A stretch of DNA of 44,572 nucleotides, filler included, from Catajapyx aquilonaris (taxonomy: Eukaryota): assembly GCA_000934665.2 (NCBI GenBank). It is 2 parts of 2 records of this genome, joined end to end, with 100 filler letters (N's around TTAATTAATTAA, not from the genome) between each part and the next. Parts side by side here need not be neighbours in the genome. Positions count along the whole stretch, not along the records: positions 22,341 to 44,572 come from KZ539433.1; 1 more part is not named here. One strand, written 5' to 3'. Of this stretch, positions 1 through 44,572 are shown in pieces. Under the pieces are notes generated by a model, which saw only the letters and a list, made by a program, of their open reading frames with translations, did no database searches and had not been told where the DNA came from. Both the position numbers and the translations under genes were made by a program. Every line of letters starts with the position of its first letter. Position 1 is the stretch's first letter.

Positions 1-687
1 CCAGTTTCCAAAGTTTTATCCTACATGTATGTACATATTCTGAAAGGCCAAGACCTCTACTTTCAGAAAGTGAAAACCAGAACACCCTATCTTGAATATA
101 CACCAAACAGTAGCCTTTTTTCAGAACCCTTGCAAGCGCTCGTTTTTGCTCGCCGCGGTGAAGAAAAATGGGTGTAAATCCAACATGGTGGCAGATAAAA
201 AATTAACAAAAATAGTTTTGAGCAAGTCAATATCAAGGCCACCTATGGTGAACATATAAAAAATTAACTAGATGGTCGAGCAACCACCCTGGCCCATTTC
301 ACATGGAATGACTCAATTTTCAATGCAGTACACTCACGGTCAGTACATTTCATTGCAAACAGCTAGGTACAGTACCTGTGGGAAAAAGTTGGTATGTGCA
401 AGCCCGTTTGTTTAAACCGTATTTTGACAATTAGCAATCACCTATTAGAGTTGCCTTCACTGTCACTCCAGATCTCCAGTACCAATACCAACTTATGATT
501 TGAGTGCAGATTGGCATGCTTTTAATCTGATAAATACGGCATTATTACAGACTCTTTAAAATCAGAGTATTTTCATGAACCACTAACAAATTGTTGCAGC
601 TAACACACCTTTACCAAATTTTAAGAAGCCTTTTAAAAAAACGATAATTCGGAACGTCTGACTCAATTCCCTCCATTACTACCTTAA

Positions 688-1533
688 CCTTGGAATCGTG
701 ACGTGCCTGAAAGTGACATTAATAGTGATGTAGGGTCCTTTAGGACGCCATGCCATATTTTAAGTTTTATTACTTTTTATATATATTATATTATATTATA
801 TTAATCCGGGGTAGTGCTGACCTCATCAGAGGTATGTAGCATGGACCTTTATTTATTTTTGTCGTGTACATCGGAGCCTTTATATGTAACGCCCGGGCCC
901 ACGGGCAGGATGACAGGAGGGGATGTGCAAGGTGCAGTGCAATGTCTTTATGTGGCCATTTTTAGTGAACTCCCCCGGGTGGTTTAGTCTGTGGATATAC
1001 CACCCGAGACGAAGCCAGAGGTGACCCTTGAACTCAGCACAAGATGAAGGGGGTGTCCCCGGGTTGGGATCGAACCCGGGACCTTAACATCCCTGGGCGC
1101 GTACGTTACCGCAGCACCACTTCGCCTCCCCTTAATTTTTATATAATACTTTTCAATGTATTGACTATATGCAATCATTCTTTAACCAATGCCTAAAATA
1201 ATCGCTAAAAGAAACATACATTTCCTGTTATATACTTTTTTTAAATGGCAACAGTTAATTTTTGTAGTGGAGAGTTTTCTTCCGTGTATGCAGGGAACCA
1301 TGACGTGGGGTCCTTTAGGACCCCACGAGAGCATGGGTCCAAAAACAATGACTTATCTACATTTTGGTAGGTGTGAAAATTATGAAACCGGATTTGATCC
1401 ATAAAATTAAGTTTTTTTTAGGAATACACCGAGTTTCAGGTATTAATTATCGTTTCAAGATCACTCTTTATGAAGCACTTTACATTTTTACTTCTTTTGG
1501 GGTCCTAAAAGACCCCACGTCACGGTTCCAGGG
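688..1533. mobile_element. piggyBac-like non-autonomous element containing a SINE
   Basis: TTAA on both sides; TIR CC(T/C)TGGAA(T/C)CGTGACGTG; internal GGGTCCTTTAGGAC repeats. Confidence 0.75.
779..1131 (-). mobile_element. tRNA-derived SINE, family 1
   Basis: A/B boxes (GTTCGATCC), AT-rich tail; closely matches the copy at 36687-37014. Confidence 0.88.
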
Positions 1534-4099
1534 TTAAGAAACTATAATAAAAAAAGTCGAGTTACAGTTAATTTTGTGGTTTGTGCCTTCTTTACAGGGA
1601 TAACACAATAACTTTTGTTTTCCAACGGAGAAACTTACATTTAAAAAATGGAAATATCCTGTCCATTTTGCTACCCCAGTAGCAACCCATGGTAGCCAAG
1701 TGTTATATAGAGGGCAGAAAATATTCCTAGCATTCTAGGAACAGTATTAACAAGTTAATAGTGTTATTATCTCCGAAGTTGCCTCACAAAAGATGCCTTT
1801 GCCATCTTCATAGGCATCTGGTACACTAAACGTACAGCAGTAGGAATAGCTTTTTTTCTCTAGTGTATGGCACTGTAAATATGACTGGTGACAAAAATGA
1901 GTTATATTGGGATCAGGTGTCTTTCACTGCGCTTGTTGTACGATAATGCATGATACTATGTGTTGACATTTCCGATGGAGATGTGGACAGAAGCAATGGG
2001 AAGTATTATGGAAACTATCTCGTTCATATTCACTGGATACGAGTCCTTGCCACTTACACTTGTTCTGCAGAATCCTACAGTAGCTGCACAAAAATAACAG
2101 CTTTGGGCAAAACTTCGGATAACTAAAAGGACCCCAATACTTGAAACACACTGTATCAAGCATAGTCATGTATATGTTACACTAAATCAAATATGCCAAT
2201 GTAGTAGTCAGTTGTTAAAAGAGTATCTTACCAGACTAGACCTAGAAATCAGCCTCAAACAGAGGTGCTGCCTTCCCCTGATGCAATTACTTGCACTCCC
2301 CCAGGCAGCACCTCTGTTGGAGGCTAATTTCTTGTTCAGGTCTGGTAAGATACTCCTTTAACTGACTACATGTAAATGGAACATGGCGTATGATGACATC
2401 ATACACCATGTTCCATTGCAATTTCATTGTCATTTCATGATCAATAGTAAAATTATATTTAAATTTTTCTATTTTTATTTTCTTTGGCATACCATTAGCA
2501 GGGATTAAGGTTGTGTAAGAGGTTGTGATGATTGCGAATTGGCGTGATCATGCAATTGAAGCTTATTATTTTTCTGTTATTTATCGCATGTGCACAGAAA
2601 GTGTCACTTTGTAAACCATTCTTCCTCTGTGTAAAAATAATTTTTAGATTGTGAATTAGCAACTACATCGTATGGTGTGTCCAAATGAAAAGGTGACGAG
2701 TGTTGTAGCACACACCCCCGGCATGATATAAAAAAAGCCAAGGTGTGCCTATTTGTTAATGGTTCCATACTTGCATTCCCATGTGAGTTCATGTGTATGA
2801 CATCAGGCATTCTTGAACATGAATTTTTGATAGCTAGCATGTAATTTTGCAACACAGTAACAAATTAGCAGTTGTTCCATATTTTAGTTTTTTACATTAT
2901 TATTTGTTGGCGATGCCTGTGTGACAGTACAACTTGATGTGCTGAAAATGACCTTTCTACATCACACAACACAACTGGATCACTCTTGAAAAGTTAAATG
3001 TCTTGTAGAGCCAGTTCATCCGGCATGTCTATAGGCTACAGCTTCTTCTCTTTTCACAGGTTGAAGCGGGAGGGATGACTTGAACGGAAAAGACGTAAAA
3101 ACTGCCAAAAAATTACGAAAAGGCATCAAAAAGGTGTAAATAGGCGCTTATAGGGCATTTAGGTCCCAACGTCTGAAATAGGCAATTTTAGGTTTTATAA
3201 AACTACGATTTTTGAGGTCCTTGTGTTATGAAATGGATGAATATTTTGGTTCCGGTGTTCTGCCTACAAAATAAAAAGTAGGTAAAGACCTAGAAATCCG
3301 TTCTTTGGTTATGCTAGTTCTGGTGATTTTACAGACGAGGGTGGCCAGTGAACCACGTCTGAATGTGATCCTTCTTATGCACATTTGTGAGCTGCACACG
3401 ATGGTGATAACAGTTTTTCGATTAAGACAAGTAAACAGCCACGATGGTGTCATACGTCCTAAAAAAAGCCTGCGATTGTTGGTTCGATATGTGCGGAATT
3501 GCCCCTCAGTTTTGGGGCAAAAACAAGGGTCTATCAATGTGCAATGCCAAAGAAGCCATCTACCACTAATGCATATGAAAATGCAGTGGAAGTGGCAATA
3601 AGTTACATGCACAAACATGAAGTTATCTTGAATTTCATTTGTTCTCTGAGAGTTTTCCCCCCAACACTGCCTGCAACATTGCCACATAACATTAACTACT
3701 GGTACCTTTAACCATACACTACTTGTTTTCACCATGGTTGAGAATGTGTCAAATCATTACTGGACGAGGCTCATTACATTACAGAAGTTCCGAGGTTACC
3801 AGACTTAACAGAATGGTAAAACCAAGGTATTGCATCTTCACATCTTGCAATCAATGCATCTGTCAAGGGACCATGTCTCACTACCACACAGGTTCAAGGG
3901 AATGACAATGAGTATACAAAATTCAATAACTTTTTAAGACACTTGTACCTGTATTTCTAGTTTATCATATATTTCTTTCACATGATAATTGTCTGGTTTC
4001 CCTTTCAAAAATAGGCGCTCTGGATAGACTTAATTCTTTGCCTAAAAGAATAAATATTTTTGAGTAATAATTTGCTTCCCCAAACATTTCAGATATCTC

Positions 4100-4179
4100 C
4101 TACGATGTTCCAACTTTGGCCTTGGGTACCTGTAATTCCACTGATGATAATGATGGGACTAGTAGCTCCATTTCTTCAT
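4100..4179 (-). CDS. CTPS: CTP synthase terminal exon 8 (C-terminal tail, TAG stop)
   Basis: Polypyrimidine acceptor tgtttcttcccacag, correct phase, DEEMELLVPSLSSVELQVPKAKVGTS*; total CDS 1800 nt. The tail is poorly conserved, so support is mainly from splice signals. Confidence 0.75.
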
Positions 4180-4694
4180 CTGTGGGAAGAAACAACAGTG
4201 AGCATCACAGTGCGACCAGAGAAGTGAAAATAGGCAATATAGCACATTCTACAATACATTTGGCCTAAAATATTGGACACAAAAATTATGGTACACTGTA
4301 TATCAGTAGTACAGTAAAAAAGAGCACATCACACATACAGTATGTTGCTAGGATTGCAGCATGTGTGCAGGGCATTGGAAACAAAAAACTCCACAACATG
4401 CATATCACAATTTACTGCAAAGCAACCATTTGCAATGAACTGTTAAACTGTGCAGTTAAAAGGAAACACAGTCCACAACAGCCATAAGAAGTGGTATCAG
4501 TCGGCATTTTATTTCATGTCATTGTGCTTGCTTATGTTCCAACTCACATATTTGATTTAGTTACTCCAACAACCCCTTCACCATACTTATACTTTTGACT
4601 ACTTCCAGAATGGCTTGATTAAGCTCTAAGCCTACAGACTTGACAGTGCCTTGTAGAGCTTGCTATAGCTTGCTAACGGAGAGGAAGACCATAC

Positions 4695-5018
4695 CTGAAT
4701 CTCCACAGCTGAGTAACTCTCTTGGTGAGAAGGAGCATCCCCTGGCCAGGTAAGAGTTGAGCTTGTCAGATGCAGCTAGGATGAGCCCCACATATGGTGG
4801 GGAAGGTTTGAGAGGGCGGCTCTGGTACTCTGGATGGAACTGCACCCCAACAAAGTAGGGGTGCCCCGTCAGCTCAACACACTCCATACGCTGTCCACTC
4901 TCATCAGTTCCCACAAATGATAGGCCTGCATTCTCAAGGCTTTCCAAAAACCCAGGGTTCACCTCGTAGCGGTGGCGGTGACGCTCGTCAACATGGGCAA
5001 CACCACCATAGAGTTGGC
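4695..5018 (-). CDS. CTPS: CTP synthase exon 7 (catalytic His/Glu)
   Basis: [11 protein letters not shown]...[12 protein letters not shown]; cag/GTATGG; 324 nt. Confidence 0.97.
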
Positions 5019-5102
5019 CTGCAATGCAATTAATTTACCAGCATACGAGCTGTACTCTAGTGGGTCAATCCTAGGGGGATATCTATGGGGTGAGTTTTAG
5101 TA

Positions 5103-5264
5103 CAGTGTTGGACATTAATTGAGTCATATTGCTAGCGACATTTTCCGAAGCGGCAGAAGAACGAATCTTGCTTGCACAGCTTGCACAATCCATATCTTTG
5201 ATTCCTTCTTCTGCCGCTTAGGAAAATGTCGCTAGCAATATGACTCGATTAATGTCCAACACTG
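5103..5264. mobile_element. Tc1/mariner-type MITE
   Basis: TA TSD; ~55-bp TIR CAGTGTTGGACATTAAT...ATTAATGTCCAACACTG. Confidence 0.88.
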
Positions 5265-6219
5265 TACCTGTGGCCCTAGCATGCCTTGCAAGATATGTCA
5301 TGAAAGAGCAGTAATTACAGGGTAGTCAAACAAGATGGAAAAAAACCAGGGGATTTTTTGTGTTCTCCACAAAATTGGAGAGTGATTGGTGACATTATTC
5401 ACCATACATGTTATCCTCTCCATGTTCTATCAACACTCGTGAGGTGGTAGAGTTGGAAATCAGAGCTAGAGCTGACGCAGCAATATCAACATGACAGCAT
5501 CCAATGGGAGGATGCAAAAGGTGTTTCAGCAGATTGAAACATGTTTCAGGTCTCATTGAATTGCTGCTTTGCCTGTCTGCTCTACTCTTGACCTGCGGTT
5601 GTACCACTGAAGCTCAGCAATGCCCAGAGGAAGGCTAATGACAGGATGACTGGAATTCACATGCCTTCCACCATTGCAGTTTCCTTCTCCTGGTAGTGGT
5701 ACTAAAGGAAAGTTTTGGTCCTTTGGCTAAGATGGGTCCCAAATATTTTTAAAAATCCACAGATTCCAAATAATTATGTATTCAGTCAGTTTTGTTAAAA
5801 AATATAGCAAGTGTAAAATTTCATGTAAGATATTATTTTTGAACATCAACACCAATCCCAGCTTTTAAGGACTATATCTGGTGACTCCCTCAGTAGAGGG
5901 AGGAAAAACAAACTGGCAAAGCAAGGCAAAATGACCGTGTTCAGAGTCAAGTGTGGTGAAATGTGAATCCTCAGGTTCTCACCCTGAATGGACCCCTGGT
6001 GCCAAAGGTCTTGAGACGGCATAGAGGGGTTAGGTTAGAGCATGGAGAGGAGATGGAGGGGGCAAGTAACCTAACCATGCAATGATTCTCATGGGATGTT
6101 TTTAACTAATAATAATGGACACTGTAATGGAGGGTCATAATTTAAACCAAAAATATACATTCGTCATCAGTCATGTCAGCAAGCTACTAATAAGGACAAT
6201 GCACATTTCATGGGCTTAC

Positions 6220-6501
6220 GCAAAATGCTGGCCTTCTGCTGAAACACAGTTCTCCTCCTGCCAAGCCTCATGGTCCCTCCCATGTCCCCTGGATTATGTT
6301 CTGGCATGTCCACCACCACAGGGTTAGGTGTTGCCTCATGAAATTCAGTGGAGTTGGCATCCTCCAGCCTCAGAACATGTCGGGAAAATTCCACCACAGC
6401 CACCTGCATTCCCAGGCACACCCCCAGGTAGGGCCTTTGGTTTTCACGGCACCACCGAGCAGCTGCAATCTTACCATCAAGACCTCTTCGACCAAAACCA
6501 C
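6220..6501 (-). CDS. CTPS: CTP synthase exon 6 (glutaminase domain, catalytic Cys)
   Basis: GGFGRRG...LGVCLGMQ...MGGTMRLG; cag/GTAAGC; 282 nt. Confidence 0.97.
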
Positions 6502-7247
6502 CTGGGAAAGCAAAACATATACTCAGGCATTACCAAAATATTACATTTGCATTTTTTCAAGAACACTGTTTTGAAAATAGGCTATGACAAATAATGCTTG
6601 TCCATATACAGGGTGTTCGAAATTTCCTCCTCTTGTTATGGTCCCAAGAAAACTCCTTTCGACCTGCATCTTTGGTTCATTAGGTGCGCCTTTACTTGAA
6701 GATTTTAATGCTAGTGCCAGCTCAAAAACTACAAAAAATGACGATAGCTGCTTTTGGCAGCCATCTGCTCATATGCAATTTCTGAAAGTTTCATGCCACC
6801 AGGTATGAGCTTACTCTCCTTCTGGACTAGTCATACATATTTATGTATGGGTCACATGGTCTGCATCCTACACATTCAGTGGAAATACCGTAGTGCACAA
6901 ATGCCATTTAATTTTTGCTTGAACGCATTGTTTTCTGCTTCTGTAGTTTTATTAGTTTTCTGTTTCTCTCCTGCCTATGAGCATGCTTTGAATGTCAAAC
7001 TAAATATGGAGACAGTCCTTTCATACTTGACAGGAGAAAGACTCTTCGTTTTGTGGATGTTAATTCTTTCTCCTTGCCTCATCTCTCCGCTCCCTCCCCA
7101 AGCCTTAAAGAGAACCACCACCCTTCCTACTTTCTCCCAACCTCCTTGCTTTTTACATGCTGACAGCACCAGCCTCCCTCTTGCTGCCTAACACCATCGA
7201 AACTGGCTAAACAGATGAGATAATAGAAGACTGTCAGTTATTTGTAA

Positions 7248-7890
7248 GGGCCAGTTCACACGGGGCCACTTCAGATCGGCACCACAGCCACTGCCTTGGT
7301 ACTCCTTCTATTGAAAATGAAGAAAATATGCAGGCAAGACCGGACAATTCACGTTCATTCTTTATTTCTTGAAAGGTCGTCGAAAGGACTGTACCATACA
7401 CTATACCAAGATCTGAGGCAAGATGATTTTTTTGGGGTATTTTCAGCAACTAATGCGTCCCAAATACCGGTATGGGCCTCGACTTCACATATGAAGTCTT
7501 CCACATTAATTTCCTTCACTAATTGACCAATCCACAGTGGTAAACTGCGCTTTCCTCCCGGCATGGTGAACTAGCATGTACATATGACTGGACATGTGGG
7601 AGATGTGAATGGTCTGTGACAGTGGCTCCATGTGCATGCACCAATACAAAGCAATGGTCCGTTCCCTAGTGGCCTGGGGCCTTGAGCGCTTGCAGACACC
7701 GAGACGCTAGGGCCTGCCACTCAGTCGTGTGGTCGAGCAACTCTCATGCCACTCTGGGGCCACAGACGCCTACCCTCGCCACTGCTGTGGCCACGTGTGT
7801 ATGCTCTCATTTAATCCTGTGTATTTCCAAAGGTGACCATTGGCTGTGGCGTGCGTCCACCACAAAAAGTGGCCTTGTGTGAACCGGCAC
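7248..7890 (-). mobile_element. Deleted PIF/Harbinger-like element with a MADF/Myb-like ORF relic
   Basis: TIR GGGCCAGTTCACAC / GTGTGAACCGGCAC; relic INVEDFICEVEAHTGIWD (7355-7564) resembles a MADF N-terminus. Confidence 0.6.
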
Positions 7891-8035
7891 AAACTCCTAT
7901 GACAGCAATCTTGACTTTGACAATAACACCTCTATAGCAGATGCACTTTCCAAATAATATGATGTAACAGTCTAGAAAGTGACAATGACAAAACTACACC
8001 AAGGACTATACACACAAAATAACACACGAACATAC

Positions 8036-8594
8036 CTGGAACAATAATTCCCTGAGCATTGCACAACTGCCTCCAGGCCTCATGGTATGCAACAGGGTCA
8101 CTTTTCTTGGTGTCAGGCTCCAAATCTGTAGCAGATATGGAGGTGAGGTTGAGTCGTAGGTTGGCTGCAAGTGAGGCATGCTGCAGGGCCTTGATAACCG
8201 ATGCATAGGCATCGTCCAGTTGAGTGTACTTCCCAACCAAACTGATTCTGACTTCATTGCAGAGACGATCATGTCTGTCTGCTAGGTCACGCCACTGTGC
8301 CATAGCTCTGCGGGGCAATGGGGCACACAAGTTGAGATGTAGCCTCTCCTGTAGGAACTCCACAGCCCCCTGCTCATGCAAAGCAAGAGGCACTCGGTAG
8401 ATGGAACTGCAGTCAGCAATGCACATAACTTGATCTGGTTCTACATGGCAGAAATTCGATATCTTTTCTTGCACAGAGCGGTCAACTGGGTTCTCACTGC
8501 GGCACACTATTAGGTCAGGGCTGATGCCCAGGCCACGCAGTTCACGAACAGATGCTTGGGTTGGTTTCGTTTTGTGTTCGCCAGTTGCACGTGG
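8036..8594 (-). CDS. CTPS: CTP synthase exon 5
   Basis: GEHKTKPTQASVRELRGLGISPDLIVCRS...LVGKYT...YHEAW (His of the filament interface)...GIIVPG; cag/GTATGT; 559 nt. Confidence 0.97.
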
Positions 8595-9459
8595 CTGCAA
8601 CAATATTACAACAATTCAACTCTCTTCATCAATATGATTACCTTTATTGCTGCTATGCGTTGCACTCAAACAACCACAGCATTTACTCCTACAAGCAATT
8701 GTTTTCCCACTACTGCCAAATAGATGAAATTCATGCCTGTTGCAAGACTCCAACAAGTTAATTACAATAATTTAGATGCTCTTTCTGTTCCAACATGAAT
8801 ATGCAAGACATTGTACATTGATGTTGAGATGAGACACCTGCACTTCTCCAGTGAACTAATTTGAATTCATTAATGAAATTAGTCAAGTCATTTCTGCAGC
8901 ATGAATATAGAGTCGAGATGCTAGTGAATATTTGCATTTTATCAGAGACTCCAGCGGTTTTCCAGTGAACTCTCCCAGGATTTGAAATGTTATCTTCATC
9001 TTTTTGGCTGTGATAATAGTACACTACAATAGTGGACATTAATGGTTCTATACTGGCAGCAAAAAAGCGAATTGCAGAGATGAATTAGCCACCAATAAAT
9101 CACTTTGATTAGCTCTTTCGATACTAGCAGCTTGTGGCACCACACCACTAATGTCCAGCACTGTACATGATGTCAAGCAAAGGCAGGTCCCTCATATCAT
9201 TACACAAATTGGTTGAATATCATATTTTTGATTCACCCAACCAGTTGATGATTGAACTTGTAAAACCCTACAGAAGGTAAAACTTTACTCACATATGCTT
9301 TAGAAAACTGTTCATGAATCAATTTAAGCCCAGGTAGTCACAAGTGGGAAGGAAAGGGTAGGGAGCTCAACTTGTAAACCAACTCTGCATTGTAGGTAAA
9401 CTGAGTTCAAGAATAATGCAAGTGGCAATATAACATATTATGCAATACTTGCTATTTAC

Positions 9460-9591
9460 CTGTGGAACCAAGGACACGTGAATGTTACAGAAATTTTCCT
9501 TCTTAACACGGAACTGAAATTGTCGAAAAGCTTCCACAAAAGGCATCCCTTCAATGTCGCCAATGGTCCCTCCTTGCTCAATGATACACAC
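9460..9591 (-). CDS. CTPS: CTP synthase exon 4
   Basis: [27 protein letters not shown]...HVSLVPQ; cag/GTAAAT; 132 nt. Confidence 0.96.
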
Positions 9592-10684
9592 CTGCAATAA
9601 AATATAACCTTGTAAAATATTCCACAAAAAGATAATCTTAAAAATAAAAGTCACAGCTCGACATCCCCTGATACTTCTAATTATTTTAAGAAAAAACGTC
9701 TAACTCCAAGGTTTAAATGATAACCAAAGAAAGGATTTCTAGATTAGAACACATTGTCAACCATTTGCAAGACTCAAGGTGCTTTGTGACTGGTTGTCAT
9801 TCACAATGTGACCCAGACATTTAAAATGTGCAGGTGATAGCAAAAATCCTGACTTATCACTTTTGTCACTGGATAAGGAAAAGAATGTTACAGGTTCATC
9901 TGTCACAGATAAAATCACCATCCTGACAGTTTCATGCAGACAGATAAAAACATCAACGAGAAAAACTTTCAATAAGACATCATTCTTCCTTGCATATGGG
10001 GTGTATCAGAGTAACGGGTCAAGCGTGCAAGGGGTTGCGTAGAAAAATCGTAGGTGGCGATAACCCTGGTCAGTTTTATAAAACAGTTAGCATTAAGGTA
10101 GTAATCGATTTTTTTCTTCCCCTATGACATCACATCCTTTCTGTTTGAATTGAAAGGCAGGTGCTGCGCGTAGAGAGGCTCTCTAGCCATGCGGGTTGCA
10201 CTGAACAAGGCGCTCTCATGCTATCCCACGCAAAGCATGGGGCCGTGCTTAGGCCTCAGCAACTCCTCTCACAACCTGCCCATGCAGCGGTGCATCGGGA
10301 AAAGGCGGAGGATGTCGAGCACAGGTCTCTAGACAGGCATACTGGATAGTCCTCATCCTCATCGAAAAATCGCGAAAAACGTTTCCTGTGGTGGACAGAC
10401 GGATGCATGAGGCCAGTACATTGCCAGGCAAGTGAGATACAGCAGGTACGTACAGTAGTACAGTGTGTTGTACACCTGTACTGTAACAGTAATGTATCGC
10501 ACATCATGACAGGTGCCCCTCGTACTGCATTTACCATGGCCCTGGAGGAAGACGTTCTGGACATGGTAGCCACAGATCCATAGATCAGCACCCGTGAAGT
10601 TGGTCGTAGAGTGGACAACAGTCATTCCAATGTGTGCAGGATCATCCATGAGAGCATCTGAGCGAATGGGCACCAGTTCCAGCA

Positions 10685-11464
10685 ATATAATATTATTATT
10701 ATAATAACGGATACCCCGTGACAGGCCTTGGGCCTCTCAGGGGATCTTCTTTTCGTGAACTGACTTTAATCATTAGGGTCATTCCTATGTGCCACAGGGA
10801 TCATGAACCTTACCCCCGAAAAACGCGATTGGGGTGTTCCCACATGCCCTTCCTCCACCCGAACGCGTTTACGAAGGTGACTGTGGCAGCCAACTTGCAG
10901 AAGTTGACTGCCAGGTTCCGAGTCATGTTCCTGACGTCACTCCCCCCTCCGGACCGGCTCTTAGCAGAGCAACATGACGGCTCTCTGCTTGGCCCCGTCT
11001 GCCCCCACACTCTGCAGGCAGCCAGGACCTGTGTAATAGCGTAGATAGCATGCCTCCATGCTATTACAGCCAGACCTATCGTAGAGTCACCTGTGCCTTT
11101 GTCCGGGAGCCGAAGCGAGAGTCATTTTTTCGCCAGGTAGGTGGGCGTGGTTCCAGACGACTCCACCAAAGATCACGAAAAGTACGTGGCCCGTGGAAAC
11201 AGTCACCAAACGATCCTGATTGTGCACCTCAGAAACGTGGTTCAAGATCGAGATTTTGTGGCACGTGGGAATGACCCTATTGCCTTCGTGTGATGGATTT
11301 TGATTGCGGGAAATGGGAGAACCCCGAGAAAACCCACGCGAACACGGAGAGAACCCATCGAAACTCTATCCACATAAGTATCCTCTGCGTGACCCGGGGA
11401 TCGAACTCGGGACCTTAGAGGTGGAAGGCTGTGGCACTAACCACTCCGCCACCGTGTCACCCGT
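10685..11464 (-). mobile_element. tRNA-derived SINE with a V-domain-like core
   Basis: A box TGGCGGAGTGG, B box GTTCGATCC; (TAA)n tail; 14-bp TSD CAC(C/T)AGTTCCAGCA; the empty site is present in copy B. Confidence 0.85.
10775..11278. mobile_element. MITE nested in the SINE
   Basis: TIR AGGGTCATTCCTATGTGCCAC / GTGGCACGTGGGAATGACCCT; TSD is ATT or TA (ambiguous). Confidence 0.75.
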
Positions 11465-12403
11465 CACTAGTTCCAGCATTTTCTGGAGTCACGGTATGCG
11501 TACAGTACGTATACCGACTTCACGGGCGCTGATCGATGGATCCATGGCTACCATGACCAGAACGTCGTCCTCCATTGCCATGGTACGTGTGGTACGAGGG
11601 GCACCTGTCATGATGTGCGATACAGTACTGTTACAGTACCATACACTACTGTACACAGGCATTATCCAGCCAGTGTGTAGTGCTGTACTACAGTACATGT
11701 GTACAACACACTTACGTACCTGCCGTATGTCGCCTGCTTCGCAATGTACTGGCCTCACGCAGCTGTCTGTCCACCGCAAGAAACATTTTTCGCGATTTTT
11801 CGACGAGGATGACATCTACCCGGTATGCATGCGGTCATGCCTCCCTGTCCAGAGACCTGTGCTTGACATCCTCCGCCATTTCCCGGTGCACCGCTGGGCA
11901 GGTCACGACGAGGAGTTGGCGAGACCCAAGGACGGCCCCATGCTTTGTGCGGGATAGCATGAGAGCGCCTTGTTCAATGCAACCTGCAAGGCTCAAGAGC
12001 CGCTCTACGCATGGCATCCGCCTTTCAATTCAAAGAGAAAGGATGTGACGTCATGGCGAAATAAAAAATCGATTACTACCTTAATGCTAACTGTTTTATA
12101 AAACCGACAGGGGTTATGGTCACCTACGATTTTTCCACACCCCCTCTTGACCCATTACTCTGATACACCTGTATATGAGATCCCTTTAGGGCCACTTGCA
12201 TGTTCAATGGTAAATCTATAACTAATGGTTGATCCATGTTAGTCACACAAGTTTAATAACTTGTCCTGGATTTACTATGGATCATGCAACCAACCCTCAG
12301 ACACTGACAAAAAAATCATACCATTGCATTGCATTGATTGTCTATTATCTTGGGGTGAATTTTCCACCCAAAATATTAATCAGAAACGAAATCTCTGACC
12401 AAC

Positions 12404-12489
12404 CTCTGGTTCCAATCCATCAGGAGTCACTACCTGCCTGGCCACTCTTTCCACCCATTCCTGAATCGCATCTGTTATGTGTGGCACCA
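12404..12489 (-). CDS. CTPS: CTP synthase exon 3
   Basis: VVPHITDAIQEWVERVARQVVTPDGLEPE; cag/GTTGGT; 86 nt, phase-compatible. Confidence 0.95.
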
Positions 12490-12791
12490 CTGTAATTAAA
12501 AAGTCCATCACTCTAACTTGCTTTAGACTACAGAAAAATAAGTAAGGCATGCAGCCCAAGCAAATTAGTAAGAGTCTGCTGGCAGCATCATCCTGCATTT
12601 GCTTTGCACAATGACAAGCTGGGGAAACACACCATTGCTATACTAGCAGTTTGCTATTATGTTATGATCCTGCTCCTAGGTTGTATACTTTCATGCTTTC
12701 CAAATGGTCTAGTGAACCACATGTGACAAAGGACTGTTGTCCAGCTGCTGTGTGTCCATCATCTTGCCACATCTCTTACAATGTCAATTAC

Positions 12792-12962
12792 CTTGAACAG
12801 TCTTTCCAAGATAATCCCCTTTTCTCTCACGGCTGATCACTTGCTGGTAAATTTTCCCAGTGGTAATATTGTTATCTGAGTGCAGGGTGACATCCAAGAA
12901 ACGTTCATAATTTCCAAGGTCCAGATCAACCTCACCTCCATCAGCAAGTACAAAAACTTCAC
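12792..12962 (-). CDS. CTPS: CTP synthase exon 2
   Basis: [23 protein letters not shown]...[24 protein letters not shown]; tag/GTAATT; 171 nt; absent from the ORF track. Confidence 0.97.
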
Positions 12963-13057
12963 CTAAAACAATTCCACATCAATCAATCTCTTGCCTTTTA
13001 TAATTCCAGTATATAATTACAGTTAACGATCAATTAATTCTAGCCACATTATCTTAC

Positions 13058-13223
13058 CGTGCTCGTAAGGAGAGAAAGTTCCAGCATCAATGTTGATGTA
13101 AGGATCTATCTTGATAGAGGTGACCCTCATGCCACAGCATTTCAGAATGGTGCCCAGAGAGCTGGCGATGACTCCTTTGCCAATCCCACTGATAACACCA
13201 CCAGTCACAAGGATGTATTTCAT
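13058..13223 (-). CDS. CTPS: CTP synthase coding exon 1 of 8
   Basis: [17 protein letters not shown]...[19 protein letters not shown]; acceptor ttccag 4 nt before the ATG, donor GTAAGA; 166 nt. Confidence 0.97.
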
Positions 13224-14090
13224 AGCTCTGGAAGCGATCATGGCATGTGGAAAACACTGGCCTTTTGTTGAGGGGAAAGCAAAAAGTACATTGATAGTTT
13301 CCCTGCTTGAATATCTCCCAGTAACTAAATTAATCACAGAATACGCGTAACAAGAAAAAAAGATCAACTGACTACAATGAGCATTATCTTCTGCTACTCA
13401 TACACCTAGTAGGTCAGAGCATATTCTCATGAAGCAGGTAATTAGTCACAAACACATAGGTACGTTTACACTCTGGGGGGAGATGCAGTTGACATGTAAT
13501 CCTGATGTGAAATATCCATGCTCTGTGCACATTTTGATGTACATTCAATCACATCTCCTCCCAGAGTAAAGTCTGATTCAATCATAATTAACTAACAATT
13601 TCAAGCTACTGAGCACTGTGACATTTTTTCTTTATGAAGCATATCGTAATCTGACAGATTTTCAGCAAAGGTATTTAAACCAAGCTTTTTAAAAATTTAT
13701 GTCTCAACGTAAGAACTAAAGGTAAGGGCAAACATCTGAGACCCCAATTGCATGAACAGCAACAAAGCCTGGATTATTTTGTGCATCAAGTAGCTGCATG
13801 CAGCAATGTATTAGGTGAACCAAGAGATGGATGAAAATTGAAAACTTCTCCATAGTTTTAAAAATATTTAGCGCAGGGCCTTTATGGTCGGGTTGCCATA
13901 ACTCAGTTTTTAAAATGCTAGCAATTTAGGAGATGGCAATGTTTTTTTTTTTTTTGCTTTGTTTACTTGAATCACTACACTATACAGGTCTGTATATCCA
14001 TTTCAAAAAGAGGGGTGATGGGAAAGAATTGATGGATCAATCACCCCTGGTCTGCAATCAAACCCCAGTCTTAACTAAGAATACGTACAG

Positions 14091-14271
14091 CAGTGGTTCC
14101 TAACNNNNNNNNNNNNNNNNNNNNNNNNNNNNNNNNNCCCCCCCCCCCCGAGTGTGTTAGTAGGTGTTGAAAAAAACCATCGTGATGAAATTGGCCTATA
14201 AAAATGTAGTGATTTTTTAATTTATAAAAATTACCGCAGCCATGCGTGACCCCCTAGGTTGGGAACCGCTG
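14091..14271. mobile_element. hAT-like MITE spanning an N run
   Basis: TIR CAGTGGTTCCTAAC / GTTGGGAACCGCTG; imperfect 8-bp TSD. Confidence 0.65.
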
Positions 14272-15039
14272 GAATACAGTATCAGGCAACTGCACTGACC
14301 AGCTACCAGCTTTGGAATCACCAGGGAGACTAATGCATCAAGAATCCCCCATTCCTCTGTTTTGCTTGGACAGAGAAACACCCTGTATAGATTACAGTTT
14401 CAACTTTTACCAGCCAACATCTGTTACAGCCCTGTTCCCTGCTCAAAGCTTTTACGGATATCAGTCTTGCCATTACTAATTTTGACCCTATTGAATTAGG
14501 CAAGTGAGCTGCAAAATTGGAGAACCCCACACAACATATTGAGCCTAGGAATTTAAAACTGGGCAGACCACTGACATAACAGTGCCATCACTCCTGATTT
14601 GATGAACCTTGAAGCAGATGGTAACCTTGGCCCCATCCATTTTGCTTCCCAAATCAATTTTGACTTAGTCCAAAAGACTCATTTTCCCTGTGCCATAGAA
14701 AGGGCTTACAAATGTCCAACGAAACTAGTCCCAAACCACTTTGGAGTGTGAAACGGATTGGGATACACCTATTAACATGTCCTCCACAATGTCCACATGC
14801 TCAGGTAAAGTACACTCAAGAGTCACTACTACCAATCATCTGAGCCCGGGGGCTGAGCCTGGGCTTTTACTCATCTCACCACTTCACCAGAAACCACAAA
14901 ATGACAAAAATGCACTCACACAATAGCTGGTGCTAGGTCAGGATAACACACCTACAGCATCACTCACAACATGCGAAAGAAAATACCCCATGCAATTGTC
15001 ATTAACTACGCACCTCCTATCTTCCTACCACCTGGTTGG

Positions 15040-15600
15040 ACAACGCTCCTCTACGATCACAAAGGTCCCTGCAACCGCTGACCCTAGGAAAAGGCGGGAA
15101 TAACCACACCGCGTGGAGGGCAGCCAGACATCAGACAGGCGCGGGCAGGCGAGAGAGGGGAGTAGTGGGTACTGGGTAGGCGGGGTGCAGGGTTGGAAGA
15201 TCGATCCGTCTCTGAAGCTCCTGTCCAACTCAAGAAGATTCTCCCTTGCATTGCACCGTAACACCAGTCCCGCTCATTTCCCGCGCATTTATTACACAAC
15301 CACATATTTACACAAATACCGTGCATATTTGTGGTCATGCCATGGGTCGGCATCATCGGTGCGCATCGGTGCATGTGAAGAAACATGGCCGCGTCCATCT
15401 TGCGCGCCATCTACTGTAGCAGGGTGCCAGATGAAAGTGTTCCATGACAAACGGGGTGCCAGATGAGTAATCAGCTGGTTTTTCGAATTGGAAGCTGCTC
15501 GCCTCGGCTCGCCTCGACGATTGAATATCCAACTATCACCAAGTGGAAGAAATTTTCTCAGGCCACCCTTGGTCACCGGGGGTCAGCCTCATTTAGGTTC
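15040..15600. promoter_or_regulatory. Putative bidirectional promoter / 5' UTR region of CTPS and HDAC8
   Basis: CpG-rich patch between divergent genes whose ATG exons both begin with splice acceptors. Confidence 0.5.
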
Positions 15601-15904
15601 TGTACAATTGAGTAGTTCAGTAGTGTCAAATATTCAAATTATTGGCAGGTGTGCAACATATTTGTGTAGCCATACTGTGCAATGGAAATCTTGCAAATTC
15701 TCAAGTCTTCATATTATTAATGCACCTCTTATACACTACCAGCTGTTTAATATTAATTTATAATCTTGGCTCTGCTGAGTTACTGCCTATGGAAGTGTGA
15801 TTTAGTAGTTGCAAAAGTGTAAAATATACTATATGCAACAACATGGCATCAAAATAACATGTTTTTTCTTCATTGCAGGTGCTTCATGCAGATGAAATTT
15901 AGAC

Positions 15905-15979
15905 ATGACGAAACCTGTATACATCTGTGATAAGGAGTTGCTATTTCAGTGCAACAAAGTGCCTAACTGCACAAACCGG
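15905..15979 (+). CDS. HDAC8: Histone deacetylase 8 coding exon 1
   Basis: MTKPVYICDKELLFQCNKVPNCTNR resembles the HDAC8 N-terminus (PVYI...R-ASMV); acceptor at 15878, donor GTAAGG. Confidence 0.85.
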
Positions 15980-16786
15980 GTAAGGGTATTATAATTTGTT
16001 TGTCTATCCTGCACCTAGTAGCGTCACATTACCCTGAACATTGCTGCGTGTCAGTACCAGCCAGGCAGAGCTGATGGCATCTGCAAAGCAGGGTATTGTT
16101 CCCATTTTTCGTACACAAGGTGTTGTTGTAGAGTGTAGACATTCAATATTGGTTAGAATTAAAATAGCTAATGATTTTGAAAGGACATGAAATCACAAAA
16201 TTTTCCCCCCTATTTATGCTATTGCAGTATGTTGAACTTGGTGTCGGTCAATGTACGCAGAAGTGATTGAAAGCCGAGGGATAATATTATCAAGCATCCT
16301 TATGGGGAGCCTTGGGAGCTCGTTCATAAGTACAGATCACAGTAAATCATACTGCAATAAGTCAGTAGGCCATTATCAAAACCAGGCTACCTATTTCAGA
16401 ACACCAGGAAATGCGAATATCTGATTTTGTGGTTTTTTATGTCCCAGGGAAAAATTAACATGTTCATTATATGCTATGCCATGTCTCCTATCACATATCC
16501 AGAGCACGGAAATCATGATCCATAAACAAAATCACAATGATCAATTGAAAATTATGATAGCCTCACCCCCTTGAACATTGATTTTCAATCATTTGAAATG
16601 CCAGTGTTCATGAGAGTCTCCTTATTTGGTGGCCATGAGCTAAGATACTAAATCAGGATCCACATGCAGAAAAAAGATAGTGTGTGAAAGCTGACAGAGG
16701 CTTAAAAGTGCAGCACATTATAACTTGATGTTGCTAGATCATTGCACAATTTAATGCGTTATGTTTTCTTTTGGAACCCCCTTTAG

Positions 16787-17115
16787 GCAAGCATGGTTGA
16801 TTCCCTTATATCATCATATAATCTTCACCAACATATGGAAGTCCGTCCATCCCGAGAAGCAACCATAGAAGAGCTGCATACTTTTCATTCACCAGAGTAC
16901 CTCAGTTTCATGATAACGTTTCAGCCAGATAAAGCAGATCCTGAGTCGCTCGCTCTTCAGGATGAATATGGTATTGGATATGATTGCCCTTATGTGAATG
17001 ATTGGATGGGTTTTTTATTGAGGCTGGCTGGAGGATCACTAGCTGCTGCAGAGGCTCTCCTACAAGGTGCTCAAATTGCTGTGAATTGGTGTGGAGGCTG
17101 GCATCATGCTCAAAG
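16787..17115 (+). CDS. HDAC8: HDAC8 exon 2
   Basis: ASMVDSLISSY...FHSPEYL...EYGIGYDCP...AVNWCGGWHHAQ; GYDCP and GGWHHA are HDAC8-type motifs. Confidence 0.95.
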
Positions 17116-17256
17116 GTTAGTGGACTATAATGTAATGGGGAGTCACAAAGACATTTTTAAGAACTTTTTGTGTACATGTGAGGGATAAGTGCTGGGAGAG
17201 GGAACCAACAAGTCAGACTGCTCCTAAATCCTTGGCTGTCAGGTGTGTATTATATA

Positions 17257-18247
17257 TGTTAGGCTCAAACCCCAAAAATGGCCATTAGCCAAAAAAAATG
17301 AGCAGATCTAGGTCTGGTCACTTTCAAAACAGCCAGGACTAGTTCTGGTTGTTCCTGCTTATTATGATACCTATGAATATGGAGGTGATTGTGTTGGTGT
17401 GGCTGTGGGGCTTTGGGCTGACTACACCAGGACTGCCCTTTGTTGTGGCCATGCCAGGCACGGTTCTTCACATTGCCTGATGATTTTAGTTAGTTGCGAG
17501 TTGCAAGCGTAGTGAGCTGAGAGCTTATTGTGGGTTGTGATTCCGTGCAACAATACTGTCCGTCTTTGTGTGCCGCAGGTCAACAAACGTTATTGTGCCT
17601 TGGCCAATCCCGAATGTGCTTGGAAAGCCACAATCACATTTCTTTGCCTGTGGCAGCACAACACAACCAGTATTGTTGGGCAGATACACAACCCACAATA
17701 AGCATTCAGCTCACTATGCTCACAACGAACTGAAATTATCAGGCAAAGTGATAGACCGTTCCTGGCAGGGCCACAACAAAGGACAGTCCTGGTGCAGTCA
17801 CCCCACAGCCACACCAACACAGAGGGCTCCATTCATCACCCCGTCACCTCCATATCCATATTCGCAGGTAGCATCAGCCCCTGACACTTGTACCCCAGCT
17901 CTATATAAATCTCCTTTCAGGGGGTCGACGGGGTGGTAATGGGGTAGGTGGCCACGGCAGTGCTTGCCAGGAACGTAGTGGGCAAAGATGTATTTAATAG
18001 AAGACACTGTAAAAATCTACCATGTCTTCTATTAAATGCAAAGGAGCCCTGCTAGGCATCACGGCAAGCACTGAAGCTGCATATGCCACTGCCCTTATCA
18101 GTGCTGCCGTGGCCCCTTACCGTATTACCACCCTCTCGACCCCCTGAGTGCGATAAGAGGGAGAGTGACCAGACCTGAGTATTATAAGACCATGGGTAGC
18201 ATAATGAGCAGGAACAACCAGGCCGTTTTCGGGGTTTGAGCCTAACA
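17257..18247. mobile_element. Non-autonomous TIR element, Ginger-like termini
   Basis: TATA|TGTTAGGCTCAAACCCC...GGGGTTTGAGCCTAACA|TATA; two internal inverted-repeat pairs. Confidence 0.75.
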
Positions 18248-18582
18248 TATACACTTCGAGGAATAATGAATCTTTTCTATTTTGACCCTTCACAATGCTG
18301 CTGTTTCACATCTAAAGATGTGATCTACTTTTATGTGTCCACTTTGTGCTGGTAAGTTTGCATGAGTGTCTGCTATAGTATAAAAATACCAAGCAAGTTA
18401 AAATAAAAATGGTAACAAAGAGGATGTCATTTGGACCTGTGAAAAGTCATAGTAGAGGTATTGACGCAATCTGCCCAGTAATAACTTTCTCATAGATGCA
18501 TTTGCATTTTTGTCAGTTTATGTTCATGGTCATTTAATTGCTATATTCAATAATGAGAAATTGTATTTCTTCTGCTTTTCAG

Positions 18583-18689
18583 GGATAAAGCATCTGGTTT
18601 TTGCTACGTCAATGACATTGTGATTTCAATAATCAAACTTAGAGAAAAGTTTGATCGAGTGCTGTACATTGACTTGGACGTCCATCACG
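18583..18689 (+). CDS. HDAC8: HDAC8 exon 3
   Basis: [13 protein letters not shown]...[11 protein letters not shown] (Zn ligands); cag/GTGGGA. Confidence 0.95.
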
Positions 18690-18762
18690 GTGGGAAAATA
18701 TTTTAGTCAACTCACCCTTTGAATATTATATGGTTTAAACTCTTTTGGTAACACTTTGTTAG

Positions 18763-18955
18763 GTGATGGAGTAGAAAATGCATTCGGTGGTTCCAAGAAA
18801 GTTTTTACATGGTCTATTCATCAGTTGGAGCCTGGGTTCTTTCCTGGAACTGGATCATGTGAAGAAGAGGGATTCGGAAAAGGAAGAGGATATACCCTCA
18901 ATACACCATTGAGGGAGGGCATTACGGATGACCACTACATGTCAATATTCAACAG
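18763..18955 (+). CDS. HDAC8: HDAC8 exon 4
   Basis: GDGVENAF...PGFFPGTG...GKGRGYTLNTPLREGI; follows a 73-nt intron. Confidence 0.95.
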
Positions 18956-19697
18956 GTGTGAATGGGATTATTATACAGGTGCTACCTGTTTTACACTGGG
19001 GATTGGTTCTAGAAACACAATGGCATAAAGTGAATTGGCATAAAACGAGACAAACGTATAATATCCTCCTGAGACCTGAGAAGAATTGTGTAGTAACACA
19101 ATGTCAGTTCTTGTTGCATTTTCTGAACATTTTCCCTATAAGAAACGAGAAAAAAAATTGTAGTTATATAATATTGACCATAATAATGACAAAATAACAA
19201 TGAGCACATTAGGACTCAATTGCAGCTACAAAAGCAGAACAGATGAAAGCTGAAAATTTCAATGCCACTTAATGGATCATTAACATAGTGCTCTATCCTC
19301 CAAACAATGTTTTTTACATTCATTTGTCGAATTCGTGGTAGCAATTCGTCTCAGAAGACAATTAAAGATAAAACTGCAATTATTTTTCAAGGCCAAAACT
19401 TTAGGTGTAGGGATTGCACCTTCTCTTCTTACCTCCTAGCATGGTACCTCGCTATTCTAGATATTAAAACTGAACTGTAGTGCAAAATACACTTCCTTGT
19501 GGGTGTATAGTCCCCTGTACTGGTAGCTTCGTTTACTGCCAGGTATCCCAATCTGCACAGGTCTTTGGGGTAGAAGACAGACAAAGAGGGATGTCTCTTT
19601 TTCCTCTCTTCTTTTTTTAAATATTTGTTTCTGTCTGCATCTGTCCCGCCTTTGTATCTTGTAACCGCCAGACAGCCATAGTTACTTCAGCTCCTTG

Positions 19698-19733
19698 TAA
19701 ACAAACAAACCAACAACCAACCAACCAACCAAA
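19698..19733. repeat. (AAAC/CCAA)n microsatellite
   Basis: aaacaaacaaaccaacaaccaaccaaccaaccaaa. Confidence 0.8.
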
Positions 19734-20204
19734 TACTTCCTGCTTACTGGAAAGCACCTAAATAAACAGAATTTCTTCCTTGTCGAATCACCTGTGTAAT
19801 AATTTGGTCTAACTGTAGTACAGAAGCTAACTGTAATACGAGGTAAAATTGCATTAGAAACCCTTTTAGACCAGTTTTAGACAGAGTGAAACAGTTGGCG
19901 ATGAAAATTAATAGCTTTCAGGCAAAGTGCCAAATTCTTGCAATCATTTGTTAAAACAGGAGATATGTCACAACTTGGACTACTGCAGCTGGTTTTACAC
20001 TAAGGGCTAGACAGGCTTAAAATGTGGTCATGATGATAGTCACGTAATTTGACTCGGCCACAGTAAGAAATAAGCCCAAGTCATGCCCATACATCATTAT
20101 GACAGCATCTGAAGGGAATAAGCCTCTTATGAAACTGCACCTATTGCAACAACTGAAATCACATCAAAAGTCTAACTTCAGTATTTCTCCTTTATTCATT
20201 GCAG

Positions 20205-20377
20205 AGTTGCCAACATAGTTCTCCATTCCTTTCAACCAGATGCCATTGTTGTTCAATGTGGTGCTGATGCCCTATCAGGAGATCCAATGGGAGGTTTTTC
20301 ACTTACTGAAAAAGCATATGGAGCCTGCTTGAAACGACTCATCCTTGCTGATGTCCCTATACTCTTACTTGGAGGAG
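20205..20377 (+). CDS. HDAC8: HDAC8 exon 5 (last found; later exons with the catalytic Tyr not in the window)
   Basis: FQPDAIVVQCGADALSGDPMGGF...PILLLGGG; cag/GTATTA; 173 nt. Confidence 0.95.
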
Positions 20378-20519
20378 GTATTAAATAATTTTGAGTTATA
20401 AATACCTTCAGACAGGTGTCCCCCCCCTCCTATCCCCACCCTGTCCCTGCACATAGTGGTATTCCACTCCCCTAAGAGAGCCCATGGCTCTAGCACGGGG
20501 TATATCTANGACAGGGAAA

Positions 20520-20855
20520 GGTGTGGTGGCTGAAATGGTAACATCTTGGCTTGCTGTGCGAAAGGTCCCGGGTTCTAATCCCCGCCTGGGAGTTACCTTT
20601 TGCCTGCGTCAGTGGGTCTTTGGCCTGCGCCTAAGGAGGTGTCTTGGCAACCGGCCTCCTGGGGGACTGGACATGACCCTTTTCAGACATTGCACTTGCA
20701 CCTGTGTCCCCCCGAACTCCCCCCATCCTTACCCTACATCCTTAATGTCCTTGCACGGTGACTGAAGAAAAAACAGAAAATCAATTCTGATGGTGGTAAT
20801 CCACCCCCCTAAAAGGGCTTCGTTCCCTCTAATAGGGTTTTAAAATTTTAAAAAA
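20520..20855 (+). mobile_element. tRNA-derived SINE, family 2 (3' end approximate)
   Basis: TGGCTGAAATGG...GGTTCTAATCC head, A-rich end. Confidence 0.7.
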
Positions 20856-21235
20856 CTTTCTTTTTTTTAAATAACTTAAGGCTCAGTAGCAACACTGAAG
20901 GAAGATCCTTGATACTTATCTGTGTTGTTAATTTCTGGAAACAATACACTTTAAAATTAAGACAAGCATGAAACTACAGACCAATGGACTTCCTTCACCA
21001 GTTCAGTTTGCTCCTAAGAATTAACTTGTCATTCTAGTTGGCCTATCATTGACTGATTAGAAGCTTACCCTCAATCCTGTTTTAAAGTGTACAGTACTAT
21101 ACACATGAACACTTCCACTAGGACTAGATGGTCTATCAGTGCAATTTACAAGGTGTTTCAGAATGATAATAATAAACTTTTAGGGCAATGCTGCCCAACC
21201 ATTTTTGTTGCCGGTCCCTGAAAATCGGCTCGTAA

Positions 21236-21448
21236 AGGGATGTATCCACGTAAAAGATTTCTCGTGCACAAGGAGCCAACTGCGCGTGCCCAGATCCGAG
21301 GAACGAGGAAAAGTAGAACATTTTCAACTTTAATCCCCTTTCCGAGGGACCAGAGGGGCCCTCAGGCGACATAGAGTCCGTCTCGACGGACAAGATTTCT
21401 CGCTCAAGAGGACTCGTGCCCGAGAAACTTTTACGTCGATACCGGCCT
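21236..21448. mobile_element. Harbinger-like MITE
   Basis: TAA TSD; imperfect TIR GTATC(C/G)ACGTAAAAG..TTTCTCG. Confidence 0.6.
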
Positions 21449-21596
21449 TAAAATTATTAGCGACCCCTACTTTCCTATTCAACTATTCCTATTTATATGC
21501 ACATTTTGAACCTTCAATACAACAACACACATTCACTTAGGGAGTCAATAACAATCATTGATAATAATATTGTCAAGTAGGCCTATCTGAATATTA

Positions 21597-21671
21597 CCCG
21601 GGCGGGGTTCGAACCCGGGACCTTCTGCACATCAAGCCGAGACGTTACTGTCTCGGCCACTGCGCCTCCCC
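21597..21671 (-). mobile_element. Isolated tRNA-like SINE head (family 2)
   Basis: GGGGAGGCGCAGTGGCCGAGAC...GGTTCGAACCCCGCCCGGG aligns to the head at 20520. Confidence 0.7.
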
Positions 21672-22240
21672 TGCCCACAGCCCAGTTACCAAGATAATGA
21701 GCTTTTCCATGTATAGTATCGCATATAACATATCCTGCAAGGTTTGCATCCGAACATACATGGGCACATCTACATAAAACGACACTGTAATTTCAGGCTG
21801 GCTTACACCAGTGTGGGATTTGCAGTGTAGAGGTAATCTGCAGGGTAACATTTGCTCCACCAAATTTAATTGCTACCACAGTAATTACCAGTACCCATTA
21901 CAACAACTTTTTGAAATGATGCATTCGGGACATGTATGATACGTAAGCTCTATAGTCTATAGCAACATAGCATGAAAATTGCCACATTTACACCCTGTAG
22001 TTTTGCACCCATCCACTTGTTCCAAAGACAAACAAAGTTACATAATATCCATGTATGTATGTGTACTATGGAACGCAAAAAGAATGTCCGCAAGATTCTT
22101 CGTTCATCCTGGCGGCTAGTCAATCCATTGCACAGGTGTGTACACACACACGTGTGTGTACGTCCGTGCTTATCTGCTGTTTTTTTTTCCTCCTCCCTTA
22201 TCTACCCTTCTCGAGCTTATCTGTCTTTGTAACCTAGCTA

Positions 22241-22340
22241 NNNNNNNNNNNNNNNNNNNNNNNNNNNNNNNNNNNNNNNNNNNNTTAATTAATTAANNNN
22301 NNNNNNNNNNNNNNNNNNNNNNNNNNNNNNNNNNNNNNNN
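22241..22340. other. Artificial assembly linker or gap
   Basis: Exactly 44 N + TTAATTAATTAA (stop codons in all six frames) + 44 N. Confidence 0.95.
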
Positions 22341-22436
22341 AACAGACTTCACTTTTCGCATCAACCATGTGGTTTCTTGCCCTATGCCAAGTGTCATAGG
22401 GCAACTCAACTTACAGCAAGTACCGTTCCCTTGTGA

Positions 22437-22819
22437 GTGGCGCGGAGTGGCAAATGCAAGGCAAGAGTGCAGTGGTTTGAACCTGGTTGACGGGTTTTTA
22501 TCCTTGCGGGTTGCACTGAAAAAGGAGCTCTCATACTACACCAGTAGGGTACTGAACGTACAGTACCCTACCTGCATAGCATGAGAGCGCCTTTTTCAGT
22601 ACAACCTGCAAGGCTAAAAACCCGTCAACCAGGTTCAACCCAATGCATTTGCCTTGCATTTGCCACTCCACGCCACACAGTTCGAACAGAAAGTAGGATA
22701 AATAAATTGATTACTGCCGTATTTCTCATTGTTTTATAAAAACCGACCCGGGTAGTCACCACCTACGATTTTTCCCCACCCCCTTGCGGGCACTTGACCC
22801 GTGACTCTGAAACACCCTG
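22437..22819. mobile_element. Truncated short relative of the foldback family
   Basis: Palindrome 22437-22675 plus right TIR CTTGACCCGTGACTCTGAAACACCCTG. Confidence 0.75.
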
Positions 22820-23310
22820 CATATGTGTCAGGCACAGTTTTTGAGATGTATTGGATTTACTGCATTTACTAACATACAGTACTATATATTAGTAAATCCA
22901 GTATATCTCAAAAACTGTGCCTAACAGCACAATTCTAAGTGCAGATTTGGAATCAGGGCGAAAGGTATTATAGGAATCACTATTCACATCTTCAGAAAGA
23001 GCAAACAGGTTTTTTGGAGAATAGTGAATTTAACGATATATCTGCAAAACATATGTATTATTTTCTCGCAAACCATGCATAACCCAGGCCTCGAACTTGA
23101 CATACTGAACCTTATGTCAGTCACAACTAGTGCTACCAAATATTACTGATGTAACGCAAATTCATTACTAATTGTTGAGGTCACAATTCTTGGGCATGTG
23201 ACTGAGCAAGTGACCAATGAAATGCTATAAAAATTTATTTTTACATTAGAGGAAAACCAATTCCACAGGCGAATTTTCCTGTTGTTTCTCTTTCTTTTGA
23301 TATATATGTT

Positions 23311-23654
23311 TTTGGTGACCCTTTACGAATGCTCGTGTTGGCCCTGAAAAGGGGCGTTGGTAACGTTGGTCCTGAAAAGGACCGGTTGTCTGATGTGCTG
23401 CGGAGCTCGGAGGTCTGTACTGATGTTCCTCGATGAAGGCTGCAGACGAAGTGGGTTGCCGGCACTTTGGGTGCCGCTTTTATGGGAAAGGCGCGGACCT
23501 TGTGGAGGTCAAGCCAGAATGGCTCGATTCTGGCCTTGAAGGCTTTTGGCAGGAAATGAGCCAGGGAAAGGAATGGTTAGGAGGCCAATGAGAGTCAGGG
23601 GAAGTTTGTCGGTGAGATGAAGCCGGCAGGGCAGGGCTTGCCTGCCGGCTCACC
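23311..23654 (-). mobile_element. 344-bp insertion with two histone 3' stem-loops (solo-LTR-like or SINE-like)
   Basis: ATATGTT duplicated at 23304-23310 and 23655-23661; absent from the paralogous host copy near 43560; GGTGAGCC...GGGTCACC termini. Confidence 0.8.
23340..23383 (-). promoter_or_regulatory. Tandem histone mRNA 3' stem-loop motifs
   Basis: GGTCCTTTTCAGGACC (23383-23368, perfect 6-bp stem and TTTC loop) and GCCCCTTTTCAGGGCC (23355-23340, one mismatch), 28-nt period, A/C-rich flanks. Confidence 0.85.
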
Positions 23655-24508
23655 ATATGTTCCTTGGGGTTTGACCACTTCCACTAACCGAAAAAAATTT
23701 CTCTAAAAAGGCCTCATTTTCAGCCATTTCCAGATTTTTGAGATTTTTTTCCTCGTCATGGTATTTCACAATATGGCTGAAACTCCATAAGCAGCATTAA
23801 GGAATAGGTGAGTACATCTCTCATTATTTTCACCAAGATCCGAGACGGTCTAGCAACATTTAGGGCCACTTGATTCGGAAAGTCTCTTAGTAAACCCTTC
23901 CAAACTTTAAACCGATATATCTCAAATGCTGTGCCTGAGAGCACAATTCTAATTACAGATTTGAAATCAGCGGTAAAAATATGTATTGAAAAACATATCA
24001 TAACCTGGGAAAAATCTTTCCTTGTCAAACAGTGTCATCTACCATCGTCAGAAAAATTCAATTGAAATTCTGGATGATTCCTAATGCTTGTCATTTCAAA
24101 TTTCCTGTCCATGTTTTCAATCCTCAGAGCAGACATTTAAAAACTGAGATTTATACTTTTTCATCTAATTATATTAGGAACAACTGCCAATAAAAATTAT
24201 TATGGGCAACAGCAAAATGAATCCTGGAAAGGGACCTTTTCTGCTATCGAAATGTTAAAAGTCTGCATCTGGATATGGAAGGTGATGCCAGTTTTGGTAG
24301 CAGGAGAAAGCTGGTGTACTGACAGCACAATTGGTTTAAATATGTTTAAACCATGTGAAAAATCTTTGCATCCTACACAACAACTGTGTCTGATGGTGCC
24401 CTTGATAAGTGTAATTTGCCTGGGAAGACTTGAGGGGCACCACCAAAAGCCAAGAAACAAAACCCCATCCACGATCAATTTTTCTGGCCACTTTATCTCC
24501 TGTGTGTA

Positions 24509-25571
24509 TAGTCCGGACGCTAAGAGCCAATTTTGAGGCGAACCGTTCACTTTGTGAAGAAAGCATGAAATTTGGCATAAATGAGGCATAAACCTTACTC
24601 TTCAAATACAGATGTGGAGCCACGCGAGATTTTGCCCCGGAGGCGGGTTGGCTACCCTGAAGCGAGTGAAAAGTCTTTTTCTGAGCGAACTATGCTTCTT
24701 AGGCGGATATGTGCCAAACAAATGTTGTGGGGAAACATGTATCCTACAAAAAGTATATAGTAACTTTTCCCCGTACGGCCCGTATTTTCGGAGCTACAGC
24801 GACTTGAACCAAATTACGGGACGAAAAAAAAGTCAACCGTGCATTGGTGAAATTTGGTAGGAATGTCCCTGAGACCATACTCTTCCAATCCAGATATGGT
24901 GCCACGGCCGTTTTCGCCCTGGAGGCCCGTAATTGCGGGTTGGCTACCTTGAAGCGAGTTGAAAGTATTTTCTGAACGAACTATGCTTCTCAGGAGGAAA
25001 TGTGCCAAACAAAGGTTGTACAGAAACATGTATTCTACAAAAAGGTATAAGTACCTTTTCCACGTAGAGTCCTTATTTTCAGAGCTACAGTGACTTGAAC
25101 CCATAGTCATGGAATTAAGGGAATTAAGGGTCAACAATGCACTTTGGTGATGAAAGCATGAAATTTGGTAAGAATGTCCCTGAGACCATACTCTTCCAAT
25201 CCAGATGTGGAGCCACCCCAGTTTTCGCCCCGGAGGCCCGTAATTGCCGGTTGGCTACCCTTCAGCAAGTGAAAAGTATTTTTCAAGTCGCTGCAGCTCT
25301 GAAAATAAGGACTCTACGTGGAAAAGGTACTTATACCTTTTTGTAGAATACATGTTTCTGTACAACCTTTGTTTGGCACATATCCGCCTAAGAAGCATAG
25401 TTCGCTCAGAAAAAGACTTTTCACTCGCTTCAGGGTAGCCAACCCGCCTCCGGGGCAAAATCTCGCGTGGCTCCACATCTGTATTTGAAGAGTAAGGTTT
25501 ATTCTACATCTATGCCAAATTTCATGCTTTCTTCACAAAGTGAACGGTTCAAACCCTTACCTTCCGGACTA
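24509..25571. mobile_element. Academ-like non-autonomous element
   Basis: GTA|TAGTCCGGA...TCCGGACTA|GTA; ~280-bp units in direct and inverted orientation. Confidence 0.75.
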
Positions 25572-25633
25572 GTAGGCAAACAGCCGGCAGTGGCCTAGTC
25601 ATTCACCCCACGGCAGGGAATATTCCTCCCTGC

Positions 25634-26043
25634 TCAGCCCCCCACAACTCCCTCTCTTTTCCTGTGAGCTTAGCAAGTCCCCTATCCCCGTATGTGGAGT
25701 CCCGCATACCCGTATGTGGAGCCCTGTACCAAAAAGCATTAGAGCGGACGACTTCTGAACCGTACTGAACCTATCTAATTGTGAATTCCCATTCAGCTCC
25801 AGTTTGCAGAACCACAGCACTAGCCACCCGAATATGATTTGGACCGGTCCAAATCGCATTCGGGTGCTTGGTGCTGTAGATCTGCAAACTGGAACTGACT
25901 GGAATTTGACGCTTTAGGTAAGTCCAGTAGATTCAGAAGTCGTCCGTCCTAATGCGATTTGGTACAGGGCTCCACATACGGATAGGGGCCTCACTAAGCG
26001 CATGGCCTTCCCCATATGGCTAGGTAGGGAGTTGCTGGGGACT
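25634..26043. mobile_element. Palindromic MITE (ends approximate)
   Basis: CCGTATGTGGAGCCCTGTACCAAA / TTTGGTACAGGGCTCCACATACGG plus outer inverted matches. Confidence 0.7.
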
Positions 26044-26363
26044 GTCCCTACTATGTCTTTATATTTAATTAAATTATATTTCAAATTAAAACAAACACAT
26101 TTTGCTATCTTTTGGGTAGTAACAGTTTATGAGGTCTGGAGGAAGCCCTCCATGCTCAAAGCAAGAGGTCGAATTCTTTTCACTGCAAGAGGAAAAGAAA
26201 CCAGAGATCAGCAATATTTGTACAGGCAGAATTTTAACTTTTTTTTTGTTAGCAGTTTGTGTTGTTTTATTCTGATGATAAGATGAAAAATTCCCATAGA
26301 ATTCACCCACTTTTTAAAGGAGTAAACTCTAAAAGCTGTTGCAAAGGCTACCAATTAGATATA

Positions 26364-27879
26364 CAGGGTGTATCAGAGTCACGGGTCAAGCACGAGTGAG
26401 GGGGTGAGGAAAAATCGTAGTTGGCGATAACCCCGGTCGGTTTTATAAATCAATTAGAAATAAGGGAGTAATCGATTTTGATTATGGCGTGACGTCATGT
26501 CCTTTCCGTTCAAATTGAGAGGCGCGAAAAAGCGAGTACAGTGCGCCCAGCGGCTCTCTACCCGTGCTGGATCACTGAACAAGGCGCTCTCATGCTCTCC
26601 CGCCTTCCCACGCAAAGCATGGGGCTGGGTTTGGACCTCGGAAACCCCTCTTCACGACCTGCCCATGCAACGGTGCACCAGGAAATTGCGGGGGATGTCG
26701 AGCACCGCGATGTCTCTGTACAAGTGTACAGGCAGGAATGACAGTAAGCATACTGTGTAGACGGCATCCTCATCGAAAAATCGCGAATAATGTTTCTCGC
26801 AGTGGTCAGACGGCTGCATGAGGCCGGTACATTGCGAGGCAGGCGAGATACGTCAGGTACGTGCAGTTAGTACAGTGTGTCGTACACCTGTACTGTAGTA
26901 CAGCACTGCACTGGCTGGATAATGCCTGTGTAAAGTAGTGTAGGTACTGTAACAGTACTGTATCGCACAATGCACCTCGTACCGCATGTACCATGGCAAT
27001 GAAGGAAGACGTTCTGGACATGGTACCCATGGACCCATTGATCAGCACCCGTGAAGTCGGTTGTAGAGTGCACAGCATTCATTCCAATGTGTGAAGGAGC
27101 ATCCATGACAGCATCCAAGCGAATGGCTGCCAGTTCCAGCATTTTCTGTAGTCACGGTATGCGTACTGACAGTACACATACCGACTTCACGGGTGCTGAT
27201 CGATGGGTCCATGGCTACCATGTCCAGAATGTCCTCCTCCATTGCCATGGTACGTGTGGTCCGAGGTGCATTGTGCGATACAGTATACTGTTACAGTACG
27301 GTACACTACTGTACACAGGCATTATCCAGCCAGTGCAGTGCTGTACTACAGTACAAATGTACAACACCTTGTACTAACTGTACGTACCTGACGTACCTTG
27401 CCTGGCTCGCAATGTACCAGCCTCACGCAGCCGTCTGTCCACTGCAAGAAACATTATTCGCGATTTTCCGATGAGGATGATGTCTACACGGTATGCGTAC
27501 TGTCATTCCTGCCTGTACACTTGTACAGAGACATCGGTGCTCGACATCCTCCGCCATTTCCCGGTGCACCGTTGCATGGGCAGGTCGCGAAGAAGCGTTG
27601 ACGAGGTCCAAACACGGCCCCATGCTTTGCGTGGGAAGGCGGGAGAGCATGACAGCACTTTGTTCAGTACAACCGGCATGGCTAGAGAGCTGCTGGGTGA
27701 ACTGTACTTGTCTTTCCGGGCCTCTCAATTCGAACGGAGAGGATGTGTCGTCCCGCCGTAATCAAAAATCAATTACTCCCTTATTTCTAATTGTTTTATA
27801 AAACCAACCGGGTTATCTACACCTACGATTTTTCCCCACCCCCTCGCGCAAACTTGACCCATGACTCTAATACACCCTG
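26364..27879. mobile_element. Foldback Tc1/IS630-type element (copy B, uninterrupted)
   Basis: TA|CAGGGTGTATCAGAGTCACGGGTCAAG...TACACCCTG; ~700-bp arms each carrying an MEEDILDMVAMDPSISTREVG-like HTH relic. Confidence 0.9.
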
Positions 27880-27935
27880 CACCTACCACCCATCAAACAA
27901 CCATTTAACCCTTCAAATGTTTCAGCCACACTCAC

Positions 27936-28950
27936 TTGTCTTTAGGCCTGGGTGCCCCAAGAACTGACTCTGAGCCACTGGGACACCTCAAGACTACTCT
28001 CAGATATCCCCTCTGTCCATGTTTCACTGTCACTCTGGCCTGAGCATACTCCAGGAGGCGCAATCCAGATGCCTTTAAATCATCATCAGCCACGATCACA
28101 CTAGTCTCCACTCCCTTCTCACCACTTGGAATATCGACTCCCACTTTTATTTCCTTTGCACTGTATGTTGCCATGAAAGGTACAGTCTCCCACACAGCAG
28201 CAGCTGCCACCATCCTCCATGCATCCACAACTCCAAAGCCATGCTGGTAACTGTGGTGCAATCCAGCTGAATTTGTGACCCATCCATTACCTTCAATCTT
28301 AACCGCAGAGAGCACTATAATGTGCTTAATATCTCGCCATGTCAAGCAAGGTCGAACTTGCAGCATCAGCGCTATAATTCCAGCTACTAATGGAGCTGCA
28401 GCACTTGTTCCCGTGTGGTGTATTGTACAACGGTCATTTTTGCCCCCACCACCCCAATCAGTGGTTACAATGTCACGCAGGCCAGGGTCACCAGAGCTGA
28501 ATGCAACAGCCAGCATGCAGGCACACTCTTCAGCATAGTAAGGCATGCGTCCCAGCTCATCCACGGCACCAATAGTGACAGTATACACTGAGTTTGCATA
28601 TCCATCATAATTGCAATTGTCTCCATTGATACCACCATTTCCTGAAGCAACCACATACACCGTGCCATAACCCCCTCGACCCAAAGCAGTTCCAATGGCT
28701 AAGGCCTGCCTGGCTAAAAAACGAGGACCATCAACAACCTCGCCATCATCATCAGGTCCCCAGCTGCAGGAATAAACAGCATTAACTGAGCGGCCACGTG
28801 CAAAGGCAGTTGCTTCCAGGCTGTCTGTCATGCGGCCATCCAGGACACGAATTCCAGACACATGGGCACCATATGCTACACCCACTCCACACATGCGGTT
28901 GGGAACAGAGGCAATCTCACCAGCGCAACGGGTGCCATGTTGATTCTCAT
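27936..28950 (-). CDS. PCSK7: PC7 exon 3 (catalytic His, oxyanion Asn, Ser; start of the P domain); later exons not found
   Basis: NQHGTRCAGE, YSCSWGPDDDG, ASGNGG, YAEECACMLAV, HTGTSAAAP; cag/GTGAGT; 1015 nt. Confidence 0.95.
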
Positions 28951-29486
28951 CTGAAATTTTAAAATGCCACTCTTAAAAGGATGAAGTGAAATGACGAGCA
29001 TTTTTGAAAGAAATGAACAAGTTATTTCAAATATTAGGATGGCATGAATTACAAAATATCATGCATTTACACAGTCATGTACAGCTCCAAGGCATATTTT
29101 AAAGCATGGGCTATATTACTATACTCGTGCTATAGACCTTGCAGACAATTTCATGAATGCACAGTTCATGAATGATGCATAACTGTACATGGATGAAATG
29201 CTGAATTAATACCATGGCCTGAACCTGGATATGAAAGGAGAATCTAGGTCAGAATGAGATTTAATTACGATAAGGGAATCAGTTACCTGACTTTACAAGA
29301 AATATTTCGGGACCTGTCTCTGCATTTCATACTCAAATTTTCTGATTTTCCTAGCTTTTTAAGAAAACTGTATATAGGCAATATCCAACTCTTGACAGTC
29401 CTCCAATTGTCTTGCTGTCATAACCGAGTGCTTATTCCTGCATCATTTTCTTCAAATATTTTCATTGTTTCAATACTCAACTAGGT

Positions 29487-29933
29487 CAGGGAGCATATAC
29501 TACATAAGAGGCGCAAACATTCGATTTATTTCGTCTCTCTGTTTATAGGGCGTTGCCAAGGCTGGCGGCCATCTTGAAGTGTGTGGTATGTCAACGAGGT
29601 ATAAATAGGGTACAGGCAGGCCGTCAAGGTCCGCGGGGTCCGCCATCTTTGATGGTTTGGGCTGCCATGGCAATACACGGCAATAACAATTTACTTACCC
29701 ATTTTCCAATATCGAATTCAAATTCGCGCGTGTTCTTGCCGTGTAGTTGCCATGGCTGCCAAAACCATCAAAGATGGCGGACCTTATTTTTGCCTGTACC
29801 CTATTTATACCTCGTTGGCATACCACACACGTCAAGGTGGCCGCCGGCCTTGGCAACGCCCTATAAACACAAAGACGCGAACAACAAAGGCGCGGACAGA
29901 AGTTTGTGCCTCTTATGTAGTATATGCTCCCTG
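29487..29933. mobile_element. Palindromic MITE, P-element-like termini
   Basis: 7-bp TSD ACTAGGT; TIR CAGGGAGCATATACTACATAAGAGGC; near-total palindrome. Confidence 0.85.
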
Positions 29934-31160
29934 ACTAGGTGTAGAATTTCTTGTTGCCAATTCAATACCACTATCAAAATTATGAGCAACTTCTGGTCTA
30001 ATATTGCAGTTGATAAGTCATGAAACAATTTTTTGCAATACAGGTTGAGAATCCTTTATCCGAAATTCCAGAAACCACAAACCTTGAAAGTCTGAAAGTT
30101 TTTTGAGTGCTGACATGATGTGCTGCAAATGGAACATCATGCCAGCACTTACTAGATGTCAATATACATATAGAGTGAAACCTGCCCATTACGGACCCTG
30201 GGTATAGCGGAAACCTATCTCATGTAGAACTTTTTCTGGGAACGGGCGTATGCATAGGGCATGCAATGTGTTTTTTGACAGATATTATGGAACCTGCCCA
30301 ACGCAGAAACAGCAAAGAGTTTTGGCTCCCTTCAGAGAAAATCTCTGTTCATAACAGAAATCAAAAGGTTCACATTATATCCTGTGAGTCACAAAAATAG
30401 AAATTACAGCCTGGTTCACTCTCGGCCCTCCCAGGAGGCCTCTGAGTAACCTTTTCTGGACCATCCAACACCATACTGTCTCTCATAATTGCTGGAATTG
30501 CTACAAGCTCCTCGCCTTGAAAATAGGCATATTGGTCAGGAAAGGGGGACTATTTTTGGCCTGAAAATGGAGAGACGGTGTGCAGAAGAGCCAAGAAGAC
30601 TGTGACTCATGATTTGTAGGTCGCCTTCTAGTTTATTTCACTGTTCAGTCAAGTTTTAAAATGTCGGGGAAGATGAAAGGGTTGACACAGGCTCAATGTA
30701 TTCCCAGTGTAGTGGCAGATATCTCCAAAAAAGGCCTCATTTTCAGCCATTTCCAGAATTTTGCGATTTTTTTCCTCGTCATGGTGTTACGCAATATGGC
30801 TGAAACTTTATATTATAATAATGCTGGGGTAATGTGCTTTCGCCCCCACCATATTTCACGGACCTTTATTATTTTGATGATGGTACATTTGGAGCCTATT
30901 CATTTGAAATGCCCAGGCCCATATCTGTAGCCTGATTGCCTCATATCTGTAGGACTATCGGTTCTCAAGTTATGCGCTGTTGACGATACGTCAATTGTTG
31001 GGTGCATATAAGAAGAAATGCCACAAATTTTTTTAAATTCCAGTTCGAGTGAAAGTAATTTTTGTGGTAAATTTTTTTGTGTTTGGCGTTTACTTATTGG
31101 CACAAATAAAAATAATAAAGCATGAATCCATGATCATTACTTCTACATATAAGGTATATA

Positions 31161-31569
31161 CAGGGTGTATCTGAACTCAGTGCCCCGACGTATATGACTG
31201 CCTTCCTAGCCACCAGAGGATCGATTTAAGTATAGGAGTCATTATGTCTGGCCACCGCATTACTGAGATAAATGCCTGCAAACATGTAGTACAAAATATC
31301 CTGTCGGTTAGGCCACCCATCGAACCCTCCCCCAGTCAGAATGCTCTGGAAGGTCTGGGGGCGGGACTTTGTTGGTTTGTTGCCCACAGGTGGTAAGGCC
31401 TCTTTGGCTAGTTACACCAGAAAATTCTATTTAAAAGTCAGAAGGAGCGATTAGGCAAAAATCGCTAAAGAGTGTATCTCAGTAATGAGGCTGCCCAGAC
31501 ATAAGTTGATCCTCTGGTGGCTAGGAAGGCAGTCATATACGTCGGGGCACTGAGTTCAGATACACCCTG
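31161..31569. mobile_element. Young Tc1/mariner-type MITE
   Basis: TA TSD; perfect 62-bp TIR CAGGGTGTATCTGAACTCAGTGCCCCGACG... Confidence 0.92.
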
Positions 31570-31577
31570 TATATATA

Positions 31578-32835
31578 CGAGGTAGGCGCCAAAAGTTTCC
31601 GTCCTGGCTATGTTCCAGGGGTGATAGAAATAAAACAACTATAGTGTCAGGTAGTCCCAACCATGAGTTGAGGAATGTACAAGTTTCACCCGGCAACGTC
31701 AGTCAGTCTCTCAGAAAAGTCAACTTTAGTCAGACGAGTTGCAACATGGTGAAAATCGAGTATCAAGAGTGATCAAGTTTCTCACCATGGAAGGCCTTAC
31801 TACCATGTCTATTAAACAGGCCTTGGATGGTGTGTATGGTGAAGCTTCCTCTTCATATTCCACCATAAAGGAATGGGCTAAGCAGTTTCGTTTGGGTTGA
31901 GAGAACATCGAAGGCGAGCTATGCGACTTTCGGCCCGTGGAGGTGCTGACTGCAGAGACCATCTCTCTTGTGGAGGAGTAGGTGCTGCAAGCAGGCCCTT
32001 GGAGGTGGAGGAACTCTTGGGAAGGTTGTGTCTTTCAGACACCACCATTCCTCTCATTATTCATGAACACCTTCACCTGAAAAAGGTCAGCACAAGATGG
32101 GTGCCCCGACTTCTGTCCGCAATTAAAAAGCAAAAATGCATAACATGTTGCGAAACCTTTTCGGACCTTCGCCATGGCAAACAGAAAGAAGTACTGGAGT
32201 TCATCGTCACAGGAGATGAAACTATGGTCCTGTGCTATGATCCTCTATCAAAATGAGAATTAATGGAATAGCTTAGGGCAGGCGGAAAGCGGCCGAGTGA
32301 CCCGGTCAACCAAGAAGACCATGGTGACGGTTCTTTAGAATTCCAAAGGAATCTTACTAATAGACTTCAAGGATTAAACCTCGATTGTCTAAGGGGAGTC
32401 TTACTCTGGCCTGCTGCACAGGTTTCGTGATGCCATGAAGAAGAAGAGATGCGGGAAGTTGAGTTGGGGTGTTCTCCAACTTCTGGATAATGAACCAGGT
32501 TACAGGACAATGTTTCCAAGGCTGCTGTGAGGAACTGTGGCTTCGAGGAGCTTGATCACCCACCCTACTGGCCCCTAGTGACTATTACCTGTTATCCAAA
32601 CTCAAAAAAGAACTTCAAGGTACGGTTAAAAAGTGATGAAGAGGTGTAAGAGGCAGTATACGAGCATTTTGTCGAGAAAACTTTGGACTATTTTTCCAGA
32701 GGTATTGAAATGATAATTATGAGATATGAGACATGCATTGATGTAGAAGGAGACTATATTGAAAAATGACACTGTAGTTTTATTTCCATCACCCCTGGAA
32801 CATAGCCAGGACAGAAACTTTTGGCGCCTACCTCG
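31578..32835 (+). mobile_element. Full-length decayed mariner transposon
   Basis: TA flanks; TIR CGAGGTAGGCGCCAAAAGTTTC; 1258 bp. Confidence 0.95.
31746..32769 (+). pseudogene. mariner transposase pseudogene
   Basis: VIKFL...EWAKQF, RWVPRLL, IVTGDETMV, HPPY..PSDYYL; multiple stops and frameshifts. Confidence 0.93.
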
Positions 32836-33529
32836 TATATAGACATGTAAGGCATTAGACAGAGCATCAATAGAGCTTACATTTGGTATGCATTGCATAT
32901 TTTTAGCCCTAATGGGCTTCACAGTCACAGGGGAAAGTGAGATGGAATTGCCATAAGGCGCCATGCAAATTCGTATTGCTGCCTCTCATAAGTTCACAAA
33001 TAAGGCCGTCGCTCCCCTCTTCCCCACGTGATTCCCCCCTGCCATAGCAGACGGCAATGAATACCACCTATACTGTATGCCAGGAAAAACGGACTATCCC
33101 GCAAAAATGTTACTGTATGGACTAATTTTGCACCATATTGAGGTAAGGTGCTTATTTTTGCTCTCCCATTTTCCTCCCTTTCTCATAGGCAAAAAATATC
33201 AGTAACCTCATTGATCTGAATATTTAACGGAAACCTACCCATAATGGAACATTTTCGTGGTCCCATGCGATTCCGTAATACACAGGTTTCACTGTATTCC
33301 TAAATCTGAAAAATTCTGAATTCCAAAAAAAAGGAAGACATACCGGTACTTAAAAGATGATATGAAAACAAAACTTTCAGAATTATGTGACAATATAGGG
33401 TGTTCCAAGTATGTGGGTTGCTTTAGATAGGAAATTTCGCTTGAAGTTGTTATATTTTTGTAGCATGTTATGTCCCAATCAAGGTGCCCTATTATACAGA
33501 AACCGCTACATTCAATGACCTGGGAGTAA

Positions 33530-33765
33530 ATCCGCGTTTACATGTGAGCGATTTAACGAGCTAAGTCTTCGCTGAGCGGTAACTTCACTGTGCGGTAACT
33601 TCGCTGTGCAATAACATCGCTGAGTAACCCAAGTAACCAGTATTGTTTGAGGCGAACATCGATTGTTACTTCCACCTCAAACAATATTGGTAACTTGGGT
33701 TACGTAGCGATGTTACCACTCAGGGAACACTTCACTCGTCAAATCGCTCCCATGTAAACGCGGCT
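33530..33765. mobile_element. Harbinger-like MITE
   Basis: TAA TSD; TIR CCGCGTTTACATG; internal palindrome. Confidence 0.75.
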
Positions 33766-34723
33766 TAATGGGCCATCTGGATTGGCAGCGAAACAAGCTA
33801 CACAAAAATAACTACATCAACCAATATTAGTGAACTAAAAATGACCCAAATGAATGAATGGGATATGGATTTTCACAAGATGGATAAATTTCTAAAAGCA
33901 ATAATAAATCAGTGCTAGGTCTGTAGATGTGATAGAAATCTGGTGGCAGGCATGAGTAGGATTTTCATAACTTGGACTATTGCTGGAAAAAAAACAGTTT
34001 CACTTTTACTTCTGACATTAATTATTAAGATCAACATCCATTAAAAATTATTGAGTGCCATGATGAAATTGATCCAGGAAGGGATTATTTACACAAGGCA
34101 AGGTTAATTTTTGATGTCATTTTAAACGATTGTGAGGAACCTAATTTTACAGGATGGTCAGCTACTCTTGCATTTGTTTCAGGTAGGGTGTTTCCTTGGC
34201 CTATTCTAAGACCAAAATATTCTGGATCACTTTTTTGAGAGGCAATCCAGACATTAATACTTCAAAGTATTTTAGTGAGCAGTCCCCTGCAACTCCTACC
34301 CCAGCCTATGCAGATGTCAGTGAGCTTAGATGCTCTCCACCACCCCGAATTTGGCACTGCAGTTGTGCACGATCACCAAGGCACTTAGGGTGGAAACCTT
34401 CTGAACCAACCCAAACCGTCCTTTCCACTGCAGCTAGGTCCGGAGCACGTTCGCAGTCTTCCGCCACCTGCCCAAACAGCCTTGGTGACTGTTCTCTGCC
34501 AGCCAAATTCTGGGTGGTGGTGAACATCTAAGCTCACATAAAAGGGGAGGGAGTTGCGGGACCTGAGTATTACACCAGACCATGTTAGTGAGGAATCAGG
34601 AATTAAACTTACAATGCCTCAATGGTCCTAGCAGCAGGACATGTGGAAGCTTACTCTCTCAAGAAATTAATCACATCACTAAAATGAGGCTTGCCTTCCA
34701 ATCTACACACACTTGAGACTCAC

Positions 34724-34922
34724 TGCCATCATCAACTGGCGAAGGGTCTGGATCATCTCCATTGAGATCCCATGACCCATCCTGGTTGTAGTTGTCAGCA
34801 AGATCTGGATGCCGCCAGTCTAGTCCATCATCCACCACGCACACCGTCACGCCTTCCCCCGTGACACCTTGGTCCCAGACGCCGCTCACATTCAGATCCA
34901 GTCCTGGGTTGCGGCGATTCAC
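34724..34922 (-). CDS. PCSK7: PC7 exon 2 (catalytic Asp)
   Basis: NRRNPGLDLNVSGVWDQGVTGEGVTVCVVDDGL...GSWDLNGDDPDP; tag/GTGAGT; 199 nt. Confidence 0.94.
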
Positions 34923-35053
34923 CTAACCAAATTGACGACTCCTTTAGGCAAGACTGAAGTGGTCCCAACTATGAAATTACACTTGCTACGTTTTAAAAGA
35001 AGTAACTATTTATTTGTCCCCTTCACTCACTCATATGCAGGCAATATACTAAC

Positions 35054-35782
35054 CAGGTGCCACTGTTTCACGAAGAGTGGGTCCTGGAAGTGTGCAGCTG
35101 CCTCCCTCTTGCATCTTCTCCTGAAGACCTCCTGGTGAATCTCCCCAACATTTCTGTGGTGCCTGAGCTGGCCCTCCACCTGCCTCACCACAGACCAGAA
35201 GCGCACCCCACTGTTGGCATCATCCCAACACCCATCACGAGTCTTCCACCTACTGCACCTGGCCTGTCGCTTCCTTCCCAGGTGCCTGTATGTGTAGTAG
35301 TAAGGGTGTGCCAGGATGTACCATCCGGTGAGCCCCTCTACCGCCCCCATACATAAAAGTCCGCAGTCCCTGGCAACCCTCTGTGCCAAACCATAATACA
35401 TAAATGGCAGCTCCGTCTCCGAGCTCTGTTTGCTACTAGTACTGTAATCTAGAAGCAAGTGCACATTCCAGGTCATAGTGTAGATGTGTCGGGTAGATTG
35501 GTTCCCTCCTCCTGCAGGTTCCTGATCGTGCCACAGGTCACCCCTCCGCGACACGTATGCAGTATTGGGAGCGGCGGGAGTAGCAGATCCTGCGGCGGAA
35601 CTGCACAGCTGGTACAACACCAGGAAGTGTAAGCAGCGAAGGGAAATTCCCCGGATCACAGTTACACCAGCTGATACCACCGAGTGAGCAGGAGAGCAGG
35701 AAGGTTCTTGCAGCCGCTCTCGCTCCATGCCATGCTCCATGCAGCTCACCGTTCTGTCCGTGGTGCTGTCACATCCCGCCAT
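35054..35782 (-). CDS. PCSK7: Proprotein convertase PC7 coding exon 1 (signal and prodomain)
   Basis: Hydrophobic segment, prodomain ending RRRCKR|EAAAHFQDPLFVKQWHL; donor GTTAGT; the true start codon is uncertain. Confidence 0.85.
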
Positions 35783-36033
35783 CTTTAACTATAGGAACTG
35801 GAATGGAATGGAACCAACAATGGAACATAGAATGGAACGTTGGAATCGTTGCTGTTTTAACCAAAGGAACGGACTGCCGAAATAATATTCATTTTATAGT
35901 CAAAACTGACTTTTAAAATAATTAAAATAGTATATAAGTACTGAAGCTTTTAAATTGCTGAGTTTTTAAATGCAAATACAGGTGAAGACCAGTGTAGACA
36001 TCTGGCGGTTCTCTCTTTAATAAAAGCGGCACT

Positions 36034-36265
36034 TTAATTGATATTTATTTAAGGAGGTTGGCCCAGCATTTGCCATTCAACCTCCAAGGATAGGGAAGGA
36101 AGGAAGCGGCTGTGGCCTATTATACGGAAGCGACCCCGGAATTATCCTAGAAAGACCGTGGAAAACCACAGAAAACCACGGTCAAGGTTGCCGGCCCCGG
36201 GATTCGAACCCAGGACCTCCCGATTAGCAGTCGGACGCCTTATCCACTATGCCAACCTGCTTCGG
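36034..36265 (-). mobile_element. tRNA-derived SINE (Inv-domain-like)
   Basis: Perfect 16-bp TSD TAATAAAAGCGGCACT; B box GTTCGAATCC. Confidence 0.88.
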
Positions 36266-36413
36266 TAATAAAAGCGGCACTATAAAATACGCCGATATAG
36301 GATAGGCATATAGAGGCATACAGACATAGACTACAGTATTATACCTTCGACCATGATACTACATGTAGAAATGGTCGAAGGTATAATACAACTCGTCGAA
36401 CTCGATACAACTA

Positions 36414-37867
36414 GGGTAAAGCGGGGCAATGCGGACGGATTTTAATTGGGTGCAGTTGAAAGGTATGCTACTTCCTCAGTGAGAAAAAAAAGGAATGCAC
36501 AATATAGCCTACCTTACCTTATTGGCATTCAAAGCGCCCTATTGCATTCATTTATGTAGGTTCTCCGAAAAATGATTAATATATGCATGTGGTGCACAGT
36601 GACGCACTTGCCCCGCGATGTGGGGCAAGCGTGACATGGAAATTCTCTCCCAGTAATAAACATCGTTCCGGTTGCATATAGGACTGGGGCGGGGAGGCGG
36701 AGTGGTGCTGCGGTAACGTATGCGCCCACGGATGTTAAGGTCCCGGGTTCGATCCCAGCCCGGGGACACCCCCTTCATTTCGTGCAGAGTTCAGGGTCAC
36801 CTCTGGCTTCGTCTCGGGTGGTATTTCCACAAACTAAACCACCCTGGGGAGTTCACTAAAAATGGCCACAGCGTCAGATGCACTGCACCTTGCACATCCC
36901 CTCCTGTCATCCTGCCCGTGGGCCCGGGCGCTTCGTTCAAGGCTTCAAATGTACGAATTGAAAATAAAAGTCCGTGCAAAACACCTGGGTGAGCACTACC
37001 CCCACAATTATTATTATAGGACTGCTGGGGCCACACGCCACAGAGACACAAACTTCCTCTGTCCGTCTGTTTTTTCTGAATAAAAATACACCGACTAGTT
37101 CTTACACATGACAAACTTTTATGCATTGTAAGTGTGTTTCTGGGCTCATAAAATATATCCCGAAAGCAATGCGAGGTATATATGAAAGTATTGGTCTAGA
37201 AGTGCTTTATTGAAGCATGGGATTGAAACCAGTCCCTTTGTTCAGGAGTATGAATACAGTTAGGCTGGCCATGACTGTCCAGCATCTAATGACGTTTCAT
37301 AGTGATGGCCATGCCATGGACATTACTGTGTTAGGCTTTAAAAAATTGAATGCCACATATGTAGGGCTAAGTATCATGATCACGGGAGTTATTCTTGGAG
37401 AGAAATGACAGCAATTATTTAGGAGGAAATACGCAGCAATAGCAAATCCATAAGCCTATCTTATTGTGTGTAACGGCCAAAGCCTATTCTTGTATGTGAC
37501 GAATACTTGCAAAATAAAATAATCAGTCATATTTCCTGACAACCTGTACAGGCTTTTGAGTGGCTTTATCTCACATCAGTTAGGCCTACCTTCCTAATAC
37601 CGATGGGGTTCCTACTTTGATCCCTGTGCTGGTAGAGAAACTATTGCTTGCTGCCATGGCCATCACTGTATGGTTTGCCCTACATACTCGCCGGAAAAGT
37701 TAAAACGCCACCTTGAGCTTTTTTTATCAATGTTATGAAAGATAAAAGATCGTGTTACTTTTAGCCGAATAAGCAAAGGTCGTCGTGAACGTTTACGTGA
37801 TTTTCGATAGCTCCTGCCACCTTGTGCCATATATTAGAAGCAATGACGCACTTGCCCCGATTTACCA
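36414..37867. mobile_element. pogo-like non-autonomous element containing a SINE
   Basis: TA flanks; TIR GGTAAA(G/T)CGGGGCAA at both ends. Confidence 0.6.
36687..37014 (+). mobile_element. tRNA-derived SINE, family 1
   Basis: 10-bp TSD TATAGGACTG; (TTA)n tail; homologous to 779-1131. Confidence 0.9.
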
Positions 37868-38672
37868 TACACAAGTTCCACAGGGGTTTCAAGCACATTT
37901 GCTGCATCCACCGGCTATTCATATTCCTGCCATCCTACGGTCAGATAATAGTGACACTCAATCAATATTACTACAGTCGGACTCGAAATGTTCCGAGTCC
38001 GAAGTAAAAAAAAGTTACGCTGGTAGATGCAAAAGATTTCCATGTTGCCCTACCTGAAACTGCCTGGGTAGTTGGGTAGTACCATTATTGCCAACACTGG
38101 TACTGTTAAGTTAGCAGTAACTAGCAGTGCAGTGGGACGAAAATTCAACCCTTTGATGATAAAAATGAAAGTTAAAAGTACCCCATTATGTCAGCGCCTC
38201 TTTATCACTGTGCTCTTTATACACAATAACGTTCGGGTCTATCATGTGGGAGGTGAATAATTATACTGTATATGCACAGGTTGTGTCTAATGCTGAGTCT
38301 GGAGCACGTTACGTAAAACTGGCCATGGGAGAAGCAAGGCTTCCTCAAATATATCCCCGCCACTTGGAGTGATTGCCCCTGTGCCTTGTTAATTGTAATG
38401 GTAAAGCACAGTAGTTTTACAGGGAACTGCAGGCGTCTGAATTTGAAGGGGTATAGTCACTCGGGATGAGAGGTATGCGAGGGATCATCACGCGCTCCCC
38501 TTTGCCACAACCAGTAAGTACCACAGCATGTATCACCGAGGTATCACAAATAATTTATTGTGACAATCCAGTCACCTGCAACCACATGCCATTACACAAT
38601 TTTTGGGGATCGAGATTTTGTAGGAGCATGATTGGTGAGCCCAGCCTGAGACAGAGTTTGTGATGAGGTATA

Positions 38673-39381
38673 CAGGGTGGTTGTAAAGTAACTGCCTATT
38701 GGCAATGTGTAATAAAATTGTCAAATATTGCTCGATTTTCATAAAACAAGTTTTATTCTGTACCTTACAATGGGAGAATTTAAACTCCCACCAGTATGCA
38801 ACTCCACGGCCCCAGGTGGCAGCAGCAGTCCCGATACCAGTAAAAATGGCGCAGAAACTTAGTGCTCCTGAGAGAGCTCAGCTGGCGTTCCGTTTTGAAG
38901 TCGGGGGTCGGTGGTTAAAGTGCAGAGATGGTGGCGATCCATACACAGACCTCGTGCCACAGTTCACCCCAGGACCATAAAGCCACTATGGGCGAACCAT
39001 CGCGGTGCCACGTTTTTCACTGTCCTCGATGTCGACGGACGACCACTCCTATGGCTGTCCATCACGGATCCCGTGCTCATCAGCTTCGAATGGCAGTTCT
39101 TTATGGTCCTCGGGTGAACTGTGGCACGAGGTCCGTGTATGTATCGCCACCATCTCTGCACTTTAACCACCGACCCCCGACTTCAAAACGGGACGCCAGC
39201 TGCGCCATTTTTACTGGTATCGGGACTGCTGCTGCCACCTGGGGCCGTGGAGTTGCGTACTGGTGGGAGTTTAAATTCTCCCATTGTAAGGTACAGAATA
39301 AAACTTGCTTCATGAAAATCGAGCAATATTTGACAATTTTATTACACATTTCCAATAGGCAGTTACTTCACAACCACCCTG
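38673..39381. mobile_element. Foldback MITE made of two transposase 5' ends
   Basis: TA TSD; CAGGGTGGTTGT TIR with ~300-bp arms; VKVQRWWR...TGSVMDSHRSGRPSTSRT N-terminal relic. Confidence 0.9.
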
Positions 39382-39451
39382 TAGATTGGGTATAGACCTG
39401 GTGGATTCCGAGAGTTCAGGTATTCCACCAGATAGTGGACAGCGTCATCTT

Positions 39452-39626
39452 GATTGCGTCTGTTCGAATTCATGTGGAACAGGCTATTCAGCGAAATGCG
39501 AATCAAAGTTTCTCAGATACTTGATGCCAAGCTCACAGATGACCTAGTTCCATTTATTTTGCAAATGATGTGGTTCACATGGCAGCAGTTTTGGCTAATT
39601 TCAGCAAACCATTGGTTACCAAGTAA
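39452..39626 (+). pseudogene. C-terminal relic of an ISL2EU/Harbinger-type DDE transposase
   Basis: IASVRIHVEQAIQR...ILDAKLTDDLVP...VVHMAAVLANFSKPLV across frameshifts. Confidence 0.7.
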
Positions 39627-39984
39627 TAGTAGCATGAGCAACTTTCACCCATGTGGAATAGAATATGTCGATGCAATGCAGACTGCAATAAAATATACAG
39701 TGTTTGGCAAAATAGGTGTTAAAATTCTGTTCCTGCCTGTGGATTCACAGAGAATCACAAATCAAATTCATATACCCACATCTTGTAGCAAACATGGTTG
39801 TATAATGTATATGGATTGCTATTGTGGTTGACGACTGTAGTTGTTGTAACTATTGTGGTTGCTCTGTAATAAACAGTTACTGAAAAACACATTAATGGTG
39901 GTCAGATTTCTGAGCCCTACTCCTCCCCATTTTCACCCATGACACAACAAACATGACAATCACAACATTACATGTCAGCAGCCA

Positions 39985-40320
39985 GCAGTGGCAAATAATA
40001 TTTTGGAAATGAAATTGCTCTAATTTGGGAATTACATCAGAGAGGAACTCACTGGATCGCCTAACAACAACATTCACACTGCCCAATGGGGAGTAGACAT
40101 ACAGGTGAAATACACTCACCTGCAGAATGTAGAGATACTTGCACCTGAGTGTAGTACCTGTGTGACACCTTCAATGTCCAGGATTCATCACCATCCTTCT
40201 GCAAGTACTCTACGTGACTCACATCGCCCTCCACAACATTTTGCTGATCACACCTACTGGGACACTTGATTTCCAGAAGAATCTGTCCGTCATCTGTCAA
40301 CACCAATCCATCTGGGCTGT
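39985..40320 (-). pseudogene. YqaJ/lambda-exonuclease-like ORF relic (ISL2EU second ORF)
   Basis: PDGLV...LLEIKCP...HRYYTQVQ then frameshifted YVYSP...FLSDVIPKLEQF; convergent with the DDE relic. Confidence 0.8.
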
Positions 40321-40708
40321 CTCATGGCGCTCTCAAGTGAGTGCCTCATGCAAAACGCCCCGGCAGGCAATAAGATAAGACTATAGGGGTAATGACTGGG
40401 GGTTGCCCCAACTGAACTTTAGTGTAAGAGTGACACACACCCAGACTGCATCTTCCCTCCAAAAGATTTAGACGAGCCTCTTCCATCAATGGAGTTTCCG
40501 CAGCCTCTGCAGCTCTTGCCATGACGCTGTCCATAACATCATAAACAATGCTTCTGGCCTCACCTTCACATTCCACTTCCAAATAAATCTTCAACAGTGA
40601 GCAGTGTCAATGTCAGCAACAACTCTCATGATCTCCTGTGCACTGTCTGATGAATTGTGGGCAGGTGGTGCAAGAGTTGGCAGGTGGTATACTGGTATAT
40701 GTCTGTCA

Positions 40709-40803
40709 CGGCCATAAAAATTAACGCAAATCCCCCACTTCCATACTCAATATTAAATCCTGATACTAATTCAGACTCCCCCTCAGCAAAATCAAATGGA
40801 GTT
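40709..40803 (-). pseudogene. ND1: NUMT: mitochondrial ND1 fragment
   Basis: [31 protein letters not shown] is the conserved ND1 loop, with AT-rich codons. Confidence 0.93.
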
Positions 40804-41759
40804 GCCCCCTTCCTGTAGCCTACTGCCTCAGCTGTGTTGCACTTAGCTTCCCCCACTGCCTTGCTTGTGGCCAGCATTGTCAGTTTGTCACGTTCCAAGT
40901 TCATGGCATTGACACCTGCTGCCACATGCTCCACCCTTACATGGGCAGTGTTCACTGCCAATGCTCCTCTGGCAGTTATGCTAGAATTTGATAATATTAA
41001 TTAGTTGTCTTGTGCACAAAGGTCTGTATGGTATTAACCTAGAAATGGCCAGCACCTACTTTTCATTACAATATCATAGCCTACACCAGCTGTGAAGTGA
41101 CAACAGTGTGGTCTGCTTACATCCCATTGTATCAACAATGGGATGTAAGCAAACCACACCGTTGTCACTTCACAGCTAATTGCACTACTTGTTTGAAGAC
41201 ATAATAAATTATGCAATATTGCTTTATTTTTTTGCATGTTCACTGGACTTATACCAGTGCTCAAACTGTGGCCACAAGTGGCACTTATTATTACCGGTAT
41301 TTTTTTAAATTTTTTAATTTAATTTTCATTTTTTTATTGGGNNNNNNNNNNNNNNGACTACTTATTATTATAATTATACGGTACCTTACTAGATCTCTTG
41401 CCATTGCCAGATCATTGGCCTGTACCGAGCCTGTACTTACAATAATGCGGCCATGCTTCAACACTGCAGGACGCGGAAGATACTCCCCCATCCAAACGGG
41501 ACGAAAGCCGACCATATAGGAACTACGGGGGTCGCCCCCATACTCGCCTCTGCGGCGGTTGTGGAGTCTCCCATCTCCCCCAAAAAATGTCGCACGAGCA
41601 CAGCAGCACACTCAAAGTCTCAAACCCTTGTACGACTACGAACCAAAGCTCCCACTCCGCCCAACTCTCTTTGATTTACACCCACGCCGCAGTTACTATA
41701 AAAAGAAAAGAAAGAAGAAAAAAAAAAGTAGCCAGGGTAGTAGCCACGAGAGGCGCTGC

Positions 41760-41960
41760 ATGTCCCTAATGACGCAACTAGTCACGTGACGCACGAATTT
41801 CCCGCGCAGCAAAAATAATGCTCAGTCGAGGGCCCACTCAGCCAGAATTCTATTCGAACGGAGGAGTGACGTGGAAGTGATCGGCTCTGTAGGACTGCAA
41901 CTATCTTGTGCAACTATCACCTGTCGAGACTAGAGTATGTCCGTAGTGAGGGTAAGTCTA
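41760..41960. promoter_or_regulatory. Putative promoter and first exon of a plus-strand gene
   Basis: CpG-rich; GTCACGTGAC at 41781, TTTCCCGC at 41798, GGAAGTG; consensus donor AGG|GTAAGT at 41952. Confidence 0.45.
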
Positions 41961-42677
41961 TTTGTGCGTGCACATTTTGTAATATATTAGACAGCATTAT
42001 GATAGGTTTCGCACGGGCGGGAGGGGGGAGTTCGACCAACAGAACGCTTCGAACTCAAGGGGATGACCATTAGGTGGAAAGGTGTACATTGGTGTTCCAA
42101 ATACCCGGTAGTTCCTCTCTGTGTGAACAATGTGCATCGCTATCAAGTGTTCACTGGTGCTCCCTAGTGACCCCTCTCGTTCGCATCCTCATCCTCAGGC
42201 GTTATACACAGTAAATTCCACCAGAGTCGTGGCACTGCCCTCATACGCCTTTGGTTGTTAGTTCCATTGTTGACATTCATTGTTGCTCATTGTGATCTCA
42301 GTGTTCCATTATCAGGTTGAATGAACTGCAGGCCTGAACTCGGCGTTGAATTCATCGGTCATAGTCACTGTTCCATGTTACCAAGAGATCATTGACCCCT
42401 ACGGCTGCTGCTACACAGACCCCAACTCCCCCAGCCTCCCCCCCTCCCCCCNCCCCCCGCCCCCCTCCCCCGATTCCACCATGATCCCTTGATTCCGTTG
42501 ACATCTCTGTTGGTTATATGTCATATGAATTATGATGCACATAATTCAGTTATTGTCATGGAATGGTACCCTAGGCTACTGATTCGAAATATTCCGGTGC
42601 TACAAAAATTCGAATAGAATTCGTCGGAAAACGGAGCCAGTTTGGTTACATTAAAAAAAAAATTAATGAAAGTGTAA

Positions 42678-43167
42678 AGGCCTGCTTCCACCGGCATAAT
42701 TTTTGTTCTGGACAAAATTTATGCCAGAATAATTTTGTATCCCTGGCAATTTTTGTGCAGCACAAATAAACACTTGTTCCAACCAGGACAATTTTTGTAG
42801 TTTTCACACAAAAAAAGAAAAAAGAAAAAAAAAAGAAAAAAGAAAAAAGAAAAAAAGAAAAAAGAGCGCTCAGAAGGGAGCACCCAAAGTTCCGAATGTA
42901 CGTCGTATTTCATTTAAACTGAACCCTCGTCCGAAAATCGTTTAGCTTACATTAACCATCAAGATTATGGTTGAATTATCGCAAAATAATTCCGAAAAAT
43001 CCACCACGGTTGGCCATCTTGTATTTCCATTTTGTGGTGGGCACAATTATTTTGTGAAAAGTTCGAAATTTTGTTCCCTTTGGAATTATTCCAAACTGTT
43101 TGATTTTGTGCTCCATTTTTGTGCGCTTCTTTTTGTCCTCAAAAATTATGCCGGTGGAAACAGGCCT
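42678..43167. mobile_element. Harbinger-like MITE with an internal A-rich tract
   Basis: TIR AGGCCTG(C/T)TTCCACCGGCATAATTTTTG; TWA flanks. Confidence 0.8.
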
Positions 43168-43170
43168 TTA

Positions 43171-44010
43171 CACTGTTCTACAAAATAACACTTTTTTCTA
43201 TTTTCGGAACATTTGAATAGTGATTCCTATTGTACTTTCTGCGCTGAATCCGAATATCTGCTCATAAGGTTTCTGTCAGGCAGCTAGTTTTTGGGATATA
43301 GCGTTTTAAGGTTTGGAACAGTTTAGTGAGTTATTACAAGGACTCATTCCGAATCAAGTGGGCCTCAATGTTGCTAGACCGTCTCGGATCTTGGTGAAAA
43401 TAGTCACAGAAGTACTCACCTAATGCTGCCTATAAAGTTTCAGCCATATTGCGAAATACCATGACGAGGAAATAAATCGCACAAATCTGGAAATGGCTGA
43501 AAATGAGGCCTTTTTTGGAGATTTTTTCCGGTTAGTGGAAGTGGTCAAAAGCCAATGAACATACATATCAAAAGAAAGAGAAACACCAGTAAAATGCGCC
43601 TATAGAATTGGTTTACCTCTAAAGCGTAAAAATAAATTTTTATAGCATTTCATTGGTCACTTTCTCAGTCACATGCCCAAAAATATATCGTGACCTCAAC
43701 AATTGGTGATGTGTTTACATTACATCAGTCATATTTGGTGACACTATAGTTGTGACTGACATAAGGTTCAGTATAATTATCAAGTTTGAGGCCTTGGTCA
43801 TGCATGGTTCGCGAGAAAATAATAGATATGTTTTGCACATATACAAGTACCGTTAATTTCACCCTTCTACAAAATTAAACCCTGTTTGCTCTTTCTGAAG
43901 ATGTGAATAGTGATTCTTATAGTACTTTTCGCCCTGATTCCAAATCTGCACTGAGAATTGTACTATCAGGCACAGCTATTGAGATACACTGCATTTACTA
44001 ATATATAGTA
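43171..44010 (+). mobile_element. Chapaev3/CMC-like repeat (copy without the insert)
   Basis: TTA|CACTGTTCTACAAAAT terminus; homologous to 22875-24034. Confidence 0.7.
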
Positions 44011-44017
44011 GGCCTAT

Positions 44018-44572
44018 ACGAAAACCAGTCCAGGACCAGACTTAATATCAAATGCCCTCATAAAGGACTGTAAGTCGAGTATCTTAGAAATTTTATTTAT
44101 TTTTTTCAGTAAATGTTTAACAAGTCAGAGAATACCGTGTAATTGGAGTCAAGCCAGGATGATACCAATATACAAGAACGGTGATAGAACTCTCCCAGAG
44201 AACTATCGACCTATAGCGATTTTTAATAATTCCTTTAAACTATTCACATCCATTTTGACGTCGAGACTTCAATCCTGGGCCGAAACCCACAAAGTACTCC
44301 CAGATTGGCAAGCTGCTTTCCGCCAGGCGAGAGGCTGTATAGACCACCTATTCACTTTTCACATATTAATACAAAAATATCTCAATAAACCAAAGGGAAA
44401 GCTTTATGCTCTTTTCATCGACTTATCGAAAGCATTTGATTCCGTAAAACACAGTTGTTTGTTTGCCAAACTGGTACAGTTGGGTGTAAGCCAAAGGATG
44501 ATTTCTCTGCTCAAAAATATTTACTCCAACCTCGAGATAGTATCAGCACATGTCTCGGAGGGCATTAAGATT
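44018..44572 (+). mobile_element. 5'-truncated non-LTR retrotransposon RT ORF running off the window end
   Basis: Open frame KTSPGPDLI...IPIYKNGD...ENYRPIAI...QAAFR...ALFIDLSKAFDSV. Confidence 0.92.

What the first reader, a model, noticed from the sequence alone, without database searches (positions are those of the whole stretch)
23311..23654. Non-coding mobile insertion carrying two tandem histone-mRNA 3' stem-loops
Seen: the paralogous host repeat near 43560 lacks this 344-bp segment, and ATATGTT is duplicated at both junctions, so it is a discrete insertion. On the minus strand its 3' part reads ACAACC-GGTCCTTTTCAGGACC-AACGTT-ACCAAC-GCCCCTTTTCAGGGCC-AAC. That is one perfect and one single-mismatch histone stem-loop with a 28-nt period. 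There is no histone coding sequence and no AATAAA. Known: this 16-nt hairpin binds SLBP and defines the non-polyadenylated, S-phase-regulated 3' end of replication-dependent histone mRNAs. Inference: a mobile element that co-opts SLBP-type 3'-end formation or stability, which could tie its RNA to S phase or oocytes. Caveats: there is no clear purine-rich downstream element (HDE) for U7, only one copy is in the window, and I cannot verify novelty.
Basis: partly seen in the sequence, partly recalled or inferred. Interest (0 to 1): 0.82.

Follow-up and report, generated by a model that had tools for sequence, protein, structure and literature searches.

The report
Gene-less mobile element with histone hairpins
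A 344-base jumping-gene copy in an animal (probably arthropod) genome carries a promoter-like stretch and two copies of the RNA hairpin that normally ends histone messages but no gene, and transposase genes elsewhere end in the same double hairpin, so mobile DNA seems to borrow the histone message-ending pathway.

Summary
Window 23311-23654 is a discrete insertion into an older repeat: the paralogue at 43273-44010 lacks it and ATATGTT flanks both junctions. The minus strand carries two histone-type stem-loops 28 nt apart.

New here:
- The element is multi-copy in DNA runs of the same organism, and five other contigs end at the same terminus with unlike flanks.
- The one stem mismatch in stem-loop 2 is private to this copy. 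All 13 other contigs in run X1 restore the pair.
- Stem-loop 1 is letter-identical to the Drosophila H3 pre-mRNA hairpin.
- The termini form an 8-of-9 inverted repeat, TG...CA.
- A scan of public metagenome contigs for tandem histone hairpins gave 120 loci. In 74 the pair lies on the strand of a DDE_3 (Tc1/mariner-type) transposase match, usually just after it, and no histone gene lies upstream. Nine of 15 tested reach Rfam's Histone3 threshold.

Both hairpins here score below that threshold. No RNA evidence exists. The mode of mobility is unresolved.

The scan noted a similar gene-less cassette before on other DNA of this genome (e1-7499508). I found no paper describing this.

The parts
23311..23655 (-). 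The inserted element. On the minus strand it starts TGGTGAGCC at 23655 and ends GGGTCACCAAA at 23311. GC is 0.56 against 0.39 in the flanks.
   Evidence: Other copies stop being alike at 23655-23658 (table 8).
23304..23310 (.). Left copy of the target-site duplication, ATATGTT. It is 6 bp (TATGTT) if base 23655 belongs to the element.
   Evidence: Empty-site joints with 7 shared letters (table 5).
23655..23661 (.). Right copy of the target-site duplication, ATATGTT.
23611..23654 (-). 5'-terminal GC-rich hairpin: GGTGAG/CTCACC around GCCGGCAGG/CCTGCCGGC.
   Evidence: -26.7 kcal/mol, z -4.5, 0 of 200 shuffles fold as well.
23585..23590 (+). CCAAT box in inverted orientation, about 105 nt upstream of the TATA-like box.
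   Evidence: Read. Motif only, not tested.
23514..23533 (-). Internal hairpin CCAGAAT...ATTCTGG.
   Evidence: Self-hit; z -2.8.
23477..23484 (-). TATA-like box CATAAAAG.
   Evidence: Read. Motif only.
23448..23454 (-). Initiator-like CCACTTC. Its A (23452) lies 30 nt after the T of the TATA-like box and is the predicted start of a leader without ATG.
   Evidence: Read. No ATG on the minus strand. Inference.
23368..23383 (-). Stem-loop 1, GGTCCTTTTCAGGACC: perfect 6-bp stem with a UUUC loop.
   Evidence: Identical to the hairpin of the Drosophila dH3 pre-mRNA substrates.
23340..23355 (-). Stem-loop 2, GCCCCTTTTCAGGGCC. One mismatch is private to this copy. All other contigs read the base that restores the pair.
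   Evidence: table 3, place 23354: 13 of 13 (X1), 12 of 12 (X2), 12 of 12 (X4) and 2 of 2 (X5) contigs.
23319..23326 (-). Purine-rich box GTAAAGGG, 15 nt after SL2: a candidate histone downstream element.
   Evidence: Read. L071 has CGAAGGGTG 10 nt after its SL2. Untested.
22880..23941 (.). Host repeat copy that received the insertion. Its paralogue at 43273-44010 is inverted and empty.
   Evidence: Very many contigs of this repeat.

Best explanation
The segment is one ageing copy of a dispersed, multi-copy, non-autonomous mobile element. It is most likely an internally deleted derivative of a cut-and-paste (terminal-inverted-repeat) DNA element.

Its minus strand has the layout of a replication-dependent histone gene with the coding part missing: an inverted CCAAT, a TATA-like box, an initiator 30 nt later, an ATG-free leader of about 70 nt, two canonical histone-type stem-loops 28 nt apart, and a purine-rich box where a histone downstream element would lie.

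Proposed working, inferred and not shown: RNA polymerase II starts near 23452. SLBP binds the hairpins. U7 snRNP pairs with the downstream box. Cleavage a few bases after a hairpin then gives a short RNA of about 90-120 nt that is capped and not polyadenylated.

In gene-carrying relatives of this design, the same module would place a transposase message, or another cargo message, under the replication-coupled and maternally active control of histone mRNAs. In this ORF-less copy the module is probably an inherited remnant. It might still bind SLBP.
For: Shown:
- An empty paralogue and a 6-7 bp target duplication.
- Many other copies. Twelve to 13 distinct contigs per run cover SL2 in X1, X2 and X4. 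Five distinct contigs end their likeness at 23655-23658 and run on for 63-827 unlike bases. Internal-deletion variants skip 140 and 190 bases.
- Termini TGGTGAGCC / TGGTGACCC match at 8 of 9 positions. Only 15 of 20000 shuffles do as well at any of 16 offsets.
- Two hairpins fit GGYYYU-UUUC-ARRRCC, and both are found by Rfam Histone3.
- SL1 is identical to the Drosophila H3 hairpin.
- Every other contig restores SL2's broken pair.
- The minus strand has no ATG and neither strand has a poly(A) signal.

By analogy:
- Of 122 loci carrying tandem histone-type hairpins (120 metagenome, 2 prokaryote-genome), 75 hold a DDE_3 transposase match. In 74 of these it lies on the hairpins' strand, and in 70 it ends from 1 base inside SL1 to 67 nt before it.
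- One further locus has an IS1595-type transposase domain upstream.
- None of the 105 upstream ORF pieces from the 45 loci without a transposase match has a histone domain.
- All 15 loci tested are hit by RF00032, and 9 of 15 reach its gathering score.
- Earlier notes on this genome report a similar gene-less cassette and a RING gene with a histone-type promoter and end (not checked by me).
Against: - Both hairpins score 16-17 bits, half of Rfam's gathering score. Their flanks (CAACC before, AAC after) differ from the model's CCAAA and ACC.
- No RNA run was available, so transcription, cleavage and SLBP binding are unseen.
- The species' own histone genes and U7 snRNA could not be examined because no genome is held. 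The downstream box is therefore only positional.
- The 3' terminus at 23311 was not seen in other copies among the rows shown.
- A high-depth contig (X2, record 10, depth 422) stops matching inside SL1 and runs on for 161 unlike bases, so the commonest relative may be built differently.
- The TG...CA termini and the order promoter, then RNA-end signal, also fit a solo LTR.
- Only the hairpin region aligns to the transposase-linked loci, so they are analogues and not relatives.
Confidence: 0.55

Rival explanations
1. It is a solo LTR of an LTR retrotransposon. U3 would hold the CCAAT and TATA boxes, R would start near 23452, and the RNA 3' end would be made by histone-type hairpins in place of a poly(A) signal, with the downstream box in U5.
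For: The termini read TG...CA with an 8-of-9 inverted repeat. The size of 343-345 bp, and the promoter-like and RNA-end motifs in one direction, fit U3-R-U5. There is no poly(A) signal. The family is multi-copy.
Against: With strict TG...CA ends, two extra A bases lie between the element and the 6-bp duplication, or the duplication would be 8 bp with two mismatches. LTR insertions normally make 4-6 bp duplications (recalled). No consistent internal sequence appeared next to either end among the loose ends shown, though 585 rows were not shown. Hairpins plus a downstream box would also lie about 70-120 nt from the start of every transcript and would risk premature cleavage.
Confidence: 0.2
2. 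It is a SINE-like retroposed RNA copied by a LINE enzyme. The A run at the 3' end would be a short tail and the 5-7 bp duplication would come from target-primed reverse transcription.
For: The element ends in a run of 3-5 A's, depending on where the duplication is placed, directly before the duplication, and that placement is ambiguous by 2 bases as with tailed retroposons. Contig cover is highest over the 3' 80 bases in three runs (table 2).
Against: The inverted-repeat termini are unlikely by chance (15 of 20000 shuffles). The cover profile is not a simple 5'-truncation gradient, since the 5' end is well covered and the middle is lowest. Rfam found no tRNA, 5S or 7SL-like head. A transcript from the internal TATA box would not carry the upstream 200 bases.
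Confidence: 0.1
3. The palindromes act as DNA, for example as subterminal binding sites or hairpins for a transposase. On this view their likeness to histone mRNA hairpins has no RNA meaning.
For: They lie within 75 bases of one terminus, and the element has other strong hairpins. GC-rich hairpins with the same 16 letters occur as a tandem repeat in a bacterial genome (L122).
Against: Both hairpins fit the strand-specific histone consensus, including the asymmetric UUUC loop and A/C-rich flanks. One equals the Drosophila H3 hairpin. In the analogous transposase loci the hairpins lie on the coding strand in 74 of 75 cases, directly after the stop, and 9 of 15 pass Rfam's threshold, which includes downstream sequence.
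Confidence: 0.1
4. It is a stray, CDS-less fragment of the host's own histone gene array, copied once or a few times by DNA-level duplication. It would not be a mobile family.
For: The promoter motifs and hairpins are histone-gene-like. Cover over the hairpin region is higher than over the middle, and true histone genes could add to it.
Against: There is a precise target duplication at an otherwise intact site. Several contigs share the same 5' terminus with different flanks, and there are deletion variants. No known histone array holds a promoter joined to hairpins without a gene (recalled).
Confidence: 0.05

Closest known systems
3' end of animal replication-dependent histone genes (Rfam RF00032 Histone3 plus the histone downstream element; SLBP, U7 snRNP, CPSF73)
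   Same: A 6-bp stem GGYYYU/ARRRCC, a UUUC loop, A/C-rich flanks and a purine-rich box downstream. There is no poly(A) signal. CCAAT and TATA motifs lie upstream.
   Different: There is no histone or any other reading frame. Two hairpins stand in tandem. The whole lies inside a mobile insertion. Rfam scores are 16-17 bits against a threshold of 34.
Drosophila histone H3 pre-mRNA processing substrate (dH3; RNA lists in the methods of PMC3884669 and PMC5961079; only the passages with the RNA lists were seen)
   Same: The 16-letter hairpin is identical to SL1. An A-rich ACAA-type 3' flank is followed by a downstream element about 9-15 nt on.
   Different: The Drosophila downstream element (CAAUGAGAUAAAAUUUUC) is unlike GTAAAGGG. 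dH3 has a single hairpin behind a histone gene.
Tc1/mariner-type (Pfam DDE_3) transposase genes followed by tandem histone-type hairpins, seen here in public metagenome contigs (L001-L120). Six paper searches found no report of this.
   Same: Mobile DNA carries two histone-type hairpins 6-20 nt apart plus a purine-rich box, on the strand of the element's transcript.
   Different: Those elements carry, or once carried, a transposase frame that ends 6-58 nt before SL1, and they extend more than 260 bases past the hairpins. Only the hairpin region aligns to the window's element. Their host organisms are unknown.
MITEs and other internally deleted non-autonomous DNA transposons
   Same: Small size, short terminal inverted repeat, target duplication, many copies, deletion variants and nesting in another repeat.
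   Different: This one carries a complete-looking pol II promoter and a histone-type RNA-end module. No autonomous partner was identified. The superfamily is unknown, and a 6-8 bp duplication does not fit the TA of Tc1/mariner.
Human LTR12/HERV1 elements regulated by U7 snRNA (PMC11417402; only the abstract start in the search listing was seen)
   Same: A link between mobile-element sequences and the histone-processing snRNP.
   Different: There U7 represses LTRs through sequence motifs. No SLBP-type hairpin or 3'-end formation is described in what I saw.

Membership tests
Rfam RF00032 Histone3 (histone 3' UTR stem-loop) | Score at or above the curated gathering score (34 bits) | tested here: not met
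   16.8 bits (23364-23388) and 16.1 bits (23316-23360), both on the minus strand. Neither was listed in the gathering scan.
Rfam RF00032 Histone3 (histone 3' UTR stem-loop) | Core hairpin: 6-bp stem GGYYYU/ARRRCC with a 4-nt U-rich loop | tested here: met
   SL1 is perfect. SL2 has one mismatch, which all other contigs repair.
Replication-dependent histone gene | Encodes a core or linker histone | tested here: not met
   The minus strand has no ATG, and the longest open stretch is 88 codons without a start.
Replication-dependent histone gene | Downstream element complementary to the species' U7 snRNA | not testable with these tools
   No genome is held, so the U7 sequence is unknown. Only a positional candidate, GTAAAGGG, was found.
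Replication-dependent histone gene | Transcript ends 4-5 nt after the hairpin, is not polyadenylated and is bound by SLBP | not testable with these tools
   No RNA run was available to lay.
Non-autonomous TIR DNA transposon (MITE-like) | Target-site duplication at an otherwise intact site | tested here: met
   ATATGTT lies on both sides. The paralogue is empty, and empty-site joints appear in 4 of 4 runs.
Non-autonomous TIR DNA transposon (MITE-like) | Terminal inverted repeats | tested here: met
   8 of 9 positions match. 15 of 20000 shuffles do as well. The repeat is short, and LTRs show the same feature.
Non-autonomous TIR DNA transposon (MITE-like) | Many copies sharing both termini, and an autonomous partner with the same ends | tested here: inconclusive
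   The 5' terminus is shared by five contigs with unlike flanks. The 3' terminus and a partner were not seen, and no genome is held.
LTR retrotransposon (solo LTR) | TG...CA ends directly flanked by a 4-6 bp duplication | tested here: not met
   With TG...CA ends, two extra A bases separate the element from the 6-bp duplication.
LTR retrotransposon (solo LTR) | Paired copies flanking gag-pol, with a primer-binding site and polypurine tract | not testable with these tools
   There is one copy in the window and no genome.
SINE | Head derived from tRNA, 5S, 7SL or snRNA with an internal pol III promoter | tested here: not met
   The Rfam E-value scan of 23250-23720 gave no such match. The other hits are weak (E 0.33-6) and lie far below their thresholds.

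The most novel reading that the evidence does not exclude
Animal mobile elements of several kinds may have captured the complete histone mRNA 3'-end module (tandem SLBP-type hairpins plus a U7-type downstream box). The kinds seen here are Tc1/mariner-type and IS1595-type transposons, small cargo-gene cassettes, and ORF-less derivatives such as this one.

On this reading their messages are made and destroyed with histone messages. Transposase would then appear in S phase and in early embryos, when a cut-and-paste element gains most from sister-chromatid repair. Gene-less copies like this one would produce short hairpin-ended RNAs that compete for SLBP.

That would end the view that this pathway serves histone genes only.
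Probability: 0.35. Interest if true: 0.88.

Novelty: new variant of a known kind. Interest (0 to 1): 0.72.

Why it matters
The SLBP/U7 pathway is taught as reserved for replication-dependent histone genes. Mobile elements that carry its signals would be the first large class of non-histone users. They would give a simple mechanism for timing transposase expression to DNA replication and to the germline or early embryo. They would also supply natural 'minigene' cassettes for testing what is sufficient for histone-type 3'-end formation. For genome annotation, tandem histone hairpins away from histone genes would become a mark of a class of repeats.

Tried and rejected
**Searches that gave nothing**
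- No whole genome is held for the window. Copy census, both termini, an autonomous partner, the host histone genes and U7 could therefore not be examined.
- Earlier-findings look-ups by sequence found nothing, with either the whole insert or its hairpin end. A look-up by place, near, also found nothing.
- Sequencing runs: no RNA holder is listed. All runs laid were DNA contigs, so nothing can be said on expression.
- The family-specific tandem pattern gave 0 hits in prokaryote genome contigs. The general pattern gave 0 in viral contigs and 2 in prokaryote genomes. One of these is a chance match without a first hairpin. The other is a bacterial tandem GC-hairpin repeat.
- Longer flanks of the metagenome loci could not be fetched.

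**Tests that proved weak or circular**
- In a 23-copy transposon family the hairpins differ from consensus at 9 of 736 cells, against 335 of 3393 elsewhere. I reject this as evidence, because the loci were found by an exact pattern that fixes those letters. Only the five free letters of SL1's 5' arm count (4 of 115), which is weak.
- Pfam on the short decayed ORF pieces mostly gave nothing or sub-threshold DDE_3. The identification rests (79 relatives; the full-length ones, about 356 aa, mostly carry PF13358) and on the tblastn.
- Other Rfam hits in the insert (drum, DnaX, mir-1249, mir-611, v-snoRNA-1) are weak and far below threshold, so I treat them as chance.

**Models considered for the ends**
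- A TA duplication (Tc1/mariner) is rejected. Three of six listed other-copy alignments, from five distinct contigs, stop at 23655 and not at 23657, and the termini would then not be inverted repeats.
- Helitron is rejected, because there is a real duplication and no TC...CTRR ends.
- A strict LTR leaves two extra bases.

**Papers**
- Six searches found no paper on mobile elements with histone stem-loops. One search was a title look-up that surfaced one of the two recent papers below.
- Keyword look-ups in two recent papers on histone processing and histone gene organisation turned up no passage on it (passages only).
- Lopez and Samuelsson 2008, the likeliest place for an earlier mention, is not held. 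No supplements were consulted.

Full report
**1. The observation**

The window is animal nuclear DNA. It holds exons of CTP synthase, a histone deacetylase and a proprotein convertase. Earlier notes on the same genome call it arthropod-like. A weak Atlas lead agrees.

A self-comparison shows that the surrounding repeat, 22880-23310 plus 23656-23941, recurs inverted at 44010-43558 and 43563-43273 without the segment. The two paralogue pieces overlap by 6 bases. ATATGTT stands on both sides.

The insert has 56% GC against 39% in its flanks. It has no AATAAA or ATTAAA on either strand and no ATG on the minus strand.

The two hairpins lie at 23383-23368 and 23355-23340 on the minus strand, 28 nt apart. 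The histone-hairpin pattern with up to one mismatch gives 3 window hits against 0.05 expected, and 0 of 100 shuffles reach 3. Rfam's Histone3 model finds both, at 16.8 and 16.1 bits. This is under its gathering score of 34, and the gathering scan listed only a tRNA.

**2. It is one copy of a repeated family**

No genome is held. I therefore laid Logan contigs of four DNA runs on 23100-23900 at 80% likeness. Three runs come from one sample and one from another sample of the same species label.

- Contigs of other host-repeat copies join 23303 to 23655, skipping 351 bases with 7 shared letters, in 4 of 4 runs. These are empty sites, and they confirm the boundaries.
- The insert itself is covered by many distinct contigs. 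At place 23354 there are 13 in X1, 12 in X2, 12 in X4 and 2 in X5.
- Summed word depths are far above those of single contigs. The tool warns that these sums are not copy numbers.
- Five distinct contigs (621, 271/264, 998, 323 and 471 bases) stop resembling the window at 23655-23658 and run on for 63-827 unlike bases. These are other insertions sharing the same terminus.
- Variants skipping 140 and 190 internal bases exist.
- The opposite terminus (23311) was not among the rows shown.

**3. The hairpins in the family**

At 23354 every other contig reads C where this copy has G. That change turns SL2 into the perfect hairpin GGCCC-UUUC-GGGCC, so the single mismatch is a private mutation of an ageing copy.

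Among the 40 best-supported differences shown, 21 fall in the insert. Only this one touches either hairpin, and 131 further differences were not shown. This does not by itself prove selective constraint.

SL1 is letter-for-letter the hairpin of the Drosophila histone H3 pre-mRNA used as a processing substrate. I saw this in the RNA lists in the methods of PMC3884669 and PMC5961079.

**4. Anatomy on the minus strand** (read)

- A strong terminal hairpin, 23654-23611. It folds at -26.7 kcal/mol with z -4.5.
- An inverted CCAAT at 23590-23585.
- A second hairpin at 23533-23514.
- CATAAAAG at 23484-23477.
- CCACTTC, which fits the YYANWYY initiator. Its A lies 30 nt after the TATA T.
- An ATG-free leader of about 70 nt.
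- SL1, a 12-nt spacer, and SL2.
- GTAAAGGG 15 nt after SL2, then the end ...GGGTCACCAAA.

This is the layout of a histone gene with the coding part removed. The promoter motifs and the downstream box are motif-level readings only.

**5. How it moved**

The termini TGGTGAGCC and TGGTGACCC (the reverse complement of the 3' end after two A's) match at 8 of 9 positions. Only 15 of 20000 shuffles do as well at any of 16 offsets. The duplication is 6 bp (7 if base 23655 is target). It would be 8 bp with two mismatches if the element ends at ...CACCA.

I favour a non-autonomous TIR element, an internal-deletion derivative. The reasons are the inverted termini, the duplication, the deletion variants, and the fact that such a derivative naturally keeps the promoter end and the 3'-UTR end of its parent.

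A solo LTR is a serious rival, because it would have TG...CA ends and a U3-R-U5-like order. It needs two unexplained extra bases.

A tailed retroposon fits the A run but not the inverted termini or the cover profile.

A TA duplication is not supported, because three of six listed other-copy alignments, from five distinct contigs, stop at 23655.

**6. Independent support from other DNA**

I scanned public metagenome contigs for two histone-type hairpins 6-20 nt apart. The same pattern gave 0 hits in viral contigs and 2 in 596 billion bases of prokaryote genomes, both explainable.

- Sixty-eight loci hold two complete hairpins, 69 pairs in all.
- The frames just upstream are not histones. One ORF piece has 79 relatives. 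The full-length ones, about 356 aa, mostly carry Pfam DDE_3 (PF13358), a few also PF13551, and some sources name them transposase.
- tblastn with five of these proteins hits 75 of 122 loci, and 74 of the 75 hits lie on the hairpins' strand. In 70 of the 75 the protein match, which mostly runs to the last residues, ends from 1 base inside SL1 to 67 nt before it.
- Of the 45 metagenome loci without such a hit, most carry the same hairpin and spacer families.
- Their 105 upstream ORF pieces gave no histone domain. They gave one IS1595-type transposase domain (L014) and one P2RX7_C domain (L071).
- Rfam Histone3 hits all 15 loci tested. Nine of the 15 reach the gathering score, at 34.4-40.8 bits.
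- In one 23-copy family the element continues more than 260 bases past the hairpins, so the hairpins are internal to the element.
- L071 and L020 are small TATA-led genes ending in GGCCC-type double hairpins like SL2. L071 has CGAAGGGTG 10 nt after its second hairpin, which recalls GTAAAGGG here.

Only the hairpin region aligns between these loci and the window's element. They are analogues, not relatives.

**7. Earlier notes of this scan**

The scan has met this before on other DNA of the same genome. Note e1-7499508 describes a repeated gene-less TATA unit ending in two histone hairpins. Note e1-7506636 describes a RING gene with a histone-type promoter, hairpin and downstream element. I could not see their sequences, and word look-ups with my insert found no near-identical stretch. 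They are leads that agree with my reading, not independent evidence.

**8. Mechanism and what is not shown**

The best reading is that the family descends from a mobile gene cassette whose message is finished by SLBP and U7 snRNP in place of polyadenylation. On this reading, this copy has lost the gene or never had one.

Shown: the insertion, its repetition, canonical hairpins, a consensus-perfect SL2, and transposase genes elsewhere ending in hairpins that pass Rfam.

Inferred: transcription from the TATA box, SLBP binding, U7 pairing, cleavage, and any tie to S phase or embryos.

Against:
- The Rfam scores here are sub-threshold.
- U7 and the host histone genes are unknown.
- There is no RNA evidence.
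- A high-depth contig (X2 record 10, depth 422) departs from this copy inside SL1 and runs on for 161 bases. I cannot explain this.

**9. Novelty**

Six full-text searches found no report of mobile elements with histone stem-loops. One search was a title look-up. Keyword look-ups (passages only) in two 2026 papers on histone 3'-end evolution and histone gene organisation turned up no passage on it.

The nearest printed link I saw is U7 snRNA repressing human LTR12 elements (PMC11417402; abstract start only). The 2008 survey by Lopez and Samuelsson could not be read and might hold an earlier mention.

I rate this a new variant of known kinds: a non-autonomous mobile element combined with the histone 3'-end module. 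Its interest is high because the wider pattern appears real and unreported. I temper that rating because function is untested and the same scan already noted a sister copy.

Noticed in passing
Metagenome loci L001-L120, e.g. L027:499-871, L109, L079, L038: Tc1/mariner-type (DDE_3) transposase frames, mostly decayed, are followed within 6-58 nt by two histone-type hairpins and a purine-rich box. Of 75 loci with a transposase match, 74 have it on the hairpins' strand. Nine of 15 tested pass Rfam Histone3.
   Followed up: yes
L014:913-1167 (-): An ORF piece with an IS1595/ISXO2-type transposase domain (28 bits, cutoff 27) lies about 70 nt upstream of a tandem hairpin pair. A second transposon superfamily may therefore carry the same module.
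   Followed up: partly
L071:115-866 (+) and L020:119-980 (-): These are small intronless genes ending in two GGCCC-type histone hairpins. One has a P2RX7_C domain and is TATA-led; the other is proline-repeat and Cys/His-rich. Both are non-histone cargo with histone-type ends.
   Followed up: partly
L122 (prokaryote genome record), around its match: A bacterial tandem repeat of a GC-rich hairpin whose 16 letters equal the consensus form of SL2. It is a reminder that the bare hairpin can arise outside the histone system.
   Followed up: partly
window 22880-23941 and 43273-44010: The host repeat, about 740 bp without the insert, is present in very many contigs of the DNA runs. It is far more abundant than the insert and has many variant copies and indels. 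Its type was not determined.
   Followed up: partly
window 23372-23543 (X2 record 10): A 331-base contig of depth 422 matches this part at about 87% and then departs inside SL1 for 161 bases. The commonest relative may therefore have a different 3' part. Unexplained.
   Followed up: no
window 40626-41000 (-): An open frame with a NADH dehydrogenase subunit 1 domain (PF00146, E 1.9e-09) lies within nuclear-type DNA. It is probably a mitochondrial insert.
   Followed up: partly
window 36189-36260 (-): A tRNA match of 39.7 bits. A 13-base word of the insert recurs at 36020-36032 and 36268-36280 on either side of it. It may be a tRNA gene or a tRNA-derived repeat.
   Followed up: no
window 10256-12048 and 27109-27761: Related open frames (…IPTSR.LIDGSMATM.R.SSS.AMVRVVRGA…) recur in both orientations, so this is another repeat family. 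BLAST also links 9993-10224, 11954-12177, 26359-26596 and 27646-27881 to 22434-22826.
   Followed up: no
window 31882-32256 (+): By eye (recalled motif) this open frame resembles the N-terminal part of a mariner-type transposase. Pfam gave no hit, and no histone-type hairpin lies near it.
   Followed up: partly
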